A DNA stretch of 64,000 bases from a virus. Each line of letters begins with the position of its first letter. The stretch's first letter is position 1. The stretch lies in IMG/VR virus record IMGVR_UViG_3300045988_007161, positions 29,437 to 93,436 of that record. One strand, written 5' to 3'. The position numbers were made by a program, and so were the translations under genes. The notes under the pieces are model-generated. The model was not told the DNA's origin, ran no database searches, and saw only the letters and a program-made list of their open reading frames with translations. This document shows positions 1 through 64,000 of this stretch, piece by piece.

Positions 1-144
1 GCAAGTAATCTCCATGCAGAAATGGAGTCAGAGATTGCAAAGAAGGAATCTCAAATTGCTGCATTGCAGGAAGACATCAAAACTATTGGTGTTACTAAGC
101 AAGAGGCTGAAACATTTATGTCTAATATAGAAAAGCTTATTTGA
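1..144 (+). CDS. 3' end of an ORF starting upstream of the window (coiled-coil-like C-terminus ...EAETFMSNIEKLI), function unknown
   Basis: Frame 1 is open from the window edge to TGA at 142-144. Confidence 0.3.
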   Translation, partial: ASNLHAEMESEIAKKESQIAALQEDIKTIGVTKQEAETFMSNIEKLI

Positions 145-145
145 T

Positions 146-522
146 ATGATTGAGCAAATAAATCAGTTAAAGCAAGGTTCCATTATTAGTGAGAGTTCTC
201 ACTATATTGTGAACAGAGTATCAGGCTCTAATGCTTGGCTTACTCATTTTGAAAGTGGTGAAGAGGTTCAGATAAGAAAGGTGTTGCAAATGCAGCAAAG
301 AATCTTATTACTGAGTTGGTTAATAACCCTGTACTTCCTTATGAGGAAGGTGAAGATAGAGTTCTTAGAGGCTATAAGATTCAATTTGAATCAAGAGATG
401 GCAGATATGATTGTGTAGATATGGATATTACTAAGACTGATAAAGAGTCAGGTATTAGACCAGTCAATATCAACACTATCAAGTGGCTTATATTCAATGG
501 TGTCAAGTACATTGTTGAGTAA
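146..522 (+). CDS. hypothetical protein with one reading-frame break (146-~279, then -1 frame to 522)
   Basis: ORFs 146..418 and 316..522 overlap. Protein-like sequence changes frame at aga-aag-g (275-281) and the tail of the first ORF is junk-like. One extra A in the A3 run would give ...EEVQIRK-GVANAAKNLITELVNNP... Confidence 0.45.
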
Positions 523-528
523 TCTTAT

Positions 529-569
529 AAGGAGGAGTAAGTTAATCACTTATTCCTCCTTAACTTTTT
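529..569 (+). terminator. rho-independent terminator
   Basis: 14-bp stem aaggaggagtaagt/acttattcctcctt (1 mismatch), 5-nt loop, then aacttttt. Confidence 0.7.
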
Positions 570-580
570 CCCATAATACC

Positions 581-613
581 TTGTGTATTACAATTAAATT
601 CCTTACCTTTGCA
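581..613 (+). promoter_or_regulatory. Bacteroidota-type promoter (TTG-N20-TACCTTTGCA) upstream of the vRNAP gene
   Basis: TTG at 581-583 and TACCTTTGCA at 604-613. Same motif and same 20-nt spacing as eight minus-strand copies. Confidence 0.6.
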
Positions 614-633
614 CAAATAATACTTTTAATTAT

Positions 634-3600
634 ATGAGTTGTTTAATTATAACACCAGAAATTAGAGAATTAGCTAAGAAGTTTCCTAATGAAACAGAGC
701 AATCAATACTTAACTTGGTTGGATTGTGGCAGGAAAAGAATAATAAGTCTATTGAGGATATTCCATTAGGTAGTGAACTCAATGATTTTATTAAGGAGCT
801 GAGAAGTAGTGAGGCTACTGAACAGCTTGATGAGGCACTTAGCAGTTCTTTTAATACTCCAAGGATTACTTCTGTTGAGGAGCAGCAGAAGGTGGACCTA
901 CTCTTTGACCCAAGAACAAGAAGAGATAGAGTGACACTTATTGCAAGACTCTTCAGTAATGAAGTTGATAATGACTTGCAGGAAATGACTGATTCTTTGA
1001 AGAGAAGAATTGATGATGCCAGTGGTGTGGAGAAGGAAGAATTACAGGCTGAGCTTAATAGCTTGGATAGATTCTCTGTTATAAAGAAATACACTCCTGC
1101 TGGTATATTCAAGAGAGTAGCTAACATCTTCAATTCTTATGTACAAGATACAGAAGAGGGCAGAATACAGCAAGAACTTAATGCAATCAATTCTAGGAAA
1201 GGTGCAGATAAGTTCTCTGATGAGCAGAAATTAGAATCTGCCAAGAAGAAAGCTGCTTATAAGAATCAGGAGTATAAGAAGATAGTTGATGACCCTTATG
1301 TCTATAAGGCTCTTGCTGAGGAAGCAAGTACTTTACTTGTAATGACTGAGGGTATTAGGATAGACCCCAACTACATTGCACCTGCTGATGCAAACCTCAA
1401 TGATGATGACCCTGATGGTAACAGTGAGGTAGATAATGAAGCAGAGGACTGGAGACAAGAAGAGGCTTATAAGGATGGATGGATGACTAATTTCAGACAG
1501 GTAAGTTCACATGAGTCTCTATCACAGGCTGTGAGAAAAGTAATCAGGAAAGTACCTAAACTTGACTATAGAGGCAAGTATGAAAAGGATGATTTAGGTT
1601 TCACAAGATACCTTGATGCTGACTATGTTCATGCTACTTTCATTGACAAGTTAAGGAACATGATTAATTCTGATGATATGCTTCCTTTGATGCAGGATTT
1701 GCAAAGAATCAAGCCTTGGGTTAAGCAAGTAACCAAGTTACTTCAAGGTAATGAGACTTTGTTCTCTCAGTTCTATCAAGACTTCAGAAAGGATTTCATG
1801 CCTTACTGGATTCAAAAGAAGAAGATGATGACTGATGGTACTTTCAAGATGGAAACTATTGCCATCAACAAGCCTGAAGGTGTGTACTATCTGCTTGATG
1901 CTTGGAGAGATAACTATGAGAAGGGAGTACAGCTTGATGATGATAGTGTATATGAGAAGAATGGGGAAATAAACAAGGATAATGCAGCTAAAGGTTTACA
2001 ATGGACTGAGACATTGAACAATATGTTCCAGAACCTTGATACAGAATCCAGACTTCAACTCTTGGAGAGAGGAGATGTATGGAGTACCATAATGAAGTTG
2101 CTTCATATGTTAGGTATTGATGCCAATCCTTCTGTATTAAAGACTGCATTAACTGATATAAAGACAGCTCCAGGTATCACATTTACTGACCCAATTATGC
2201 TTCTTTTACCACAATTGAATGTCATATTCAGTGGTATTAAGAAAGGTGAAGTCAAGTCTGAGACAAGGGAGGATGGTACTGAGAAGAGAGGAGACCTTAT
2301 CAATACTTTTGGCTCTGCTTACAATATGATTGCAAGTATGATGGCAGAAGTAACTGAGGATGCTATTGAAAGTAGTGTCAGAGAAAATGATAAGTCTTAC
2401 TATTCTCATGTTACTCCTAACTACTTAGGTAAACTTATTAAAAATCTCAAGAATGTTATGAATGACAAGGAGAGATTTGAGCAGTTTATGCAGACTGAGT
2501 TCAAGGATTATGAGTGGTTCTTTAAGGATGGTCATTGGAGAAATGACTGGCTAAGGCAACTTGCAGAGTCTGATGAATTAAGAAAAGGTCTTAACCATAA
2601 AGCAGTGTTGAACTCTGATAAGGTAGACTATACTAATTGGGATGATTTGGATTATACTTTGGCTCTTCTTACAGAATATTGGGGAGACCCTGATTCTGCA
2701 AAGTCAAGTATAAAGTATGCTTGGTATCATGTTCCTATTCTTTCAGATAGCCCTTCTGCTGAGTTTATCAGATTCAGAAAGTACACAACAGGTGATGTAC
2801 TTGATGAAAATGGTAAGAAGAGAACCTATGATGATGTTATCCTTGACAAGTTAGTAGACTTGGTTAATCAAGAGTATGACAGAATCATGCTGGTTAGGGA
2901 AAGAGATGAGGCTTATCAGAGTGGAGATAAGAGTGTAGAACCTATTGCCAACTATGATATTGTCAGAAAGAAAGATGGAAGTATAAAGAGTATGGGAGGT
3001 GCAGAATTTAAGTTCCTTCCTGCACTTAACAGCCTAAGATATGACAATGGAGAGACATTCATTGATAGGTTAAGCAGACTTAAATCCAAAGGTACTGGTG
3101 CTGAACTTAGGAACTTCCTAAGAACTACTCTTAATGACATGATGGAAGATGGTTTTGAACAGACCTATAGAGATTGGATGAGGGCAGGACTTTTGGATGA
3201 GCTTCCTAATGGTAAGTACAAGTATCTTCCTTTTGAAGGTCAGTCCAAGCAGAATGCAATAACTGCAAAGGCACTTATCAAGGCTAAAGATGCCTTAGGT
3301 TCATTGTGGAATACCAATATGGAACTGATGCTTAGAGCCTATAACAATAATAGTGCTTTTGATAGTAGGGAAGCCAGTAGTCTGATGGAGCAAATCAAGG
3401 CATTACTCACAGATAAGGCAACAAGAGGTGAGATGGAGTTGAAAGATGCTCAGTCAATCTCAAGAAGCCTGTTTGTTAAGAACAATGCTAAGGATGCACT
3501 TAGGGAATACTATTGGAACAGTAAGTTAGCTACTTCACAAATTATCCAGCTTACTACTACTGACCTTGCCTTCTATAAGAACCTTGAGGACTTTCAGAAG

Positions 3601-6600
3601 AGATATAAGGAGGTTCATGCTCCTGCCCTCAGACTGAATACTAAGGCTACTTATAAAGGTGAGAGAATTGGTAGGGATTGGGAAAGAACCATCTACTTGA
3701 AGGATGATGAGATAGTATCTTCTGTACTTGAGGACATCAAGACTGTACTTGATGAAAGGGTTAGAAGAAATGAAATGACCAAGATAGACAGAGATAATAT
3801 TATCAGCAAGTTTAGAAATGTGAATGTAGCAGATGCTCAGGCATATAGAAGTTTGAGTTCCTATAGGGCAATACTTGGTATGTCAGGTCAGTGGACAGAT
3901 GATATGGAGCAAGCATATAACAACTTCAAGAATGGAGATTGGAATATTAAAGACTTCAATATCATTTGGCAGACTAAGAAGCCTTATGTTTATACACAAG
4001 TCAATAATAACAGTGGCATTGAAGGTCATACTGGAATTAAGACTCCTGTACAACATAAGAACTCAGAGTTCCTATTACTTGCTATGTACGAACTAATTGC
4101 TGGTCCTTTAGGAAGGTCAGGCAAGCTGAAAGCCATAAATAAGTTTATGGAGGATAATCAGATTGATGTAGTTCAGTTTGAATCTACTACTAAGGTTGGA
4201 AAACAAGGTGTAATAGATTTGAATGATGTTAATACAGAGGCTGATGTAATCCAAAGACTTAAAGATACTACAGGTATTGGATTTGGTAATGAGAATCCTA
4301 ATGTGGTACATAAGGTATCCTATGAAGATTATGGTATTCAGACTGCAACCCCTGAACATGCTATTGATGCAGTTCAGTTGGTAGGTACTCAGATTAGAAA
4401 GCTAATTACTGCTGACATCTCTGATGACACAATCATTGAAGTTAATGGTAAAAAGATGACTAAGAAGGAGTGGCTTGACCTATATAATGCCATCAATACT
4501 GAGAATATTCTTCAAGCATTTGCTGATGTAGATAAAATATTCAAAGACCCAAAGAAGGTAGAAGAAATCTTACTTGAAGAGATAAGAGGTAATCAAAGAT
4601 ATGGTATGGATATGATGAGGGCTTGTACTCTTGATGAGAACAATAACTTCAATATACCTCTCTTTGACCCTGTGCAATCTCAAAGAGTACAGACACTTCT
4701 TAATAGTGTAATCAAGAGTAGAATCACTAAACAGAAGATTAGAGGAGGAGCTTTAATTCAGGTATCTGATTATGGCTTGACTGATGAACTTCATGTAGTA
4801 TTCAAGGATAAAAATGGCAATCTGATGTCTTGGGAGTCATATTCCAAGAAGAATAAAAATGCTACAAGAGAAAATTATGAAGAGTATATAAAGAAAGCAA
4901 GGGAAGAAGGTAGTTTAGCTATAGCATATTTAGAGTGTTATATGCCTGCATATAGTAGAGAGTTCTATGAGCCTCTAATGGACCCAAATACTCACCAGCT
5001 TGATGTAACTAAACTTCCTGAGGATTTGAGAAAGTTGATTGGATATAGAGTCCCAACAGAGGATAAGTACTCAATGGCTCCTCTGTATATTAAGGGATTC
5101 CTTCCTCAACAGAATGGTTCTGCAATCATGCTTCCTGCTGAGATTACTACTCTATCAGGTTCTGACTTTGATGTGGATAAGATGTATATCATGTTACCTG
5201 AGTTCAGAGTCAAGAAGTTTGATATGAGACAGGCAAGAGAAGACTATGCAAGAATGAATAGCTTATTCAATCAAGTATTGTCACAATTCACTCATAGCCA
5301 GTTGGCAGAAGATATTCTCAATGCAGATACTGATGACTTTAAGGAATGGTTCAAGGAGAATAAGGAGAAGTACAGACTTGCCAAGCCTATTATAAGTAAG
5401 GTAAAGTATGACTTCAATAAGTCTCCACAGGAGAATAGTCTTGAGGCAAGAAATAACTTGCTGATAGATATGATGTATGGAGTCTTGACTAATGCAGATA
5501 CAGCTTCAAAGATTCTTAACCCGGGTGGTTTTGATTATCAGAAGAAGTCTGCAAGAATAATGACTATTCTCAATGATTCTTATGAGGGTGACTTGGCTCA
5601 AGCATTAAAGGATATGGGTATAGAACTTAATAAGACTGTACAGAAAGGTGGAAAGTCTTATCCTAAGTCTATTGCTTCATACCTATTTGACTTAGACCTT
5701 GACACTCTTGATAAGTTGGCAGAGAAAACAAAGGTCAAGATGGACCCATTATCACCAAGAACTCAGGTGATGCTACATCAACAAAACATGACTGGTGCTA
5801 AGTTGATTAGTATTTATGCCAATCATAATGCAAACCATGCTTTGATGCAACATACTCAGTTAGCTTTGGATGAAGAAAATGGCTCATTTGTATTGAATGG
5901 AAAGAGACTTACATCTTTACATGATATTATGAATGGTGACAAGGAATTTATCTCAAAGAATAATGCTGGATTCTTGGCTGCTTCTGTGGATAATGTTAAA
6001 GACCCTGTGCTTGCAGCACTTAATCAGAATACTTTCACTGCTGATGCTTCTATGCTTCTTTCAAGATTAGGTTATAATCCTATTGAGATAGGTCTGCTAA
6101 TGATGCAGCCTATAGTTCAAGAGATTACTCAGACCTATTTTAGAGAGAGTAGAGAAGGTAAAGGTAAAGATACTATCATTGATGAAGTACTGGATAAGTA
6201 TAAGGAGAAGGCTGCTCTTAATAATGACTTGACTTATGATAACTACAAGAATAATAGCTTCTACATTGAAGAGCTTGCAGATAACATAATGCTTGCTAAG
6301 GAAGCTGTTACTGACAGGTCTCAGACTTCTGATTTCAGAAAGATTGAGTTCTATCAGAAACAAGTTGCAGTTGGATATTTGTTCAAGAGAATTATGAACT
6401 CTGCTGATGCTTTGGGACAGTTAGTACAGGCTACAAGGTCTGATACCCAAGGAGGTGCTGCTGGTCCTACTATTGCAGATACAGAGTTGAAGATGCAGAA
6501 AGTGAAAGACCTGTTAGACCAAATAGAGAATAATGACAAGTTCCCATTGAAGAATGCCAATGTAATACTTGATGGTCTGTTATCAGACAATCCTGACACT

Positions 6601-7965
6601 GACACTCTAAGAGAAAGACTATTGTCAGCTCCTCTTCCTTTCTTACAGGCTTTCTATACTCTTGGCTTGCAGAAGACAGAAGAAATGTTAGGGTCTTATT
6701 TCCCTCAATATACTGAATCATTCAGGACTGTAATTGATGACCTTAGAGACATGACTAAGACTGGTAAGTTGAATGTAAAGACTATGAATAGTATTTATAA
6801 TGACTTGCTTGCCTATATCATGTCAAAGAATGGATTCTTTGGTTCTGAATTGATTGTAAACCCTGACTCAGAAGTAGGTGATATTATTGTAACTTCCTCT
6901 GATAAGAGAAAGGATTTCATCAATAACTTCCCTGAATACTTCAAGAGAGTGGTTGCAGATAATGAGGATATAGCTGACCTTGAATTTATTAAGAGACTCA
7001 AGGTAATCAGGGCAAATGACAGTAATCCTGTAGACCCAGTAGTGTTTAAGAATGTAGGTCAGTTAAGTCCTACTTTGAGAGAAAGATATATGAGGGATTG
7101 GGCATCTCTATTATATATGAATAACCCAGAAGCTCAGAAACTTGCTCTTAATCTATTCAGATATAGCTATTATAGAAATGGCTTTGCATTTGGACCTTCA
7201 ACCTTCATCCATTTGGCACCTGTGGCAGTGAGAAATGCTATCCCAGAGTACATAAGTACATTGAGAACTCTCTTGTCATCAAGTGATGATTATAGTCAAT
7301 TTGTAGACCAATATGTCTATAACCACTTGGATAACAGAAAGTTGGTTCCTGAAATCCCTGATACAGCCTCTGTCCAGTTCATAGGAGAGGATAATGAAGT
7401 TAAGGATGAAGTTACATTTGTGATTGATGATAATGCTACCTTTGGAGATAAGAAAGTTATCAAGAAAAGGATAGATACTCCTGATGGTCCTGCTTATGAC
7501 TTCTTTAGGTATATAGGTAAGAGAATTAGAGGAAACTATGTCTATTACAAACTAACTTCATTAGGTACTGAACAAACTAATGTTGCAACCTATGAAAGGA
7601 TTGAACCATTAGGTTTCAGAAACAGCTTTATTGAATATGAATATGGCAAGGATGTGGAAGAGATGGAAACTGTAATTGATAAGAACAGGAAAGATTATGA
7701 CCCTTATGCAGATACATTGTCAAGATTTGACCTTGGAGATGCTGAGGTTGATTATGACTCTATGCCTGATTATCAAGATATGCCTCAAGAGTATTGGGAT
7801 TCTATTCCAGAAGTAGATACTGATGCTTTCCAACAGGTATATGGTACTCCTCTTGATACTTCAGCTCCTAAGGCTGATGATGTAACAGCTATTCAGCCTA
7901 ATACAGAGTATAAGGATGAGAATGGTGATAGTATTTGTGGTGCTCCAACATTATATAGTTTATAA
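634..7965 (+). CDS. virion-packaged DNA-dependent RNA polymerase (crAss-like vRNAP, 2443 aa)
   Basis: Giant uninterrupted ORF with ...LSGSDFDVDKMYIMLPEF... (DFDVD at 5164-5178). This matches the DxDxD catalytic loop of crAss-like single-chain double-psi-beta-barrel RNAPs. Confidence 0.8.
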   Translation: MSCLIITPEIRELAKKFPNETEQSILNLVGLWQEKNNKSIEDIPLGSELNDFIKELRSSEATEQLDEALSSSFNTPRITSVEEQQKVDLLFDPRTRRDRVTLIARLFSNEVDNDLQEMTDSLKRRIDDASGVEKEELQAELNSLDRFSVIKKYTPAGIFKRVANIFNSYVQDTEEGRIQQELNAINSRKGADKFSDEQKLESAKKKAAYKNQEYKKIVDDPYVYKALAEEASTLLVMTEGIRIDPNYIAPADANLNDDDPDGNSEVDNEAEDWRQEEAYKDGWMTNFRQVSSHESLSQAVRKVIRKVPKLDYRGKYEKDDLGFTRYLDADYVHATFIDKLRNMINSDDMLPLMQDLQRIKPWVKQVTKLLQGNETLFSQFYQDFRKDFMPYWIQKKKMMTDGTFKMETIAINKPEGVYYLLDAWRDNYEKGVQLDDDSVYEKNGEINKDNAAKGLQWTETLNNMFQNLDTESRLQLLERGDVWSTIMKLLHMLGIDANPSVLKTALTDIKTAPGITFTDPIMLLLPQLNVIFSGIKKGEVKSETREDGTEKRGDLINTFGSAYNMIASMMAEVTEDAIESSVRENDKSYYSHVTPNYLGKLIKNLKNVMNDKERFEQFMQTEFKDYEWFFKDGHWRNDWLRQLAESDELRKGLNHKAVLNSDKVDYTNWDDLDYTLALLTEYWGDPDSAKSSIKYAWYHVPILSDSPSAEFIRFRKYTTGDVLDENGKKRTYDDVILDKLVDLVNQEYDRIMLVRERDEAYQSGDKSVEPIANYDIVRKKDGSIKSMGGAEFKFLPALNSLRYDNGETFIDRLSRLKSKGTGAELRNFLRTTLNDMMEDGFEQTYRDWMRAGLLDELPNGKYKYLPFEGQSKQNAITAKALIKAKDALGSLWNTNMELMLRAYNNNSAFDSREASSLMEQIKALLTDKATRGEMELKDAQSISRSLFVKNNAKDALREYYWNSKLATSQIIQLTTTDLAFYKNLEDFQKRYKEVHAPALRLNTKATYKGERIGRDWERTIYLKDDEIVSSVLEDIKTVLDERVRRNEMTKIDRDNIISKFRNVNVADAQAYRSLSSYRAILGMSGQWTDDMEQAYNNFKNGDWNIKDFNIIWQTKKPYVYTQVNNNSGIEGHTGIKTPVQHKNSEFLLLAMYELIAGPLGRSGKLKAINKFMEDNQIDVVQFESTTKVGKQGVIDLNDVNTEADVIQRLKDTTGIGFGNENPNVVHKVSYEDYGIQTATPEHAIDAVQLVGTQIRKLITADISDDTIIEVNGKKMTKKEWLDLYNAINTENILQAFADVDKIFKDPKKVEEILLEEIRGNQRYGMDMMRACTLDENNNFNIPLFDPVQSQRVQTLLNSVIKSRITKQKIRGGALIQVSDYGLTDELHVVFKDKNGNLMSWESYSKKNKNATRENYEEYIKKAREEGSLAIAYLECYMPAYSREFYEPLMDPNTHQLDVTKLPEDLRKLIGYRVPTEDKYSMAPLYIKGFLPQQNGSAIMLPAEITTLSGSDFDVDKMYIMLPEFRVKKFDMRQAREDYARMNSLFNQVLSQFTHSQLAEDILNADTDDFKEWFKENKEKYRLAKPIISKVKYDFNKSPQENSLEARNNLLIDMMYGVLTNADTASKILNPGGFDYQKKSARIMTILNDSYEGDLAQALKDMGIELNKTVQKGGKSYPKSIASYLFDLDLDTLDKLAEKTKVKMDPLSPRTQVMLHQQNMTGAKLISIYANHNANHALMQHTQLALDEENGSFVLNGKRLTSLHDIMNGDKEFISKNNAGFLAASVDNVKDPVLAALNQNTFTADASMLLSRLGYNPIEIGLLMMQPIVQEITQTYFRESREGKGKDTIIDEVLDKYKEKAALNNDLTYDNYKNNSFYIEELADNIMLAKEAVTDRSQTSDFRKIEFYQKQVAVGYLFKRIMNSADALGQLVQATRSDTQGGAAGPTIADTELKMQKVKDLLDQIENNDKFPLKNANVILDGLLSDNPDTDTLRERLLSAPLPFLQAFYTLGLQKTEEMLGSYFPQYTESFRTVIDDLRDMTKTGKLNVKTMNSIYNDLLAYIMSKNGFFGSELIVNPDSEVGDIIVTSSDKRKDFINNFPEYFKRVVADNEDIADLEFIKRLKVIRANDSNPVDPVVFKNVGQLSPTLRERYMRDWASLLYMNNPEAQKLALNLFRYSYYRNGFAFGPSTFIHLAPVAVRNAIPEYISTLRTLLSSSDDYSQFVDQYVYNHLDNRKLVPEIPDTASVQFIGEDNEVKDEVTFVIDDNATFGDKKVIKKRIDTPDGPAYDFFRYIGKRIRGNYVYYKLTSLGTEQTNVATYERIEPLGFRNSFIEYEYGKDVEEMETVIDKNRKDYDPYADTLSRFDLGDAEVDYDSMPDYQDMPQEYWDSIPEVDTDAFQQVYGTPLDTSAPKADDVTAIQPNTEYKDENGDSICGAPTLYSL

Positions 7966-7968
7966 GAT

Positions 7969-10900
7969 ATGGCAAGAAGTTGTGCAATTATTCCAAAGGT
8001 AAAGAATAGAAATGGTCAAGTAGTGGACAGCAAGTTATTTAAGGACTTGCTGTCCTTCACTTCAAACAATAGAAGTGAGGCTACAAGATTATATCTTATC
8101 ACAAAAGCTGACTCTTTTATAAGAGATTGGAATCCAAGGCTAACATTAGATGAAAACAATGAACCTACATTGAGGAGTTTGCTAAAGCAGACTAATCTCA
8201 GTAAAGTCATTCCAGAAACTAAGGTACTTGAGAGACTTAATAGGGAGATTGGGTACTATAAGAAAGGAATGGATAGACCAGCTCTATGGGTAAACAATGA
8301 TGAGAATTATCAGAAGTTGAAACAAAGAGCCATAGCCTTTAATCAGAACTCAGAATATAGAGATGATTATGTGGCTAACATAATTAAGATTCAAGACAGT
8401 GAATCTCCAAGAGTATTCATTGGAGTAAAGGTTGAGAAAAGGAATAGACTCAACTCTATTAATGCAGATAAGATGGAATACAATGAAAACCTTAATAACA
8501 GATTAAGGGGTATTCTTGAATCTCATGGAATAGGGATAGGTGCTTTAACTGACCTTGAAAAGAGAATGGGTATTCATGGTGTAACTGACTTTGATGTTGC
8601 AAGGAATGCAGCAAATGGTCTTGTTGAAATGATTAGGCTTGCTAATGGTATTCAAGGTGAAAGAGCACTTCCAGAGGAATTTGCACACTTTGCCATTGAA
8701 GCTATGGGAGATAATCCACTTATCACAAGACTCATCAATAACATATCTTCCAATGGACTGGCAAGAGAGATTATAGGTGAGGACTATGATACTTATGATA
8801 CTTTATATCATAGTGATGAGACTAAATTGGCAAAAGAAGCTGCGGGTAAACTGCTTGCAAAACATCTTCTTCAAGGTGAGAATATTCCATCTGCTCCTTA
8901 TAAGAATCTTCTGCAAAGAGTGATTCAAGCAGTTAAAGGGTTCTTTAAGAATATTAGTGCAAGTTCTATACAAAGAGCTATGAAAGAGGCTGATAAGAAC
9001 TTTGGTTCTTTAGCCCAGCAGATACTTAATGGCAGTATGGATGAGGCTATTGATGTTAGTAATATAGCATCAAGTGGGGTATTCTACAATACTTCAGAAA
9101 GAGTGGCAAGAGACAAGAAGTTACTTCAAGGAATCATTGAAAATGAGTTGAAGAGATTGAAGATTTATGAAAAGAGAAATCCTAATAGCCAGTTTAGTGC
9201 TAATCAAAGGTTACTCATTGATAGATTGGATATTGAATTAGCTGATAACAATGAGATTGAGGGTATTTATACTTTTGTAGAGAATGCTCTTGAGGAATTG
9301 ACTAAGGTAAATGACAGGCTCACAATGCTGCAAAATACACCTGCTACTAATGTTAATGAGAGAGCCAGAGTGCTAAGGGATGTCAGAAACTACTTGTATA
9401 GCTACAAGCATATTACTGATGGCATTAGAAAGGCTCTTATTGATGAAGAGAAGTATGCAGATAATAGATATGGTCAAAGGGTAAGGGTTGTATTAGACAA
9501 CACAACTACATTACTTGGAGACTTATTTGTTAGATACAATGAAGTATCAATGCCTCTCTTTGTTGATTTTATTAAGCCTTTTGTAGGGGAGAGTATAACT
9601 GTTCCTTTTGGCAAGTTCAAGGGCAAGACTATGAGTGCTGAGGACTTAGTTAAGATAGCTGACAAAGACATATCTTTCTTTGACAGATGGCTTGATTCTA
9701 TGGCAGACTCTTCAGATTATATGCTGAAAGTTATGGACCAAGCTATCAAGAAGAGTAAAGAAAATGCAAGGTTGGAGACCATCAATGTTATGAAGGAGCT
9801 TCAAGCTGCTACAATTAAGTTAGAACAAGCTGGAGTTAAGAACACTGATTGGATGTTTGAAAGAGACAGTAAGGATAATCTTACAGGTAATTATATCTCT
9901 GAGATTAACCAAGGTCTATTCAAGGAGAAAGTCAGGGAAATGTTCAAGTCTCTCAATGAGAAGTATGGTAAGAATCCTGTAGGAGATAATGCAGAGAAGT
10001 ACAGAAAGGAGAGACAAGCTTGGTTTGATGCTAATATGGAGGTAGTCAATGGAAAGAAGCAACCTAAGGTATCAATCTATGGCAATAAGGCTTATCAGAA
10101 CTTGAATCCTGCCCAGAAAGAATACTACAACAAGATTATGGAGATAAAAGCTAAGCTGGATTCATACCTTCCTGACAAGTACACTACCTTAACTAATGCA
10201 GTTAAAATCAGAAAGGACCTACTTGAAAGAGTAAAGGCATCTGATGGTGTAAAGTCAGGTAGTACACAAGTATGGGAAGCTGTTAAAGACCAATTCATTA
10301 GAAGAACAGATGACACTGAGTTTGGAGATAGGGCTACAGTAAAGGACTTTGAAGGTAAAGAGGTGCAAGTACTTCCTATCTACTATACTAAGATGAAAGA
10401 GGGTGAAAGTCCTAATGACCTATCTACTGATATAGTATCTACTCTCACAGCTTATGCAGCTATGGCTAATGACTTCAATGAAATGAATAAAGTAATTGAT
10501 GTTCTTGAGCTTGGTAGGGATATGCTAAAGGAGAGGGAGATTATACAGACAAGAGGTGGTAAACCACTGGTTGAGAAGTTCAAGTCTGTAGGTAGGAAAG
10601 TAGAATCTACTCTCACTAAGTCTGGTGATGAAACAAGATTTATGCAAAGACTGAATGACTTCTTTGAAATGCAAGTCTATGGTAGGTATATGGCTGATGA
10701 AGGCACATTTGGTAATACTAAGATTGATAAAGGAAAGGTGGCTAACTTTGTTAATAGGATGACTTCTCTTAATACATTAGCTGTCAATGTACTATCAGGT
10801 ATTTCCAATGTGGCTACTGGTGGAGTTATGATGAGGATTGAATCTTTCTCTGGGGAGTTCTTTAATGAATCTAATACTCTAAGGGCTGATAGAAACTATG

Positions 10901-12024
10901 GTCAAGCATTACCTGAATTTCTTGCAGAGATTGGTAATAGAGTCAAGACAAGTAAACTTGCTTTGTGGGATGAATTATTCAATGTAATGCAGGAATATGA
11001 GACTGATGTTAAGGAAGTAAACTTTGACAGAAAGACTTGGTTCAGTAGAATGTTTGGTACTTCTGCTTTATTCCTTATGAATAATGCTGGTGAGCATTGG
11101 ATGCAGAATAGAACCTCATTAGCACTTGCAGATGCTTATAAAATGAAAGCTCCTGATGGTAAGATAGTATCTCTATGGGATGCTATGGAAGTGGTTCCTA
11201 TTGATAAGAATAACAAGAAATTAGGTGCTAAGTTACAGTTAAAGCAAGGTTATACTAAGGAGGATGGGTCTGCATTTACAAGAGATGATATTATAGCATT
11301 CAGTAGAAAGTCTGCTGCTATAAATCAGAGAATGCACGGTATTTACAATAAGGCTGACAGAAGTGCAGTACAAAGGTTAGCTGTAGGTAGAATGGGTGTT
11401 ATGTTTAGAAAGTGGGTGAAGCCCTCACTTAATAGGAGGTTCAAATCAGCATCCTACAATATGGACTTACAGTCTTGGACTGAAGGATACTATGTGACTA
11501 CTGGAAGATTCCTTTTACAGTTAGCAAAAGAATTAAGAAAATCACAATTTGATATTGCTTCAGATTGGAAGAATCTTTCAAGAACTGAAAAAGCTAATAT
11601 TAAAAGAGCTGTGACAGAAGTTGCCCATTACTTAGCTGTGGTAACAGTACTTGGATTGATTGACTGGGATGATAAGGATAACAGACCTTGGCTTACTAAG
11701 ATGGTGGAATATCAGCTTAGAAGATTAAAGACTGAAACTGGTGTGCTTATTCTAGGAAAGCCTATGATAGATGAAGGCTTGAAGATTATGAAATCTCCGG
11801 CAGCAGCTATTCAAACTATTCAATCCACACTTGATTTGATAGGATTGATAAATCCTATGAACTATGAAGTGTTTGCAGGAGAGGATGCTATACTTCAATC
11901 AGGTCAATTTGAAGGCAAGAGTAGGGCATATAGGTTGCTTATGAAGAGTCCATTAATGCCTATGAGGAATACAATCACAAGAGGCATAGACCCTGAATTG
12001 GCAATACCTTACTTCAAGCAATAA
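7969..12024 (+). CDS. large virion/ejected-cargo-like protein (1351 aa), function unknown
   Basis: Starts 4 nt after the vRNAP stop. Long helical protein with a hydrophobic segment (VAHYLAVVTVLGLIDW). No motif recognised. Confidence 0.6.
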   Translation: MARSCAIIPKVKNRNGQVVDSKLFKDLLSFTSNNRSEATRLYLITKADSFIRDWNPRLTLDENNEPTLRSLLKQTNLSKVIPETKVLERLNREIGYYKKGMDRPALWVNNDENYQKLKQRAIAFNQNSEYRDDYVANIIKIQDSESPRVFIGVKVEKRNRLNSINADKMEYNENLNNRLRGILESHGIGIGALTDLEKRMGIHGVTDFDVARNAANGLVEMIRLANGIQGERALPEEFAHFAIEAMGDNPLITRLINNISSNGLAREIIGEDYDTYDTLYHSDETKLAKEAAGKLLAKHLLQGENIPSAPYKNLLQRVIQAVKGFFKNISASSIQRAMKEADKNFGSLAQQILNGSMDEAIDVSNIASSGVFYNTSERVARDKKLLQGIIENELKRLKIYEKRNPNSQFSANQRLLIDRLDIELADNNEIEGIYTFVENALEELTKVNDRLTMLQNTPATNVNERARVLRDVRNYLYSYKHITDGIRKALIDEEKYADNRYGQRVRVVLDNTTTLLGDLFVRYNEVSMPLFVDFIKPFVGESITVPFGKFKGKTMSAEDLVKIADKDISFFDRWLDSMADSSDYMLKVMDQAIKKSKENARLETINVMKELQAATIKLEQAGVKNTDWMFERDSKDNLTGNYISEINQGLFKEKVREMFKSLNEKYGKNPVGDNAEKYRKERQAWFDANMEVVNGKKQPKVSIYGNKAYQNLNPAQKEYYNKIMEIKAKLDSYLPDKYTTLTNAVKIRKDLLERVKASDGVKSGSTQVWEAVKDQFIRRTDDTEFGDRATVKDFEGKEVQVLPIYYTKMKEGESPNDLSTDIVSTLTAYAAMANDFNEMNKVIDVLELGRDMLKEREIIQTRGGKPLVEKFKSVGRKVESTLTKSGDETRFMQRLNDFFEMQVYGRYMADEGTFGNTKIDKGKVANFVNRMTSLNTLAVNVLSGISNVATGGVMMRIESFSGEFFNESNTLRADRNYGQALPEFLAEIGNRVKTSKLALWDELFNVMQEYETDVKEVNFDRKTWFSRMFGTSALFLMNNAGEHWMQNRTSLALADAYKMKAPDGKIVSLWDAMEVVPIDKNNKKLGAKLQLKQGYTKEDGSAFTRDDIIAFSRKSAAINQRMHGIYNKADRSAVQRLAVGRMGVMFRKWVKPSLNRRFKSASYNMDLQSWTEGYYVTTGRFLLQLAKELRKSQFDIASDWKNLSRTEKANIKRAVTEVAHYLAVVTVLGLIDWDDKDNRPWLTKMVEYQLRRLKTETGVLILGKPMIDEGLKIMKSPAAAIQTIQSTLDLIGLINPMNYEVFAGEDAILQSGQFEGKSRAYRLLMKSPLMPMRNTITRGIDPELAIPYFKQ

Positions 12025-12029
12025 TAGAA

Positions 12030-12055
12030 AGAGGAGAGAAATCTCCTCTTTTTTA
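12030..12055 (+). terminator. rho-independent terminator
   Basis: agaggaga-gaaa-tctcctct followed by tttttatt. Confidence 0.75.
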
Positions 12056-12092
12056 TTCACTATAAATAATTTATTTATCCACTTGCATATTA

Positions 12093-12440
12093 GTGGATTT
12101 AGAGGAAGTAAATCATAAAGATGAAGTTAAGAGTAACAATGTTGTATCTAACCTTGAATGGTATACAAGAAGATATAATGTTGGATATGGGACTGTCAGA
12201 GAAAGGCAGTCTAATAATAAGAAAGGACAATCTAATGATTGGCTTATTAAGCCAATCATGCAATATAGCTTGAATGGAGAATTTATTGCTGAATATGATT
12301 CTATTACTCAAGCAGCTAAAGTATTATCCCAAACCTTAAATAAAGATTGGGAAAAGATAAAGAAAGCAATTAATAACCAGCTAAGGAAATACCCTGATGG
12401 TAAATCCTGTGGCTACAAATGGAGGTATAAAAATGTGTGA
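12093..12440 (+). CDS. homing-endonuclease remnant: C-terminal half of an HNH motif plus a NUMOD-like DNA-binding domain
   Basis: GTG start. EVNHKDEVKSNNVVSNLEWYTRRYN resembles the HNH_3 core (H-x-D...N...NLEW), but no upstream half exists (stop at 12063-12065). C-terminal YSLNGEFIAEYDSITQAAK...GYKWRYK resembles endonuclease DNA-binding modules. Confidence 0.5.
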   Translation: MDLEEVNHKDEVKSNNVVSNLEWYTRRYNVGYGTVRERQSNNKKGQSNDWLIKPIMQYSLNGEFIAEYDSITQAAKVLSQTLNKDWEKIKKAINNQLRKYPDGKSCGYKWRYKNV

Positions 12441-12518
12441 ATTAGCAGCAACAGTTATTTGTGCAGGAATCTTTTGGTTCTTATTTAATCCTAACAATGC
12501 AAACAAGACATAAAAGAT

Positions 12519-12564
12519 GGGAGAGTGAGTAGATTAAATTCTACTCCTCTCCCTATTTTTTTTT
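12519..12564 (+). terminator. rho-independent terminator closing the plus-strand block
   Basis: gggagagtgagtaga / tctactcctctccc stem followed by tattttttttt. Confidence 0.7.
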
Positions 12565-12575
12565 ATAAAATGAAA

Positions 12576-12602
12576 GGGTCAAAAATACCCCTATACTAAT
12601 TA
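12576..12602 (-). repeat. 27-nt motif TAATTAGTATAGGGGTatTTTTGACCC (read on the minus strand); inverted partner at 59047-59073
   Basis: Reverse complement matches 59047-59073 at 25 of 27 positions. Sits inside a longer imperfect palindrome, 12573-12630. Confidence 0.7.
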
Positions 12603-12651
12603 CAGCATAGGGTTATTCTTGACCCCTTTATAAAAAATTTCAGCCTACTGA

Positions 12652-15600
12652 TTAAAAGGCTATACACTTGATAGCTTGGTCTCTCTCCTCTTGAGAAATT
12701 GAATCAAACTTCTCTGCTGTCCAACCTTTCTTTAACAAATTCTCTTGCATAGAATCACTTAAAGTATTGAATGATGTAGTAGTTGAAGTAGCACCTCTCA
12801 ATTCACTGATAGTAGGAACTTTGAATGTGCTATCTGCATACTTACCTTCATTAATTCTTCTATAGTAATCTATCAAGGAAGGTCTAAAGTTATTCCAGTT
12901 AGTAACCTTAACAAAGAGTTCCTTGAAGAAATCAAGTATTCTCTTACCTAAGCCCCTGCTCTGTCTTGTCATTACATATTCTCTGAGTCCCTCTGCCATA
13001 TCTTCTTCTAATGAAAGGTCATCTTTCTCACCATATAACTTCTTTGCTTCATTATATAATGCCTGTCTCTCATTATTGTCAAGAAGGAGATTAAATACAG
13101 CATGGAATGCTTCATGGTATGTAGTACCCTCAGCAGCTATGTCAGATAATGTAATTACACCTTTGTCAAACTGACCCCAAGCTAAAGCACCTTGTCTACC
13201 TACTTTAATAAGACCTTTTACTATTTGTACTTTATCATTCTCACTCAATTGAGGTAGTACTCTACTTAACCAATTAAGTTCCTTTTCCTGATTCCATACT
13301 ATAGCTTCTGTGTCATCTACTCTTCTTAAAGTAAATTCATCCTCAAACTCTTCATCATGGTCATTTATTGCCTGTTCCTTTTGAGCAGTATAGGCAGCAC
13401 CTGTCTGGGTATTACCTTGATTAATAGTTGCAGGAGTCTCTACAGTAGTAATAGGAGTAGCACTTACAGTAGGTACTGCATCAGGGTCAAACAATATAGT
13501 CTTTTCTGATGCTAAGTCTTTCATTCTTTGAGGATTACCTAATAAAGCCTTTCTCATGGAATCCTCAACTTGAGATTCACTCATACCTCCTTGTACAGGG
13601 TTATTCTTTATAAGTAAGAATGTTTTACCATTAGGGAATACTGCATAGTAATTATTTGAAGCTACATGAGCTTCTTCTCCCTGTCTGCCAAATCCCTTGG
13701 TTATATTAGGAACCTTGGTTATATGGACATCTACTTCTGTAATACCTGCAATAGGAGTTAAATACCCTTTATGTAATTTACCATCCAACTCAAAGTAACC
13801 TACTCCCTCATCAGCATTATTCATACTGTGTTCAGGTGTCAAATCTTCAATAGGGTTCTGTGTCTCTAATGAAGTCTCAAAGATAGGCAATACTGTCTGA
13901 GCCTGTGCTGGAGTGGCAGGAGTTTCTGTAGATTTATCTACTTTAACTGCACTTACCAAAGGCACATTAACAGCAGGATTATATGTAATAGGAATACCCT
14001 TTTCACTTTGTACTGCTGATACATTCTCCTTATCATAACTCAATACAAATGGCATTACAGCTAACTTAGTAACTGGTACACCATACTGAGATTCAAATAA
14101 GTTCTTGTAAGCAGAAAGTTGCAAAGTATAGTAATCCTTTGCACTCATTCTCTGAGTAGCAGATGGAGTAGTAAAGTAATTAACCTTATGACCATATCTG
14201 TCTGTAAAGTCATAGAAGCTGTATCTACTTGTCTTTACATCATATATCCTAAAGTTACCATTCTTGTCTACTGAGAGAATATCAACTTCACCTGCAACTC
14301 TTGTACCATCAGGATATTTTTGGAATAATACAATATTGTCAGCAAGGAATCTTTCTCCCATTTGTTCCATATTTGATTTAACCCTGTTAAGAGTAGTAAT
14401 CAAATCTATGAAAGCACTCTCTGACATATTAGATGGTTTCACTATTTTAGATACATCCCTTACAGTAAAATACTGTCTAATAATACTATCTATTGCTGAG
14501 CCAGCATCAAGTGCTCTTTGTGAATTAGTACCAGACATTTTATCTCTTACTATATTCACAATAGTATCTCTACTCTTGGCATCAGTCTTACCTCTGTAGG
14601 CAGTCAAGTCTACCTTAAACTTGTTCTCCAAGTATTTCAGGTAATTCTCATACTGAGTAGGATTATCTACAAACTTGCTAAGATTAAGTCTTGCTAATTC
14701 AAGAGCCTTTGTCTGCTTGTCAGATTCTGCCCAATTAGAGCCTAATCTACTATGTACTCTACTATACTGATGATATTCACCATCATCTTCAAGTACATAA
14801 TAAAACTCACCATCAGTTCTTGTCTTATCTACCCTCTTTTGGTTCTCATATATTTCACTGATAACCTCCTTAGACTTGGAAACCCTGTCCTCTCTTTCTT
14901 TCTTCCTGCCTGCAATAGTATCCTTTACATCCTGTGCTTCCTGACCACTAAGATATGTCTGCTTACTCCTGTCAAGTACCTTACCATCAGGAGTAAGAAC
15001 TTTATTATCTACCATCATTGATGAGTTAGTGGAATCCCCAAAGTTATCTTGTGCCCAAGCCAAGTCAAACAATATTCTATTACTGTCAGTAACTTCTACA
15101 GTCCTGCCTTGGTCATCTCTGATAGTGTTTGTCTTTAAGTCTACATAGTATGGCTTATTTGAGAATACAGATACTATTCTTGTGCCTGCAATAGCACCCT
15201 CAGTACCTCCTACAGGAGTTTCTACTTTCCTCTTAGGTTGAGGAGCTACAGAAGCTGGACTTATAGCTTGATGAAGATTACTTTCATTATCAAAGTAATC
15301 AGTTGTAAACCAATTACTTCTTACTGAAGCCTCAGTAATATTTGAAGTAAGGATATTAGAGTTTATCAATCTATTATTGTATGCACCTTCATTTATTCTC
15401 CTTGTGCTGACCTGTAAAGGAAGATTGAACTTGATAAGGTGTCCAAGTATCTCATTGTATATATCCTCAGGATTCTTAGGAGTACCTAATGCACTTGTAT
15501 CTCCCAAGTCTTCAAGAGCAGTTGCATCAAAGTTTATACCTCCAATCTCTGCACTCTTGCTACTTGTAGAGAAATATACATCATACTTATCCTCCTTGAT

Positions 15601-18600
15601 TTGCTCTTTTCCATTAATGATTACTTTCTCATAAGTACCATCTGGCTTTCTTACCTTCTTACTGATAACAATACCATCACCTGCCCTACTACTAAACCAA
15701 GCAACCATAATATCCTGCATATACAAGTCTTGTGCTAAGTCTTGCATAGCAGCAGATACATCATCTTGTGATATAGCAGTTGATAACTTAGTAATGGCAT
15801 TCTTTATATCCTCTCCAACAGGAGTAGAACTTACATTGCTATCATTCAGATTGAACTCTTCATTATTAAAGTGCTTAACCCTCACAGCAGCAGGAGAATA
15901 CTTACCAGCTCCATTAGGTATAAGTAGATATAATCTACCTTCCTTTTGAGCCATATCTACTGGCTTGATAATAAGGCTATCATCCAATCTACCATTAGTA
16001 GCCAATGTACCATTCTTGATTATACCAAAGATAGGTGCTCTACCCTCTCCTGATACATTAGGTATATTAGCCAAGCTTCTTTCTTCTGTGCTGTAAGGTA
16101 TTCTACCTACCATTACTTGTGACACTCTTGTAGTAGGAGTAGCTATAAATCTATCTAATGTTTTTACTCCTCCATTTTTTAATGATAAAGCTAATGAATT
16201 GATTAAGTCACTTAAGTTAAAACTACTTCTGTTATTCCAATAAAATTCTGCATTAGCCTCTTTAAAGATTTTTTCAATATTACTTCCATCTATAAGATGT
16301 AAATCATCTCTAGATAATTCTTTTATCTCAGATAGTCTTTTAATTAGAAGTTCTCTATCAACTTTTTTAGCCTTTTCTGAATTACTCTTATCTAAGATAT
16401 TAAATAAAGGAGTTAAACCTTCAATTATCAATCTCTTAGTATTATAAATATTAGAATTACTTGTATTAGCAAATTCACTTTTTACTCTTTCAATTAAACT
16501 TTGTAAACCCTCATATTTATCAACAACATATTGACTTTCATCTAATGAACCTACTATTTGATTATTTCTCTTATCTATAATAAAGATTGTATGGTCATTA
16601 AATTCAGGGTCAATCATAAATCCAAGCTCATCACCTGCTTTTAGATTACCCTCATTTACATATCTGAATGCTCCTTGGTCTCTTAGATAACCATAAATGC
16701 CAGAGAAGTCTACATTCTTTTCTCTCTCACTTACTACAATATCAAATGGTCTAAAGTCTCCTTCCTTACTTGCCTCTATGTGTAGTTCAGGTATAGCAGG
16801 TCTATAGAATTGATTAAGAGTATCTCTACTTGGTCTTTGTGGAGTTTCTACCCTTTCATTGGCTTTCTTATTCTCCTCATTAACCATCTCAGCAGTTATA
16901 TTACCTACAGGTAATTCTGTTGTAGGCAAATCCTCACTACTTGTTACAGTAGGAGTAGTAGATGTACCACTATCTCCTGTAGTATCTCTTCTATCATCAC
17001 CTCTCACAGTTCCCTCTCTTTTCTCTACAGGCTTCTTATATTCAGGTGAGAATCTATCCTTAAATCTATTGTCATTATTTACCTGAGACATTGCATTTTG
17101 CAAAGCATATTGAGCCTCTTGGAATCTTGTTGCAGACAACTCAACATCACCCTCAGAATCTTCATCAAAGGCATTCTCATTATTGATATAAATTGAATTA
17201 GGATTAGCCAACTGTTCAAGGTTTTCAGAGTTACTGAACTGGTCTTGAAGGAGCTTCATAGCATCTTGCTTAACCTGTGGTTCTGCATCTGACTCATTAA
17301 GAACTCTTCTTACCTCATTATTGTATTGTGAAGTTTCTCTGTAGTTCTTATCCATCTCACTACCTTCATCCTCAAGTTCTTTTAGAACTCTATCCCTATT
17401 CTCTATATCATCTTGGGTATCTATGATACCCCTGAACTCTTGTAAATTCTGTGCAGCATTCAAAGATACCTTTAGGTTATCAGATTTCCTCTTGGTCTCT
17501 TGTTGTGCAGCTTGCTCATCAGCTCTTGCATGGTCTTCTACTTGCTTTTGAGGATTTTCAAGATACTCTTTCAGCTTTGCATTATATGTCTTTGAGGCAT
17601 TACCTAACTTAACAATATCATTCAGCTTAGTTGTAATATCTTCTTTCTCATCTGCACTAAGTACAGTTTCATCTACCTCATTAATCTCCTTAACAAGACC
17701 ATCTACAAACTTAGGATTAGTTGCTAATGTATGAGCCAGTACCTTATCATCCTGACTTCTTACAAGATTAAGAGTATTTATTGCACCTTGAATAGCTCTT
17801 ACATTTTCATCTGCTTGTCTATATCTATCAGTTAAATCAGCATGAGCAGCACCTTCAAACTCTCTTACTTGCTCATTAAATCTAAGGAATGAATCTAAGT
17901 TACCTAATACACTGCCTATTGCAGATTTTACTTCTCCAGACATGGCTGTTGCTCTCTCAGACCAGTTACCTATCTGAGACTTCATCCAAGTCAATTCTTC
18001 AAGCTGGTCATCTGATAATTGCTGACCTGTCTTAATATCAAGCTCATCTTTTATCTTCAGATAATTGTTGATAGTATTGGTCATTTCATCATGGTTCTGC
18101 TGCAACTTCTCTATCATTTCCTGCTTGCCTTCTGGGGTAGCATACATAGGATTACCATTCTTATCAACAAATGGACCTACCTTAGAGCCATCTTCAAGAG
18201 TAGTTGTAGTGTTTTCCACAATAGAGGCAAGATTTTCATCTGATGTATCAAATGCTGTGTTAATTAAGGTAGTAAGGTCTTCCATTCTACCTGCATTATC
18301 AAACATGGCAATATCAGATACTAATTGAGCATGTTCTGCATTCTTGAAGTTGAACTCATCACCTTCCTCAGCAGCTCTATTCATATCATTCTGATACTTA
18401 TTATGCCTGATAAGACCTTGATAGTAGTTCTTAAATTCAGGAGAGTTTATCCTGCTATTCATGTAGTTAGCAATCTCATTCTCTCTTGCTATCTTCTCAT
18501 TATAGTCTCTCCATTCATTTATGGCACCACCCTCAATAGTGATTGGAGACTGAATACCACCTTGTGCATTTCTTACACTTCTAAATCTTGGCATACCTAA

Positions 18601-20007
18601 TGCACCTGTCAAAGAACCAATAAAGAACTCTTCCCACACAGAGCCATCATTTACTGTCTCATTGATTCCCTCAGCAAATGATTTAGTCCAACTTAGAGTC
18701 TCCTGTGCAGCCTCTGGGTCAGTCTTTGACTTATAGAAGTTGTTTACATCAGTAGAGTAATAATTACCTGCTATTCTACTTGCAGCACCCTGTGCCATTT
18801 CCTCAGTACCTTCAGATAATGCACCCTTTGTTATTGCAGTAGCAGCACCTAATCTTGTAGTACCAGCAGTATATTCCCCTGCCTTACCTACTATATTAGT
18901 AGCCTTTCTTGCAGTCTTGAATCCATTAGCATATAACTTGCCAAACTGAATTATATTAGATGCAGTAAGGATAGGTATATTCATAAGCAAGTCTGCATTA
19001 CCCATCTTCAATCTATCCTCATTCAGTTTACCAAGTGCTGCATTGTAAGCTTCTCTTTCCCTTGCAATAGCATCTTGATATTTTACATAAGCTGGGTCTA
19101 CAAACTGATTGCCTTCTACACCACTTCTTACAAGCTCCTTTCCTGCATTAGCTTCATATTCAGCCTGTATTGCATCTAACCTTTCCCTTAGACTGTCATC
19201 AAGCTGTGCTTTATGAAGCTCAAACCAATCCTTACTATTATTGAGTGCTTCAATTCTGCCCTCATTTACTGCTGAAATAGTAGCACCTACAGCAGTATTA
19301 ACTATTGCTGGAGCCTTTGAAGACTTAGCAATAGCACCAATAAGTTGAGGTAGCTTAGTTACCTTCAATCCAGCAGCAGTAACACCACCACTGTAGAAAG
19401 CACCTACTGTGAAACCTAAGTTCTTAATAAACTTATCACCTAAGAAGTTAGCAGTGAAGATATTTTCATACCAAGGCTGCTCTTGTTCTGCCCTTGTGTA
19501 ATAGTTAGGTAATGCCTGCTCAGACCATTCATTAACAGATTGCATAGCTTTAGAGAAGTCATTATCCCAAAGACCAGACCATCTACCTTCACCTATTGCA
19601 GTACCAGCTCCAAGCACTAAACCTACAGTACCATCAAGGAAAGTAGTACCTGCAAGTATAGCACCTTTAGCAAGACCTGCTCCTATTTGTGCATACCAAG
19701 GCTGATTCTCTGCTCTTATATCCCCTAACTCCTGAAACTGTGCCTCAGTTGCAGTAGGCTCATCAAACATGCTCTCACCCCAAGGTGTAGCAGTCCCTTC
19801 TAATGAAGTTGCAACCATCTGCTCACCATGTGCCCTTGCATCATACAATGAAGTAGGAGCAGTACTTGCTCCTACATTCATACTGAATGACTGAAACTCA
19901 GGACTAAGGTTAGTGTATGGCTCTTGATTTGCTTCCTGCAAATCTCTGAAAGTCATTGGACCACTCTTAGTAATATCTATATCCTTTACTTTAGTTTCTT
20001 TTGCCAT
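12652..20007 (-). CDS. giant multidomain virion protein (2451 aa): hydrophobic Gly-rich N-terminus, coiled coils, RecB-like PD-(D/E)xK nuclease motifs, C-terminal HExxH zincin motif
   Basis: GEVDILSVD...RIYDVKTS...YTLQLSAYKNLF gives the D / D-x-K / QxxxY motif order (about 14100-14300). HEAFH at 13102-13116. N-terminus has AQIGAGLAKGAILAGTTFLDGTVGLVLGAG. Confidence 0.75.
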   Translation of the reverse strand: MAKETKVKDIDITKSGPMTFRDLQEANQEPYTNLSPEFQSFSMNVGASTAPTSLYDARAHGEQMVATSLEGTATPWGESMFDEPTATEAQFQELGDIRAENQPWYAQIGAGLAKGAILAGTTFLDGTVGLVLGAGTAIGEGRWSGLWDNDFSKAMQSVNEWSEQALPNYYTRAEQEQPWYENIFTANFLGDKFIKNLGFTVGAFYSGGVTAAGLKVTKLPQLIGAIAKSSKAPAIVNTAVGATISAVNEGRIEALNNSKDWFELHKAQLDDSLRERLDAIQAEYEANAGKELVRSGVEGNQFVDPAYVKYQDAIAREREAYNAALGKLNEDRLKMGNADLLMNIPILTASNIIQFGKLYANGFKTARKATNIVGKAGEYTAGTTRLGAATAITKGALSEGTEEMAQGAASRIAGNYYSTDVNNFYKSKTDPEAAQETLSWTKSFAEGINETVNDGSVWEEFFIGSLTGALGMPRFRSVRNAQGGIQSPITIEGGAINEWRDYNEKIARENEIANYMNSRINSPEFKNYYQGLIRHNKYQNDMNRAAEEGDEFNFKNAEHAQLVSDIAMFDNAGRMEDLTTLINTAFDTSDENLASIVENTTTTLEDGSKVGPFVDKNGNPMYATPEGKQEMIEKLQQNHDEMTNTINNYLKIKDELDIKTGQQLSDDQLEELTWMKSQIGNWSERATAMSGEVKSAIGSVLGNLDSFLRFNEQVREFEGAAHADLTDRYRQADENVRAIQGAINTLNLVRSQDDKVLAHTLATNPKFVDGLVKEINEVDETVLSADEKEDITTKLNDIVKLGNASKTYNAKLKEYLENPQKQVEDHARADEQAAQQETKRKSDNLKVSLNAAQNLQEFRGIIDTQDDIENRDRVLKELEDEGSEMDKNYRETSQYNNEVRRVLNESDAEPQVKQDAMKLLQDQFSNSENLEQLANPNSIYINNENAFDEDSEGDVELSATRFQEAQYALQNAMSQVNNDNRFKDRFSPEYKKPVEKREGTVRGDDRRDTTGDSGTSTTPTVTSSEDLPTTELPVGNITAEMVNEENKKANERVETPQRPSRDTLNQFYRPAIPELHIEASKEGDFRPFDIVVSEREKNVDFSGIYGYLRDQGAFRYVNEGNLKAGDELGFMIDPEFNDHTIFIIDKRNNQIVGSLDESQYVVDKYEGLQSLIERVKSEFANTSNSNIYNTKRLIIEGLTPLFNILDKSNSEKAKKVDRELLIKRLSEIKELSRDDLHLIDGSNIEKIFKEANAEFYWNNRSSFNLSDLINSLALSLKNGGVKTLDRFIATPTTRVSQVMVGRIPYSTEERSLANIPNVSGEGRAPIFGIIKNGTLATNGRLDDSLIIKPVDMAQKEGRLYLLIPNGAGKYSPAAVRVKHFNNEEFNLNDSNVSSTPVGEDIKNAITKLSTAISQDDVSAAMQDLAQDLYMQDIMVAWFSSRAGDGIVISKKVRKPDGTYEKVIINGKEQIKEDKYDVYFSTSSKSAEIGGINFDATALEDLGDTSALGTPKNPEDIYNEILGHLIKFNLPLQVSTRRINEGAYNNRLINSNILTSNITEASVRSNWFTTDYFDNESNLHQAISPASVAPQPKRKVETPVGGTEGAIAGTRIVSVFSNKPYYVDLKTNTIRDDQGRTVEVTDSNRILFDLAWAQDNFGDSTNSSMMVDNKVLTPDGKVLDRSKQTYLSGQEAQDVKDTIAGRKKEREDRVSKSKEVISEIYENQKRVDKTRTDGEFYYVLEDDGEYHQYSRVHSRLGSNWAESDKQTKALELARLNLSKFVDNPTQYENYLKYLENKFKVDLTAYRGKTDAKSRDTIVNIVRDKMSGTNSQRALDAGSAIDSIIRQYFTVRDVSKIVKPSNMSESAFIDLITTLNRVKSNMEQMGERFLADNIVLFQKYPDGTRVAGEVDILSVDKNGNFRIYDVKTSRYSFYDFTDRYGHKVNYFTTPSATQRMSAKDYYTLQLSAYKNLFESQYGVPVTKLAVMPFVLSYDKENVSAVQSEKGIPITYNPAVNVPLVSAVKVDKSTETPATPAQAQTVLPIFETSLETQNPIEDLTPEHSMNNADEGVGYFELDGKLHKGYLTPIAGITEVDVHITKVPNITKGFGRQGEEAHVASNNYYAVFPNGKTFLLIKNNPVQGGMSESQVEDSMRKALLGNPQRMKDLASEKTILFDPDAVPTVSATPITTVETPATINQGNTQTGAAYTAQKEQAINDHDEEFEDEFTLRRVDDTEAIVWNQEKELNWLSRVLPQLSENDKVQIVKGLIKVGRQGALAWGQFDKGVITLSDIAAEGTTYHEAFHAVFNLLLDNNERQALYNEAKKLYGEKDDLSLEEDMAEGLREYVMTRQSRGLGKRILDFFKELFVKVTNWNNFRPSLIDYYRRINEGKYADSTFKVPTISELRGATSTTTSFNTLSDSMQENLLKKGWTAEKFDSISQEERDQAIKCIAF

Positions 20008-20010
20008 ATC

Positions 20011-21780
20011 TTAATATCCATAAGGATTAAACTCTTGTTCTTTTGTCTTATTCTGTACTCCTAATTGAGAATGGAATAAGTATGCTTGCTGTATAGCCTG
20101 TACATATTGTTGCTGTGCATAAGTAATTTCATCTGGAGTAGCCTGATGTACATTACCTCTTGCATCAGTATATTGTCCTGTGTTGACTACTTGTTGCCAT
20201 TGATTTGCAGCAGCCATTGCCCTATCTCTATTCTGTTCATTAGTTGTATTGACACCAGCAGGCATTCTGAATCTCCTCACATTACCCTTGTCATCTTGTA
20301 TCATTACAGTAGTACCATAAGGACTGAATCTTGTAGCAGTTACTTTGTACTTATCACTCTTCAAGTCTTCCATAGTGATTTCCTCACCTGTATCCTTGAA
20401 TTGCTTAGACTTGCTATCATAATCTACTTCTTTAAGACTTAATCCTCTGCCAGCAGTCATAATAGCATCCTTCATATCACCCTGTTGGGCACTTGCAATA
20501 GGATAGTCATACTCAGTAGCTCTTATAGCATCATATCTTGCAGTTCTTGCTGCTGGAGAATCATCAGCATACCTACCCCATAATCTTCCAACACTTATTC
20601 TCTGATTAGGACCAAAGCTATCAGAACTTATAGCACCTTTGCCACCTAATCCATCAATGAACCTCTTGAAATCAGAATCAGCATATTGACCTTGAGTTAC
20701 TGGAATACCTGTTGATGGAGATACTGTTCCTAGGATATATCTCTTGCTATTGTAAGCCTTCCATCCTTCTTGATTCATCTTCCATTGACCATTCTCTTTG
20801 TAGAAGTACTTGGAGTACTTTTTCATATCATCATTGTACTTCTTCTCATCTTTACTTGGTTCTCTGCTACTGTAGATGTTCAAAGGATTAATAGCCAAGT
20901 TATTGAGCTTTGCTTGTTGTGCAGCTTTAGCCTTTCTTTTATCTGCTCTAATCTGCATGGCTTCCTGTTCGACCATTTTAGCTCTCCAATTATCAAGAGT
21001 CTGATATTGAGTCTCACCAACTGCACTCCATAGACCTTGCTTAGCATAATCAATAGCCCTTGCAATAGTAGCTTGGTCTCCCCAGTTTCTAACACCACTT
21101 GAATTAATGGCATCTTCAACAATTCTTGTAAGTTGAGGAGCAGCATTAGGATTATCCTGTATAGCTTGTAGTACTGCTTGAGAACTAAAGCCCTTCTGCA
21201 TCATAGTTTCATAATATGAATTACCTAAGATGCTTCTCCATTTCCTTGGATTCTCTTGCATTTCCTTAGCTAATGCAGATGCAGCACTTGCAGCCTGTGC
21301 AGTAATTAGCTTACCTGAATATGATTCATAGGCTAATTGAGGATTCCTTATATAGTCATCAAGACTTGTAGTTGAAGCTCTTCTACTTAACATCAATGTT
21401 GGGTCTTGCAGTAGAGCTTGCTGCTGCTGTTCTGCTTGCTTCTGTCTTGCTGTATAGGCTTGTTCAATAGGAGTTATCTCCTTACTGTACCTTGCTCTCA
21501 TATTGAGCATATCCCTTCTACTTGCAGCATTAAGTCCTTCTCTTGCTAATTGACCTGCTTGTTCCTCAAGGTCATTTGCATAGGTCTTGTACATCTTGTA
21601 AGCATAAGGGTCAGTCTGCTCATTAGCCATTTCCTCCCATACACTTGCCTTAGTAGCAAGCTCTCCATATTGGTTCTCCAACTCTTGATGAGCCTGAGTA
21701 GCCATCAAGGTTGGAGCCAGCATCTCTTGATAAGAAAATGGCTTGAATTGTGAATTTATTACTAAACTATAATTAGCCAT
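20011..21780 (-). CDS. virion/tail-associated protein (589 aa), function unknown
   Basis: Tightly packed between giant structural ORFs. Gln/Ala-rich helical regions. Confidence 0.6.
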   Translation of the reverse strand: MANYSLVINSQFKPFSYQEMLAPTLMATQAHQELENQYGELATKASVWEEMANEQTDPYAYKMYKTYANDLEEQAGQLAREGLNAASRRDMLNMRARYSKEITPIEQAYTARQKQAEQQQQALLQDPTLMLSRRASTTSLDDYIRNPQLAYESYSGKLITAQAASAASALAKEMQENPRKWRSILGNSYYETMMQKGFSSQAVLQAIQDNPNAAPQLTRIVEDAINSSGVRNWGDQATIARAIDYAKQGLWSAVGETQYQTLDNWRAKMVEQEAMQIRADKRKAKAAQQAKLNNLAINPLNIYSSREPSKDEKKYNDDMKKYSKYFYKENGQWKMNQEGWKAYNSKRYILGTVSPSTGIPVTQGQYADSDFKRFIDGLGGKGAISSDSFGPNQRISVGRLWGRYADDSPAARTARYDAIRATEYDYPIASAQQGDMKDAIMTAGRGLSLKEVDYDSKSKQFKDTGEEITMEDLKSDKYKVTATRFSPYGTTVMIQDDKGNVRRFRMPAGVNTTNEQNRDRAMAAANQWQQVVNTGQYTDARGNVHQATPDEITYAQQQYVQAIQQAYLFHSQLGVQNKTKEQEFNPYGY

Positions 21781-21781
21781 A

Positions 21782-24118
21782 TTACTTTTTCTTAATAGTT
21801 AAATAACCACCCTTAGCTTTCTTTTTCTTAGCTTTATTAGCAGCATTTCTTACTTCTTTCTTCTCTGCATCACTAAGACTTTCATACCCATTCTTATATG
21901 TAACATTACCCTTGTTATCAATAGAGTAGTATAGTGCAGGATTACTCATAATCATATTTCTACTATACTCTTCTCTACCAATATCTCCAAGAGAATTAAA
22001 GAAGTTAGTAAGATTAGCACTCATACTTGCACCTCTTCTTGCATCAATAGCATCTCTTACTGCCATAGCTTGTGCAACACCACTTAGCCTTGAACTTCTT
22101 GCTTTCAATGCAGCTTCTTGATTTGCCATTGCAGCCTTGAGTCCCATCTCAGCATTAGCCATGTTAGTGCCTCTATTAAAGGTTTCAACAGCTTGTCTTT
22201 GTGCTAAGTTATACTCTTCAGCCTGTCTTGCAAGGTCTCCTAATCTACCTTGAGCATTATAATCTGCTGCAAGTAAGGCTGCATTCCTTGAAGGACTTGT
22301 GGTATTCATAATAGCCCTTCTTGTAGCACCTGCTTGTGCATTAAGCTTATTCAAATAGAAGTTTCTGTCAAAAGGTCTATATTGTAAATAGTTACCTATT
22401 GGAGTATATCCTACTGGAGTATAATTACCTGCTTGATTAGCTGCTTCAAGTATTGCATCAGCACTTGTATAATCTGGTCTACTAAATAAATTCTGACCTA
22501 ATCCTACTGTAGCACCTACTACAGGAGCATATCTTAACCAAGATAACTTGCTATTCTTATTATCACCTCTGTTGCTGTCTACTAATGTTTCCTCATATAA
22601 ATCCTCTGCATTAACAGGTTCCAATAGTGTACTATAGCCTTGCCAATCTCCATAATCTAGAAAGTTAGGTGTGTTACCAAGACCATCAAATAATCTACCC
22701 ATTCTACCACCATGAGCATATTGTACTCCTTCTTGACCTATTTGATTCTGTTGCCTTATAGTTTCTTGGGCTTGCTGTAGTCTGGACATAGAACTTAGAA
22801 GTCCTCTCTTGCTTATTGGGTCATTAGGTCTCTCCTTAGACTCCTCTCCCAGCTTCTCTGCTATTGCAGCAAATGAGTAGCCATCATAAGATTTTGGAAG
22901 ATTGAAGCTCTCTAATAGACCACCATCAGCAAACATTCTGTTACTAAATACATAATCATTGAAGATTACCTCTCCCTGCTCTACAAGATTAGGAGTCCCC
23001 TCTGCATCCATTCCCATAGGTACACCCTCCATTGGATTCTCCTCATGGGTTCCACCATTTCCAATTATTCTAAGACCATTGTCCCATTCAGCACCATGAG
23101 TAAGTAAATCTCCTCCAAAGGCATGATGCCATTTTCTTGCATTAGCAGCAAAAGTAGCTCTCTTCCTTACAGCAGGGTCACTACTTCTCTTACCTCTTGC
23201 AATGCACTCTGAAGTAACTTTGCCTCCACAATACTTAGTGAACTTACCTCTATTCTCAGGCTTGATATGTATCTTGCCTCCTTTAGCAAAGGTATTCAAT
23301 TCTGATGATTCAAATGAATTAGGTAGTGAAGTCAGCTTGCCTTTATTTGCAGCATTAAGAGCCTTAATACCTAAGTTCTCTTTGGCTAACTCATAGCCTA
23401 TTGCTCCACTTCCATATCCTCCCCATATACCAAGAGGACCACCAAAAGCAGCAAAACTTGCCATAGCATTAAGGTCAGACTGAGTATCTGCTGCATCTGC
23501 TGCATTCTCATAAGAAGTCAATGCCCTATTCCTTGCAATATCCTGTTGCTTCTTTAATTCCTTATATTTGTTTTTAGCCTTATTGCTAAACCAACCATCT
23601 TTACCAATATCTGATTTGGAGAAATCTGCCCCAAAGTCTTGATTAGCCCACTGGTCCATAACTGAATCAGCACTACTGTTATCTACCATAACAGTATTTA
23701 TAGCTTTATTACTTCCTTCAACTTCAGCAATTTTCTCTTCATTTAACTTGGAGCCAAACATTCTATTTGTAAGACCTCCAATAATGCCTGAACCAGCAGA
23801 TATAATGCCTCCAAGTACAGGATTAACTGCACTTACTGCACTACCTATAGTGCCTCCAATATTACTAATTGCACTACCTGCACCTGACTCAAGTCCTCCT
23901 CCAATAGCACCACCTGCAATATTACCTACTGCACTACCTATGCCACTTGCCAAACCTCCTTTTAGCATTCCAGCAACATTGCCTCCACTAAAAGTATTCT
24001 TTAGGTCAAATGCTCCTGTGCCACCCATAGCAGCCTTGAAATCACCACCCCAAGCATAGTAATGAGGGTTGTATGTAAATGGTCTGTTAGACTTTCTTAT
24101 AACTTTTCTTTTAGCCAT
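21782..24118 (-). CDS. virion/tail-associated protein with a Gly-zipper N-terminus (778 aa)
   Basis: N-terminal GGxxG-rich stretch (GLASGIGSAVGNIAGGAIGGGLESGAGSAISNIGG...). Promoter motif lies immediately upstream. Confidence 0.6.
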   Translation of the reverse strand: MAKRKVIRKSNRPFTYNPHYYAWGGDFKAAMGGTGAFDLKNTFSGGNVAGMLKGGLASGIGSAVGNIAGGAIGGGLESGAGSAISNIGGTIGSAVSAVNPVLGGIISAGSGIIGGLTNRMFGSKLNEEKIAEVEGSNKAINTVMVDNSSADSVMDQWANQDFGADFSKSDIGKDGWFSNKAKNKYKELKKQQDIARNRALTSYENAADAADTQSDLNAMASFAAFGGPLGIWGGYGSGAIGYELAKENLGIKALNAANKGKLTSLPNSFESSELNTFAKGGKIHIKPENRGKFTKYCGGKVTSECIARGKRSSDPAVRKRATFAANARKWHHAFGGDLLTHGAEWDNGLRIIGNGGTHEENPMEGVPMGMDAEGTPNLVEQGEVIFNDYVFSNRMFADGGLLESFNLPKSYDGYSFAAIAEKLGEESKERPNDPISKRGLLSSMSRLQQAQETIRQQNQIGQEGVQYAHGGRMGRLFDGLGNTPNFLDYGDWQGYSTLLEPVNAEDLYEETLVDSNRGDNKNSKLSWLRYAPVVGATVGLGQNLFSRPDYTSADAILEAANQAGNYTPVGYTPIGNYLQYRPFDRNFYLNKLNAQAGATRRAIMNTTSPSRNAALLAADYNAQGRLGDLARQAEEYNLAQRQAVETFNRGTNMANAEMGLKAAMANQEAALKARSSRLSGVAQAMAVRDAIDARRGASMSANLTNFFNSLGDIGREEYSRNMIMSNPALYYSIDNKGNVTYKNGYESLSDAEKKEVRNAANKAKKKKAKGGYLTIKKK

Positions 24119-24134
24119 ATCATACTAATTTGTT

Positions 24135-24167
24135 TGCAAAGATAAACAAAGTATTTGAATTATACAA
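24135..24167 (-). promoter_or_regulatory. Bacteroidota-type promoter (TTG-N20-TATCTTTGCA)
   Basis: Minus-strand TATCTTTGCA at 24135-24144 and TTG at 24165-24167, about 17 nt upstream of the ATG at 24118. Confidence 0.6.
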
Positions 24168-24175
24168 GGATATTA

Positions 24176-24217
24176 TCCAAAAAGTAAAGGGAAGATAAGT
24201 AATAAACTTACCTTCCC
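24176..24217 (-). terminator. rho-independent terminator after the 1622-aa gene
   Basis: gggaagataagt/cttaccttccc stem. Minus strand continues TTTACTTTTT. Confidence 0.6.
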
Positions 24218-24224
24218 ACTATTA

Positions 24225-27200
24225 TTACTCAAAGTAATGCACAATCATATCATGCAATACAGTCTTATTTACATTCTCCTTCTCCATAGACAACTTAATA
24301 TATAGCCAAGGATTTCTCATTCTATCTCTACCTTTCTTAGTAGAGCCAACAGCATTAGCTCTTGGTATATTAGCTCTCCAAATCCTAAACTTTTTCTTTA
24401 GGTCGGAAGGTCTTCCTAAGATATTATTTAGAGTAGAAGTACCCTGTTGATATTCATTCCATACAGTTAGAGTATCAAATGTTGTATTGAGCAGATTACC
24501 ATTCTTGTCCCAGCTATCTGACCTGAACTCAAGGTTATTGAATATCTTGTCTACAGGCATATCTGGATTAGCTATTATAGTAGTATAGAATGGCTGATAT
24601 ACTCCAAAGAATATGTTATAGTCTCCTTCATTATGCAACCAAGGTCTGTACAATGTACCTGTACCTTCAACATTAAGAGCAATTCCTCTATCTTCAAGAT
24701 TAGTAAAGTAAGGCATCTTCTCATAACTATAGAATGAGCTGAACTGACCTAATGGCTCAGAGAATGCTAAACACTCATCTTTACTAATGAAGAATACATC
24801 ACCATTAACCTTGTCATAGTAGGTAACAAATCCATCAAAGTCTATTGGGTTCCATATATCTATACTATCAGAGGCTCTGTTAATCCAAGAGTGGAAACCT
24901 AATCTATCAGATAGATTATCCAACTGACCATTAAATAAGAATATACCTTTTGTGATGTCATCTATAAAGTAAATACCATTAGATGTTTTACACATGGACC
25001 ATTTATTAGTACATCCTATTCTATCAGAGATATATCTCTTACCATTAACCTTTCCACTGTTTGCAATCTCAATAGGGACTCCATCAGTAGAAGAAATCTG
25101 CATATTCTCATTGTACAGGATTTGGCTGATACCTCTATCTTGGAAAGCAAGTATATTGTTGTTAAACCTTCTTAGTGCCCTTACATTTCCCTTATCCCCA
25201 TCAAGGTCAAGAGTAGATGCAAGGGTAATGTTAGTCCAAGTATCAATTAGCTCTCCAGCAGTTTTAGTCTTAGTCCAAGTAATTGAATTATGGAAGTTAT
25301 CCAAGTTCAACTTATTTGGGTTAATTGTCCTGTAGTTGAAGAAGTTATTAGGTTGAGAATATACATCATTCATCAGGTTAAAGTTCTCAGGAGTAATTGA
25401 GAAATTACTTGTCTGTCCTCTGTTCCTATCATACCTACCATCAATATTTACCCTTGTTTCACACATGAATGATACAATATCAGTTACTGCATTCTGGTCT
25501 TCAAGAGTGAAAGGGTAAGTCTTGATATGGTCATATCTTTGGAAATAGGTATCACCTTCTTCCCATCTGAGAGTAACACTGCTCTTAACTCCATTGTTAG
25601 CATCTACAAGAGAGATTGGGTCTCCACAAGGCAGCCATACATTATTCTCAAAGGCTTCTTCTGTCTGACCACCAAACCTATTCTGTACATTATCATTATA
25701 TAACTCTCCTAACCATAGCCATCCATGTTGAATACTTGATACAGCAGATATAGGACCTCTTGGAGCACCAGTAATAATAGTATCTTGTGATACACTCTTG
25801 GTACTTCCTGACTTATCCCAATACATGTGTTGCCCACTTGGAGCACCTGAGTTCTGTGCATTTACAAACCAAGTATCATCATAATCACCATCTTTGATGT
25901 TAGGCAATATCCTCTGAGCACCTGATGTAGTATAATTTAGAGCTAATACAGCATGAGGAGTAGACTTATACTTGATTCTAACAGGGTCAGTACCTGTGAT
26001 TTGGTCAGTAAACCTACTATCTACCTGCATATAACCACCACTAAATAGTGGGTGTGCATTAGTCTCTGCACTTTGAACTCCAGTAGTCATAATAGGATAA
26101 CCATCCTTCTTATCACCAATTCTTGAGATAGTGAGAAGTTTGTCTACATTGCCATAGTAGTTAATATCTGTAAGACCTGAGTTCTCCTGTGCAGGCAATC
26201 TAACAAGTGATACTTCATTAGAATCAAATACTGCAACTCCTGATATACCAGTCCTTGTACCATTACCACTAACATAAGCATTCCATATATTACCTGAATC
26301 CAAGTAGACTGACTTATATGAATATCTCATATTAGACATCTTCTTCTTGTCAAGCATAGCTGACCTATATCCATCAGTAGCAAACTTAGTATTATTAAGT
26401 GAGCCATTTCTATGCCAAGGATATACAACAAATCCAGTAGTATAATGGTGAGTATTACCTGTATCCTTCTTGTATGCAGTCAATTCATCAAACCAGAATG
26501 CTCCAGAGATTAGTCCTCTCCATCCAAAGTGAGAATCACCAAGATGTGACCCAAGTCCTTCATAGCTAAAATCATTCTCTACACCTATAGGCTCCTTGTA
26601 GAACCCAGCAGGTAGCTCTGAGCTATCATAGAAGTTATTAACAGGAGTAGAAGTTTGAATGTCAATATCTGAAGCAAATGCAGTCAAGGGAACCATACCC
26701 ACTATTCTTAGCTTCAATCCTGATGTATCAATACTTCTCACTTCATTATCAAACTCAATGTCAGGTGAGTGGAAAGTTAATATTGATTGGTCAATATAGT
26801 AATTCTCTGCATTGTTAGACACCCAACTTGCAACATCTGAATCAGTTGCAGTATCATCAACATAAGGACCAGAAGGAGGATTCCAAATACATTGGATTTC
26901 TGCATTCCTGTTATTATTACTTGGGATAGGTCTATTATGTCTAAACTCTGCCCAAGCTCCTTTATTGACTATATCAATATTGTATTGTGTCTCTCCTGAG
27001 GTAACTATAGTCCTGTTATTAGACATGATACCTGCTCTTGAATATGCAGATGGGTCTCCTAAGAATCTTCCTAATCCTACCCAGTCTCCACCCCAAGCAC
27101 CTTCACTACTCTGAGTATAATGGAAAGCCTTATACTCATCAAATGGTGCATTAGGTCTTGTAAACCAAGATGACTGTGCAAATGGAGAGTTACCAAATCT

Positions 27201-29093
27201 ATCAGATATGTTATATACAGTAGGACACAGAATACCTTGACATACAGCCTCTCTATCATTGATAGTAGGATATACTACAACAGGTCTTATCCTAATATAT
27301 CCATTATCAAGAAATCTATTAATAATGGTAGCATCATTTAGTGTAAACTCAGCTACTGGCAATCCTATTTTGCTATCATTATAGAAAGTAGTATCTATAT
27401 GTGTAGTGTTTCTGACATCATTAATCCATATAGGTTCTGACCACTTGCCTGTATAGTGTTGAGCTTGAATACCAAATCTGTAATACTCAAGGTACTTAAA
27501 TGTCTTGAACTGATAAGAGTTCATTTTGAGCTGGTTACTGTAGGGATAGTAGCCTTTAGCTTCTGGAGAACTTATACTCTTATTATAAGTAGAGAAGGTA
27601 ATATTCTTACCTTTGAAGTAGTTCCTGATAGTAGAGTCAAGAATCTTTCTCTTTGTTTCAATATCTCCAAGGAATAGAGTGTTATCCTTTTGAGCCATTG
27701 TACCAAATACTACTTCCTCACCTCCTATATATAACAACTCAGTAGGGTCTACTGAATCTCCTGATGAGCCATTATCAGTGTAAGTAACTTTAGCAATACT
27801 AAGAGTACCAGTCATATTACTACTATTAGCCAATTGCATACTTGCCCTATTACCATTAGTAATAGTAATAATAAATGATGTACCTGTACCCCAAGTCAGA
27901 TAGTCACCACCAAAGTTTATGCCATAATACTCATTAGTATCAAAAGTCCAAGACTTATAGTTTGACCCTGAGTAAGAAGGCTCATATTGGTCAAGTGTCT
28001 TTTCAGCACCACTACCTATCCTATACATAGTCATCTTATTAGCTGGGAGATTAATCTCATAGCTACTAAGCTTATAATTTGACCTTCCTGTAGGAGGAGC
28101 CAAATCTACAACTCTTCTAACATCTGGAGTTGCATTTATACTTGTCCTATGTATTGAGTATATTCTGATATAGTCAAACCTCCTGTCTACATTAACTACT
28201 TCTATATTGAAACTGTTACTTACCTTATCTTCAGGACTTGCACCTCTATTATTATATGAGATATAGTAGAGTGGAGAAGTATAGAAGATATTACTCTCCT
28301 GACCATACTTATTGAAGTAAGTAAAAGCATACTGTATAACCCCAGGGGCAAAGCTACCATTGGCTACAATATTTCTCTCAATGGTTACTTCCTCATTAAG
28401 ATTAAGTGTTCTCACAAAGTTGAATGAGTCAGTATTCCACTTGCTTACTACATCAGATGCAGCAGCTATATTAATTACTCTTGGCTGATTTAGACCATCA
28501 GTCCAGTACACCTTTCTAATATCAGTGTTCTCATAGAAAGAAATAGTTTCTATAGGATGCTTGTAATTAAATCCTAAGTCTCCTCTAAACAGTCTCTTTC
28601 CAGTTAATGCACCATTGTTGAACCATAGCTTATAGATTCTATCATCCAACATAGAATCTACATCTATATTTAACTTATATGGGCAATCTATAAATGTAAT
28701 ATCCCCAATAGAACTTAGGTCAGGAGTAATATCATTTGCAGTATCTTCCCCAGCAGTAAGGTTAGTAATGAGAATATCACAAGGGAATATGTCAGGTGCC
28801 TCGAATATGTTAGGAGTTATATCTGCTAATCTATAATCATCATCTCCAGCAGCAAAGATAATAAGTTCATTATTAACTAAAGCTTGACCAATAGGAATAC
28901 CCTTAATGTGGTCTCCTACACCTGCTATACTTGATTTCTTATTACCTTTCTCATTTATCAAACTAAGCAGAGTGCTCTCATCAGTTGGCATCACCCTAAC
29001 ATTCTTATTTTCATAAGAATATTCGGAGTTAAATGCAGAAGCTGATAAGTCCCTCTGCATTCCTTTTGTTTTGAAAGTTGCGAATTTTATCAT
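24225..29093 (-). CDS. large tail/baseplate-like structural protein (1622 aa)
   Basis: Uninterrupted beta-rich ORF in the structural block. No catalytic motif recognised. Confidence 0.6.
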   Translation of the reverse strand: MIKFATFKTKGMQRDLSASAFNSEYSYENKNVRVMPTDESTLLSLINEKGNKKSSIAGVGDHIKGIPIGQALVNNELIIFAAGDDDYRLADITPNIFEAPDIFPCDILITNLTAGEDTANDITPDLSSIGDITFIDCPYKLNIDVDSMLDDRIYKLWFNNGALTGKRLFRGDLGFNYKHPIETISFYENTDIRKVYWTDGLNQPRVINIAAASDVVSKWNTDSFNFVRTLNLNEEVTIERNIVANGSFAPGVIQYAFTYFNKYGQESNIFYTSPLYYISYNNRGASPEDKVSNSFNIEVVNVDRRFDYIRIYSIHRTSINATPDVRRVVDLAPPTGRSNYKLSSYEINLPANKMTMYRIGSGAEKTLDQYEPSYSGSNYKSWTFDTNEYYGINFGGDYLTWGTGTSFIITITNGNRASMQLANSSNMTGTLSIAKVTYTDNGSSGDSVDPTELLYIGGEEVVFGTMAQKDNTLFLGDIETKRKILDSTIRNYFKGKNITFSTYNKSISSPEAKGYYPYSNQLKMNSYQFKTFKYLEYYRFGIQAQHYTGKWSEPIWINDVRNTTHIDTTFYNDSKIGLPVAEFTLNDATIINRFLDNGYIRIRPVVVYPTINDREAVCQGILCPTVYNISDRFGNSPFAQSSWFTRPNAPFDEYKAFHYTQSSEGAWGGDWVGLGRFLGDPSAYSRAGIMSNNRTIVTSGETQYNIDIVNKGAWAEFRHNRPIPSNNNRNAEIQCIWNPPSGPYVDDTATDSDVASWVSNNAENYYIDQSILTFHSPDIEFDNEVRSIDTSGLKLRIVGMVPLTAFASDIDIQTSTPVNNFYDSSELPAGFYKEPIGVENDFSYEGLGSHLGDSHFGWRGLISGAFWFDELTAYKKDTGNTHHYTTGFVVYPWHRNGSLNNTKFATDGYRSAMLDKKKMSNMRYSYKSVYLDSGNIWNAYVSGNGTRTGISGVAVFDSNEVSLVRLPAQENSGLTDINYYGNVDKLLTISRIGDKKDGYPIMTTGVQSAETNAHPLFSGGYMQVDSRFTDQITGTDPVRIKYKSTPHAVLALNYTTSGAQRILPNIKDGDYDDTWFVNAQNSGAPSGQHMYWDKSGSTKSVSQDTIITGAPRGPISAVSSIQHGWLWLGELYNDNVQNRFGGQTEEAFENNVWLPCGDPISLVDANNGVKSSVTLRWEEGDTYFQRYDHIKTYPFTLEDQNAVTDIVSFMCETRVNIDGRYDRNRGQTSNFSITPENFNLMNDVYSQPNNFFNYRTINPNKLNLDNFHNSITWTKTKTAGELIDTWTNITLASTLDLDGDKGNVRALRRFNNNILAFQDRGISQILYNENMQISSTDGVPIEIANSGKVNGKRYISDRIGCTNKWSMCKTSNGIYFIDDITKGIFLFNGQLDNLSDRLGFHSWINRASDSIDIWNPIDFDGFVTYYDKVNGDVFFISKDECLAFSEPLGQFSSFYSYEKMPYFTNLEDRGIALNVEGTGTLYRPWLHNEGDYNIFFGVYQPFYTTIIANPDMPVDKIFNNLEFRSDSWDKNGNLLNTTFDTLTVWNEYQQGTSTLNNILGRPSDLKKKFRIWRANIPRANAVGSTKKGRDRMRNPWLYIKLSMEKENVNKTVLHDMIVHYFE

Positions 29094-29416
29094 ATGCCTA
29101 CTCCTTTCTCCTTATTACACCACTTCCATATGAACCCTCCAGACTGTCTTACATTAATATAGGTGTCCCTATTTCTACAGTAGTATCCTCCATTACAGCA
29201 ATTTCTAATTGCTTTTGCGGATACCCCTACTACATTAGAAGCTTCTGTAACAGATTCATATCTTTGAATAAATTCCCCATCTATAGAGAATTGTAGCACT
29301 GAAGTACTTCTTTTTCTTATTTGTTCTATGCTTCTCCTTATACCTTTAGTAGTTCTTTTATTCAGATACTTTTCAGGATTATTTCTCCAAGCCTCCTTCA
29401 TCCTATATGCCCCCAT
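29090..29416 (-). CDS. stand-alone NUMOD-like DNA-binding protein (homing-endonuclease remnant)
   Basis: LQFSIDGEFIQRYESVTEASNVVGVSAKAIRNCCNG...GFIWKW parallels the C-terminus of the GIY-YIG ORF at 31465-32037 and of ORF 12093-12440. No nuclease motif. Confidence 0.5.
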   Translation of the reverse strand: MGAYRMKEAWRNNPEKYLNKRTTKGIRRSIEQIRKRSTSVLQFSIDGEFIQRYESVTEASNVVGVSAKAIRNCCNGGYYCRNRDTYINVRQSGGFIWKWCNKEKGVGI

Positions 29417-29504
29417 CTTAATTCTGGCTTCCTACTTGTTATTCCAATATATACCTTATTTGATGGTGATATATGTCTATAAACACACCAAGTATCCTGC
29501 ATAG

Positions 29505-30212
29505 TTATTGTAATTTAATGTATTCCTTATTACCAAGAGATGAGAATCCATTATTAAACTCACTTGTCCTTTGTATGAGTGTATTCCACATTCTTGATAT
29601 ACTCTCCATCTCAGACTGTGATGGAATAGTAAATTCACTCTGCAATTGCCCAGCTAACCAAGCATATTGTTGCTGAGCATTCTGTAATACAGCAGGGGCA
29701 ATCTTACCCATATCAAATAGAATAGTAAATGCTTCTCTCTTGATATATGCTTCAAGAGCCTTCAGGAATACAGGGTTATCAATAAGTAGTGGAAATCCAT
29801 CCTTATCTACTGGGATTGCCTTATAGGACACTGATACATCTCCTGTCTTGAAGGATACATATAATACTTGTCCTTGTGTCTTGAATGTCAGTTCCTGAGG
29901 AACTTTGTACCCTACATTCTTGTCATAGTGTTCTCTTGGCATGAAATTATCTGTCATGTATCTTAGGCATACACCTGACTTACACTCCTTAATCTGATTG
30001 ATAGATATAAGGTCACAGGGTAACTTGGCTCTGAACTCTTCTATATGTACTATCTCCTCCTTATCTTGGTACAACTTTGGCATTCCAAATATACCAATAA
30101 AGTCAAGGGTGTATTGTACTGCTGACTCAAGGGTTACATCTTGAAGTAATGGATGCCTCATTACTCTACTTAGAGCTTCTCTTATGTTTATATAGTTATA
30201 TTCCTTTACCAT
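29505..30212 (-). CDS. structural-module protein (235 aa), function unknown
   Basis: ORF in the structural operon. Confidence 0.5.
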   Translation of the reverse strand: MVKEYNYINIREALSRVMRHPLLQDVTLESAVQYTLDFIGIFGMPKLYQDKEEIVHIEEFRAKLPCDLISINQIKECKSGVCLRYMTDNFMPREHYDKNVGYKVPQELTFKTQGQVLYVSFKTGDVSVSYKAIPVDKDGFPLLIDNPVFLKALEAYIKREAFTILFDMGKIAPAVLQNAQQQYAWLAGQLQSEFTIPSQSEMESISRMWNTLIQRTSEFNNGFSSLGNKEYIKLQ

Positions 30213-30214
30213 AA

Positions 30215-30772
30215 TTATATCTTGAAAGCATCTAACTTTCCCTCTTTTATTCTTTGTTTTATACTCTTTTTCAGTTCTCTATTGACCTTAAACTCATAGA
30301 AAACCATATTCTGATAGTCTGCTAACTGCTTATTATAGTAGACCTTGTAGATTTCTTTTTCCTCCACTTTAACAAGTGTTCTTTCCTTATAGGCTTCCTC
30401 ATCTTCATACCATAATTTAAGAGTTTTATCCCAGTCTATAGGTAGGTTAGTCTTGACTTTCTCACCATCAAAACTAACTCTCACATCATATTTCCTTAGC
30501 TCTATTCTACCCATTCTATGTGGTAACTTAATATCATTACCATGAAGGAAACTATCAGCTAAGTAGTCATTGACTTTCCTTATAATACTATAGAACTCAT
30601 GTTCTGTAAGACATCTTCCTATATTGAGCCAGCCATTCTTTCTTATCCACTTATAGGCATCATATACACCATAGGAACCTCTAACTTTATGAACTCTTGG
30701 CTCATTCACTTTTTTAATGGAGTTTAGGAAATCAACCAATCCTTTATCCTTCTCTTCTTGACAAGACTCCAT
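30215..30772 (-). CDS. IHF/HU-fold-like DNA-binding protein (185 aa)
   Basis: LTEHEFYSIIRKVNDYLADSFLHGNDIKLPHRMGRIELRK resembles the HU/IHF helix-helix-beta-arm pattern. IHF-like genes are a known feature of crAss structural modules. Confidence 0.4.
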   Translation of the reverse strand: MESCQEEKDKGLVDFLNSIKKVNEPRVHKVRGSYGVYDAYKWIRKNGWLNIGRCLTEHEFYSIIRKVNDYLADSFLHGNDIKLPHRMGRIELRKYDVRVSFDGEKVKTNLPIDWDKTLKLWYEDEEAYKERTLVKVEEKEIYKVYYNKQLADYQNMVFYEFKVNRELKKSIKQRIKEGKLDAFKI

Positions 30773-30778
30773 AACTCA

Positions 30779-31468
30779 CTATTTGGTTGCTACTTCTGAC
30801 AACTCATCCTTTGCATCGTTGGATTCATCCTTAGGTCTGTACTCAGCACCTAATAACTCCTTGACTACAAGTTCAATCATGGGGGGTATAAGAGCATCCT
30901 CAATAGGGAAAGTCTTATCTAATACATCACATACTGTATCACCATTCTCATCAGGACACTGCAATTCTGATGCAGCCTGTGGGTCTTCAAATATACCTGT
31001 CATTCTTGCCTTTTCAAGATACAAGTACTGTGGATTGAAAGACTTAAAGTACAGGTAATTATCTGGACCAATAGAAGCATAGATGATATTTTTCAGATAC
31101 TTATTATATCCCACATATCTCATCCTTTCTCTACTTACATAGGTAATCTCTCCCTGATAGTAATCAACTGGATACACCATAGGATTGCCTATCTTCATTA
31201 GGAAAGGAATCTTTTCCTTGCTTCTTAGATAAGAACCACCTTCACAAGGCTCACCTGATATAGCAGGTACCTCAATTAAATCCAAGCATATAGTCTGATA
31301 GTTACTCTCAGGTATCTGCTTCTTTACATCTGAATATCTCTGTTTCAGTAAGAATGTCCTATACTTACCAAATAGAAACATAACATGCTCCTCTGTATAT
31401 AGGGCATCATCTGAGTACAGTTTCAATTCATCAAGTACCATGTAGGTTAATTCTTTGTATGTGCTCAT
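30779..31468 (-). CDS. structural-module protein (229 aa), function unknown
   Basis: ORF whose start overlaps the stop of the upstream GIY-YIG gene by 4 nt. Confidence 0.5.
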   Translation of the reverse strand: MSTYKELTYMVLDELKLYSDDALYTEEHVMFLFGKYRTFLLKQRYSDVKKQIPESNYQTICLDLIEVPAISGEPCEGGSYLRSKEKIPFLMKIGNPMVYPVDYYQGEITYVSRERMRYVGYNKYLKNIIYASIGPDNYLYFKSFNPQYLYLEKARMTGIFEDPQAASELQCPDENGDTVCDVLDKTFPIEDALIPPMIELVVKELLGAEYRPKDESNDAKDELSEVATK

Positions 31469-32037
31469 TTGAACTTGAATATAAAATTTTTACATTGTTT
31501 ACTAATCCCATTACAACATCTTGATATGTTGGATAATCCAACTTTAGTACATCTTGATGCTTCACTCAAACCAGAATATTCAGCAATAAAGTTACCTTCT
31601 AAGTCATACTGCAACACTGGCTTATGTTTGTAATTCATACCAACTGTAGTATGATGCTTATTAAGATGGGGCAATTCACAGTAAGAGTTATTATCCTTGT
31701 AATGTCTTAACCCTTTCTTATTTTTAACCTTTAAGTGGACACCATTACCCTTCGTACTGTTATACCCATTATAATATGAATCATACTTCTCTATGTAGAA
31801 GGTTTCCAATTTATCCAAATCTGCCTTAGCAGTTTCCTTATCTGCATAAGTATTCTTCACTAATCTTTCATAAGTGAAATTCTCTGGACCAAACTTAGCC
31901 CTTGCACTATCAAATTTCTCTCCACCATAGTTTCTATTCAAAAAGAAAGAACCCCGATGAGAACACTCATCTATAGTTTGACCTATATAGACTGTCCCAT
32001 CGGGGCTGGTGTATTTGTATATAACTCCTGTTATCAT
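31465..32037 (-). CDS. GIY-YIG homing endonuclease with a NUMOD-like C-terminal domain
   Basis: GVIYKYTSPDGTVYIGQT...R...ETFYIEKYDS..GYN (GIY-YIG core). C-terminal LQYDLEGNFIAEYSGLSEASRCTKVGLSNISRCCNG. Has its own promoter motif. Confidence 0.8.
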   Translation of the reverse strand: MITGVIYKYTSPDGTVYIGQTIDECSHRGSFFLNRNYGGEKFDSARAKFGPENFTYERLVKNTYADKETAKADLDKLETFYIEKYDSYYNGYNSTKGNGVHLKVKNKKGLRHYKDNNSYCELPHLNKHHTTVGMNYKHKPVLQYDLEGNFIAEYSGLSEASRCTKVGLSNISRCCNGISKQCKNFIFKFK

Positions 32038-32059
32038 TACAGCCTATATTGTATTATGC

Positions 32060-32092
32060 TGCAAAGATAAGCAAATAATATCAGTTACACAA
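32060..32092 (-). promoter_or_regulatory. Bacteroidota-type promoter (TTG-N20-TATCTTTGCA) for the GIY-YIG gene
   Basis: Minus-strand TATCTTTGCA at 32060-32069 and TTG at 32090-32092. Confidence 0.6.
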
Positions 32093-32132
32093 GGATTTTA
32101 CTATTTTTATGTCAGAAGTATTAATGTAATAA

Positions 32133-32408
32133 TTATACTGACTTGCCACTACAAGATATTGAAGTGTTTGCTATATACTTTGGATAAGGAATCAAGCAGG
32201 TAGAACCATAGAGGCAATATAGTGCATTATCTATGACTCTATACTCATCCTCTGTTATGAAAGTACTACAATCACTCCCAAGCAAATCATAGATGAATAT
32301 CAGCACTAATAACTTATCTACTTCTGAGTAACTCATATACCCTAACTTTGATAGGACATTAAAGTACCTACTGAGTGATTCATATAATACATTATCCATA
32401 GCATCCAC
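32133..32408 (-). CDS. hypothetical protein (91 aa)
   Basis: ORF in the structural block that overlaps the upstream gene end. Confidence 0.4.
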   Translation of the reverse strand: MDAMDNVLYESLSRYFNVLSKLGYMSYSEVDKLLVLIFIYDLLGSDCSTFITEDEYRVIDNALYCLYGSTCLIPYPKYIANTSISCSGKSV

Positions 32409-32946
32409 ATTTACTTGTTACAGTTACATCTTTTATTCCCTGAAGGAATCTTTTCCAATATTTTATTGCCTCAGTATAGTGACCTGTCTTTACTGCAAGC
32501 TGGAATGCTTTGTATTGTAGTATAAAGTTGATAAAGTTCTTCGGGGTGACACAAGTATCACTCAGTTCTTTTATGTAGCCAAAGGCTTGCTGATACAGAG
32601 GATAAAGGTTAGTTACCACTCCAAGTGTTGTCACATTGTCCATTCCACAAGGAGTATTTGCAGCAGGAGTGCCTTTAGTCTTGACATACACAAAGAACAG
32701 ATTGTCATTAAGAGTAGGTAAAAGGTCTCCTATTCCCAGCTCTAATCTGACTGACTTTACATTTCCCTCAATAGTCTTTGAATATACTACTTCAGTACTT
32801 GGACCAGTTTCTATGAAGGTATCTTGAGTATCAATGAGTACTTCATCAAGATATACATCTGCATAATACTCTAAGTCCTTGACAGATATATCTATGATTA
32901 ACTTTGACCCATCAGGTATTATCTTTAGCTCATTAAATTGTACCAT
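32392..32946 (-). CDS. structural-module protein (184 aa), function unknown
   Basis: ORF directly downstream of a terminator. Confidence 0.5.
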   Translation of the reverse strand: MVQFNELKIIPDGSKLIIDISVKDLEYYADVYLDEVLIDTQDTFIETGPSTEVVYSKTIEGNVKSVRLELGIGDLLPTLNDNLFFVYVKTKGTPAANTPCGMDNVTTLGVVTNLYPLYQQAFGYIKELSDTCVTPKNFINFILQYKAFQLAVKTGHYTEAIKYWKRFLQGIKDVTVTSKCGCYG

Positions 32947-32961
32947 AGTGTATAGTTTATA

Positions 32962-32994
32962 TAAAAAGAAAGGGAGACTTATTAGGTCTCCCTT
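32962..32994 (-). terminator. rho-independent terminator after the 341-aa gene
   Basis: aagggagac/gtctccctt stem. Minus strand continues TTTCTTTTTAT. Confidence 0.7.
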
Positions 32995-33007
32995 TTATAG
33001 CTTTACC

Positions 33008-34033
33008 TTAGCTTGAAGAAACATCAAGAGTAGCTATAGTTAAACCTGTAGCAGTATTAATTGCAGAGATAATACTATTAGCAAGTTTGTTACTTGCTTG
33101 ATTATTAGCTCCTACCTTTGGTACTACAAGAGTAATTGTCTTTTCAGACTTTTGTACACTCTCATTGCTACCTACATAAGCATAGTGGATGTCAATCACA
33201 TTATACTTAACAGATGGGTCTACAAGATAAGTAGTAGGAATATTGTGAGGGAATCCAACTCCCCTGTAAATATCACCTCTCTCACCCATGCAGAAGTACT
33301 CAAGGTCAGCAATCTTCTTACCATTATCAATGGTGCCAGTAGGGTTAGTCTCCTTTACAGTACCCCAAATTCTCTCATCACCATTTACAGTGATTGTAGT
33401 AGGCTGTACTGTGAAGTACACAGGAACTTGCTCCATAATACCCAGTCTCCAAGGCTGCTCAACCTCAGCAATTACAAGTGCAGTGTAATTCTTAGTCAGA
33501 GACTCTTCCTTTGTAGTAGCATCTACAGGAACTGCCCTATCATCAGAGCTTGTTAGAGCAAACTTAACAAGGGGAACTACCTCTCTACTGAAGTTCTTAG
33601 CCAGTGATAGAGCCAGCTTCTTATAGAAGTCTGATGCTGACATGCCTGTATAAGCATGAACCATACCATACTTGTAATACTGGTCCTCATCTGACATACC
33701 TACATACTGTCTGAATGCAATTCTCAGTATGTAATCTTGTCCAGCTACAGGAGTACCACCATTAACATTTCTGTCAAGAGTTACTGTAACTGCCTTTAGC
33801 TTCTGTGCCATGTCATCAGCATCAATAGCCTTAGCATAAAGGATATTCTTGATGTCAATCAGGTCACTCCTCATCAAGTTATCAGCACCCTTGTACTCAA
33901 AGTACAGATGGTTCTTTGCAGTATCACTCTTTACTGCAATTGAGCCAGCAGCACCCCCTGCTAATACAGGGGAAGTATTTAGTGCTTTTGCCACATAAAG
34001 CTGTCTTACTTGATTTGTACTAAATGTTGCCAT
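33008..34033 (-). CDS. abundant-looking virion protein (341 aa; auxiliary capsid or head-fibre candidate)
   Basis: MATFSTNQVRQLYVAKA... Strong terminator immediately downstream. Role inferred from position only. Confidence 0.5.
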   Translation of the reverse strand: MATFSTNQVRQLYVAKALNTSPVLAGGAAGSIAVKSDTAKNHLYFEYKGADNLMRSDLIDIKNILYAKAIDADDMAQKLKAVTVTLDRNVNGGTPVAGQDYILRIAFRQYVGMSDEDQYYKYGMVHAYTGMSASDFYKKLALSLAKNFSREVVPLVKFALTSSDDRAVPVDATTKEESLTKNYTALVIAEVEQPWRLGIMEQVPVYFTVQPTTITVNGDERIWGTVKETNPTGTIDNGKKIADLEYFCMGERGDIYRGVGFPHNIPTTYLVDPSVKYNVIDIHYAYVGSNESVQKSEKTITLVVPKVGANNQASNKLANSIISAINTATGLTIATLDVSSS

Positions 34034-34063
34034 TTTAATTTAATATTAAATTATACAATAGTT

Positions 34064-34771
34064 TTACTCTTTTCCTGCATTTGGAACCTTACTCCTAATG
34101 GCAAGTTTCACTGCCCTTTCAAGTATAGCTCTATGTATTACAGGGTTCAATTCACATTCTGTTTTATCACTTACACCATTAATTGATAAGTTATCTGGTA
34201 ACTTGCTCAATATAATAGGTCTTGGTCTGGCAAGGTATCTTACAAGATATGTATCTATGTTATACTTGGACACTATCTCTACTACCTTTTCACTCAAGTC
34301 AAGTCTTACAGCCCTTCTCTCATTAGGACCTCTAAAAGGATTTTTCTTTATCCTATGATACTCATCTTGAGTTACAGGTATAACTGAGATACCTTCACCA
34401 TCCATACATCCCAACTCATCATCTTTCAAGTTCACTGCTTCATAGGTTATAAACCATAAATCCTCAGGTAACTTAAAGAAGACCGACTTGTTGGATAAAC
34501 CTGTATATCCCTCCTCTTTAGTAGAGGTTGTGTAAGTTCTTATAAGGTCACTCAAGTATCTTCTGATTTCCTCAGTCTTTTCAAATGAGTCCCTAAAAGG
34601 ATTCTTACCATTATACAGGTCTATCACTATCTCTTCTTGAGCATTAGTGAGAAATACTGATTTCTCATATTCATCAACCTCAACAGTATTAGGGGTCTTC
34701 CCGAAGACCTCCACATTAGAATAACTGTTTAGTAAGGTGTCAAACTCATTAGAAAATTCTTCAGTTGTCAT
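34064..34771 (-). CDS. structural protein, paralogue B of a tandem pair (235 aa)
   Basis: N-terminal EEFSNEFDTLLNSY...DEYEKSVFLTNAQEEIV and C-terminal ECELNPVIHRAILERAVKLA match the neighbouring ORF. Confidence 0.55.
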   Translation of the reverse strand: MTTEEFSNEFDTLLNSYSNVEVFGKTPNTVEVDEYEKSVFLTNAQEEIVIDLYNGKNPFRDSFEKTEEIRRYLSDLIRTYTTSTKEEGYTGLSNKSVFFKLPEDLWFITYEAVNLKDDELGCMDGEGISVIPVTQDEYHRIKKNPFRGPNERRAVRLDLSEKVVEIVSKYNIDTYLVRYLARPRPIILSKLPDNLSINGVSDKTECELNPVIHRAILERAVKLAIRSKVPNAGKE

Positions 34772-35508
34772 TATTCACTTCTTTGACCCATTTGTACTTG
34801 ACTATTAACATCACCTACATAAGCAGCTTTTGCAAGCTCAACTGCCCTTTGTAGTATCTCAGGGTGTAGTATGGAATCAAGTTCACAAGTCTGTGCCCTA
34901 CTTTGACCATCTAAGGTTACTCCTTCAAGGTCAGATAGTATAATAGCCCTTGGCTTCTTAATATATCTTATGTTGTAAGAGGTCAGTGTATCATTTGGTC
35001 CTGTTATAATCTCAGCACTGTTATCAGTAGTACTGTTATTTAACAATCTCCATGCTTGCCACTTTAGTGGTCTTTTATAAGGCTTGGACATTAATCTTGA
35101 GTATTCCTTGTACTCTATAGGAACAATAGTAAGTCTAACTGATTCCTGTACACTTTCAGGGTCTCCAGTACTCTTTGCTCTTGTTACAAGAGCATACTCA
35201 TTGAGTATCATAATGATGTCCTTAGGGAGGATAACAGTCTTACCTCTGGTGTCAAAGATGCCAGCAGTGAATCCTGTTGTAATGGCAGTACTTCTCATAA
35301 TCATAGAGAAGTCAATCTGCCTCTTCTCATTACCATCAAATCCTTCATTGTATTTATTACCCTTGGGATTGAAGTAATTCTTGACTATTTCATCTTGAGC
35401 CTTAGTTAGGAACACAGACTTTTCATACTCATCAAGACCCGGAGCTTGATTGCTCATTATGTTATTGTAAAGTACATCAAATTCATTTGAAAACTCTTGA
35501 TTAGTCAT
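34771..35508 (-). CDS. structural protein, paralogue A of a tandem pair (245 aa)
   Basis: QEFSNEFDVLYNNI...DEYEKSVFLTKAQDEIV...TCELDSILHPEILQRAVELA. Confidence 0.55.
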   Translation of the reverse strand: MTNQEFSNEFDVLYNNIMSNQAPGLDEYEKSVFLTKAQDEIVKNYFNPKGNKYNEGFDGNEKRQIDFSMIMRSTAITTGFTAGIFDTRGKTVILPKDIIMILNEYALVTRAKSTGDPESVQESVRLTIVPIEYKEYSRLMSKPYKRPLKWQAWRLLNNSTTDNSAEIITGPNDTLTSYNIRYIKKPRAIILSDLEGVTLDGQSRAQTCELDSILHPEILQRAVELAKAAYVGDVNSQVQMGQRSE

Positions 35509-35521
35509 AGCTTTTTTTTTG

Positions 35522-36520
35522 TTACTTCAGCTTAGCTTCCAAAGCAAACTTGACTTCCTGATGCTTAGGAGAGTTCAGATACTTGGCTGCTATATTCATT
35601 GTAGGCTCCTCATTAGCCTCACACAATGGAGTATTGTCTGCTCTTAGATACAGATAATTGCCTCTATTGGAGATTAGACCTGCTTCTATGCCCTTCTTAA
35701 TAAGAACCTTAGTAGAGAGCATTGGGTCAGTGATTACCTTCAAGAATATCTTGCTATCTGTCTGGATAAGCTCATTAGCCTTAGTCTGCAAGAACTCAAG
35801 CTTAGAAGACTGTGATGTAGGTCTGCCACTGATAGTCTCAATGATAACTCTCATTGTGTCTATATCATTCTCAATCTTACCAAACTCCTTATAGCACATC
35901 ATAGTTGCACTCATATTGCTCTTAGCAAGCTTGGTCTCTTCACCCTCAGAGATAATAACAAATTGATATGTAGCCTTAGGTGTATCTTGCAGTGCCTGCA
36001 TTGAGGGAGCAATATAATCCTTGTTAGCTAACAATATCTTATATCTTATGTAATCTTCAGGGTCAGTCAAGTTAAAGTAGTTATCCTGCTTTGTCAGTCT
36101 GACCTTGTTAATTCCATTCTCATTACTATCATCCCAAAAGTTATCTACTTTCTTATAAATGCTTAGGGCATTATATTCAAGTCCCATTACTTCTTCAAGG
36201 AAAGACTTTTCCTTGTCTGTAAGGACATTGACAAACATACCTGAGGATAATCTTGGTACTACAAAAGTTCTAACTGCACCCTCTGCCATACCTCCTGCAA
36301 GAATGTGTCTTGGGTTATTACCCCACATACCTGTCATTTTAGGTACATGCCTTACAATAATTCTCTCATTTCTGAGACAGCTAACTGGAGCATCTTCATC
36401 TACTGTCTCAACTTCCTTCTTTTGAGTCTTTCTTGGTTTCTGTGGTGTTTCTGCCTTAGGTACTTCTACCAATGGAGTCTCCATATCACCTAACTCAAAC
36501 TCTTCCATTTCTTTTGACAT
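35522..36520 (-). CDS. head-module protein (332 aa), function unknown
   Basis: Acidic N-terminus. Lies just downstream of the probable capsid gene. Confidence 0.5.
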   Translation of the reverse strand: MSKEMEEFELGDMETPLVEVPKAETPQKPRKTQKKEVETVDEDAPVSCLRNERIIVRHVPKMTGMWGNNPRHILAGGMAEGAVRTFVVPRLSSGMFVNVLTDKEKSFLEEVMGLEYNALSIYKKVDNFWDDSNENGINKVRLTKQDNYFNLTDPEDYIRYKILLANKDYIAPSMQALQDTPKATYQFVIISEGEETKLAKSNMSATMMCYKEFGKIENDIDTMRVIIETISGRPTSQSSKLEFLQTKANELIQTDSKIFLKVITDPMLSTKVLIKKGIEAGLISNRGNYLYLRADNTPLCEANEEPTMNIAAKYLNSPKHQEVKFALEAKLK

Positions 36521-36543
36521 ATCTTCTCCTTAAATGTTGTTAG

Positions 36544-36580
36544 AATAAAAATGGGGAGTAGGAGCTTTACCCTACTCCCC
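36544..36580 (-). terminator. strong rho-independent terminator after the probable capsid gene
   Basis: 10-bp perfect stem ggggagtagg/cctactcccc. Minus strand continues ATTTTTATT. Confidence 0.8.
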
Positions 36581-36586
36581 TTATCA

Positions 36587-38098
36587 TTAGCCCTGTAGAA
36601 TTGCAGGGATTAGTGACATTGTTCTTGTTGAGTCAAGAACACAGATACCAAGAGTAGCCATTCTGTGAATGATAGCACTATCCTCATCAAATGACATATT
36701 TGGATTACCCTTTTGACCTGTGAATGGGTTTCTTAGACCCCATTGATAACCCCTATACTCATTGTCACCCTTAATCTTACACTTGAAGATATTAGGTTGG
36801 TCCATAGTACCAATGTACATAATATCATATCTGTAAGAGAAGGCAACACCACCATTTGGGTGAAGTATCTTGTTTCTTACTGGGTCATCATAGAATGGGT
36901 CTACATCAATCTTAACTCTTACACCATTAGGTGCCTTGTACTCTACAAATTGGAAACCAGCACTTAGTGAGTTTTGGTGTAGCTTAGATTGAGTCTTCTG
37001 GATAACACCAATAGAGCTGTTATCAAGAACAAACTGAGTCCAACCAGATACAGTCTTCAGTACTTCCTTGTGGAATTGGATAGCACCTCTTTCACCAGTC
37101 TTGATTAAGAAGTATCTGTCTCCAAAGTCTAACTTAGAAGCACTTAGCTCATACAGAGCATCCTCAAGCAGCTTCAGTGAGAATGTGTTGTAATACATAA
37201 TATTAGCAACTTCCATTTGCTCAAACAGACCTGCACCAGTCTTAATCACATTACCAGACTTACCAAAGTTCATGTACTCACCATTGGCATTTCTATTGCT
37301 TCTACCAAATGCAAGAGCATTGTTCTTGTACTCAGAGAATTGGCACTCAACCTCCCAGTCTACATTGTGCATCCACATTGTAGCAATTGACTTAGTATAT
37401 CTACCCTCAGTCTCCTTAACAATAGGAATACCTACAGCCAGCTTCTTGTTCAGCATAGAGCCTGGAACCTTGTGTTGGATTCTTACTACAGACCACTCAT
37501 TTCTCATAGAAACAGGGCTTGTAAATCTTACATCACCAACCTTTCTTGAAAGTTCCTTCTCAACAAATGCAGCCTCAACTGAGAATCTCTCACCTGCAAG
37601 CAGTCTCTCAGCAGGTACACCAACAGTGTTACCACCAGCAAGCTCTACCTTATATACTGCATTAGTACCCTCCATTCTTGGGTCTCCAAGGATTCTGAAC
37701 TGATAGATTTCATTGAGATTACCTACAATATACTCACCATCAGCAAACCAATCTTCGGGGAATACAAGATAGAAAGGAACAGTACCTACACCTACCATAC
37801 CAGTAGTAGAAGTAACTACAGTACCATTCTCATTTCTTGCTTCTACCAGAGGAATATTTCTTCTTGAAGAACCAATAACATCCCAGTAGTACTCATTGTC
37901 ATCCTCAAATTCTCTTGTTGGGAATTGATTAAGGAATGTGTCAAGTGTCTTTCCTCTGTAATAAGCTAACAGTTGCACCATCAGGTTAGTAGCCTTTTGT
38001 GGAGCTAACTGAAAGATAGAACCAAGGTGGTTTTCCTTAGTAAGACCCTTCCAATGTGAAAAGCCTACCATCTGAAATTTACCTAACTTTCCAGCCAT
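36587..38098 (-). CDS. probable major capsid protein (503 aa)
   Basis: Size typical of crAss-like capsid proteins. Follows an acidic scaffold-like gene and is bracketed by a promoter and a strong terminator. No motif-level proof. Confidence 0.55.
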   Translation of the reverse strand: MAGKLGKFQMVGFSHWKGLTKENHLGSIFQLAPQKATNLMVQLLAYYRGKTLDTFLNQFPTREFEDDNEYYWDVIGSSRRNIPLVEARNENGTVVTSTTGMVGVGTVPFYLVFPEDWFADGEYIVGNLNEIYQFRILGDPRMEGTNAVYKVELAGGNTVGVPAERLLAGERFSVEAAFVEKELSRKVGDVRFTSPVSMRNEWSVVRIQHKVPGSMLNKKLAVGIPIVKETEGRYTKSIATMWMHNVDWEVECQFSEYKNNALAFGRSNRNANGEYMNFGKSGNVIKTGAGLFEQMEVANIMYYNTFSLKLLEDALYELSASKLDFGDRYFLIKTGERGAIQFHKEVLKTVSGWTQFVLDNSSIGVIQKTQSKLHQNSLSAGFQFVEYKAPNGVRVKIDVDPFYDDPVRNKILHPNGGVAFSYRYDIMYIGTMDQPNIFKCKIKGDNEYRGYQWGLRNPFTGQKGNPNMSFDEDSAIIHRMATLGICVLDSTRTMSLIPAILQG

Positions 38099-38140
38099 TT
38101 TGATTTAATTTATCAGTTATTTTAATCTTATACCACAGGC

Positions 38141-39313
38141 TTAGACATCAAGTTTCCAACCCCTCTCAACAAATGACTCAGGGTCCTCATCAACTCCACT
38201 TACATATTTCAGATTACCATCTGAGGCTCTTGCAGTATTGTTGAGAGTATTCTCAAGCTCTCTAAGACCTTTCTTTACTTCTTTCTTTACTTTACCTTTC
38301 ACCAAACCATCAAGGTTCTTAAAGCCATCAGTTAGTGTGAAAAGTAACCCAATGTTCTTTAGGAAGTCAGTTCTATGCTCCATTTCATATTTCTGAATGG
38401 CAGTATAGTACTCCCCTGTCTCTGGGTCTTTGTAGACAGGCTTTGCTATATTATCATATATCTTCTGCCTTGTTGATTTATCAACAGATAAATCCCCAAA
38501 TACATCCTTGTCATTAAGGATTGAAGATTTGAGCTTTTCAGCCTGTTCCTTTCTTTCATTCTCTTCCTGTTCTGCTTCTGACTTTGCATCATTGATAAGT
38601 TCATCATACTTATCCTTGAAGAAGTCTCTATTGCTTTTCAAAGCCTCTTTAGCATCATCAATGTCAGTTCCAGCATTGAAGGACTTCTGAACTTCTCTTG
38701 CAGCCCTTTCCTTACTATAACCTCTATTGATAAAATCTTGATAGATTAGGTTCTTTCTAAGTTTCTCACCCTCATCACCCTCATCAGAGATATTCTCCTC
38801 CTTAATGGAGTCAAGATAATTGATAGTATTCTCATACTTCTTTATCTCTGTAGGTTCAACTCCAGCACTAAGAGCCTCATCAATTCTTTTCTGTCTCTCA
38901 TCAAGACCAGCTTTGATTTGTTGCTCAATTAAATCTCTGAAATCCTCAGGTTCTTTAACTTTAGAAAGTCCTTCATCATCAAGGTCTGGGAAGATACCTT
39001 CCTCTTTCAAGGCTTTGGCAATGGAAGAGTAGAAGTTTTTGGGAGAAGTGCCACTACCTTTTGGAGTGGTATCTTCCTTTTCCTCTGTATTTTCTTTTCC
39101 ACTACCTACGCTCTCTGGTGTGTCAGTAAATAAGTTATCTACATCAACAACCTCAGTAGTTTCTTCTTTATCCTTATCTTTATTGCCCTTATCATTAGGG
39201 TCTGTCTCCTCATTACTCTCAGGAGGAGTCTCCTGTGATTCATTGTCATCTACAAACAGATTCTCTATTTCCTCTGCTCCTAAGATGTTGTCTAAGCTTA
39301 ACTCTTCTTCCAT
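38141..39313 (-). CDS. highly acidic, helical scaffold-like protein (390 aa)
   Basis: About 100 aa of D/E/K-rich low-complexity N-terminus, coiled-coil rest. Lies immediately upstream of the capsid candidate. Confidence 0.5.
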   Translation of the reverse strand: MEEELSLDNILGAEEIENLFVDDNESQETPPESNEETDPNDKGNKDKDKEETTEVVDVDNLFTDTPESVGSGKENTEEKEDTTPKGSGTSPKNFYSSIAKALKEEGIFPDLDDEGLSKVKEPEDFRDLIEQQIKAGLDERQKRIDEALSAGVEPTEIKKYENTINYLDSIKEENISDEGDEGEKLRKNLIYQDFINRGYSKERAAREVQKSFNAGTDIDDAKEALKSNRDFFKDKYDELINDAKSEAEQEENERKEQAEKLKSSILNDKDVFGDLSVDKSTRQKIYDNIAKPVYKDPETGEYYTAIQKYEMEHRTDFLKNIGLLFTLTDGFKNLDGLVKGKVKKEVKKGLRELENTLNNTARASDGNLKYVSGVDEDPESFVERGWKLDV

Positions 39314-39344
39314 ATTCTTCTACTTCTTAGTGTTCTTAAAACAG

Positions 39345-39377
39345 TGCAAAGGTAAGTAAAGTTTTGCACACCTACAA
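39345..39377 (-). promoter_or_regulatory. Bacteroidota-type promoter (TTG-N20-TACCTTTGCA)
   Basis: Minus-strand TACCTTTGCA at 39345-39354 and TTG at 39375-39377. Confidence 0.6.
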
Positions 39378-39430
39378 GATAGTAAATAAATCACTTATTA
39401 TTAGTATATAAAAATACTTTAGATATGGGC

Positions 39431-39461
39431 AAAAAGAAAGGGTGAAGTATCAACTCCACCC
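39431..39461 (-). terminator. rho-independent terminator
   Basis: gggtgaagt/actccaccc stem. Minus strand continues TTTCTTTTTG. Confidence 0.6.
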
Positions 39462-39468
39462 TAACATA

Positions 39469-39705
39469 TTAGTACTCTCTGAAGTACTCCATTAGCTTAT
39501 TTTCAGACTTGGCATCTGCATCCTTAAACCAGAATACTATAGCAGACTCAACCACCTTTTGCTCAATATCATTACCAAACCAGTTCTTAAACAGTTCTGC
39601 ATAGTCATGGTATTGAGAGTTGATAGCTACATATACATCAGCAGATGTTACAGATGATGGGAGTATCCCCCTATATCTTTCACAAATCTCCTTTGCTTTG
39701 TGCAT
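39469..39705 (-). CDS. hypothetical protein (78 aa)
   Basis: ORF track. Confidence 0.45.
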   Translation of the reverse strand: MHKAKEICERYRGILPSSVTSADVYVAINSQYHDYAELFKNWFGNDIEQKVVESAIVFWFKDADAKSENKLMEYFREY

Positions 39706-39715
39706 ATCAAACTTC

Positions 39716-39847
39716 TCACCAGTGTACTGGTAATTTACCTTCTCTTACATAATTATCAAATGTTGCTCTACTAATGTTCAAATACTCACAAGCTGCATAC
39801 TTGCTTAATCTCTTCTCTTTATCAGTGAACCTCTTCAAACTGTCCAC
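39716..39847 (-). CDS. small helix-turn-helix protein (about 43 aa from GTG; the open frame extends further upstream without ATG/GTG/TTG)
   Basis: ...KRLSKYAACEYLNISRATFDNYVREGKLPVHW* resembles excisionase/AlpA-type HTH. Below the ORF-track size cut-off. Confidence 0.4.
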   Translation of the reverse strand: MDSLKRFTDKEKRLSKYAACEYLNISRATFDNYVREGKLPVHW

Positions 39848-39896
39848 TATCTCAATAGCTTCTCCCTCAGTTATATTTGAATTACCTGCATCTATG

Positions 39897-40298
39897 TCAT
39901 CTACTATCTTCAGTAACAGGCTTCTTATGACTCTTAATATATAAGTATAATATTATGAACAGTGAAACACCTGTGATAGCTCCATGCACCATTAACAACT
40001 CCAAGTCTCCTATAGGTATTCCAATGTAGTAGTCAGTTATATTTATGACATCTACAACCAGTATGTAGTATAGGAACATCTTGTGATATGCACAAAATCT
40101 GAATACAGTAGCTGCCACATACATAAATATCCAAGGCAACAAAGACATTCCTGCAATATTACTCAATGCAGGAATGTCTATATAGAAATAGGAGAGCACA
40201 GTATTAGCTATATAGAATAATGTTATTAGCATAGGAATATACTTCAACATTACTACTAACAGCTTATACAAAGACTTACTTTTTAATCTTTCCTCCAC
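39897..40298 (-). CDS. multi-pass membrane protein, holin candidate (133 aa)
   Basis: Three to four hydrophobic helices and a charged C-terminus, adjacent to other lysis-type genes. Confidence 0.45.
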   Translation of the reverse strand: MEERLKSKSLYKLLVVMLKYIPMLITLFYIANTVLSYFYIDIPALSNIAGMSLLPWIFMYVAATVFRFCAYHKMFLYYILVVDVINITDYYIGIPIGDLELLMVHGAITGVSLFIILYLYIKSHKKPVTEDSR

Positions 40299-40364
40299 AA
40301 CTATACCTTGTTCTTTTAATGCCTGCCTTTGGAGACATTGGCTTTGGTCTTCTCTTTGCCATAG

Positions 40365-40838
40365 TTATAATATTTTAATGGTTATTTTCTCACCTTTATC
40401 ATGCTTGTCTTTAAGGAGTTTATACAGCTCCTTGAATGTAGCTTGGCTATTTATTACCTGACCTTTAACTTTGTTTTGTCCTACTAATAGGCACCCATCA
40501 GTATCTTTGTCAGTATTGCCAGCATGGATAAGTATGCCTTCAAACCCCTTTACATTAAGTAGTCTTGGTAGCTTACCATCACATATTTGCTTATAGAATG
40601 TCTTAGTACAAAACCTTGGAGAAATTACATCTAATGTAATCTCGTAAGTACCTTTAGGGATGGCAGTAATTGAAGGCTTCTTCAATTCCTTAATCTTAGA
40701 TAAGGACATTGAATCATCCAACCCTCTGTCAGCATCCTCAAGTACATTGCAGAACCATTTGCCATCAATAGTAAGATTACTGATTGTGTAATTCTGCTTC
40801 TTCCACTTTCTGTCTACTATTAGTTCCATTTTGTTCAT
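40365..40838 (-). CDS. cell-wall hydrolase (endolysin) candidate with a YkuD-like His...Gly-Cys signature (157 aa)
   Basis: GILIHAGNTDKDTDGCLLVGQN resembles the catalytic H...GC motif of L,D-peptidase folds. Lies in a lysis context. Confidence 0.35.
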   Translation of the reverse strand: MNKMELIVDRKWKKQNYTISNLTIDGKWFCNVLEDADRGLDDSMSLSKIKELKKPSITAIPKGTYEITLDVISPRFCTKTFYKQICDGKLPRLLNVKGFEGILIHAGNTDKDTDGCLLVGQNKVKGQVINSQATFKELYKLLKDKHDKGEKITIKIL

Positions 40839-41157
40839 TAAATAGGTTTAAGTTTCTTTTCCTCAGTTGGCAGGTAAGGTCTGTACAGATGGAACTCATC
40901 AAGTTGAACATTTGCTTTCTTAATTCCCTCACCTCCTGCTCTAACTCTGCATTTCTCTTTAGCACCTCTTCCAATCTCTCTCTATTATCAGTAGAGAGCT
41001 TCTCATAAAAGTCTAATGATTCTTTCATGTTGTTTATAAGGTTGCTATCAACTTCACTATCATACTTCTTTCTTGCAAAGAACCATGATGTCCAGCCACT
41101 GACTATTGTGGTAATAAGCCCTATACCTCCAGTGATTAGTATTCCTAAGTCAATCAT
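40777..41157 (-). CDS. N-terminal-anchor membrane protein with coiled coil (spanin or holin-accessory candidate, 126 aa)
   Basis: MIDLGILITGGIGLITTIVSGWTSWFF followed by a helical region. Overlaps the downstream gene by 62 nt. Confidence 0.4.
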   Translation of the reverse strand: MIDLGILITGGIGLITTIVSGWTSWFFARKKYDSEVDSNLINNMKESLDFYEKLSTDNRERLEEVLKRNAELEQEVRELRKQMFNLMSSICTDLTCQLRKRNLNLFNEQNGTNSRQKVEEAELHNQ

Positions 41158-41159
41158 AA

Positions 41160-41777
41160 TTATTCTACAATTTCAATGAATCTTTGTTGTTTATTCTCTA
41201 TGTAAGGGTTCTTTTCCACAACATTCACTTCTACTACTTTATGCTTCTTTTGAAATAATCTAAGTAACCAACATTTCTTCGGTGGATTTATAGTTTCCTT
41301 CTTATAATCTACCACTACATACTTCTCACTAATAAATGTGGGAGCAGTAGTAATAGTACTTGGATATTTAAGTCCAAGTCTCATTTGATACCACTTATCT
41401 CCTATCAGTGTATCTATATTTAATGTAGGTTCTCTGAACAGAGTATCTCTAAATACTATTGTATCTTTCTTTGTAGCCTCAGATAAAAGATATTGCATCT
41501 GTTTCAAATTATCATCCTTTATCTTTAACTCCTTCCTGACCTCATTCATCTTTTCTAAGATAGAATCATTGTAATAGTTGAGCTGTTCTGTGGTAAACTT
41601 AAATACTCTATTCTCATCTCTTAGTGAAGAGTTTTCAGCAATAAATGCCTTTTCATTAGATATTGATACAGATAACTCTTCTTGCAATCTTTGGTTCTTA
41701 GTATATAAAATATAAGAGCCAATAGATAAAGAAACTATTAATGCAACTATAATTATGTTTATATACTTACTTACCAT
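41160..41777 (-). CDS. N-terminal-anchor membrane protein (205 aa), lysis-cassette associated
   Basis: YINIIIVALIVSLSIGSYILY transmembrane segment plus coiled coil. Confidence 0.4.
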   Translation of the reverse strand: MVSKYINIIIVALIVSLSIGSYILYTKNQRLQEELSVSISNEKAFIAENSSLRDENRVFKFTTEQLNYYNDSILEKMNEVRKELKIKDDNLKQMQYLLSEATKKDTIVFRDTLFREPTLNIDTLIGDKWYQMRLGLKYPSTITTAPTFISEKYVVVDYKKETINPPKKCWLLRLFQKKHKVVEVNVVEKNPYIENKQQRFIEIVE

Positions 41778-41797
41778 AACTTATGATTTTATGGGCA

Positions 41798-41828
41798 CAA
41801 ATATATAAAAAATAAATGACTTATACAA
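41798..41828 (-). promoter_or_regulatory. possible Bacteroidota-type promoter (TTG-N20-TATATTTG)
   Basis: Minus-strand TATATTTG at 41798-41805 and TTG at 41826-41828. Overlaps the tail-fibre terminator hairpin. Confidence 0.35.
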
Positions 41829-41846
41829 CAATATAAGTCATTTATT
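41803..41846 (-). terminator. rho-independent terminator after the tail-fibre gene
   Basis: 15-bp perfect stem aataaatgacttata/tataagtcatttatt. Minus strand continues TTTTTTATATATTT. Confidence 0.7.
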
Positions 41847-41953
41847 AAGTATATTAAACTCAATTTATTTTACTCACGACATTTATTTCGTGAGCAAAAT
41901 GTTTAAATGTTAAGTTTACCAGCCTATTCTACAAATATTTAATCAATGTATAT

Positions 41954-44860
41954 TTAATCAATAATAAAAACAGACCTTAACCAACAAGCTAATAAGGTAG
42001 CGATCCTATTATTAGCATTTCCACTCTTATCTGATACTGGATGAAGCCTGTCTTTCATGTACATTTCTCTCGGTTTTAATAAACATGTAGTAACATCATC
42101 AATGGTTTTAATATCCCTTGCAGTAGTATTTGCTGGAAGTTTTTCTAATACATTTGTTGTAAAAAGCTGTGTATTTGAATTATACGTCCCATTGTTGATG
42201 CCAAAATCATACTGAATGATACAACTTTGATTCGTTGTATAAGTACCATTGCCATTATCTGTAAAGATGAACCCTTCATTGTGCCATACTCCATCTGTAT
42301 AACCCCAATACCCACTAGTTCTAACTTGTTCACTCGTCGACATTTGAGTTAGCTTGTAAAGTTCCATAAACGGAATACCCCAATGCTCTGCAAATTGTTG
42401 CTGAGCTTTATAAAAATTAGCTGAGTAATCAACATTCCCTTGATAATGTGATATTTGACAGACATTCTGATGAGGATTATATTTTCTTATTATATCCATA
42501 AGAAAGTTCATTGCCCCCCAATAATTATCTTTATCTCTATTAGCAATGTCATATGTATTCCATCTAGGGTCACCGTCAGGATTTAAATCATTATGTCCAT
42601 GGTCAAATACAATCAAATCAACAGGTGTATAATCCTCTCTACTACTATCAATATATTTAAGCAATTTTTCTTCATAGCTATATCCCATTATAACCGCATC
42701 TGTATAAGTTTCTCTATTTAATTTTCCTCTCGTAATTTTTTCGAAATGCGCAAGATTGTTAATGAGATATTGTTTCTCAACCTTAGATGCAGACATAGAT
42801 TTAGCTAATGCAGCAATAGTATTTGATATTGGATTGAAAGCACTTGTATCAGTACCACTGCATCCCCATTTGTCGATTTCATCACCTTCTGCTATACAAT
42901 TCTTACCCCAACCAAGTCTAACAAGACTTTCTCCAACGGCTTCATTGTAGACAGTACATCCTAATAAGGCACCTACTATCAAAGGGTAACCACCTGCTGG
43001 AATAGATGTTCCAAACCAAACAATTTTATAATCTTTAGTAACTGGTACATCTTCTTTATTCCACAAAGTATCAGACAAAAATGGGTCATTTGCATCTCTT
43101 GTTTTAATTTTGTATTCTCTTTGTCCCCATATAATAGCCTTATACTTATTATTTTCTTTATAGAGTGCTAGTATACTTGTATCTACTATCATGTATAGAG
43201 TACCATATTCTGTGTCTTTATATACAATATGATATCTATCCTGTGTTGATGGTGTTCTATTGATATATTGCAACACATCAACTTTTACTGTTTGATCATG
43301 TACCCATATGTCATATCTTGTCGGCCCTTGAGTATCTGATGGTTTATCATGATATGCTGATAGGGCTATTAGATATATTTCATCATTTTCATGTCCATTT
43401 TTAGGCACCCATGCAGAAAATAATATTGCTTGATTTACTGCAATATCACAAGAGTTTAAAGTTAATTTTGAAAAATCAAACTTCTCATATAAAGATTGAT
43501 AATGGTAATATTTAGCAAAATCATCTGTTTCAAATTTCTCGTTTAATACTCCTCTTAAACCATCTTTATAATACACAATTAGGTCATTATTAAAAGCGCT
43601 AGCTATTGCTTTATATGAATTGGTTGGAGCTGTAAATTCTGTTTTTATACTCCCTAAATTTTCCTTTTGCTCAACAGATATTAAAGTATTGTTTACATCA
43701 TAATAAGCTATACCAGCACAATTAGCTCCATAATTCCCTTCATACGAAATAACATCACCTTCTTTAATAAGAAATTCTAGATAACTTGCTTTTTCATATG
43801 CAGTTAAAATTCCTCTCGTAGATATATACTTTCCTTTTACTAAATTTATCGAATTAAGTGGGTACAGTGATAGATTACTAGACAGATTAATCAACTTACC
43901 TATTTTCTCCTTAATGCTTCCTTTATACGTAATATTAAATGTATCTGTAAAAGAGCACGCCTTTAACAATACACCATTTTCGGGAATTTCTATATTTTCA
44001 GAAATATTTCCTAAATTTGCTTTTTCTTTTTTTACCAAAATAAAATTATTGTTATCATAGATAATATATCCAGCACATGCACCACCATAACTACCATAAT
44101 AAGAGAATGTATCACCTTCTTCTACTGCGATTTCAGTATACAATCCTTTATTTGCTAATATTTGTCCATTCACATTAATCCATCCGACCTTAATATTTGC
44201 TTCTTTACCTACTATTAACGTAAGAGAATTATCTTTACTTTCTAGCTCGGAAAACTTGGTATCATTTATCTCTTTTAAACTGACATCTTTAGTATCAGTT
44301 CCAATCCAAGCACCGCTAGGATGGTCAGCAGTAAATTCCTTGAGATAACCACCTTTTATTACTATATCTCCTATAATATAGGATTTTTCTTCTGAAAATT
44401 CTTTATATTCAGAAACTCCTGTATTACTATTAAGAATGTTTATCTCGTTAGTAACTGCTTCTTGTGATATAGCCTTAGTTGAACTGTTTCCAAGTTCTTG
44501 TGCTAATACAGCTGATGTTATTTGTTCTATCCATTTAGTAGCATCAGTCCAATTAGATAAGGAGTCTCCAGTAAACATATAAGACTTCCATCCTTCAGAT
44601 GTTAAAAATTTACCTTGAAATCCAAGTACTCTATCTTTTGATGGAACCTTAGCAATAGCTTGACTTAATGTTAATACTTCTGCTATATGGTCACTATTAT
44701 AGTTAGTAGATATATTAACTATTCCCCTTCTATTTATAATGTTATCAAGTCTTTCATTATCTTCATCATAAACAGCCTTAATAGAAGTAACAGGATATAC
44801 ATCAGTAGTCTGTGTACCACCTACTAATTCATTTTCTAAAATCTTCTTTATTTTTCCCAT
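41954..44860 (-). CDS. tail fibre/spike with two tandem ~105-aa repeats and a C-terminal SGNH/GDSL-type esterase domain (968 aa)
   Basis: VWFGTSIPAGG (block I), FDHGHNDL (GxND block), KDRLHP (DxxH block). Internal repeats ...YGGACAGYIIYDNNNFILVKKEKANLG... and ...YGANCAGIAYYDVNNTLISVEQKENLG... Confidence 0.65.
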   Translation of the reverse strand: MGKIKKILENELVGGTQTTDVYPVTSIKAVYDEDNERLDNIINRRGIVNISTNYNSDHIAEVLTLSQAIAKVPSKDRVLGFQGKFLTSEGWKSYMFTGDSLSNWTDATKWIEQITSAVLAQELGNSSTKAISQEAVTNEINILNSNTGVSEYKEFSEEKSYIIGDIVIKGGYLKEFTADHPSGAWIGTDTKDVSLKEINDTKFSELESKDNSLTLIVGKEANIKVGWINVNGQILANKGLYTEIAVEEGDTFSYYGSYGGACAGYIIYDNNNFILVKKEKANLGNISENIEIPENGVLLKACSFTDTFNITYKGSIKEKIGKLINLSSNLSLYPLNSINLVKGKYISTRGILTAYEKASYLEFLIKEGDVISYEGNYGANCAGIAYYDVNNTLISVEQKENLGSIKTEFTAPTNSYKAIASAFNNDLIVYYKDGLRGVLNEKFETDDFAKYYHYQSLYEKFDFSKLTLNSCDIAVNQAILFSAWVPKNGHENDEIYLIALSAYHDKPSDTQGPTRYDIWVHDQTVKVDVLQYINRTPSTQDRYHIVYKDTEYGTLYMIVDTSILALYKENNKYKAIIWGQREYKIKTRDANDPFLSDTLWNKEDVPVTKDYKIVWFGTSIPAGGYPLIVGALLGCTVYNEAVGESLVRLGWGKNCIAEGDEIDKWGCSGTDTSAFNPISNTIAALAKSMSASKVEKQYLINNLAHFEKITRGKLNRETYTDAVIMGYSYEEKLLKYIDSSREDYTPVDLIVFDHGHNDLNPDGDPRWNTYDIANRDKDNYWGAMNFLMDIIRKYNPHQNVCQISHYQGNVDYSANFYKAQQQFAEHWGIPFMELYKLTQMSTSEQVRTSGYWGYTDGVWHNEGFIFTDNGNGTYTTNQSCIIQYDFGINNGTYNSNTQLFTTNVLEKLPANTTARDIKTIDDVTTCLLKPREMYMKDRLHPVSDKSGNANNRIATLLACWLRSVFIID

Positions 44861-44870
44861 TTTCTTTTTT

Positions 44871-45084
44871 TTATTGTGATATTACTATATCTGGAACATC
44901 TCCTACATACTGAAATACTAACTGACCCACAGATTCTATGGTAATATCTATCAAGATAGGAGTCCAGCCACCATTATTAAAAAAAAAATAGCTTGAAGTT
45001 CCCATCTGGTAATGGCTTTAACCATCCTACATTTGTATCTGTAGGCTCAGTACTACTAATCAATAAATTTCTTACTACTTTCAT
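44871..45084 (-). pseudogene. small ORF split into two frames by a T10 (plus-strand A10) tract
   Basis: MKVVRNLLISSTEPTDTNVGWLKPLPDGNFKLFFF* (45084-44977), then from 44978 NNGGWTPILIDITIESVGQLVFQYVGDVPDIVISQ*. Nine Ts instead of ten would fuse them. Confidence 0.45.
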
Positions 45085-45092
45085 CTTTTTTT

Positions 45093-45536
45093 TTATGATT
45101 GTAATGCTCCTGAAGCTCTAAGTGCTGATAACAAAGCATTAACTTTAGTACATATTGCAGTAGCATCCTCAGTACCAGCTAAATCTGCAACTGCTGTTGC
45201 CATTAATACTCCACCTCTTGCTGAGGTAGAGGCATCAGGCAGTGAATATGCAGGTGGTATATCAGGCTTATTACTCAAATCATTATATGAACCACTTGTA
45301 GCTACAGTAGATAAAGTAGGGAAGTCAGTTATGTTTGACTTTGTGTGAGTATGCTTTGAAGGAGTGAAGGTTTCAGGCTTGTCTTCAATATCATTCCACT
45401 TTACAGTAGGAGCATCTTGACCCTTAATATCTTGCCATCCCTTTTCTCCATAGTATTTAAGTTTCCCACCATTAAGCCATAAGTCTTGAACACTTGGAGC
45501 TTCTATATCTTCTATAATATCTCTAAATCTTCTCAT
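45093..45536 (-). CDS. small fibre protein with tail-fibre-repeat-like motif (147 aa)
   Basis: WNDIEDKPETFTPSKHTHTKSNITDF resembles the KP..F.P..H.H motif of phage fibre repeats. Confidence 0.45.
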   Translation of the reverse strand: MRRFRDIIEDIEAPSVQDLWLNGGKLKYYGEKGWQDIKGQDAPTVKWNDIEDKPETFTPSKHTHTKSNITDFPTLSTVATSGSYNDLSNKPDIPPAYSLPDASTSARGGVLMATAVADLAGTEDATAICTKVNALLSALRASGALQS

Positions 45537-47959
45537 TTTTGAGTTGTTTTATTTGAAGTTTTATTTATTTGCTTTTCCTTCAATCTTGCATCAGTACTTG
45601 CCTTAGTCTTATCAAGCTCAAGCCTTTCCCTGTCAAGTTTTATTCTTTCATCAAATTCTCTTATTTGCTCCATTAGCTTGTCCTTAGCCTCTTGTGAGTA
45701 TTCAGGTTCTATTATACCATCATCTTCACTATTCTTGCTATAAGCTTGCATTTGTGCAATAAGAATCTTTGTCTCATTATCTCTTTGGTTAAGAGCATCC
45801 TCCTGTTGCATCTTAGCCTGCTCCATTTGAGCCTTCTGTTCTATCTCCTGTTGCTGTACTTGCAACTGCTGTTGCTGTGCTTGAGCCTGTCTTTCTTGGA
45901 TACTTCTTTCATCCTTTTCAACAAGTCTCTGCTTCTCAGCAAGTGAAGATGAACTGAATAACTTCATAATAGTTGAGAATGATAGAGTCTGGTTCTGCAA
46001 TGCTGCCTGAGCTAAAGTATCAAGTTTTGAGTTTAATTCCTGAATGCCATTACTATTGTCCACTACAAGACCATAATCAGCTTCTGCAAATTCATCACCA
46101 TCTATCTCCATAACTCTCATTGAATTATCTGACAAGATGTATTGGAATTTCTTGCTTCTTCCTCTTAGTGCTATCTTAGCTGTCTCCAAGAAGCACTCTA
46201 AGGCTCTCTTCTTGACATCCTCATGTACTACAAACAGCCATTCTGTAATGTGAGAGGATTGCATCATTGACCTTTCTACTCCACCTACAGTCTCTCTGTT
46301 ACTTACTTGACCTTCTCTTTGCTTGGTAATACCAGCAACTTCTGCCATTTCAAGCTTGATAAACTCAAGGAGATTGATGTATTGCTGTATCTGATTACCA
46401 TCATTGGCAGAGATAACTCCAGTAGAAGCATTGTTCAATGCACCAGCTATCTTTCCTGTAGCAGGTCCTTCCATAGCAGCATTGAAGCTATCCTCTACTG
46501 CAAGACCCATTGTCTTGGCATAATACAGCCATTTCTCTACATCCCATCCTTTTGGTTTCTTAGCAAAGTCAAGTCTAACCAAAGAACCCCAATTCCTTGC
46601 AATTAGCTTATTAAGTCTGTCATGGATTACATCATACATATAATTGTATGGTTTCATCATGTCTACTAAGCTGAAGGGTCTATTATCATTCAAGTTATAG
46701 ATAGAACCTACAATACCAAAGTGGCATCTTGAAGGATTACTCAGCCTGTTATATTGGACAACTCTTGGTCTCATATTGACATATATGTCAGTACCAATCT
46801 TTGTTCCTTCCCAAGCTTCATTGATGTAGAATATCTGCTCCTCTTCACCAGCATCCTTATTTATAATATAGGTCTCTGGGTAGAAGTTATAAGTCTCTTC
46901 ACCTGTCTCAGGGTCATAAGATTTAACCTTCTTGATTCTTCTTCTTGACTTCCAATATACTCTGAGTACTCTCAAGTTTCCTGCAACATCATAAGGAAGA
47001 AGTGAGTTATTAACTCCATCATATCCTCCTAATGGGTCCCAGAAGAATCCCTCAGTACTCATTTCATCACCTATCATGTGGTTATTAACAAAGCCATACC
47101 TCTCATCTATGTTATCCATAGAGTCAGTTGCAGCTTGTCCCACATGGTCAGGCATCTTCTCTATATATTCTAAGTCTTTCTTTGTCAATACATCATAGAA
47201 GGTATCTATCACTCTGCCTGGACTCCAATAGTCTTCATAGACTATCATGTCTGCATCCTCAATCCTATTGCTATATCCAGACTTGAATATTCTGATTTTA
47301 AGAGGATTAAGTCTTGTAATAGTAGGTTCTCCACCAACAATATCACATTGGTATATCTCCTCACCATTAGCCATTGCATCCATGAAGCCTTGATTGAACA
47401 TCAGAGGCATATTGTACTCCTTAATATAGTGATTAAGGAGTGCATTAGCCCTGATTTCTCTCATGTCTTGCCACTCATAAGTATAGTAGTCATTTATCCT
47501 CTCAAGCTCTTGATTAGCCTCTTCCTCAGATTGTGCAGTATTAGATACCCACTCCTGTAGCTTCTGTAGTAATTCTTGCTTCTTGTTATTCTCCATCTCT
47601 GAAATAGCATTAGGATTAGTTACTACAACCTTAAAATCAAATACCCTCTTACTTTCCTCACCTCTAAGCACATTCAACTTACTATTCATTATAGGATAGT
47701 GTTGAATCCTGTCAGGTATGAAACCTGCTTGCAGGTTCTCAGGGTTCAGTATAAGTTCAAGGTCACTCATGTGGAGTTTTCCATTGAGCAGGTCATAGTT
47801 AATTTTCTTATGTATTACAGATTTTCTAACTAAGCTATAATTGAAGAAGGTCTTACTGTCTGCCCAATCCAAGTGCTTCTTCCTCCAAGCTTTATTTTTC
47901 TTACTAAAGGGAAGTTGCTGTGGAGGCAAATTTATCATTTCATATCCCATATACTTCAA
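45533..47959 (-). CDS. probable portal protein (808 aa)
   Basis: Size and position immediately downstream of TerL. Gln-rich coiled C-terminus. No motif proof. Confidence 0.6.
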   Translation of the reverse strand: MKYMGYEMINLPPQQLPFSKKNKAWRKKHLDWADSKTFFNYSLVRKSVIHKKINYDLLNGKLHMSDLELILNPENLQAGFIPDRIQHYPIMNSKLNVLRGEESKRVFDFKVVVTNPNAISEMENNKKQELLQKLQEWVSNTAQSEEEANQELERINDYYTYEWQDMREIRANALLNHYIKEYNMPLMFNQGFMDAMANGEEIYQCDIVGGEPTITRLNPLKIRIFKSGYSNRIEDADMIVYEDYWSPGRVIDTFYDVLTKKDLEYIEKMPDHVGQAATDSMDNIDERYGFVNNHMIGDEMSTEGFFWDPLGGYDGVNNSLLPYDVAGNLRVLRVYWKSRRRIKKVKSYDPETGEETYNFYPETYIINKDAGEEEQIFYINEAWEGTKIGTDIYVNMRPRVVQYNRLSNPSRCHFGIVGSIYNLNDNRPFSLVDMMKPYNYMYDVIHDRLNKLIARNWGSLVRLDFAKKPKGWDVEKWLYYAKTMGLAVEDSFNAAMEGPATGKIAGALNNASTGVISANDGNQIQQYINLLEFIKLEMAEVAGITKQREGQVSNRETVGGVERSMMQSSHITEWLFVVHEDVKKRALECFLETAKIALRGRSKKFQYILSDNSMRVMEIDGDEFAEADYGLVVDNSNGIQELNSKLDTLAQAALQNQTLSFSTIMKLFSSSSLAEKQRLVEKDERSIQERQAQAQQQQLQVQQQEIEQKAQMEQAKMQQEDALNQRDNETKILIAQMQAYSKNSEDDGIIEPEYSQEAKDKLMEQIREFDERIKLDRERLELDKTKASTDARLKEKQINKTSNKTTQK

Positions 47960-47970
47960 TTTAATTACTG

Positions 47971-48003
47971 TGCAAAGGTAAATAAAATCCTTGACCTGTG
48001 CAA
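47971..48003 (-). promoter_or_regulatory. Bacteroidota-type promoter (TTG-N20-TACCTTTGCA)
   Basis: Minus-strand TACCTTTGCA at 47971-47980 and TTG at 48001-48003. Confidence 0.6.
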
Positions 48004-48048
48004 GTATATAAGTAATTTATTAACCATCAGTCTTCATTTTCACTAAAT

Positions 48049-50352
48049 TTACTGTTTGAACCTAAAGTCATAATTCTTTTTGAAGAATGGGTCATTACCT
48101 GAGTAATCATTATAAGCCTTTTCCTGCTTCTCCTTACTAATGTTACCCTGATACTTTATCATCTTATCCTCTCTCAGTAGCATAAGCATACCCATAGCAG
48201 ATATTCTATCAAAGTTACCCTCAGAGTTATAATTTATAAGCTCTTTTAATAGTGCCCTGTTTCTTACAGTAAATAATCTTGGAACCATCACCTCCTTATC
48301 TTCTCCATCAATGTTCTGTGTAATAGGAACAGGAGATAATAGCCAACTTCTCAATCTACTCCTTGCATAGGCATTGATAGCTGGAGAGGCATTAGTACCT
48401 TTTGACTTGTTACCATATCCATCCTTCATCATCTGCTTTTCCTTTAAGAAGTCAAGCACATCAGTAAGTAAGTAAAGACTATTTCTGGTCGAGAAGTGAG
48501 AGAATAGACCTTTCTTATTATACTCATAATTCAACCTGCCATTGTAGAATAGACATAATTTTCTACATATCTCATAGTAATCATCAGCAAAGTTTGGTCT
48601 ACCTGTGTACTCAGCAACTATCCTATCTGTCCAAAGGTCCAATACAAATATTGAGCCTAAAGACATAGTATTTGACTCATCATCATCATAAGGGTCAGCA
48701 CCCAATATGTACCTATCATCATAAGGCTTACCTGTATTCTTGTCAATCTCAGGCATCTGGTATATCTCAATAGCTCCCTCAATCTTATTATCCTTGTGGG
48801 GGAAATCCCTGATAGGCTGTGCAGAAGTAGGCTTATATTCTACCTGACCATTCTTATTGAATGTCAAGTCACCAACATATACATCATCATATTCTGTAGG
48901 ATTGGCATCTAACTGACCTACTCTCTCTGTCAAGTCAGCTACTGGGAACATGTTTACACCAGCCTTTACAATAGCCTCAGCAGGAGTAATAGGTACCTCA
49001 GCAATGGTCTTAATGATAGTATTTGGGTCAGTAGAATTGTACTTCACCCTATACCTATTCATCAATATCTCTATAAGAGCCTTAATTACATCAGATACAC
49101 CATCCTCATTATAACATCCCTTCCTGTTTACATAGCCAGGAAAGAAGAAAACAAAGTAGGGTTTACCTTGGTTAAACTTGTCATATACATTGGGTATGGC
49201 ATACATATTATAACCCTTAGGGTTATACATAATCTCCTGTGCTCCAGCAAAGTCTGATTCATTATCACCAGCAGTACCAAGCATGTATATCTGACCAAAG
49301 ACAATATCACCCTCCTGTACTGAAGGAAGCAATACATTATACAGGTCTACAAGTCTTGGGAATGTACCAAACTCCTCTATAAGAATCTTGGCAGCTCTCT
49401 TACCTCTCAACTTAGATTCATCATCCTTTGATGATACACCAAGCACTGTGTTCTGAGTGCCTCTTTCAATATCTAACTCTACATCCTTATATCCCATTAT
49501 CCAAGTCATTTCCTGCAAAGAGTTCTTTAACCTCTTTCTTGGGAACTGGGTATTGGTTGCACAGAAATTAGCCATGTCCACAAACTTGTTAAGCACACCA
49601 TCCTTTGTAAGGTACTCTTTCTGATAAGCAGTTACAATACCCTTTACCTTCTCATGGGCTTCCTCATTCTCACCTACTACAAAGATATGGTTAAGAATGG
49701 AAGCAAGGCTATATGACTTGCCCTTACCTCTGGATGCAAGCTCAGCCATGTGCTGACCTCCCTCAAAGTTATTATACAGACCTCCATTAGATGCTTGGTC
49801 TAAGCAATGGAACCTCCAATATATTCCTTCCCAGCACTCAGGTAATGCCTCTACTCTGTCAGCTCTTTTGGACTTTCTTTTCTTCCCATTCTTATCTCTG
49901 TATTCCCTAATCTTTGACAACATCATAGGAGAGTAATTGAGAAACCAGTACATATATCCTGTAACCCATTCTCCATCACTCTCCCTAACATATCCTTCCC
50001 AGATTCTCCTTCTCTCCTCTCTAATCCATTTACCATATTCACTATTGGGATTGGCATTAGGTCTGAGATTAGTGAATGTACCATACTTCTCATAATGTAT
50101 GGCAGAAGGTCTGAAATAATCCATGTTCTCAAGAATGTGTGGATTAGCCAAGTCTACAATAATTCTACCCTGTTCATCCCTTGGTCTATCCTTAGCATAT
50201 TCTCTTGTAGGGCTTATCAATCTCTTGACAAACTCTACATTATTTATGATGTCAAATAGTTGGTCCTGAACCTCCTGAGGCAGACTATTAACCAACTCCT
50301 CAGTAAGCTCAGTCTGGTACTTATTCATTTCTATCTTCTGTATCATAGCCAT
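48049..50352 (-). CDS. terL: terminase large subunit (767 aa)
   Basis: Walker A ELASRGKGKSYS, Walker B AAKILIEEFG, and RNaseH-like nuclease Asp cluster YILGADPYDDDE. Confidence 0.85.
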   Translation of the reverse strand: MAMIQKIEMNKYQTELTEELVNSLPQEVQDQLFDIINNVEFVKRLISPTREYAKDRPRDEQGRIIVDLANPHILENMDYFRPSAIHYEKYGTFTNLRPNANPNSEYGKWIREERRRIWEGYVRESDGEWVTGYMYWFLNYSPMMLSKIREYRDKNGKKRKSKRADRVEALPECWEGIYWRFHCLDQASNGGLYNNFEGGQHMAELASRGKGKSYSLASILNHIFVVGENEEAHEKVKGIVTAYQKEYLTKDGVLNKFVDMANFCATNTQFPRKRLKNSLQEMTWIMGYKDVELDIERGTQNTVLGVSSKDDESKLRGKRAAKILIEEFGTFPRLVDLYNVLLPSVQEGDIVFGQIYMLGTAGDNESDFAGAQEIMYNPKGYNMYAIPNVYDKFNQGKPYFVFFFPGYVNRKGCYNEDGVSDVIKALIEILMNRYRVKYNSTDPNTIIKTIAEVPITPAEAIVKAGVNMFPVADLTERVGQLDANPTEYDDVYVGDLTFNKNGQVEYKPTSAQPIRDFPHKDNKIEGAIEIYQMPEIDKNTGKPYDDRYILGADPYDDDESNTMSLGSIFVLDLWTDRIVAEYTGRPNFADDYYEICRKLCLFYNGRLNYEYNKKGLFSHFSTRNSLYLLTDVLDFLKEKQMMKDGYGNKSKGTNASPAINAYARSRLRSWLLSPVPITQNIDGEDKEVMVPRLFTVRNRALLKELINYNSEGNFDRISAMGMLMLLREDKMIKYQGNISKEKQEKAYNDYSGNDPFFKKNYDFRFKQ

Positions 50353-50677
50353 TATACTCTCCCTCTATTACTTGTCTATAGAAATCAGAGTCTATCCAAT
50401 TGAAGATTAGATGACACAGCTCAATATTAACCTCCCTTTCCATTGACTCTTCCTGACCATCAATGACCTTAGCAGTGTGTTTCACTGTTATTACTCTGTG
50501 CTTTTTGCCACACTTAACAAACCATAGTATAGCCTCATAAGATTTGTAAGCCTTGAATGTAGGATTAGGAGTTATAACTTTTTGTAGTACTAAGTGTCCT
50601 CTTGTCAAGATGTTACCTATCTTTCTCCTATCCTCTATATGCTTATTAAGTCCTTCTATAATATCTTCTGCTTTCAT
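50321..50677 (-). CDS. hypothetical protein (118 aa)
   Basis: ORF track. Overlaps the TerL start. Confidence 0.45.
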   Translation of the reverse strand: MKAEDIIEGLNKHIEDRRKIGNILTRGHLVLQKVITPNPTFKAYKSYEAILWFVKCGKKHRVITVKHTAKVIDGQEESMEREVNIELCHLIFNWIDSDFYRQVIEGEYNGYDTEDRNE

Positions 50678-50679
50678 AA

Positions 50680-51219
50680 TTATAATGTTAAGTCATCCTC
50701 AAAAATAGTCTTTTCTCCCTGTCCTCTCATCTTACCTGCATTCCTCATTTCTGAAGTAAGAGCCTTCTCAGCTTCATCCAAATCCTTTACAAGAGAGGGG
50801 ATTTGCTTGATAAGAGCACCTAATTCTTTAAGTTCTTTAACCTCAAGTCCATCAAACTCTTGCTCCCTTAGTCTCTTTCTGTACTTATCTACCATGAGTC
50901 TTGTGTCATCAAGGAGTAATGCAGAGGTTGGCTTGAAGCTGTTATAGAATGTCATAGCCTCTTGTACTATCTTGTCAGGCTCCCACTTAGGTGGCAAACC
51001 CTCTCCTTCCTTAATGGCTTCCTTTCTCTCATCCTCATCAGTAAGATACTGATAGTCACTTCTTGGGTCACAGAAGAAGTAAATGAAGCCAAGTTCCATA
51101 GTAGCTTTATCCTTGTTTATAGACCTATCCCTCATCCATATCTGTCTAAATGGCTTTAAGGCAAAGGCTTCCTCAGATATTACTATTTTGTAACCCTCAT
51201 ATTTGAATAATTTCAACAT
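50680..51219 (-). CDS. hypothetical protein (179 aa); possible small terminase by position only
   Basis: Two genes upstream of TerL. No motif. Confidence 0.4.
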   Translation of the reverse strand: MLKLFKYEGYKIVISEEAFALKPFRQIWMRDRSINKDKATMELGFIYFFCDPRSDYQYLTDEDERKEAIKEGEGLPPKWEPDKIVQEAMTFYNSFKPTSALLLDDTRLMVDKYRKRLREQEFDGLEVKELKELGALIKQIPSLVKDLDEAEKALTSEMRNAGKMRGQGEKTIFEDDLTL

Positions 51220-51230
51220 AAAAGTCTGGT

Positions 51231-51271
51231 AAAAAAAAAAGAGTATCAGGAGTTTTAACTTCCTGATACTC
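51231..51271 (-). terminator. rho-independent terminator
   Basis: 11-bp stem gagtatcagga/tcctgatactc followed on the minus strand by T10. Confidence 0.8.
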
Positions 51272-51278
51272 TCTTGAG

Positions 51279-51704
51279 TTATACAATTAGTTTCTTCTCT
51301 GGTTGAATTATAGTTGAAGGAGCTGGGTCAGGAACTTCCTCAAACTCTTCAATGATGAAGTCAATATCCCTGTCTTGAAGGAGTAAGCATTGTTTGCCAT
51401 CCATCTCAACTACATCAAAATTATAGGTTGTTACAGGATTATCTGAAATTACTCCATCTTTTAGTGAACCTGCTTGGTGCTTCCTTACTGCAAATCTTGC
51501 AGGATTTACACATACCAAGTCACCTACTTTGATGTCTCTTACTGAACCTCCTACTGCCAATACAGTTTGGTATTCTTTCAGACCTCCTTGCATCTTGGTG
51601 ACATTTATCAAGCCTCCTGTAGTTACATCCTGCTCATACTTATCCATTGTAGTGATAAGTGCAGTGAACATGGGTTTTATCTTCTTAATCTTCAACATAT
51701 TCAA
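51279..51704 (-). CDS. GroES/Cpn10-like co-chaperonin (141 aa)
   Basis: IKPMFTALITT...TTGGLIN...YQTVLAVGGSVRDIKVGDLVCVN...LLLQDRDIDFIIEE aligns by eye with GroES (IRPLHDRVIV...SAGGIVL...GEVLAVG...VKVGDIVIF...LIMSESDILAIVE). Confidence 0.5.
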   Translation of the reverse strand: MNMLKIKKIKPMFTALITTMDKYEQDVTTGGLINVTKMQGGLKEYQTVLAVGGSVRDIKVGDLVCVNPARFAVRKHQAGSLKDGVISDNPVTTYNFDVVEMDGKQCLLLQDRDIDFIIEEFEEVPDPAPSTIIQPEKKLIV

Positions 51705-51993
51705 TGACCTTTATACCATACTCTTGAGCAGCAGTATGCTCCAATTTACAACCTCTATACTTGTCCCAATCCTTTGCAAAATATGCAACATCTGCTGTAG
51801 ACAGCAATTCAAATGACTTACCCAAGAACCATAAAGGTCTTGCATCTACAGGTGCATCTTTGAAGAAACTATCAATGACTTCTACATCATCATTGAGTGC
51901 CTCCTTAGCTGCCTCAATAGCCTTGGTTCTTTCGGCTTCTATCTCTTCATTTGTCTTGCCCTTCATGGGCTGACTAATAAACAACTTTTTCAT
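51685..51993 (-). CDS. DUF4406 / nucleoside 2-deoxyribosyltransferase-like protein (102 aa)
   Basis: KLFISQPMKGKTNEE...LLSTADVAYFAKDWDKYRGCKLEHTAAQEYGIKV fits the pattern YISGPM.G......CD.......W..S.G...E...A...G. Confidence 0.4.
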   Translation of the reverse strand: MKKLFISQPMKGKTNEEIEAERTKAIEAAKEALNDDVEVIDSFFKDAPVDARPLWFLGKSFELLSTADVAYFAKDWDKYRGCKLEHTAAQEYGIKVIEYVED

Positions 51994-52259
51994 TTCTTCT
52001 CCCTTATCTTTTTGATTATCTCAAATCTCTTTTTCATATTCAACATCCTATCATAAGTACAAGTGAGCTTGCCTAATGATGGAATGTTGAAGTTTGTTCT
52101 TAGCTTAGCAAAATCCTCTTCATTAATATTCTCCTTTAATGGTAAGGATTGTATATGTTGCTTTATAAACAACCAATATGCTCTATATGTCTTATCTACC
52201 ACTTCCTTTGGTAAATCCAACTCTTCAGAAACCTTACCAATTATATCGGGATAATTCAT
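51990..52259 (-). CDS. small protein, weak HU-like resemblance (89 aa)
   Basis: N-terminal IIGKVSEELDLPKEVVDKTYRAYWLFIKQHI and FNIPSLGKLTC resemble the HU helix and beta start. Weak. Confidence 0.3.
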   Translation of the reverse strand: MNYPDIIGKVSEELDLPKEVVDKTYRAYWLFIKQHIQSLPLKENINEEDFAKLRTNFNIPSLGKLTCTYDRMLNMKKRFEIIKKIREKK

Positions 52260-52654
52260 TTCAATTCAAAAAGTAACAGTAGTTGGAAAGTGCCAGTCTC
52301 TTCATCAATGTTGGGAATAAATCTTGGATTTATCTTGCCATCAACTATGACTTTATTCTTTCTTAGCTTGCCCATAATTACTTGAAAGTGTGGGAGAGTG
52401 ATATTACACTCTTCCCTTACTTTCTTCTTTGTATCTTCACTCATTGTAACCTTATCAAGTATCTCATTGTCCTTGATAACTTTACTGAGTTCATATCTTT
52501 GCTTTACAAAAGATGTAATTACATCAATCTCTCTATCAGTTAGCTTATGAAAAGGCTCTAAGAACATAAACCAGTACCTAAAGAAGCTCTTCGAGAGAGA
52601 GCATGGTACTCTTACAATGTTATTTGGCTTCTTACTTGTCATTTCTTTTAGCAT
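52256..52654 (-). CDS. hypothetical protein, possible HTH regulator (132 aa)
   Basis: KLTDREIDVITSFVKQ resembles LuxR/sigma region-4-type HTH. Weak. Confidence 0.3.
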   Translation of the reverse strand: MLKEMTSKKPNNIVRVPCSLSKSFFRYWFMFLEPFHKLTDREIDVITSFVKQRYELSKVIKDNEILDKVTMSEDTKKKVREECNITLPHFQVIMGKLRKNKVIVDGKINPRFIPNIDEETGTFQLLLLFELK

Positions 52655-53093
52655 GTATTAATCTATGACAGTTGGCACAAACCAGTAGACATTTCGAGAG
52701 TTCTTCATCTCTCCTCTCCTTTGAGAGTCTTAGAGCAGTAGAAGGATTATATCTCTTTTCATTTGGGTCAGTATGGTGAAAATCAAAACAAGCTGCATTT
52801 TCTCCATTATATTCAAACCCACACATTTCACACTTTCCTCCCTTAGAAAGTATAGCTTCCTCCTTATTTCTGTCTCTTCTCTTTAAGACTTGCTCTATAT
52901 CCTCTAACTTCTTCCTCTCATACCTATCTTTAGACTTTAAGGGATTTTTCTCTCTATACTTTTTTGATTTCTCCCTTTTCAATGCAGCATTATTGCAGTA
53001 GGAATCTCTTGCCTCTCTTAGGATTCTGTCTCTATTATTTAGGTACCATTGCCTTTTACATTCTTTATTCTTGAGAGTATCCTTGTATGGCAT
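52632..53093 (-). CDS. HNH endonuclease (153 aa)
   Basis: CEMCGFEY...FDFHHTDPNEK...LLVCANCHRLIH (Cys pairs plus HH...N...H). Confidence 0.75.
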   Translation of the reverse strand: MPYKDTLKNKECKRQWYLNNRDRILREARDSYCNNAALKREKSKKYREKNPLKSKDRYERKKLEDIEQVLKRRDRNKEEAILSKGGKCEMCGFEYNGENAACFDFHHTDPNEKRYNPSTALRLSKERRDEELSKCLLVCANCHRLIHAKRNDK

Positions 53094-53420
53094 TTACTCT
53101 TCAGTTTTAATGTCAGGTGTCTCCTCTTCACTATTCTCAGGTTCCTCAGGAACTGTCATAATATCCTCAATCTCCTTAACACACTTATCAAGGAAGTCTT
53201 GCTTGAACATATGACCATTCTCTACCACCTTGAACAGATAGTCAAGTCTCTTGAACATATTGCTCAGATTAGACTTCTGCAACTGACCATACAGTTGCCT
53301 TGCCTGCTCACTAAGCTGATGAGCAACCTGCTCCAACTGTTCATAACTCATCTTCTGAGGCTGTTCTGTTTCCTTTGCCTGTGGAGTCATTTCCACAACT
53401 TTACCCTTTTGCTCTTCCAT
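53094..53420 (-). CDS. acidic hypothetical protein (108 aa)
   Basis: ORF track. Confidence 0.45.
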   Translation of the reverse strand: MEEQKGKVVEMTPQAKETEQPQKMSYEQLEQVAHQLSEQARQLYGQLQKSNLSNMFKRLDYLFKVVENGHMFKQDFLDKCVKEIEDIMTVPEEPENSEEETPDIKTEE

Positions 53421-53432
53421 TTTCTTATATGT

Positions 53433-53675
53433 TTAATATTCTTCTAAATACTTATGACCATATCTATTCTTGTAGAGGGTCTCCCATTCCTCTATTGAAC
53501 ATTCTCCTATATCAGTGGAGCCACAATCATCACAGTAATCTGAGTCCTCCATCACAGGGATGTTCCTGACCTTAATTGACAAGCAGTGTCTACAATATAG
53601 CACTGGGATTGCATTATAGTCATTAGGCTGATTGTCTGTGTTTGAGTTGCTCATATATCTTCTTCTTTCTGTCAT
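53433..53675 (-). CDS. zinc-ribbon protein (80 aa or shorter)
   Basis: CRHC...(17 aa)...CDDC. Overlaps the upstream ORF, so the true start may be the internal Met (MSNSN...). Confidence 0.45.
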   Translation of the reverse strand: MTERRRYMSNSNTDNQPNDYNAIPVLYCRHCLSIKVRNIPVMEDSDYCDDCGSTDIGECSIEEWETLYKNRYGHKYLEEY

Positions 53676-53931
53676 TTAGACTATTCTTACCATGCTTAGC
53701 ATTGTTGAAAGGTCTCTTAGGATAAATGAATCCATCAAGTGAAACATATCCCTTTCTTATTGCTCTCCTTACTGACTTGAATCTCTTGACTGCTTCAAAA
53801 GTTCTTAGATGAAGAATACCTCTCTCATAGAAATCTCCCACAATATCTACTCTGTTCTTCTCCATATAATCCTTGAACTCCTCTTCACTCATCAAGGGTC
53901 TCTCTATTGTCTTCTGCTCTTCCATTTCCAT
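53623..53931 (-). CDS. hypothetical protein (102 aa)
   Basis: ORF track. Confidence 0.45.
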   Translation of the reverse strand: MEMEEQKTIERPLMSEEEFKDYMEKNRVDIVGDFYERGILHLRTFEAVKRFKSVRRAIRKGYVSLDGFIYPKRPFNNAKHGKNSLNDRKKKIYEQLKHRQSA

Positions 53932-53938
53932 AATGTTT

Positions 53939-54136
53939 TTATCTAAAGTAGATTAATACAAACTGACCATTTTCTTTAAGTAGAGAAACTATATCCTCTC
54001 TCTTAATTCCTTCCTCATTGGCTGACCTTACAATACCTCTGATTGTAGTATCAGTTAATACAGTCATAACTTGATGAACCTCTGAACCATTGGTCTTTTT
54101 GGTCCTTGTCATCTTTGCCTTTTCTATCTCTTCCAT
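53939..54136 (-). CDS. hypothetical protein (65 aa), first gene downstream of the tRNA array
   Basis: ATG lies 14 nt downstream of the last tRNA. Confidence 0.4.
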   Translation of the reverse strand: MEEIEKAKMTRTKKTNGSEVHQVMTVLTDTTIRGIVRSANEEGIKREDIVSLLKENGQFVLIYFR

Positions 54137-54150
54137 ATTATCTAAATTAG

Positions 54151-54237
54151 TTGCGGAGGGTGGACTCGAACCACCAACACAGTATTACTGCTTCTCAAGG
54201 TTATGAGCCTTGCATGTTTCCATTACACTACCCCACG
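54151..54237 (-). tRNA. tRNA with CAU anticodon, C1-A72 mismatch, A73 and a 20-nt class-II-type variable arm (87 nt)
   Basis: CGUGGGG-UA-GUGU-AAUGGAA-ACAU-G-CAAGG-CUCAUAA-CCUUG-AGAAGCAGUAAUACUGUGUU-GGUGG-UUCGAGU-CCACC-CUCCGCA-A. Confidence 0.7.
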
Positions 54238-54248
54238 ATGTATATTTG

Positions 54249-54320
54249 AGCAGATAGTGGGAATCGAACCCACACATTAACATTGGAAGTGTTACATACT
54301 AACCTTTATACTATACCTGC
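54249..54320 (-). tRNA. tRNA-Gly(UCC)
   Basis: Hand-folded cloverleaf: acceptor GCAGGUA/UAUCUGC, anticodon loop CUUCCAA, T-loop UUCGAUU, U73. Confidence 0.85.
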
Positions 54321-54325
54321 ATTTG

Positions 54326-54398
54326 AGTAGATAATCAGATTTGAACTGACCCCTTGACATTGGCAATGTCATATGCTAACCACTAACACCATACCTAC
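54326..54398 (-). tRNA. tRNA-Gly(GCC)
   Basis: Acceptor GUAGGUA/UAUCUAC, anticodon loop UUGCCAA, T-loop UUCAAAU, U73. Confidence 0.85.
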
Positions 54399-54404
54399 AT
54401 TATG

Positions 54405-54478
54405 AGCCTCCTGAAGGATTTGAACCCTCTCTTCCTGTTTACAAGACAGGCTTGCTAAACCATTAACACTAAGGAGGC
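54405..54478 (-). tRNA. tRNA-Thr(UGU)
   Basis: Acceptor GCCUCCU/AGGAGGC, anticodon loop CUUGUAA, T-loop UUCAAAU. Confidence 0.85.
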
Positions 54479-54481
54479 AAA

Positions 54482-54569
54482 TGGTACTCCCACTGGGAGT
54501 TGAACCCAGACAACCATTGCTGATTGACAGATTTTAAGTCTGTTGTGTCTACCATTCCACCATGAGAGC
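54482..54569 (-). tRNA. tRNA-Leu(UAA), class II, CCA encoded
   Basis: Acceptor GCUCUCA/UGGGAGU, anticodon loop CUUAAAA, 17-nt variable arm, ends A-CCA. Confidence 0.85.
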
Positions 54570-54577
54570 ATCTCTTG

Positions 54578-55024
54578 TCAATAAGGTCTTATATCACATA
54601 AGTGGAATAAGTAGTCATACTTATTGATATTCTGAATAAAGGTTTCACATTCAGATGTTATACCTTTATAAACAGTCTCTTGAGGAATCTTATCATAAAA
54701 TGCAAGAGTAGCAGACTTAACTTCACTAATAAAGTCAAAAGCATTCAGTGCATCACTCGGAGTTCCCTTGATAGCATTAGGTTGCATTTTACCAAGTATT
54801 CCCATATATCCTTCTGCAAGACCATCCTGATAATCATCCAAAATGTCCTTAAATTCATCAAGATATACATGAATATTCTTCTTAGGTGCTGCCCAATGCA
54901 AGTTCTTACACTTAGTCTTCCAACCTTCAAGTTGATTTAAGAAGTTAATAAAGAACTGAGAACCAGATACTTCTGTACTTCTGCTTGATTCCATTGGAGT
55001 AAATAGGCTATCTTCTTCAAACAT
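54578..55024 (-). CDS. Dps/ferritin-like four-helix-bundle protein (148 aa) embedded in the tRNA array
   Basis: FLNQLEGWKTKCKNLHWAAPKKNIHVYLDEFKDILDDYQDGLAEGYMGILG fits the Dps pattern (..HWnv.G..F..lH..lde.y.....D.iAER...LG). Has its own promoter. Confidence 0.45.
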   Translation of the reverse strand: MFEEDSLFTPMESSRSTEVSGSQFFINFLNQLEGWKTKCKNLHWAAPKKNIHVYLDEFKDILDDYQDGLAEGYMGILGKMQPNAIKGTPSDALNAFDFISEVKSATLAFYDKIPQETVYKGITSECETFIQNINKYDYLFHLCDIRPY

Positions 55025-55042
55025 ATTCTCTTATTTTGATGT

Positions 55043-55075
55043 TGCAAAGTTAAGCAAAATAATTGGAACTACCAA
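55043..55075 (-). promoter_or_regulatory. Bacteroidota-type promoter (TTG-N20-TAACTTTGCA) for the Dps-like gene
   Basis: Minus-strand TAACTTTGCA at 55043-55052 and TTG at 55073-55075. Confidence 0.55.
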
Positions 55076-55108
55076 ATGTTTTCCTAATTACTTTCAAATT
55101 ATTTTTAG

Positions 55109-55197
55109 TACCCTCTAAGAGACTCGAACTCTTACACTACTATTACTTCATACTGGAGCCTAAATCCAGCGTGTCTACCAAATTCCACCAAGAGGGC
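55109..55197 (-). tRNA. tRNA-Leu(UAG), class II
   Basis: Acceptor GCCCUCU/AGAGGGU, anticodon loop UUUAGGC (G37), long variable arm. Confidence 0.85.
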
Positions 55198-55205
55198 ATT
55201 ATAAG

Positions 55206-55291
55206 TACTCCTGAAGAGAGTCGAACTCTTAATCTTTATTCCAAGCCCTGACTTTTGAGGTCAGTGTGTATTCCAATTCCACCACAGGAGT
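55206..55291 (-). tRNA. tRNA-Leu(CAA), class II
   Basis: Acceptor ACUCCUG/CAGGAGU, anticodon loop CUCAAAA, long variable arm. Confidence 0.85.
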
Positions 55292-55297
55292 ATATAG

Positions 55298-55372
55298 TGG
55301 GTACTCAAAGAATCGAACTTTGTTCTAAGGATTTTCAGTCCTCCGCAATGTAACCATACCTGCCCAGCACCC
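55298..55372 (-). tRNA. tRNA-Phe(GAA)
   Basis: Acceptor GGGUGCU/AGUACCC, anticodon loop CUGAAAA, T-arm CAAAG-UUCGAUU-CUUUG. Position 8 is G. Confidence 0.8.
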
Positions 55373-55440
55373 ATAATGACTTATTTGTGTCTCTACCCAC
55401 ATCACCTTCCATAAGTCAAGGACAAAGATTTCTATTGAAG

Positions 55441-55523
55441 TGGGGCAGAAAGGAATCGAACCTTAAACAGCCTGAGGCAGTGGATTTACAGTCCACACTA
55501 ATTCACCACATTAAAGCTACCCC
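55441..55523 (-). tRNA. tRNA-Tyr(GUA), class II
   Basis: Acceptor GGGGUAG/CUGCCCC, anticodon arm GUGGA-CUGUAAA-UCCAC, 14-nt variable arm. Confidence 0.8.
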
Positions 55524-55559
55524 ATATAATATTTATTATTCACTCCAGCATCAAAGGAA

Positions 55560-55667
55560 CTATATTCCAACTGGAATAGTTCCTGTAGGTGTCCAAGCAT
55601 AAGTCTTAGCAGCTTGTCTAAAGTATGCCTTAGCACCTCTCTTAATTAATGAAATAACCTTTCTCAT
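55560..55667 (-). CDS. possible 35-aa basic peptide inside the tRNA array
   Basis: MRKVISLIKRGAKAYFRQAAKTYAWTPTGTIPVGI*. The listed 63-aa ORF overlaps tRNA-Lys, so only the internal Met is plausible. Ends in a strong hairpin (55556-55583). Confidence 0.2.
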   Translation of the reverse strand: MRKVISLIKRGAKAYFRQAAKTYAWTPTGTIPVGI

Positions 55668-55700
55668 AACATTAAAATTTGGAGTTAATAATATGTTATG

Positions 55701-55773
55701 TTCCCCCATAAGGAGTCGAACCTTACTCTCAGGATTAAAAGTCCAGAGCATCCACCATTAATGCTTTGGGGGA
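55701..55773 (-). tRNA. tRNA-Lys(UUU)
   Basis: Acceptor UCCCCCA/UGGGGGA, anticodon loop CUUUUAA, one U-U mismatch in the anticodon stem. Confidence 0.8.
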
Positions 55774-55795
55774 ATATTTGCCAAGGTTGAGGTTG

Positions 55796-55869
55796 TGCTC
55801 CCACAAGGACTTGAACCTTGAGTCCCCTGTTTAAGAGACAGGTGCTTTAACCAATTCAGCTATAGGAGC
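55796..55869 (-). tRNA. tRNA-Lys(CUU)
   Basis: Acceptor GCUCCUA/UGGGAGC, anticodon loop CUCUUAA. Confidence 0.85.
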
Positions 55870-55877
55870 TTATTAAG

Positions 55878-55951
55878 ACTTGGAGGTGGGACTTGAACCC
55901 ACGAATCATCAGATTTGTAGTCTGTGCCATTAGCCACTCTGGTACTCCAAG
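55878..55951 (-). tRNA. tRNA-Cys-like with anticodon ACA (A34) and U73
   Basis: Perfect acceptor CUUGGAG/CUCCAAG, perfect T-arm GUGGG-UUCAAGU-CCCAC, anticodon loop CUACAAA. Confidence 0.7.
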
Positions 55952-55955
55952 ATAG

Positions 55956-56032
55956 TACTGGCAGAGGGGATTGAACCCACATGCAACCTATTACCCTTTC
56001 TACTGTGTATAAGACAGAGGGGATATGCCAGT
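55956..56032 (-). tRNA. non-canonical tRNA-Ile-like (UAU): anticodon hairpin sits where the D-arm should be and a D-loop-like GG hairpin lies 3' of it
   Basis: ACUGGCA-UA-UCCCC-UCUGU-CUUAUAC-ACAGU-AGAAA-GGG-UAAUAGGUUGCAU-GUGGG-UUCAAUC-CCCUC-UGCCAGU-A. Confidence 0.6.
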
Positions 56033-56036
56033 ATAT

Positions 56037-56113
56037 TGGGGTGTTAGATGGGATTTGAACCCATACCCTCCTGATTCACAGTCAGGACTTCTAACCAATT
56101 AAAATACTAACAC
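56037..56113 (-). tRNA. tRNA-His(GUG), CCA encoded, no encoded G-1
   Basis: Acceptor GUGUUAG/CUAACAC, C73, CCA, anticodon loop CUGUGAA. The base 5' of G1 is U. Confidence 0.8.
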
Positions 56114-56115
56114 AG

Positions 56116-56187
56116 TGCTGATGGAAAGACTCGAACTTTCAACTACTGCCTTATGAGAGCAGCCTTCTACCATTGAAGTACATCAAC
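56116..56187 (-). tRNA. tRNA-Met(CAU), elongator-like (or Ile2 if lysidinylated)
   Basis: Acceptor GUUGAUG/CAUCAGC, anticodon loop CUCAUAA, canonical arms. Confidence 0.8.
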
Positions 56188-56208
56188 TAATACTCTTCTT
56201 GACCAATG

Positions 56209-56285
56209 TTGGGATGGTGAGAATTGAACTCACCTGTAACCAACTACTCTTTCAACTGCTTATCAGACAGAGGAGATACATCCCA
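56209..56285 (-). tRNA. non-canonical tRNA-Ile-like (GAU), paralogue of 55956-56032 with the same rearranged architecture
   Basis: UGGGAUG-UA-UCUCC-UCUGU-CUGAUAA-GCAGU-UGAAA-GAG-UAGUUGGUUACAG-GUGAG-UUCAAUU-CUCAC-CAUCCCA-A. Confidence 0.6.
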
Positions 56286-56291
56286 ATATAG

Positions 56292-56364
56292 CTGAGAAGG
56301 TAGGAATTGAACCCACAACTGCTGGTTTTGGAGACCAGTGTTCTACCAATTGAACTACTTCCCA
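56292..56364 (-). tRNA. tRNA-Trp(CCA)
   Basis: Acceptor UGGGAAG/CUUCUCA (G3-U70 wobble), G73, anticodon loop CUCCAAA. Confidence 0.85.
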
Positions 56365-56370
56365 ATTTAG

Positions 56371-56443
56371 TTGCAGGTAGTGGATTTGCACCACTGGTCT
56401 CCCCATTATGAGTGGGGCAAGATTACTACTTCTCCAACCTGCT
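56371..56443 (-). tRNA. tRNA with CAU anticodon, A1-A72 mismatch and an unusual T-loop UGCAAAU
   Basis: AGCAGGU/ACCUGCA acceptor with unpaired 1:72. Anticodon arm CCCCA-CUCAUAA-UGGGG. Confidence 0.7.
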
Positions 56444-56552
56444 AAAACATCAAATCATTGATTACTTCTCCTTATTGCACTCAGAGAACTTTCAGAAATG
56501 ATGGCATCAAGTATTGCAAGCTACTTGACTGAACCTCTTGCAAAAGTTCTTG

Positions 56553-56624
56553 CGGGACCTGTAGGACTCGAACCTACATCTGAGGGTTAACAGCCCACTG
56601 TTCTAACCTTTGAACTAAAGACCC
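56553..56624 (-). tRNA. tRNA-Asn(GUU)
   Basis: Acceptor GGGUCUU/AGGUCCC (one U-U), G73, anticodon loop CUGUUAA. Confidence 0.8.
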
Positions 56625-56632
56625 ATAACTTG

Positions 56633-56706
56633 TTGCTCCTATAGGAATTGAACCTATGACCTTTTCCTTGTAAGGGAACTATTCTAAACCACTGAACTAA
56701 GGAGCA
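56633..56706 (-). tRNA. tRNA-Val(UAC)
   Basis: Acceptor UGCUCCU/AGGAGCA, anticodon loop CUUACAA. Confidence 0.85.
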
Positions 56707-56792
56707 TTGATAGGGTAGTTTCTTTAACCTCTAACTACCCAAAAGAGGGTCCAAGCAAAAGCTCAACATTATGAAAACATGAAAACATAGTG

Positions 56793-56866
56793 TGGAGAAT
56801 GAGGGATTTGAACCCTGAACTCCTCCTTGCAAGGGAGGTGTGTTAGCCAATTACACCACAAACCCC
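56793..56866 (-). tRNA. tRNA-Cys(GCA), possibly degenerate
   Basis: Good anticodon arm CCUCC-CUUGCAA-GGAGG and D-arm, but the acceptor GGGGUUU/AUUCUCC has two U-U mismatches, there is a 3-nt 8-10 linker, and position 73 is A rather than U. Confidence 0.55.
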
Positions 56867-56871
56867 ATTAG

Positions 56872-56944
56872 TATAGTAGACAGGACTCGAACCTGCATCC
56901 TCTGCATCCCAAATGCAGTGCCCCACCAATTAGGCTACTACTAT
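56872..56944 (-). tRNA. tRNA-Pro(UGG)
   Basis: Acceptor AUAGUAG/CUACUAU, anticodon loop UUUGGGA (G37), A73. Confidence 0.85.
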
Positions 56945-56950
56945 ATATTG

Positions 56951-57036
56951 CGGAGAGCAGTGTACTTGAAACACATACCATTGCTGGTACAATCTGTTTA
57001 GCAGACAGTCCCTAAGACCTCTTAGGTTTACTCTCC
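56951..57036 (-). tRNA. tRNA-Ser(GCU), class II with an atypical D-arm (6-bp stem, 4-nt loop)
   Basis: GGAGAGU...CCUAAG-AGGU-CUUAGG...CUGU-CUGCUAA-ACAG...variable arm UACCA-GCAA-UGGUA...G73. Confidence 0.7.
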
Positions 57037-57075
57037 ATTTTCCTTCACCAATATGTCAAAGAACACCTATTATTG

Positions 57076-57160
57076 CGGAGAGATGAGGTCCCGACCCCCA
57101 AGCATTTTACTGCTCAATCTGTTTTCAAGACAGTTCCCAGTCCCACTGAGTTACCTCTCC
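57076..57160 (-). tRNA. tRNA-Ser(UGA), class II with an atypical D-arm (5-bp stem, 5-nt loop) and non-canonical T-loop GUCGGGA
   Basis: GGAGAGG...CUCAG-UGGGA-CUGGG...CUGU-CUUGAAA-ACAG...UGGGG-GUCGGGA-CCUCA-UCUCUCC-G. Confidence 0.7.
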
Positions 57161-57214
57161 ATTTGCCTACCTACCTCTGTAGGATAGGACTTTAGTAGAT
57201 TAAAAGTGGATTAG

Positions 57215-57287
57215 CAGGATGTGGGAGAATTGAACTCCAATCTCCTGATTGACAGTCAGGCACATTAACCACTATGCTACACACCCT
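57215..57287 (-). tRNA. tRNA-Asp(GUC); best fold has an 8-bp acceptor and 4-bp T-stem
   Basis: AGGGUGUG/CACAUCCU, G73, anticodon loop CUGUCAA, T-arm GGAG-UUCAAUU-CUCC. Confidence 0.75.
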
Positions 57288-57293
57288 AAGTTG

Positions 57294-57365
57294 TAGAGCT
57301 ATTGGGAATTGAACCCAAATTTCTGCCTTGAGAGGGCAGTTACCTAACCATTAGTAGATAGCTCC
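57294..57365 (-). tRNA. tRNA-Glu(CUC)
   Basis: Acceptor GGAGCUA/UAGCUCU, anticodon loop CUCUCAA. Confidence 0.85.
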
Positions 57366-57374
57366 ATTTATTTG

Positions 57375-57448
57375 TATTGGGTATGGGACTTGAACCCATA
57401 ATCTCCACATTGAAAGTGTGGTGACTTAACCACTTCATCTAACCCAAC
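57375..57448 (-). tRNA. tRNA-Glu(UUC)
   Basis: Acceptor GUUGGGU/ACCCAAU, anticodon loop CUUUCAA. Confidence 0.85.
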
Positions 57449-57454
57449 ATTTAG

Positions 57455-57526
57455 TACCCTCTATAGGAATCGAACCTATATTCTAAGTTTAGAAGACTCA
57501 TGTACTATCCATTGTACTAAGAGGGC
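57455..57526 (-). tRNA. tRNA-Arg(UCU)
   Basis: Acceptor GCCCUCU/AGAGGGU, anticodon loop CUUCUAA. Confidence 0.85.
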
Positions 57527-57544
57527 ATCTTCTCTATTACTTTG

Positions 57545-57617
57545 TTACCCCAATAAGACTCGAACTTATGTTACAGGAGCCAAAATCCCGTGTAATAACC
57601 AACTATACTATGGGGCA
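57545..57617 (-). tRNA. tRNA-Gln(UUG), first gene of the array
   Basis: Acceptor UGCCCCA/UGGGGUA, anticodon loop UUUUGGC. Confidence 0.85.
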
Positions 57618-57618
57618 A

Positions 57619-57666
57619 TAAAAAAGGAATGTTACCTTAAAACAACTGGTTAAAGTAACATTCCTT
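57619..57666 (-). promoter_or_regulatory. 12-bp perfect leader hairpin plus U-run between the array promoter and the first tRNA (terminator/attenuator-like or processing element)
   Basis: aaggaatgttac (57624-57635) pairs with gtaacattcctt (57655-57666). Minus strand continues TTTTAT, then tRNA-Gln begins. Confidence 0.55.
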
Positions 57667-57705
57667 ATATGGAAATTTCCTAAAACCAATTTTCCTTAAT
57701 TGCAC

Positions 57706-57738
57706 TGCAAAGGTAAGCAAAATATTTGAATTGTGCAA
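57706..57738 (-). promoter_or_regulatory. Bacteroidota-type promoter (TTG-N20-TACCTTTGCA) driving the tRNA array
   Basis: Minus-strand TACCTTTGCA at 57706-57715 and TTG at 57736-57738. Confidence 0.6.
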
Positions 57739-57828
57739 ACTTTTCTCCAATTATTTTCAATTCAAGTATCATTTTCTTGTCTTGAAGGAGTAAAGTTAGG
57801 CTTGATTTTAGGTCTTATCTATATTCTT

Positions 57829-58239
57829 TCAAGTAATTCCTACTAACTTGTTAGCCCAAGATTCAGTATAAAAACTGTAGTAGTTCCATTTAATTCCTAT
57901 CTTACTACATAGGTAATGTAGTATGTTATGTAGTAGTGATGGGATTCCTATTACTATCAAATATAGTGGACCTAATATGTCAGATTGCTTACTATGACCA
58001 CATTCATGTTGAATGGACTTTTGTGATGACATAGGATTCACAAAGAGATAATCTCCTAAAGACATGGCTGAAGGTAGAGTACTATTCACTATAATAGTGT
58101 TACCATCTGCCTTACCTTCTCTATATGCAGCTTGGCACAATATACCCTCTATACATACTATACATAGAGCAAGCATATTCTGTGGAAACTGCCATAACCA
58201 TTTAATAGAATCCTTAATGTAATTACCTATCTTCTTCAT
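57829..58239 (-). CDS. small membrane protein with HExxH motif (136 aa)
   Basis: SIQHECGHSKQS flanked by hydrophobic segments (NMLALCIVCIEGILC; LYLIVIGIPSLL). Confidence 0.45.
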   Translation of the reverse strand: MKKIGNYIKDSIKWLWQFPQNMLALCIVCIEGILCQAAYREGKADGNTIIVNSTLPSAMSLGDYLFVNPMSSQKSIQHECGHSKQSDILGPLYLIVIGIPSLLHNILHYLCSKIGIKWNYYSFYTESWANKLVGIT

Positions 58240-58437
58240 TCTTGTATATAGTAATATCCCTGAAGCTTTGTTATGGCTTCATAAGAGTTATTTCTAATCT
58301 CCTTTTAACTACTAACTTCATTAGACCCGTTCTTGATTATACCCCTATAGCATGATTCCCTGTGCATTTTCTCAGGTGGATGTGCTCATGCAATCTAATT
58401 TATATAGTAGCAATTTTTAGTAGTATTGGGGACAACC

Positions 58438-58853
58438 TCAAGAGCTATGTTTATCTATATATGAAATCATTTCCTTCAAAATATCAATACTATCATTGAC
58501 ATTTCCAAGTGCTGCATTACACTTGTGACATAATAAAGCTCTTACTTTACCAGTTCTATGGTCATGGTCTACAGCAAGACTTCTTTGTTCATTACTTTGA
58601 TGTGTACCACATATAGCACAGCACCCTTCTTGCTGTTGGAACATCCTGTTGTATTCTTCTAAAGATATTCCATATTTGTTCCTAAGTCTTGAGTCCTTAG
58701 CATAATTAGAACCCTTAGACTTCTTAAATTTTACTGCTCTTTTAGAGGAACATTCTTTACAGTAACTTTATGACCACTTGATTTTATTCTATCAGTATAG
58801 AACTCAGTAATTGGCTTTACTTCTCCACAATCAACACATTTAATATATTCCAT
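58438..58853 (-). pseudogene. endonuclease VII-type HNH gene with a single frame break
   Basis: MEYIKCVDCGEVKPITEFYTDRIKSSGHK (from 58853), frame break at the A3 run 58767-58769, then SYCKECSSKRAVKFKKSKGSNYAKDSRLRNKYGISLEEYNRMFQQQEGCCAICG...DHDHRTGKVRALLCHKCNAALG. The ORF track shows only the last 68 aa. Confidence 0.7.
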
Positions 58854-58945
58854 ACATAGAGGTGCCCTTTACTAACCCAACTTCTGACCCATTACTTTTT
58901 AACCTCATGGGTGAAAGGTTAATCCGCCATTAACCTCTACTGGGA

Positions 58946-58978
58946 TGCAAAGGTAGATAAAAGTTTTGATATATGCAA
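58946..58978 (-). promoter_or_regulatory. Bacteroidota-type promoter (TTG-N20-TACCTTTGCA)
   Basis: Minus-strand TACCTTTGCA at 58946-58955 and TTG at 58976-58978. Confidence 0.6.
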
Positions 58979-59046
58979 ATATATAAATGAAAAATTTATA
59001 GGAAAAATAATTTTCTCTTTTTTTTTTACTGCCTTTCCCACCTTTC

Positions 59047-59073
59047 TAATTAGTATAGGGGTGATTTTGACCC
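59047..59073 (+). repeat. 27-nt motif TAATTAGTATAGGGGTgaTTTTGACCC; inverted partner at 12576-12602
   Basis: 25 of 27 positions identical to the reverse complement of 12576-12602. Followed by a C9 run. Confidence 0.7.
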
Positions 59074-59096
59074 CCCCCCTATCCCCTATCCACTTT

Positions 59097-59136
59097 CTAA
59101 TTTTTTTTTCTAATTTTTTTTTCTAATTTTTTTTTT
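59097..59136 (+). repeat. three tandem units CTAA-T9/T9/T10
   Basis: ctaattttttttt ctaattttttttt ctaatttttttttt in the divergent intergenic region. Confidence 0.8.
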
Positions 59137-59256
59137 CTGTGATATTTTTATGAGTGGTGGTTACACCAACCACACCCTCCCCATCACTTAGCCCAAGGGG
59201 GTCCTACCCCCGTAGCTAAAACAATTTCATTATTAACAAATTAACATTTTACCATT

Positions 59257-59517
59257 ATGGAAAAGAATCTTATTTTCAATGACACTCTGACAGTAGAGCA
59301 GTTCAAGGCACAAATGAATGTATCACGCATTGATGTGAAGAAGAATCCTAAGACAGGCAGGCTGTTCTTTGCCTATGGTGCAGAGACAGGTGCAGTTGCA
59401 GTCAAAGGCATTCCACAGCATCCTATGCTGAGCAATGTCACTAGCTCTGATGGTTCTAACTTCTGGCTTCTGCATGAGGAAGGTCATGGAGGTGCACCTG
59501 TACTGGCAAGCTTCTAA
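59257..59517 (+). CDS. hypothetical protein (86 aa), compositionally atypical (GC-richer, CTG-rich codons)
   Basis: First gene of the plus-strand block. Followed by a clean terminator. Confidence 0.55.
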   Translation: MEKNLIFNDTLTVEQFKAQMNVSRIDVKKNPKTGRLFFAYGAETGAVAVKGIPQHPMLSNVTSSDGSNFWLLHEEGHGGAPVLASF

Positions 59518-59523
59518 GGGATT

Positions 59524-59550
59524 GCAGGCTTTATGCCTGCTTTCCTTTTT
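59524..59550 (+). terminator. rho-independent terminator
   Basis: gcaggc-tttat-gcctgc followed by tttccttttt. Confidence 0.7.
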
Positions 59551-60332
59551 ATTTCCTCTAAGCATTAATAGGGTTTAATCCTTTGAACATTAATAGTATT
59601 TATGTGTAAAAGTTATATGAGTAAGCATTAGTATGCTCTTAGTATAACTCCAAGATATGTTACACATTATATTATATGTAATAGGATTTAACCCTGTTAG
59701 TGTATAGAGTGAGATAAGATGTGCTCTATTTACATCTCTTCCTGACAAGAGGATTAGAGAGGTAAGTAGAGTATTTAGAAGTTCAGTTCATTGAGTAAGT
59801 AGGATAGGATAATAGAGTGTGGAATACACTTTATGTCCTATCTTTCTTGTTTTGTATTGAATATAACTTGTTGATTTACTGAGAGTTAATAGGATAGACT
59901 GACATATTGCCCCCTCCCACAATTATCACCTCATTAAAACCAACAATTAGTAGAACAATCATCCAATAATGTATGACTGTTTTTACTGTTACAGTTTATA
60001 TGCAAAACCACACTCTAACAAGAAAACAATCAAACAAACACATATTAATTGTTGTTAAATGTCTTCAATTGAGTACCAATAATATTGGGAGTGCTACTGA
60101 AATTGGGTGCAGATGTAAAGAATAGAACACTACTACAGGACTGTGGTGAGGGTTACAATATCATTGATATTAATACTCAATAGACTTAGTGAGGATAGCA
60201 AGAACAGAATCAACATAAAATTGCACAGAGAGTAAGAAGGTTTTGAAACTAAATATATTAGGTCAGAATTAAGGCATATCAAAGACAGCAACTAATATTA
60301 TATGATTTTAGGAATTAGGAAGTATTAGTACA

Positions 60333-60572
60333 ATGGCAGTACATAACTCAATTGCAGTTATAAGGAAACATACATATCATCGAGAAAACTGTGATTGTTT
60401 CATAAGAGAAGTCATAGTAGATGTCTATGGAAGGAGAGTAATTCTTAGTGGACAACATGCCTTTGAATATAGTATAACTGTTATATCAATTACTGGTAGA
60501 ATAGCTGCTACTAACTTCAAGAATGGCAAAGAAGCAAGAAAAGAGTTCTACAAATATAAAAGAAAGAAGTGA
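60333..60572 (+). CDS. hypothetical protein (79 aa)
   Basis: ORF track. Confidence 0.4.
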   Translation: MAVHNSIAVIRKHTYHRENCDCFIREVIVDVYGRRVILSGQHAFEYSITVISITGRIAATNFKNGKEARKEFYKYKRKK

Positions 60573-60660
60573 TGGATTTATTCATATACTTATTAGTAGG
60601 CTTACCATTAAGCCTACTCTTTCTTTATATCATATTTGATATATTAAACAGGGGATAGAT

Positions 60661-60783
60661 ATGAAAAAAAAATACTCAATTTACGACTCTTATGGCTATT
60701 TGATAAGAGGGAATTTTAACTCTTACAGGGCAGCTTATACATTCAAAATAGTAATGAACAGATTAGATTGGACAATAAAATGA
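60661..60783 (+). CDS. possible 40-aa ORF, stop overlapping the next start (ATGA)
   Basis: MKKKYSIYDSYGYLIRGNFNSYRAAYTFKIVMNRLDWTIK*. Confidence 0.25.
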   Translation: MKKKYSIYDSYGYLIRGNFNSYRAAYTFKIVMNRLDWTIK

Positions 60784-61019
60784 AAAGACTCAAGATTATA
60801 CTTAAAGGAGTGTTATTATGGATAACAACCTTTGCAGTTATACTCTTCATGTCAGGAGTAGACAGCATTTATGACAATGGATATTTTATACATTCAATTA
60901 CTGTGTGTGTAGTATTATGTTATGCTTGCTACAAGCTAATATCTGAAGAAGAATTGGAAATATTGACTTTCTATAAATGGTTTAACAAAATAACAGGAGA
61001 AGAATCATGCGAACAATAA
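60780..61019 (+). CDS. small membrane protein (79 aa from ATG at 60780)
   Basis: MKRLKIILKGVLLWITTFAVILFMSG...VCVVLCYACYKLI. The track start at 60768 is TTG. Confidence 0.45.
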   Translation: MKRLKIILKGVLLWITTFAVILFMSGVDSIYDNGYFIHSITVCVVLCYACYKLISEEELEILTFYKWFNKITGEESCEQ

Positions 61020-61233
61020 TTGTAATTTTCACAGAAAGGAAGCTATCTCTCAATGAGATGGTTCCTTACAAGAGATATAAGTTCTTGTGCAACCAGGTAT
61101 TGTGTATTTCAAGAACCAAGAAGATGCAATCAAAGCAGTCAAGATTTTGGGTAAAAGAGTAAAGAGTCTATTTGACTAATAGAATTAAATTCATAACAAA
61201 TACTGCTGGTCTGTGAAGATAGGCAGTATAAAT

Positions 61234-61306
61234 GCTCCCATAGCTCAGTGGATAGAGCAATAGTTTCCTAAACTATAGGTCATAGGTTCAAATCCTATTG
61301 GGGGTA
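61234..61306 (+). tRNA. tRNA-Arg(CCU)
   Basis: GCUCCCA-UA-GCUC-AGUGGAUA-GAGC-A-AUAGU-UUCCUAA-ACUAU-AGGUC-AUAGG-UUCAAAU-CCUAU-UGGGGGU-A. Confidence 0.85.
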
Positions 61307-61424
61307 CAAGGTTTTGTAACTCATATAAGGTAATTTGATTGTTTTTAGGTAAAGGATTTTTAGTTCGGGTGACATATTGTCACTACAGGTCAGAGGTTCG
61401 TGAGAATATCTGACCTTTTGTGAT

Positions 61425-61512
61425 GTCTCCATAGCTCAATTGGATAGAGCAACAAGTTAGAAGTAACATGGCTCCTTAGCTTAATGGATAAAGCAACTGC
61501 CTTCTAAGTGGA
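61425..61512 (+). other. two consecutive tRNA 5'-part-like segments (acceptor strand plus D-arm) with no matching T-arm or 3' acceptor strand
   Basis: GUCUCCA-UA-GCUC-AAUUGGAUA-GAGC... then GGCUCCU-UA-GCUU-AAUGGAUA-AAGC-A-ACUGC-CUUCUAA-GUGGA. UUAGAAG (61456-61462) is complementary to CUUCUAA (61501-61507). Confidence 0.4.
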
Positions 61513-61620
61513 ACCTGAAGAGAAGCAAAATGTGATGCTGGTAGGTAAGCTACTGTTTCTTGTTTTAGTTTGTACTTTGTTCTTAGAAAAGAAGCAAAGC
61601 AATTGGGGGAATCACATTGG

Positions 61621-61704
61621 GAATGTATAGCTTAATGGTAAAGCAGCGTAGTACCACTTCAAAACAATGAGAGCAAGATGTAGGTTCAACTCCTACTGCA
61701 TTCC
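61621..61704 (+). ncRNA. tRNA-like RNA with good acceptor, D- and T-arms but no foldable anticodon stem (34-nt central region containing CUUCAAA)
   Basis: GAAUGUA-UA-GCUU-AAUGGUA-AAGC-A-[GCGUAGUACCACUUCAAAACAAUGAGAGCAAGAU]-GUAGG-UUCAACU-CCUAC-UGCAUUC-C. Confidence 0.45.
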
Positions 61705-61787
61705 TATCTCAATAGTAGTTAAAATGCGCAGCCAGCATTGTATCTATGTATCTAACTGGTCATAGGTACATGCTGGTACTACTTCAT

Positions 61788-62172
61788 GGGGCATGATTGG
61801 TTTTGATTACTGATTATTTGGTAAGAGAACATGCAAAGACTGATGGAAAGACATCAAAACAATAACTGGCAATACTTCTTATAGAGTTGCTGCCTAAATA
61901 GGCTGAGTAGCACTTACTTGGAAACAGAAAGGTGCAAAATAAGAGGTTATGTTACAGACTGAGGATTCAGTAGTAGAAATACTTGCGCATATTAAATTAG
62001 CTTAAAGTGGCTATGCCTTTAAAAAGATTTCCCTGTTAGATTAAATAGGGTGGTGGAACTATTGTCATCCAGACAATCCCAGTGGGTAACTGACCACATT
62101 AAAAAGTAGTAAGCATGTGTAATTCTTTTATTAAAGGTTGGTAAGACAGGGGTTCGAGTCCCCTATGCTCCA
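61788..62172 (+). ncRNA. ssrA: tmRNA (one-piece, 385 nt) encoding tag GNTSYRVAA
   Basis: 5' GGGGCAUGAUUGGUUUUGA... 3' ...AGGGG-UUCGAGU-CCCCU-AUGCUCC-A. 7-bp acceptor with G3-U70 and A73. Tag frame GGC AAU ACU UCU UAU AGA GUU GCU GCC UAA at 61868-61897. Confidence 0.85.
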
Positions 62173-62202
62173 CAAAACAATCTTAGTATTAACTAAAAAA
62201 GT

Positions 62203-62598
62203 ATGTTTTATGTATTAATGTTTGAGTTCATGCTATTGGGAGTAATAGGTGGACTATTAGGCATATTCTATAGGAATTGCCTGAAGGTTGAGGATATGAT
62301 ATTCTATCCTCTGTACAGTAAAGTGTTTGTACCTATGGTTAAGAGTAGCAATAGGTTCTTACATTTTATAGCATACCCATTGGGATTCTGCATCTATTGT
62401 AGTACCTTTTGGATAACCATGCTCATTCTTATACTCTTCTTGACAAGCTGGGATTCACTTCCTAAGTGGCAGGATATTGTAATAGGAATTATAGCAGCAG
62501 AAGGTGTAGCTCACCTGATAGTGTGTATAAGTTGCAGATTCTTAATACACAAACATCCTGACTTAGATAAGGATTACTTAAAACATTTACATGAATAA
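62203..62598 (+). CDS. multi-pass membrane protein (131 aa)
   Basis: Four hydrophobic helices. Starts 31 nt after the tmRNA. Confidence 0.5.
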   Translation: MFYVLMFEFMLLGVIGGLLGIFYRNCLKVEDMIFYPLYSKVFVPMVKSSNRFLHFIAYPLGFCIYCSTFWITMLILILFLTSWDSLPKWQDIVIGIIAAEGVAHLIVCISCRFLIHKHPDLDKDYLKHLHE

Positions 62599-62613
62599 CT
62601 AAAACAGTAAGAT

Positions 62614-63513
62614 ATGCAAAAGGATTTAGTTTTCTTCAAGAAGGAAGGTGAAGAAGGAGTAGCCTTAACTTCTACAAGTGCTAACCATATTGCTAATTTA
62701 GCTAAGGAGTATATTCAAGGTGTGGAGACACAACTGAATAATATATGCTTCTTTAATGTTGAGGTAGCATTGGTAGGCAGTGTTGGGGGTGCAAATACCA
62801 TTCAGACAGGGGAATCATCCGAAGTTTTAGATAGCTTACAATCATTACTTGAGGGGGTAGCACAGGCTAAATCCCTTATAGCTTGGTTGAGAGAAGGCAT
62901 CAAAGCTAAGGAGAACTTGATGAAGGGCTTGCAGACTATCAGCCTTGAGGATTGGTGTAAGGAGAATGGAATGGTTAAGCCTGAAACTCCTAACTATGGT
63001 CATGTATTGACTGAAGTAGAGTATTATGCTTCTCTTCCTATCAAGGAGAGAAACAGATACTATCAGTTAGAGACTGAGGCTGCTGTATTAGGTAAGTATA
63101 TTCATCCTGATGGGCACTTGTCTGATGCAAGAAAGGAGTTAAAGAACAAGATTTGTCATCCTCATAAAGTGGATGGTAAAGGTAGGGATGCCCTTATCTA
63201 CACTTACACTCCTACTACAAGCATAGCTATAGTAGATAATGTATTCTATGAACTTCAAAAGAAGCACAGAGAAATACAGGCTCAACTGAATGCTATGAAG
63301 TACAGCTGTGAGCAGGCTATCAATGAGTCCACTAACAAGGTGAACACAGAGTATATGGCTGCTTCACAAAAGTACCAAGCTGAACTCAAAGATGTATTAG
63401 GAGCCTTCAAGACATGGAAGGATGAGAAGTCTCAAGAGTACAGCAAGTTGAAGATTATAGTACCCAACTCCCTGTTGGGTATTTATAATACTATCAACTC
63501 TTTGGGCAAGTAA
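62614..63513 (+). CDS. hypothetical protein (299 aa)
   Basis: ORF track. Helical, no motif recognised. Confidence 0.55.
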   Translation: MQKDLVFFKKEGEEGVALTSTSANHIANLAKEYIQGVETQLNNICFFNVEVALVGSVGGANTIQTGESSEVLDSLQSLLEGVAQAKSLIAWLREGIKAKENLMKGLQTISLEDWCKENGMVKPETPNYGHVLTEVEYYASLPIKERNRYYQLETEAAVLGKYIHPDGHLSDARKELKNKICHPHKVDGKGRDALIYTYTPTTSIAIVDNVFYELQKKHREIQAQLNAMKYSCEQAINESTNKVNTEYMAASQKYQAELKDVLGAFKTWKDEKSQEYSKLKIIVPNSLLGIYNTINSLGK

Positions 63514-63779
63514 GTAAGGACTTGGGATATTAATCCCTAACCTTATTGAATACACATAGCAGGTATCTGTTCTTATTCATAGAATATACATAATTGCTAA
63601 TGAAAAGTGATATATCTAATGCTCAGCCATTAGATAGTCTGTTATTCCAAAATAACCAACCCTATGAAGTCTGACTGATGGAGGGATGTTCTTGTTCTTG
63701 GTGGAGTAACAGGTTCTTGCTATTGATATTGGCTTTGTGTTGATAGATACTTGCTATGTGTAACTTGTCTTTGTATCTT

Positions 63780-63838
63780 GGTGTAATGTAGCACACTGGG
63801 GTTAGCCAGAGGTTAGGTTCGAGTCCTAAGATACACCA
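63780..63838 (+). ncRNA. about 59-nt tRNA-like element: 6-bp acceptor helix, GG-containing D-like region and canonical T-arm, no anticodon arm
   Basis: GGUGUA-AUG-UAGC-ACACUGGGGUUA-GCCA-GAGG-UUAGG-UUCGAGU-CCUAA-GA-UACACC-A. Confidence 0.35.
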
Positions 63839-63875
63839 CATTTATTGTTTCACTTCTAAAAAAAGATGGAAAAGA

Positions 63876-64000
63876 ATGAAGAATGTGAGAGAGTTGATGG
63901 GTATTATTGAAGCCTTGAAACATACTCTTCACATTAAAATGGCAGAGGAGTTGAGAGAAAAAGCAGATAAGGGAGAAGCTACAGCAAGAGATGCAATGGC
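63876..64000 (+). CDS. 5' part of an ORF running off the window (MKNVRELMGIIEALKHTLHIKMAEELREKADKGEATARDAM...)
   Basis: Open frame from the ATG at 63876 to the window end. Confidence 0.3.
   Translation, partial: MKNVRELMGIIEALKHTLHIKMAEELREKADKGEATARDAM

Follow-up and report, generated by a model that had tools for sequence, protein, structure and literature searches.

Two genes of 77 nt in a 64,000-nt stretch of viral DNA (IMG/VR record IMGVR_UViG_3300045988_007161, positions 29,437 to 93,436; hereafter the window) probably supply a crAss-like phage with working isoleucine tRNAs, whose class is marked by a permuted core and is widespread and phage-borne; this reading as a whole is assigned a probability of roughly 0.75. 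The broader proposal, that these genes represent a translationally active class of phage tRNAs whose mature form contains a circularly permuted D/anticodon domain, and which would nevertheless be L-shaped and serve Ile and some Arg codons, is favored with somewhat less assurance. The observations that bear on both comprise the sequence anatomy, the secondary structure, the covariation between RNA positions 42 and 52, the distribution of the family and the fact that canonical orthologues have been replaced. The literature searched contained no description of a tRNA built in this way, in line with an earlier note on this DNA, whose author knew of no described tRNA class with this order of elements.

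The two genes, here designated X1 and X2, are both encoded on the minus strand. Divided by structural element, the X1 RNA (56032 to 55956) reads ACUGGCA UA UCCCCU CUGU-CUUAUAC-ACAG UAGAAA GGG UAAUAGGUUG CAU GUGGG-UUCAAUC-CCCUC UGCCAGU A, and the X2 RNA (56285 to 56209) reads UGGGAUG UA UCUCCU CUGU-CUGAUAA-GCAG UUGAAA GAG UAGUUGGUUA CAG GUGAG-UUCAAUU-CUCAC CAUCCCA A. Their features, in window coordinates, are as follows.

55956-56032, minus strand: X1, whole putative permuted-core tRNA-Ile gene of 77 nt, anticodon UAU, without encoded CCA (Rfam 27.1 bits; R1 92.3 bits).
56026-56032, minus strand: X1 acceptor stem, 5' strand (RNA 1-7), whose partner is 55957-55963 (RNA 70-76); seven Watson-Crick pairs.
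56020-56022, minus strand: X1 helix strand a (RNA 11-13, CCC), equivalent to the canonical D-stem 3' strand 23-25; pairs with RNA 37-39, with covariation.
56003-56017, minus strand: X1 anticodon stem-loop (RNA 16-30, CUGU-CUUAUAC-ACAG), with the anticodon UAU at 56009-56011; four stem pairs covary.
55997-56000, minus strand: X1 linker G33-A34-A35-A36 between the anticodon stem and helix strand b; invariant in 37 sequences retrieved with this half left free.
55994-55996, minus strand: X1 helix strand b (RNA 37-39, GGG), equivalent to the canonical D-stem 5' strand 10-12; pairs with RNA 11-13.
55984-55993, minus strand: X1 D-loop-like segment (RNA 40-49, UAAUAGGUUG), equivalent to canonical 13-21; conservation and 42:52 covariation.
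55964-55983, minus strand: X1 connector C50-A51-U52 (U52 corresponding to Y48) and T arm (RNA 53-69, GUGGG-UUCAAUC-CCCUC); Rfam alignment and T-stem covariation.
55956, minus strand: X1 discriminator A77, read from the sequence.
56209-56285, minus strand: X2, whole putative permuted-core tRNA-Ile gene of 77 nt, anticodon GAU, without encoded CCA (Rfam 27.7 bits; R1 92.1 bits).
56279-56285, minus strand: X2 acceptor stem, 5' strand (RNA 1-7), whose partner is 56210-56216, with the discriminator A77 at 56209; seven Watson-Crick pairs.
56273-56275, minus strand: X2 helix strand a (RNA 11-13, CUC), pairing with GAG at 56247-56249; compensatory U12:A38 relative to X1.
56256-56270, minus strand: X2 anticodon stem-loop (RNA 16-30, CUGU-CUGAUAA-GCAG), with the anticodon GAU at 56262-56264; sequence, Rfam alignment and covariation.
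56247-56253, minus strand: X2 GAAA linker (56250-56253) and helix strand b GAG (56247-56249); sequence, covariation and conservation.
56237-56246, minus strand: X2 D-loop-like segment (RNA 40-49, UAGUUGGUUA); sequence, covariation and conservation.
56217-56236, minus strand: X2 connector C50-A51-G52 and T arm (GUGAG-UUCAAUU-CUCAC); Rfam alignment.

As the earlier note had described, both genes are 77 nt long and their acceptor, T and Ile anticodon arms are normal. The T stem of X1 contains a single U54.U68 mismatch; the anticodon loop of each has 7 nt and the pattern C-U-NAU-A-N. The D-arm is absent after U8-A9, the anticodon hairpin starts 6 nt downstream of these residues, and a D-loop-like segment, UAAUNGGUUR, which holds the GG dinucleotide, lies 3' of the anticodon arm and precedes the T arm. 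This arrangement, first noticed in the letters of the two genes, was confirmed in both, as were the complementarity of RNA positions 11-13 and 37-39 (CCC/GGG in X1, CUC/GAG in X2) and the compensatory change from C12:G38 in X1 to U12:A38 in X2.

Standard tRNA detection fails on this architecture. ARAGORN called 26 genes in the window and missed both X1 and X2, and it likewise made no call for the permuted genes of locus L212 and Kehishuvirus tikkala. Rfam RF00005 skipped both genes at its gathering threshold; at a relaxed threshold it aligned with them end to end at 27.1 bits (X1) and 27.7 bits (X2), below the cut-off of 29, with the D-arm deleted (4 nt versus 15 in the model) and 18 nt inserted in the variable region. 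In the permissive Rfam search of X1 and X2, tRNA was the sole matching family. The remaining tRNAs of the array were all recovered with the normal arm order (ARAGORN/Rfam), as previously stated. A covariance model of the permuted architecture, R1, scored X1 at 92.3 and X2 at 92.1 bits and every canonical tRNA of the window at 20 bits or less, setting the class apart from canonical tRNAs by approximately 70 bits.

Most of the features that define a tRNA are nevertheless present in X1 and X2. The acceptor stem has 7 bp followed by an unpaired discriminator (A77, invariant in the family and found in 125 of 125 sequences), the T arm has a 5-bp stem and a 7-nt loop (UUCAAUC or UUCAAUU) with U59, C60 and the G57:C65 pair invariant, and the anticodon arm has invariant C20, U21 and A25 and four covarying Watson-Crick pairs in addition to U15.U31. 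What is missing, besides detection by the standard finders, is a D-arm hairpin between positions 9 and 26, there being merely 6 nt from A9 to the anticodon stem. The anticodon stem is also one Watson-Crick pair short of the usual five, and together with its invariant U.U mismatch this counts against the working-tRNA reading. Single-sequence folding did not single out the structure (z-scores of -0.45 and -1.80), and the minimum-free-energy structures of X1 and X2 adopt other registers without support from the comparative data.

The permuted architecture is widely distributed among phages. The searches, whose three patterns were all derived from the family's own sequences, so that the counts represent what such patterns retrieve, yielded approximately 200 genes at 78 bits or more in approximately 190 viral metagenome loci, as well as 80 GenBank phage records, 77 of which are Streptomyces phages. 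Among the 134 unique sequences of the family, nearly all anticodons are Ile and a few are Arg; the Arg-type members share the architecture and have matching helices, with GAA in the linker region. Length variants include 76-nt forms (change after GG) and one 78-nt form (change before GG). A pattern scan of genome contigs gave 14 matches, of which eight were chance matches devoid of tRNA features and six were real. The latter were all on MAG contigs: four had phage-style tRNA arrays, L093 adjoins phage tRNA-metabolism genes, and the sixth was L098. The pattern scan of plasmids and complete E. coli genomes returned no match. In some carrier phages, the element adjoins tRNA repair or maturation genes, and a single phage, EGole (two GenBank records), has the element annotated, with the label tRNA-Leu. 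Identity between X1 and X2 is 74%, and between them and genes of their type in unrelated phages it is 77-87%; X2 is 88% identical to a gene that lacks annotation and occupies the corresponding slot of Kehishuvirus tikkala. The earlier description of X1 and X2 as paralogues did not survive this comparison, at least in the sense of a private and recent pair. Judged by sequence conservation, they are members of a large, conserved and almost wholly unannotated family of putative phage isoleucine tRNAs.

Within the tRNA array, X1 and X2 take the places of canonical genes. The genes follow the conserved order Lys-Lys-(Cys)-Ile-His-Met-Ile-Trp; in crAss001 and cr85_1, the slots held here by X1 and X2 contain canonical Ile(UAU) and Ile(GAU) genes, respectively, and Kehishuvirus tikkala has one Ile gene of each type, with a canonical Ile(UAU) in the X1 slot and a permuted gene in the X2 slot. 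According to ARAGORN and Rfam, X1 and X2 are the sole Ile tRNAs in the array of the window; Ile codons make up approximately 6.3% of codons, and AUA occurs at 21.7 per 1000. Local rearrangement of a resident canonical gene was considered as the origin of these genes and rejected: X1 and X2 share only 55-65% identity with their canonical orthologues, compared with 77-87% with genes of their own type in unrelated phages, and the flanking tRNA-His matches that of crAss001 at 99% identity. Gene order and sequence together show X1 and X2 as replacements of the canonical Ile orthologues. This replacement, the Ile codon demand and the complementary anticodon sets of many loci are indirect evidence for a role as tRNAs.

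It has to be considered that such RNAs might be tRNA mimics or decoys rather than adaptors. They would then retain a genuine anticodon loop for Ile (or Arg) and a genuine acceptor end in order to bind, titrate or misdirect a host factor, for which an anticodon nuclease, a toxin and a tRNA-modifying enzyme are candidates, and the abnormal core would bar the RNA from the ribosome. This explanation accommodates the non-canonical core, the rejection of the genes as tRNAs by Rfam and ARAGORN, the adjoining tRNA repair or maturation genes in some phages and the confinement of the class to a few anticodon families (Ile and Arg), as expected with a specific host target. In addition, a canonical Ile gene with the same anticodon stands beside the odd one in 11 loci, which leaves room for a non-decoding role. 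The decoy explanation is nonetheless unlikely. Odd and canonical Ile genes have complementary anticodons in 42 loci, far more often than they have redundant ones, and the odd genes are the sole Ile tRNAs in the window and in 13 other loci where both are odd, although the arrays are otherwise near-complete. They also sit in the exact slots of the canonical Ile genes of sister phages, and the elements for EF-Tu, RNase P and elbow contacts (7/5 acceptor-T branch, T-loop, G45-G46 and A73) are all conserved.

The secondary structure of the family was recovered by three independent routes, namely mutual information, RNAalifold and pair counts with controls. Mutual information was calculated for all position pairs in 125 ungapped unique 77-mers, and ranks 1-16 were taken by acceptor, anticodon-stem and T-stem pairs together with 12:38, 11:39 and 42:52. 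RNAalifold gave an identical structure, and the pair counts showed 98.4% and 98.5% pairing versus 34-49% with the partners slid, a level reached in 0 of 500 shuffles. All seven acceptor pairs and all four anticodon-stem pairs covary across the family, as does the T stem. The helix formed by 11-13 and 37-39 across the anticodon arm, which the earlier note had proposed from X1 and X2, is 99.6-100% paired in homologues, with 99.6% in 87 distinct sequences in which all three pairs change on both sides. Its compensatory states are C:G, A:U and U:A at 11:39 (with a single G:C once Arg-type members are added to the alignment) and C:G, U:A, A:U and G:C at 12:38, while 13:37 changes in divergent members. 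Between close relatives, both positions changed in 199 comparisons at 12:38 and in 30 at 11:39, and one alone changed in none at either pair. On this covariation, the helix enclosing the anticodon arm is real. The parts of the molecule left free by the search patterns are also strongly conserved: the GAAA linker is invariant in 37 sequences retrieved by a pattern that left that half free, C20, U21, A23, U24 and A25 are invariant in 117 sequences retrieved with no constraint on that half, and all 117 sequences retrieved without an anticodon constraint have NAU as the anticodon.

The segment that follows this helix bears the hallmarks of a D-loop. U40, A41, G45, G46 and U47 are invariant although these positions were free in the search pattern, and U8 and the T-loop residues U59-C60 are likewise invariant where the pattern imposed nothing. 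Positions 42 and 52 covary as R42:Y52 (A:U in 86 and G:C in 25 of 125 unique sequences, X2 with G:G being one of six such cases), and in comparisons between close relatives both changed in 69 and one alone in 6. This covariation reveals a probable Levitt-like tertiary pair, the counterpart of R15-Y48. The partners that form the core of the L-shape (U8-A14, R15-Y48, G18-Psi55 and G19-C56) all have positional equivalents, of which U8, A41, G45, G46, U59 and C60 are invariant and R42:Y52 covaries. The earlier suggestion that the GG segment could reach the T-loop is thus consistent with the invariance of A41, G45 and G46 and with the covariation of R42 and Y52.

A small GG hairpin (40-42:47-49) had also been proposed in this segment. 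It can indeed be drawn in both X1 and X2, but it is not conserved in the family, being 74.2% paired versus 74.3% in shuffles; the close-relative comparison and pair counts revealed no pair that changes on both sides, and A41:N48 was paired in only 17 of 31 sequences. With or without an additional 39:50 pair, the hairpin was rejected, as covariation is absent, pairing is at chance level and position 39 pairs with 11. These results bear directly on the possibility that X1 and X2 are working but flexible tRNAs of the D-armless mitochondrial kind, with an extra variable-arm hairpin and an undocked T-loop. Such tRNAs could include the 3 to 4 bp hairpin (39/40-42 with 47-49/50) drawable in X1 and X2, and the Rfam alignment does place the segment as a variable-region insertion. 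They would not, however, account for the invariant D-loop signature A-R-Y-N-G-G-U, for length variation on both sides of GG, as in canonical D-loops, or for the covariation of R42 with the base directly 5' of the T stem, like that of R15 with Y48, and this alternative is considered quite improbable. By its conservation pattern, the segment 40-49 behaves as a D-loop and not as a hairpin. The GenBank label of the EGole element implies that U40-A41-R42, there U40-A41-A42, is a Leu anticodon, a reading that was rejected because the flanks lack equivalents of U33 and R37, R42 covaries with Y52 and a textbook NAU loop lies elsewhere in the molecule; the true anticodon loop of the EGole element reads GAU.

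The layout can be mapped onto canonical numbering. Position 9 leads into residues 10-13, which correspond to canonical 22-25, normally the 3' side of the D-stem. C14 corresponds to position 26, and the U15.U31 mismatch to the pair 27:43, followed by the four Watson-Crick pairs. N32 is equivalent to position 44 and is followed by the conserved GAAA linker and then by G37-U40, equivalent to 10-13, so that G37:C13 matches the canonical pair G10:C25. Further along, A41 corresponds to A14, R42 to R15 (A42 in X1), G45-G46 to G18-G19 and R49 to A21, and C50-A51-Y52, with Y52 equivalent to Y48, leads into an ordinary T arm. On this mapping, the block 10-45 is circularly permuted: the break falls between 21 and 22, and 45 is joined to 10. 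The earlier note had spoken of a D-loop and anticodon arm that swapped positions; the order is indeed non-canonical, but there is no exact swap, since the 5' D-stem strand and the D-loop alone have moved. The 3' strand of the D-stem stays before the anticodon arm, and the D-stem therefore now encloses that arm. The accompanying view of the two genes as tRNA-Ile-like with an unusual element order is borne out by anatomy, covariation and the family as a whole.

In the canonical L-shape, base triples are formed by 9-12-23, 10-25-45 and 13-22-46, and residues 8, 14 and 21 are in contact. The new junctions (9 to 22, 45 to 10 and 21 to 46) consequently join residues that touch in the canonical L, so that stacking of the D-stem on the anticodon stem and locking of the D-loop onto the T-loop could both be preserved. 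Reasoning from these textbook tertiary contacts, the L-shape could persist with a different chain path. The proposed model extends from this fold to processing, charging and ribosomal use. X1 and X2 would be co-transcribed with the tRNA array, RNase P and 3' nucleases would trim the transcript, and CCA addition would follow. Host IleRS would then charge both RNAs by reading the NAU anticodon loop and A73, after which X1 would decode AUA and X2 would decode AUU and AUC. The identity elements of E. coli IleRS include U12:A23 in the D-stem; the equivalent of this pair is not conserved in the family, and recognition by IleRS would therefore need the anticodon loop and the acceptor end.

Circularly permuted tRNA genes, in which the 3' half precedes the 5' half, occur in Cyanidioschyzon merolae and some archaea, where a circular intermediate restores a canonical mature tRNA (PMC3978253). 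X1 and X2 resemble these genes in that the sequence order is permuted at the gene level, but their termini are normal and the block 10-45 alone is permuted, so that the permutation would persist in the mature RNA. RNA-level repair of permuted or split tRNA genes does occur (PMC3978253), and some carrier phages encode RNA repair or maturation enzymes; these two facts might suggest that X1 and X2 are precursors to be cut and re-ligated, or spliced, into canonical tRNAs. This is very improbable, as the 5' and 3' acceptor strands are already in normal order at the ends of the 77-nt unit, two internal cuts and two ligations would be required to reach the canonical order, no bulge-helix-bulge motif is evident in X1 or X2, and conservation of the 11-13:37-39 helix and GAAA linker would make no sense in an arrangement that is discarded. 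To our knowledge, the bulge-helix-bulge splicing endonuclease is absent from bacteria. Finally, the failure of standard tRNA finders might be put down to degenerate pseudogenes or to an assembly or sequencing artefact of ordinary tRNA-Ile genes, a reading effectively refuted by the comparative data, which include 134 unique sequences from approximately 190 independent contigs and 80 GenBank phage genomes (many of them independently sequenced isolates), exact length conservation and pervasive compensatory substitutions.

Compared with canonical tRNA-Ile (RF00005; crAss001 t11 and t14), the permuted RNAs share the 7-bp acceptor stem, A73, the 5-bp T stem, the T-Psi-C-type loop, the C-U-NAU-A-N anticodon loop, the equivalents of A14, R15 and G18-G19, the Levitt-like R:Y pair and the same array slots. 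They differ in having the 5' D-stem strand and D-loop after the anticodon arm, a D-stem that encloses that arm, an extra GAAA linker and an invariant U.U at the equivalent of 27:43. D-armless mitochondrial tRNAs (metazoan tRNA-Ser(AGY) and those of nematodes) are shortened and flexible and have lost the D-loop and the D/T-loop interaction (PMC7609411). They share with X1 and X2 a connector of approximately 6 nt, with no D-arm hairpin, between position 9 and the anticodon stem, but X1 and X2 retain both D-stem strands (11-13 and 37-39) and a D-loop-like segment with GG, reconnected within a full-length RNA of 77 nt; moreover, the permuted genes are found in viruses of bacteria rather than in organelles. 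Allo-tRNAs, which are (8/4) or (9/3) tRNAs, are another naturally occurring non-canonical type found through metagenome mining, some of them in phage tRNA clusters, and UAU is among their predominant anticodons (Mukai et al., PMC5389517). In allo-tRNAs, however, the acceptor and T stem lengths are altered, the variable arm is long and the arm order is normal, whereas the permuted class has a 7/5 branch and an altered arm order. Class II tRNAs (Leu, Ser and bacterial Tyr) likewise contain additional nucleotides between their anticodon and T arms, but X1 and X2 lack a normal D-arm and their extra segment forms no conserved hairpin.

Few features in biology are as conserved as the arm order of the cloverleaf. 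In the exceptions known to us, arms are deleted (mitochondria) or resized (tRNA-Sec and allo-tRNAs), or the normal order is restored during RNA processing. If the proposed reading is true, a widespread tRNA of full length, in which the strands take a different path through the same core, would constitute a new structural class. It would be a topological isomer of tRNA that serves hundreds of phages, ranging from Crassvirales of the gut to phages of Streptomyces, and that all standard annotation tools overlook. Phage tRNA inventories would accordingly be incomplete, since 77 Streptomyces phage records and many crAss-like genomes contain an Ile tRNA for which there is no call, and the permuted scaffold may also serve in the engineering of orthogonal tRNAs. 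The class raises the question of how far recognition of a tRNA depends on its chain connectivity and how far on its three-dimensional shape, be it by RNase P, the CCA-adding enzyme, IleRS, EF-Tu, modification enzymes or the ribosome. Its strict conservation would imply a specific advantage, for example escape from a nuclease or modification enzyme that recognizes the canonical D-arm or core; it may be speculated that the altered core evades a host or phage factor of this kind. Permuted tRNAs may therefore point to a phage counter-strategy in tRNA-centered conflicts.

The window contains a dense minus-strand tRNA array (54150-57617) with 24 tRNAs called by ARAGORN, and its plus strand carries one tRNA and one tmRNA called by ARAGORN together with one further tRNA found by Rfam at 61621-61704. 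Two gaps in the array, called by neither ARAGORN nor Rfam, are filled by the following genes, termed X1 and X2:

55956-56032, minus strand: X1, 77 nt, anticodon UAU, anticodon hairpin CUGU-CUUAUAC-ACAG
56209-56285, minus strand: X2, 77 nt, anticodon GAU, anticodon hairpin CUGU-CUGAUAA-GCAG

Both feature a perfect 7-bp acceptor stem, a discriminator A, a normal T arm and a textbook Ile-type anticodon hairpin. The D-arm is absent, with 6 nt leading from U8-A9 to the start of the anticodon hairpin, and a D-loop-like segment (UAAUAGGUUG or UAGUUGGUUA in the two 77-nt units) is located directly before the T arm. With the threshold relaxed, the Rfam tRNA model (RF00005, cut-off 29 bits) aligns X1 and X2 end to end with 27.1 and 27.7 bits, deleting the D-arm and inserting 18 nt in the variable region. 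The anatomy described in an earlier note made from the sequence alone, in which the anticodon arm and the D-loop have exchanged places, is accurate by both sequence and Rfam alignment. X1 lies 4 nt from its neighbours on both sides and X2 lies 21 nt and 5 nt from its own, spacing that is typical of a co-transcribed array. None of the 26 minus-strand array genes (24 ARAGORN calls, X1 and X2) encodes CCA, so the two resemble their neighbours in this respect too.

Since nearly every copy of this gene family is exactly 77 nt long, 125 unique sequences could be aligned without gaps. Mutual information, calculated for all columns against all with no structure supplied, gives the highest ranks to the seven acceptor pairs, four anticodon-stem pairs and T-stem pairs and, scattered among these, to 12:38 (C:G 88, U:A 33, A:U 2, G:C 2) and 11:39 (C:G 98, A:U 22, U:A 5), both 100% Watson-Crick, and also picks out 42:52 (A:U 86, G:C 25, other 14). 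RNAalifold predicts the identical secondary structure. By pair counts, 98.4% of cells are paired versus 34-45% with partners slid by 1-3 columns, and none of 500 shuffles reaches 98.4%. The helix 11-13:37-39 proposed in the earlier note is paired at 99.6% in 87 distinct sequences, retrieved with a search pattern leaving positions 8-32, 38 and 39 free, and all three of its pairs show changes on both sides. Comparisons among close relatives yield two-sided changes in 199 cases and one-sided changes in none for 12:38, 30 and none for 11:39, and 69 and 6 for 42:52. The residues G33-A34-A35-A36-G37, U40-A41, G45-G46-U47 and C50-A51 are invariant in all 37 sequences found via the 5' half alone, as are U8-A9, C13-C14, C20-U21 and A23-U24-A25 in all 117 found via the 3' half alone; this conservation is no artefact of the search patterns. 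The small GG hairpin (40-42:47-49) that had also been proposed fails every test, with or without 39:50: it is 74.2% paired versus 74.3% in shuffles, shows no double change, and has A41:N48 paired in only 17 of 31 sequences.

In the fold that we infer from what is established about tRNA tertiary structure, an open D-loop takes the place of this hairpin. The segment U40-A41-R42-Y43-N44-G45-G46-U47-(N48)-R49 (R, purine; Y, pyrimidine; N, any base) would correspond to canonical positions 13-21, providing A14, R15, 16-17, G18-G19, 20-20a and A21. Length variation flanks GG on both sides (76-nt and 78-nt forms), and D-loops vary in length on either side of GG. Y52, directly 5' of the T stem, would be equivalent to Y48, with the R42:Y52 covariation reproducing the R15:Y48 Levitt pair. 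Given these two matches, G37-N38-N39-U40 would represent canonical 10-13, U10-N11-N12-C13 would represent 22-25, C14 would be 26, U15.U31 would be 27:43 and N32 would be 44, so that G37:C13 becomes the conserved G10:C25 pair. On these equivalences the molecule appears to be a canonical tRNA with block 10-45 circularly permuted, its opening lying between 21 and 22 and the GAAA linker closing it from 45 to 10. Contacts of the canonical L-shape comprise the triples 9-12-23, 10-25-45 and 13-22-46 and the 8-14-21 layer. Each new junction (9 to 22, 45 to 10, 21 to 46) would join residues already touching in that shape, so the L-shape could be kept with the chain threaded differently. The central idea of a swap with the L-shape retained is supported by the equivalences, and the swap is refined to a permutation. 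Circular permutations usually arise when a partial tandem duplication then loses its redundant ends, and the same route is plausible here.

The phage behind the window is crAss-like, with crAss001 and Kehishuvirus among its relatives, and its tRNA genes keep the conserved order Lys-Lys-(Cys)-Ile-His-Met-Ile-Trp. In crAss001 and cr85_1, ordinary tRNA-Ile(UAU) and tRNA-Ile(GAU) genes occupy the exact slots of X1 and X2; in Kehishuvirus 'tikkala', the UAU gene is canonical and the GAU slot contains an unannotated 77-nt homologue of X2. X1 and X2 share only 55-65% identity with the canonical genes they replace, 77-81% with the same-type gene of Streptomyces phage Mildred21 and up to 87% with environmental copies, and the flanking tRNA-His is 99% identical to that of crAss001. 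Slots and identities together argue that the permuted form is a distinct, conserved lineage that displaced the canonical Ile genes.

Three search patterns, each anchored on a different stretch of the tRNA, were scanned against IMG/VR and gave 57, 79 and at least 120 loci. A covariance model built from 31 diverse members scores X1 and X2 at 92 bits, the canonical tRNAs of the window all at 20 bits or below, and about 200 genes in the fetched loci at 78 bits or above. Among GenBank phages, 80 records contain the element: 77 are of Streptomyces phages about 131 kb long, and the other three are 'tikkala', bajarodcaudo virus 1 and cr130_1. It is unannotated in all save the two records of phage EGole, where the identical 77-nt span is annotated as 'tRNA-Leu, codon UUA'. 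The anticodon loop in fact reads CU-GAU-AA, so the Leu label is wrong:

L212 395-471, equal to MK494112.1 75265-75341: EGole member, the sole GenBank annotation of the family, labelled tRNA-Leu

A tRNA nucleotidyltransferase gene immediately precedes the permuted-core gene in both records for which annotation was consulted, Mildred21 and EGole. A cellular scan (one genome per species, 185,579 prokaryotic species) produced 14 matches, eight of them chance matches and six on metagenome-assembled genome (MAG) contigs: four with phage-style tRNA arrays, one with adjoining phage tRNA-metabolism genes, and L098. A viral contig of IMG/VR is identical in length to one of the four with arrays. On L093, a 210-kb MAG contig, a permuted-core Ile gene is situated beside two genes that make its neighbourhood one of tRNA maturation or repair:

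L093 4522-5250, minus strand: Thg1-like tRNA-His guanylyltransferase (PHROG 4717, E 2e-68)
L093 5636-7366, minus strand: 576-aa RNA-binding protein (PHROG 850, E 8e-77)

A search of 72,556 plasmids and 5,426 complete E. coli genomes gave no match. As the cellular scan used the narrowest of the patterns, the phage specificity of the element is well supported, short of exhaustive.

The same architecture occurs with the Arg anticodons UCU, ACG and UCG, in members found by the Ile model plus an anticodon-blind structural descriptor that matched no canonical tRNA, of which the same 1.8 Mb contains hundreds, and with CAU anticodons:

L027 634-709, plus strand: Arg-type
L045 4361-4438, minus strand: Arg-type
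L073 9511-9585, plus strand: Arg-type
L113 7912-7987, minus strand: Arg-type
L119 2864-2942, plus strand: Arg-type
L138 8849-8924, plus strand: Arg-type
L182 5487-5565, plus strand: Arg-type
L045 4246-4322, minus strand: CAU-type, CGC/GCG helix
L140 12115-12191, plus strand: CAU-type, CGC/GCG helix

Most Arg-type members have their own complementary equivalents of 11-13/37-39 (CAC/GUG, CGU/ACG), with only a short or unclear version in L138 (GC/GC) and L182. The linker of the Arg-type members is of the GAA type, and their D-loop segment reads UAAUUGGA. An Ile variant with a different linker is present in L136 and L154. The Arg-type genes of L138 and L045 adjoin an Ile-type or CAU-type member, and ARAGORN found no canonical tRNA in L045. 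The CAU-type members could be lysidine-dependent Ile2 or Met tRNAs.

All 117 sequences found with the anticodon unconstrained read NAU (U 90, G 25, C 2), and the discriminator is A in each of the 125 unique sequences. Per locus, permuted and canonical Ile genes have complementary anticodons in 42 cases, both anticodons are of the permuted type in 13, and one anticodon is duplicated in 11. The window's array has no Ile tRNA besides X1 and X2, and Ile accounts for ~6.3% of codons in its long ORFs (AUU 29.3, AUC 11.9 and AUA 21.7 per 1000). The most economical reading of these sequence features is that X1, X2 and their kin would serve as working Ile adaptors.

Several other features of the window are unusual. 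CpG depletion is extreme across 1-64000 (97 CG observed versus 2126 expected, ratio 0.05; GC ratio 0.99), with the remaining CpGs clustered at 40-44 kb and in the tRNA region. CGN arginine codons are absent from the 14 ORFs of at least 250 aa (AGA 36 and AGG 12 per 1000), and the array's Arg tRNAs are Arg-UCU and Arg-CCU only. A tmRNA at 61788-62173 (plus strand) in this crAss-like genome is identified by ARAGORN (tag peptide GNTSYRVAA*) and Rfam (60.6 bits). The adjoining tRNA-like gene at 61621-61704 (plus strand; Rfam 47.4 bits, no ARAGORN call) represents another type of odd tRNA, distinct from X1 and X2: its acceptor stem, D-arm and T-arm are normal, its anticodon arm spans 25 nt versus 13 in the model, and a CUUCAAA stretch would read UCA, the anticodon not being assignable. 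The anticodon of the tRNA-Cys at 55877-55951 (minus strand) is ACA, and that of its Kehishuvirus tikkala orthologue is GCA. A34 is an unusual base in tRNA-Cys and, if deaminated to inosine, could also read UGA. The tRNA at 54150-54237 (minus strand), 88 nt in length and with the anticodon CAU, has a long variable region; in cr85_1, the array opens at the corresponding place with a tRNA-Met of 71 nt. One of the window's three CAU tRNAs could be a lysidine-type Ile2. The tRNA-Thr at 54405-54478 (minus strand; UGU by eye) scores 51.9 bits with Rfam and lacks an ARAGORN call.

X1 and X2 fall below the RF00005 threshold and lack a D-arm between positions 9 and 26, and are therefore not standard cloverleaf tRNAs, although they show every other tRNA property that could be tested. 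Their parts are those of canonical tRNA-Ile in another order. D-armless mitochondrial tRNAs have lost the D elements (PMC7609411), whereas here these are only reconnected. In red algae and archaea, tRNA genes with circular permutation are permuted as whole genes and repaired to a canonical mature RNA (PMC3978253), in contrast to the internal block 10-45 concerned here. Allo-tRNAs have altered stem lengths and keep the normal arm order (PMC5389517), which is changed in the present class, and class II tRNAs possess a true variable-arm hairpin and a D-arm, both absent from it. A full-text search, with most subscription journals outside its reach, found no equivalent layout, and a 2024 paper describes all known bacterial tRNAs as canonical cloverleaves (PMC11551756). 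The core idea of the earlier note holds without its GG hairpin and at a far wider scope than it envisaged.

Follow-up and report, generated by a model that had tools for sequence, protein, structure and literature searches.

The phage and its tmRNA locus

The stretch of DNA analysed here, referred to as the window, comprises 64 kb (64,000 nucleotides) of a phage genome of ~98 kb. DNA matches to Crassvirales genomes of the Steigviridae, subfamily Asinivirinae, identify the phage as crAss-like; the matched genomes include cr85_1, IAS virus, Kehishuvirus and bajarodcaudo virus 1, and portal and terminase genes lie under the matches. Cultured relatives of the phage have Bacteroides intestinalis and B. 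cellulosilyticus as hosts. About 25 tRNA genes are clustered at 54150-57617, and none of the tRNA genes of this phage encodes CCA. A block of + strand genes begins near 59-60 kb, where the GC skew flips sign, and 2-3 kb inside this block, on the strand opposite to that of the tRNA cluster, lies a gene for transfer-messenger RNA (tmRNA, ssrA).

An initial annotation, made from the sequence, had proposed a 385-nt tmRNA gene at 61788-62172, and both search programs support it. The only tmRNA called by ARAGORN in the window spans 61788-62173 of the + strand and has the tag GNTSYRVAA followed by a stop; its coding part, nt 81-110 of the gene (61868-61897), is identical in tag and coordinates to the internal frame that had been picked out earlier. 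The Rfam tmRNA model RF00023 matches 61788-62175 along its full length (model positions 1-374) with 60.6 bits and, for the whole window, an E-value of 3.3e-21. This is 13.6 bits over the gathering score of 47 bits, with the middle of the molecule aligning poorly, and the tmRNA match is far beyond chance. The gene, its parts and its immediate neighbours are as follows.

61234-61307, + strand: tRNA-Arg(CCU), called by ARAGORN; a syntenic marker upstream of the tmRNA gene in nearly all relatives
61621-61704, + strand: tRNA-like gene whose anticodon region is aberrant and enlarged (Rfam tRNA, 47.4 bits)
61788-62172, + strand: tmRNA (ssrA) gene, one-piece, 385 nt (ARAGORN, Rfam RF00023, homologues)
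61788-61794, + strand: acceptor stem, 5' strand GGGGCAU, with G3 of the G3.U pair at 61790; pairs with 62165-62171
61800-61834, + strand: helix 2, 5' strand (H2a-d), from the RNAalifold consensus; pairs with 62113-62147
61841-61856, + strand: PK1 remnant hairpin UGAUG-GAAAGA-CAUCA, predicted alone and in the alignment
61868-61897, + strand: tag frame GGC AAU ACU UCU UAU AGA GUU GCU GCC UAA, encoding GNTSYRVAA and a stop (ARAGORN)
61892-61903, + strand: helix 5, GCC(U)-loop with the stop codon-(A)GGC, paired in 43-44 of 44 copies
61905-61935, + strand: PK2, an H-type pseudoknot, from pair counts on 44 distinct copies
61936-62027, + strand: central variable cassette in place of PK3, missing or swapped in other copies
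62028-62112, + strand: 3' structured region at the PK4 position, with hairpin GUGG/CCAC at 62082-85/62094-97 (alignment, compensatory changes)
62113-62147, + strand: helix 2, 3' strand (RNAalifold consensus and pair counts)
62148-62164, + strand: T-arm AGGGG-UUCGAGU-CCCCU (RF00023 alignment and pair counts)
62165-62172, + strand: acceptor stem, 3' strand AUGCUCC, and discriminator A; CCA is not encoded and CAA comes next

The tRNA-like gene ends 83 nt upstream of the tmRNA gene, and its position is conserved in related contigs. ARAGORN makes no call there by default; in intron mode it offers a tRNA-Leu with a 6-nt 'intron', which was rejected as unconvincing. A scan for sigma-70 promoters around the tmRNA gene returned fewer promoter-like sites than shuffled sequences, and a scan of the same region for intrinsic terminators found none. 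These scans are uninformative, since the promoters of Bacteroides and of crAss-like phages are of other types.

Architecture of the RNA

The ends of the RNA form a 7-bp acceptor stem (GGGGCAU/AUGCUCC) with a G3.U pair and an unpaired discriminator A, the alanine identity set, and the T-arm carries a GGUUCGANUCC-type loop. The anticodon arm is absent and its place is taken by the long helix 2, with 30 predicted pairs. The initial annotation had described the acceptor with its G3-U and A73, the T-arm and the missing anticodon arm, and each is confirmed in the sequence and in the RF00023 alignment. Translation would resume at the codon GGC (61868) of a frame that has no start codon and ends in a hydrophobic residue, Ala-Ala and a stop. 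PK2 is built from stem S1, GAGUA/UACUU (61905-09/61915-19), and stem S2, GCACU/GGUGC (61910-14/61931-35), and the PK4 region contains covarying hairpins. As far as primary sequence can tell, every element required of a tmRNA is present in the gene.

PK1 is one of two parts in which the structure departs from the host design. Host PK1 consists of two interlocked helices, AGAG...GAUG...CUCU...CAUC, of which the phage retains the second alone, as a 5-bp hairpin; neither inspection by eye nor folding revealed a counterpart of the AGAG/CUCU helix in the phage PK1. The spacer to the resume codon is 12-17 nt shorter than in Bacteroidales, and the reduction of PK1 to a hairpin brings the start of the tag to nt 81, from nt 93-98 in the hosts. 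The canonical four-pseudoknot architecture is thus not retained at PK1. As regards the pseudoknots, which are typical of tmRNAs but no requirement for belonging to them, PK2 is upheld by covariation among 44 copies, whilst PK1 is a hairpin only.

The region between PK2 and the 3' structure is modular. Some relatives share the cassette of the window, others have unrelated sequence in its place, and it is missing altogether from copies of 301-316 nt. Copies in a further class, of 439-450 nt, have a longer central region and are missed by ARAGORN, with Rfam scores of 52.7-65.7 bits. In E. coli tmRNA, a stable hairpin can substitute for PK1, and PK2-4 are replaceable (PMC3968760). Because E. coli tolerates such replacements, the hairpin PK1 and the variable PK2-4 of the phage RNA are compatible with function.

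Bacteroidota ancestry

Representative bacterial genomes were scanned with the 5' motif, giving at least 120 loci, mostly from Bacteroidota. At the sampled loci, ARAGORN predicts the tag GENNYALAA and close variants (GETNYALAA, GNNNFALAA). The initial annotation had stated that Bacteroidota tmRNAs start with GGGG[C/U]UGACUGGUUUUGAC and encode tags of the GENNYALAA type, and the sampled genomes agree on both points.

The window gene has much in common with these bacterial genes. Both are one-piece, and their first 19 nt at the 5' end are 89-95% identical. They share the 5' sequence GGGG.UGA.UGGUUUUGA, the helix GAUG...CAUCAAAA and the helix 2 core UAAGCAUGU. The resume context, UAACU followed by GGC, is common to the phage and Bacteroidota, the hosts having UAA(C/A)U followed by GGC, and both encode a nine-residue tag with Gly at position 1, Tyr at position 5 and a terminal Ala-Ala-COOH. 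Besides PK1 and the overall identity, the two differ in the following: Bacteroidota ssrA is ~395-400 nt in length, as opposed to ~385 nt for the window gene; the central pseudoknots of the bacterial RNA are replaced by exchangeable cassettes in the phage gene; and Bacteroidota tags have Ala-Leu where the window tag has Arg-Val.

For a comparison with possible donors, 59 bacterial tmRNAs were sampled, picked by the 5' motif from among the matches listed. All are ~60-65% identical to the window gene, in global and local alignments alike, which is near the floor for AT-rich RNA. A specific donor was sought, and none can be named beyond 'Bacteroidota-type', because all candidates stand at this same level and alignable sequence is limited to the ends and the tag region. 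Identity as low as this points to a Bacteroidota-type gene that diverged long ago and not to a recent capture. Taken with the shared 5' end and resume context, it bears out the original description of a phage-borne, diverged gene of host type.

The same comparison bears on whether the locus is merely a piece of a host ssrA gene, carried as an attP-like integration site, as happens in many temperate elements; such a piece would hold just the 3' part of ssrA, nearly identical to the host gene, in an element with an integrase. Integration into ssrA is frequent, and prophages carry fragments of the gene (PMC9004378). The window gene, however, is complete, including a 5' half and a tag of its own, and shows no near-identity to any sampled host ssrA (~60-65%); moreover, crAss-like phages are described as incapable of lysogeny (PMC8375218). 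The chance that the gene is an integration-site fragment is accordingly put close to nil.

The initial annotation had remarked that CCA is not encoded. This is correct, the terminal A being followed by CAA, but it is no peculiarity of the phage. Among the matches listed, CCA is part of the gene in only 3 of the 58 bacterial ssrA sequences of this type that were sampled, and CAA after the terminal A is the commonest 3' flank in the 58; the same flank is found in the window gene and in 40 of 51 phage copies. A missing CCA was considered as a mark separating phage from host genes and was rejected on the strength of the 3/58 count.

Distribution among crAss-like phages

A 25-base pattern from the PK1/helix 2 region recovered 51 viral contigs from IMG/VR, most of them 90-100 kb in length, and in nearly all of these the tmRNA gene follows one or two tRNA-Arg genes. 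The GenBank carriers are three phages: cr106_1, cr128_1 and Kehishuvirus 'tikkala'. The cr128_1 copy is unannotated and interrupted by an intron, and in tikkala two hypothetical proteins are annotated over the tmRNA copy. The gene is absent from cr85_1 and bajarodcaudo virus 1, the closest GenBank relatives, and from crAss001-like phages. It is therefore an accessory gene of patchy occurrence. It is also dispensable, at least in culture, since the only cultured carrier, tikkala, has a dead chimera (see below); a search for cultured phages in which the copy is intact found none.

The copy in cr106_1 (Mahstovirus faecalis, MT774378/NC_055871) is annotated in GenBank, as 'transfer-messenger RNA, SsrA' at 29657-29960. 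It occupies the same genomic position as the window gene, after tRNA-Arg(CCU), is 91% identical to it over 65% of the gene, and shares with it the PK1 hairpin, PK2, helix 2 and the T-arm. At 302 nt it lacks the central cassette (~82 nt), and it scores 74.3 bits with Rfam. Its tag, DNTYRVAA, is one codon shorter and begins at a GAC (Asp) resume codon. The tmRNA gene of cr106_1 is followed, 2.2 kb further on and in the same orientation, by a TROVE/Ro60 gene; no such gene was found near the tmRNA gene of the window.

Transfer-messenger RNAs are known from other phages. They have been described in mycobacteriophages of the Bxz1 group and in Bacillus phage G (PMC4131195), in huge phages, where tmRNA occurs together with SmpB (PMC7162821), and in 402 of 18,146 phage genomes, or 2.3% (PMC9004378). 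Phage tmRNAs as a kind, and one member of the crAss-like family through the cr106_1 annotation, are thus already known, and the element represents no new kind in view of MT774378 and of these reports (PMC4131195; PMC9004378; PMC7162821). The Bxz1-group and phage G genes resemble the present one in being complete ssrA genes of virulent phages that have many tRNA genes and usually no smpB (PMC4131195; PMC9004378), although they probably belong to unrelated lineages, each from its own host phylum. A search of the accessible literature for tmRNA in crAss-like phages or Crassvirales returned mentions in methods sections but no paper discussing these genes, and a 2023 review of the Crassvirales does not mention tmRNA.

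A separate scan of viruses with the 5' motif returned dozens of unrelated viral tmRNAs and also, in two contigs of crAss-phage size, a second, aberrant tmRNA-like gene.

Selection on structure and tag

From the relatives 45 distinct copies were extracted, 44 of which could be used for base-pair counts on the structure of the window gene. The G3.U pair is invariant in all 44. At acceptor positions 6-7 a double compensatory change converts CAU/AUG to CUA/UAG (L029 and L049), and the basal pairs of the T-arm are each of three standard types (AU, GC or UA; GC, AU or UA) and paired in 44 of 44 copies. Helix 2 has compensatory changes at pairs 23-354, 26-351, 30-348 and 47-326, within H2b, H2c and H2d. 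In PK2, the S1 pair 121-129 is UA, CG or UG and the S2 pair 123-148 is GC, UA or AU, again paired in every copy (44/44). The 3' hairpin GUGG/CCAC varies to GUAG/CUAC and to ACAG/CUGU, through GC/AU and UA/CG compensatory changes, and the PK1 hairpin changes from GAUG/CAUC to GUUG/CAAC, also by compensation, in Kehishuvirus tikkala. Altogether, compensatory changes are found in at least seven helices.

The tag is equally well kept. That the frame be conserved among related phages had been set out at the start as a check on the gene, and it is intact in 52 of 52 copies, length changes being of whole codons only. There are 11 tag variants among the 52: DNTYRVAA (22 copies), GNTYRAAA (11), GNTSYRVAA (11) and eight singletons, so that the three main tags account for 44/52. 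Every tag has Tyr-Arg or Tyr-Lys three or four residues before the stop, and then a short, mainly hydrophobic end, which is Ala-Ala in 51 copies and Val-Ala in one. Synonymous changes (AAC/AAU, GCU/GCA, UAA/UGA) are seen within the frame, the stop being UAA or UGA.

The invariant G3.U, the compensatory changes and the kept tag frame together indicate that the gene is under selection. To judge by its pattern, the tag is that of a tmRNA in use and not of a relic. These features weigh heavily against the idea that a host gene was captured, is unused and is now being lost, to which the patchy distribution, the deletion variants of 301-316 nt, the dead chimera of tikkala and the copies interrupted by an intron might otherwise point. 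Decay would hardly preserve G3.U, pairing in at least seven helices and an intact frame in 52/52 copies; the gene separated from any host gene long ago (~60-65% identity) and has nevertheless retained its core. The deletions, and the insertions in the RNA body, are confined to a region known to be dispensable, and the intron is of a self-splicing type with canonical boundaries, after U at its 5' end and after G at its 3' end. Loss in progress is therefore regarded as very unlikely.

The reading preferred here, with a probability of roughly 0.7, is that the gene encodes a functional one-piece tmRNA of Bacteroidota ancestry, which would serve as an accessory beside the tRNA genes in Steigviridae/Asinivirinae relatives with Bacteroides hosts.

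Probable dependence on host SmpB

Trans-translation requires a partner for the tmRNA, SmpB, and a search for it was made by tblastn with the E. coli protein. The query is 100% identical to annotated smpB genes, which establishes its validity, and it finds SmpB in two bacterial loci. With E-values up to 10, no SmpB-like frame was found in the 64-kb window, in line with the initial annotation, nor in the related phage loci L001-L055. Among 50,697 phage records, a collection that includes cr106_1 and cr128_1, there were 73 matches; none of the best 60 of these is a crAss-like record, and the tally of organisms shown for the matches contains no Bacteroides phages. smpB is present in the Lak megaphages of Prevotella and in the huge phages LR7565xx (E-values 1e-12 to 1e-21). 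These phages resemble that of the window in being gut phages of Bacteroidota (Prevotella) hosts with trans-translation components (PMC7162821); unlike them, the crAss-like phages have no SmpB record among the matches listed. With no smpB found in these records or in the 64 of ~98 kb searched for this phage, the crAss-like tmRNA very probably uses host SmpB, and its function would then depend wholly on acceptance of the diverged tRNA-like domain (TLD) by that protein.

Possible function

A functional tmRNA of this kind would be transcribed with the + strand gene block, probably early in infection. Early expression is suggested by synteny: the TROVE gene is an early gene in phage crAss001 (PMC10136315) and, in cr106_1, lies near the tmRNA gene. 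Host RNase P and 3' trimming would process the transcript, and the host CCA-adding enzyme would supply CCA, as it does for host ssrA. Host AlaRS would then charge the RNA with alanine by recognition of G3.U and A73, and host SmpB would bind it, none having been found in the 64 kb of phage sequence. The charged tmRNA could enter ribosomes stalled on broken or stop-less mRNAs, whereupon translation would switch to GGC at 61868, the sequence A-GNTSYRVAA would be appended and termination at UAA would free the ribosome. The ...VAA-COOH end has probably kept its role as a signal for degradation. As to the benefit for the phage, we infer that extra rescue capacity would prevent a shortage of ribosomes during the cleavage of host and phage RNAs, be it by phage takeover or by host nuclease defences; the logic would be the same as that of the large tRNA set.

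The tag calls for closer consideration. It was initially singled out as divergent, with Arg at -4, and this holds, since it differs from the host consensus GENNYALAA at 5 of 9 positions. It is not, however, the oddity of one phage but a family trait, as the predominance of the three main tags shows (44/52 copies). It has to be asked whether the RNA could interfere with the host, by competing with host tmRNA for SmpB, AlaRS and stalled ribosomes, by adding a phage-specific tag that host proteases or adaptors handle differently, or by blunting a host response that depends on trans-translation. A phage without smpB must share that of its host, and for phage DS6A, whose tmRNA is reduced to the TLD, inhibition through titration of SmpB has been suggested (PMC4131195). 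The signal for ClpX in E. coli is LAA and that for ClpA is ALA (PMC3968760), while the residues before the terminal Ala-Ala of the phage tags are consistently Arg/Lys followed by Val, Ala, Ile or Met, as against Ala-Leu in the host. On the other hand, the terminal Ala-Ala is kept and the change from Leu to Val is conservative. A pure decoy, moreover, needs no conserved frame, resume context or stop, and all three are conserved. Finally, an ssrA tag ending in ...SYRLAA occurs in a bacterial MAG labelled Draconibacterium and, since a bacterial gene with ...YRLAA exists, Arg at -4 is compatible with ordinary use. The sequence is compatible with rescue during takeover as well as with a re-routing of tagged proteins, the two benefits put forward in the initial annotation. 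Interference is considered the lesser prospect, with odds well below even, and ordinary ribosome rescue remains the preferred reading.

No phages are more abundant in the human gut than the crAss-like ones, and little is known of the way in which they handle translation in the host. The conservation of a tmRNA alongside large tRNA sets would suggest that part of the group puts resources into rescuing ribosomes and not only into decoding, and that this investment in rescue relies on host SmpB.

The central cassette and the Ro60 locus

The cassette of the window (61936-62027) is homologous to a stand-alone hairpin found downstream of the TROVE/Ro60 gene in PhiCrAssBcn1 and in the related contig L041. 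In crAss001-like phages the stand-alone hairpin lies 100-130 nt downstream of the Ro60 gene. The stems of cassette and hairpin covary, and the hairpin has a long stem with a large internal loop.

Two further RNAs are encoded at the Ro60 locus, a tRNA with an insert of 82 nt and a conserved tRNA-like RNA of 139 nt. Y RNAs of the YrlA type adjoin Ro60 genes in bacteria and phages (PMC4201824). An Rfam search of the region downstream of the PhiCrAssBcn1 TROVE gene gave no match to Y RNA families, the sole hit being to tRNA; with no Rfam Y RNA family matched, we infer from their form that the tRNA with the insert and the 139-nt RNA resemble YrlA-type Y RNAs.

It is conceivable, if improbable, that the central domain of the tmRNA is a functional RNA module exchanged with the phage Ro60/Y-RNA locus and, separately, that the conserved Tyr-Arg/Lys-Val tag sends rescued products to a fate other than that of host-tagged ones. 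Were the hairpin a Ro60-binding Y-RNA element, a ribosome-rescue RNA would be fused to a tether for RNA quality control, and trans-translation would, if this were true, be physically linked to RNA decay mediated by Ro60 and exonuclease.

Interrupted and chimeric copies

The family amounts to a natural experiment on the dispensable parts of tmRNA, in which PK1 is a hairpin, the central pseudoknots are deleted or swapped and the T-loop may carry an intron. Seven copies are interrupted near the 3' end: those of cr128_1, L005, L014, L034, L037, L048 and L055. The six that could be parsed have their T-loop split after GGGUU by a group I intron of 869-871 nt, which ends in G, scores 86-88 bits with Rfam RF00028 and has an antisense ORF of 186 aa inside it. 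In the seventh, the L005 copy of 1289 nt, the interruption resisted parsing, and Rfam did not detect a group I intron.

Some bacterial tmRNA genes, clostridial ones among them, are likewise interrupted in the T-loop by a group I intron. The likeness is to the six parsed phage relatives, the window gene itself being intron-free.

In Kehishuvirus tikkala the tmRNA sequence runs into the 3' end of another RNA, the 139-nt tRNA-like RNA, with the junction inside the T-loop. This chimera has lost both the acceptor pairing and G3.U, and the TROVE gene usually present between the two RNAs is missing.

A cassette shared with a stand-alone hairpin

The central cassette of the window tmRNA is homologous to an independent long-stem hairpin in crAss001-like phages, which lies 100-130 nt 3' of the TROVE/Ro60 gene. 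L176 and L041 below are phage loci of this kind.

Window 61936-62027, central cassette of the tmRNA
L176:1479-1545, stand-alone homologue
L041:1311-1343 (- strand), stand-alone homologue

Cassette and hairpin are ~94% identical over a 33-37-nt core and have outer and inner stems in common, with covariation. Among the compared loci, no TROVE gene was found in contigs whose tmRNA contains the cassette.

Two further RNAs lie 3' of the phage TROVE/Ro60 gene, and are also present in the related loci L008, L012, L029, L041 and L043.

L176:1635-1778, tRNA whose anticodon region carries an 82-nt insert
L176:1883-2021, conserved tRNA-like RNA of 137-139 nt, with the form GGGGAUG...T-arm...CAUCCCC-A

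The T-stem of the second RNA covaries. These two RNAs are probably Y RNAs of the YrlA type; the Y RNA families of Rfam gave no match in the region 3' of TROVE/Ro60.

Rearranged and interrupted tmRNA genes

The 139-nt tRNA-like RNA reappears in Kehishuvirus sp. 'tikkala' (OQ198717), a phage cultured on B. cellulosilyticus.

L004:3207-3509, chimeric tmRNA copy of tikkala

From the T-loop on, the sequence of this copy is that of the 139-nt RNA (its 3' end and flank), with loss of both the acceptor pairing and the G3.U pair, and the TROVE region is deleted. In GenBank, two hypothetical proteins are annotated across the chimera.

The T-loop is also the site of a group I intron in the tmRNA of cr128_1 (MT774392) and of five other loci (L014, L034, L037, L048 and L055).

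L003:3431-4299, group I intron of cr128_1
L003:3645-4205, antisense, 186-aa ORF inside the intron, with a zinc-finger match and an HNH-like C-terminal part

The intron is 869-871 nt long in these six loci, scores 86-88 bits with Rfam RF00028, is inserted after GGGUU| and ends in G. Intron-interrupted copies were missed by ARAGORN, and the cr128_1 tmRNA is without annotation in GenBank. The tmRNA of L005, another compared locus, is also interrupted (1289 nt); for this copy the junction was not parseable, and no group I intron was matched by Rfam.

Variant tags

Other tmRNA-like genes differ in their tag or overall form.

L018:4370-4755 (- strand), tmRNA of one relative, with lengthened tag AKSYRMTPALMAA
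L204:~7627-7930 and L225:~459-764 (both - strand), short, different tmRNA-like gene in two other crAss-size contigs of 99-101 kb

The L018 tag is followed by three stop codons, and the gene carries an ~80-nt insertion ahead of helix 5/PK2. The short gene of L204 and L225, called permuted by ARAGORN, has the resume context GAUAACU|GGCAAUAC, matching that of the window tmRNA family, and a tag beginning GNTSY (GNTSYVMDYTGIAA); no obvious partner for its 5' GGGGAUG was seen 3' of the T-arm. Shorter ssrA genes of 369-373 nt occur in some Bacteroidota, with the tags GDNYSYRLAA, GNDYNYAIAA and GNDYNYAFAA (L105, a MAG labelled Draconibacterium orientale, L122 and L157). Since GDNYSYRLAA exists among Bacteroidota, Arg at -4 is not limited to the phage tmRNA family.

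Neighbouring tRNA genes

Window 61621-61704 (+ strand), tRNA-like gene 83 nt 5' of the tmRNA

The acceptor, D-arm and T-arm of this gene are normal, but its anticodon region is enlarged and non-canonical; its Rfam tRNA alignment (47.4 bits) holds a 25-nt insert, and ARAGORN made no call at default settings. L005, L018 and L023 hold almost identical copies, for which the call is tRNA-Trp(CCA), 86 nt. The counterpart of the cr106_1 type is called tRNA-Ile(GAU), 88 nt, and shows acceptor-stem covariation.

Window 54150-57617 (- strand), tRNA block, 24 genes by ARAGORN and one (54405-54478) by Rfam only
Window 58438-58644 (- strand), 68-aa ORF with a recombination endonuclease VII match (Pfam PF02945, E 5.5e-22)

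The block covers most amino acids, and none of its genes encodes CCA; one is called, unusually, tRNA-Cys with anticodon ACA. The endonuclease VII ORF sits between the block and the tmRNA region.
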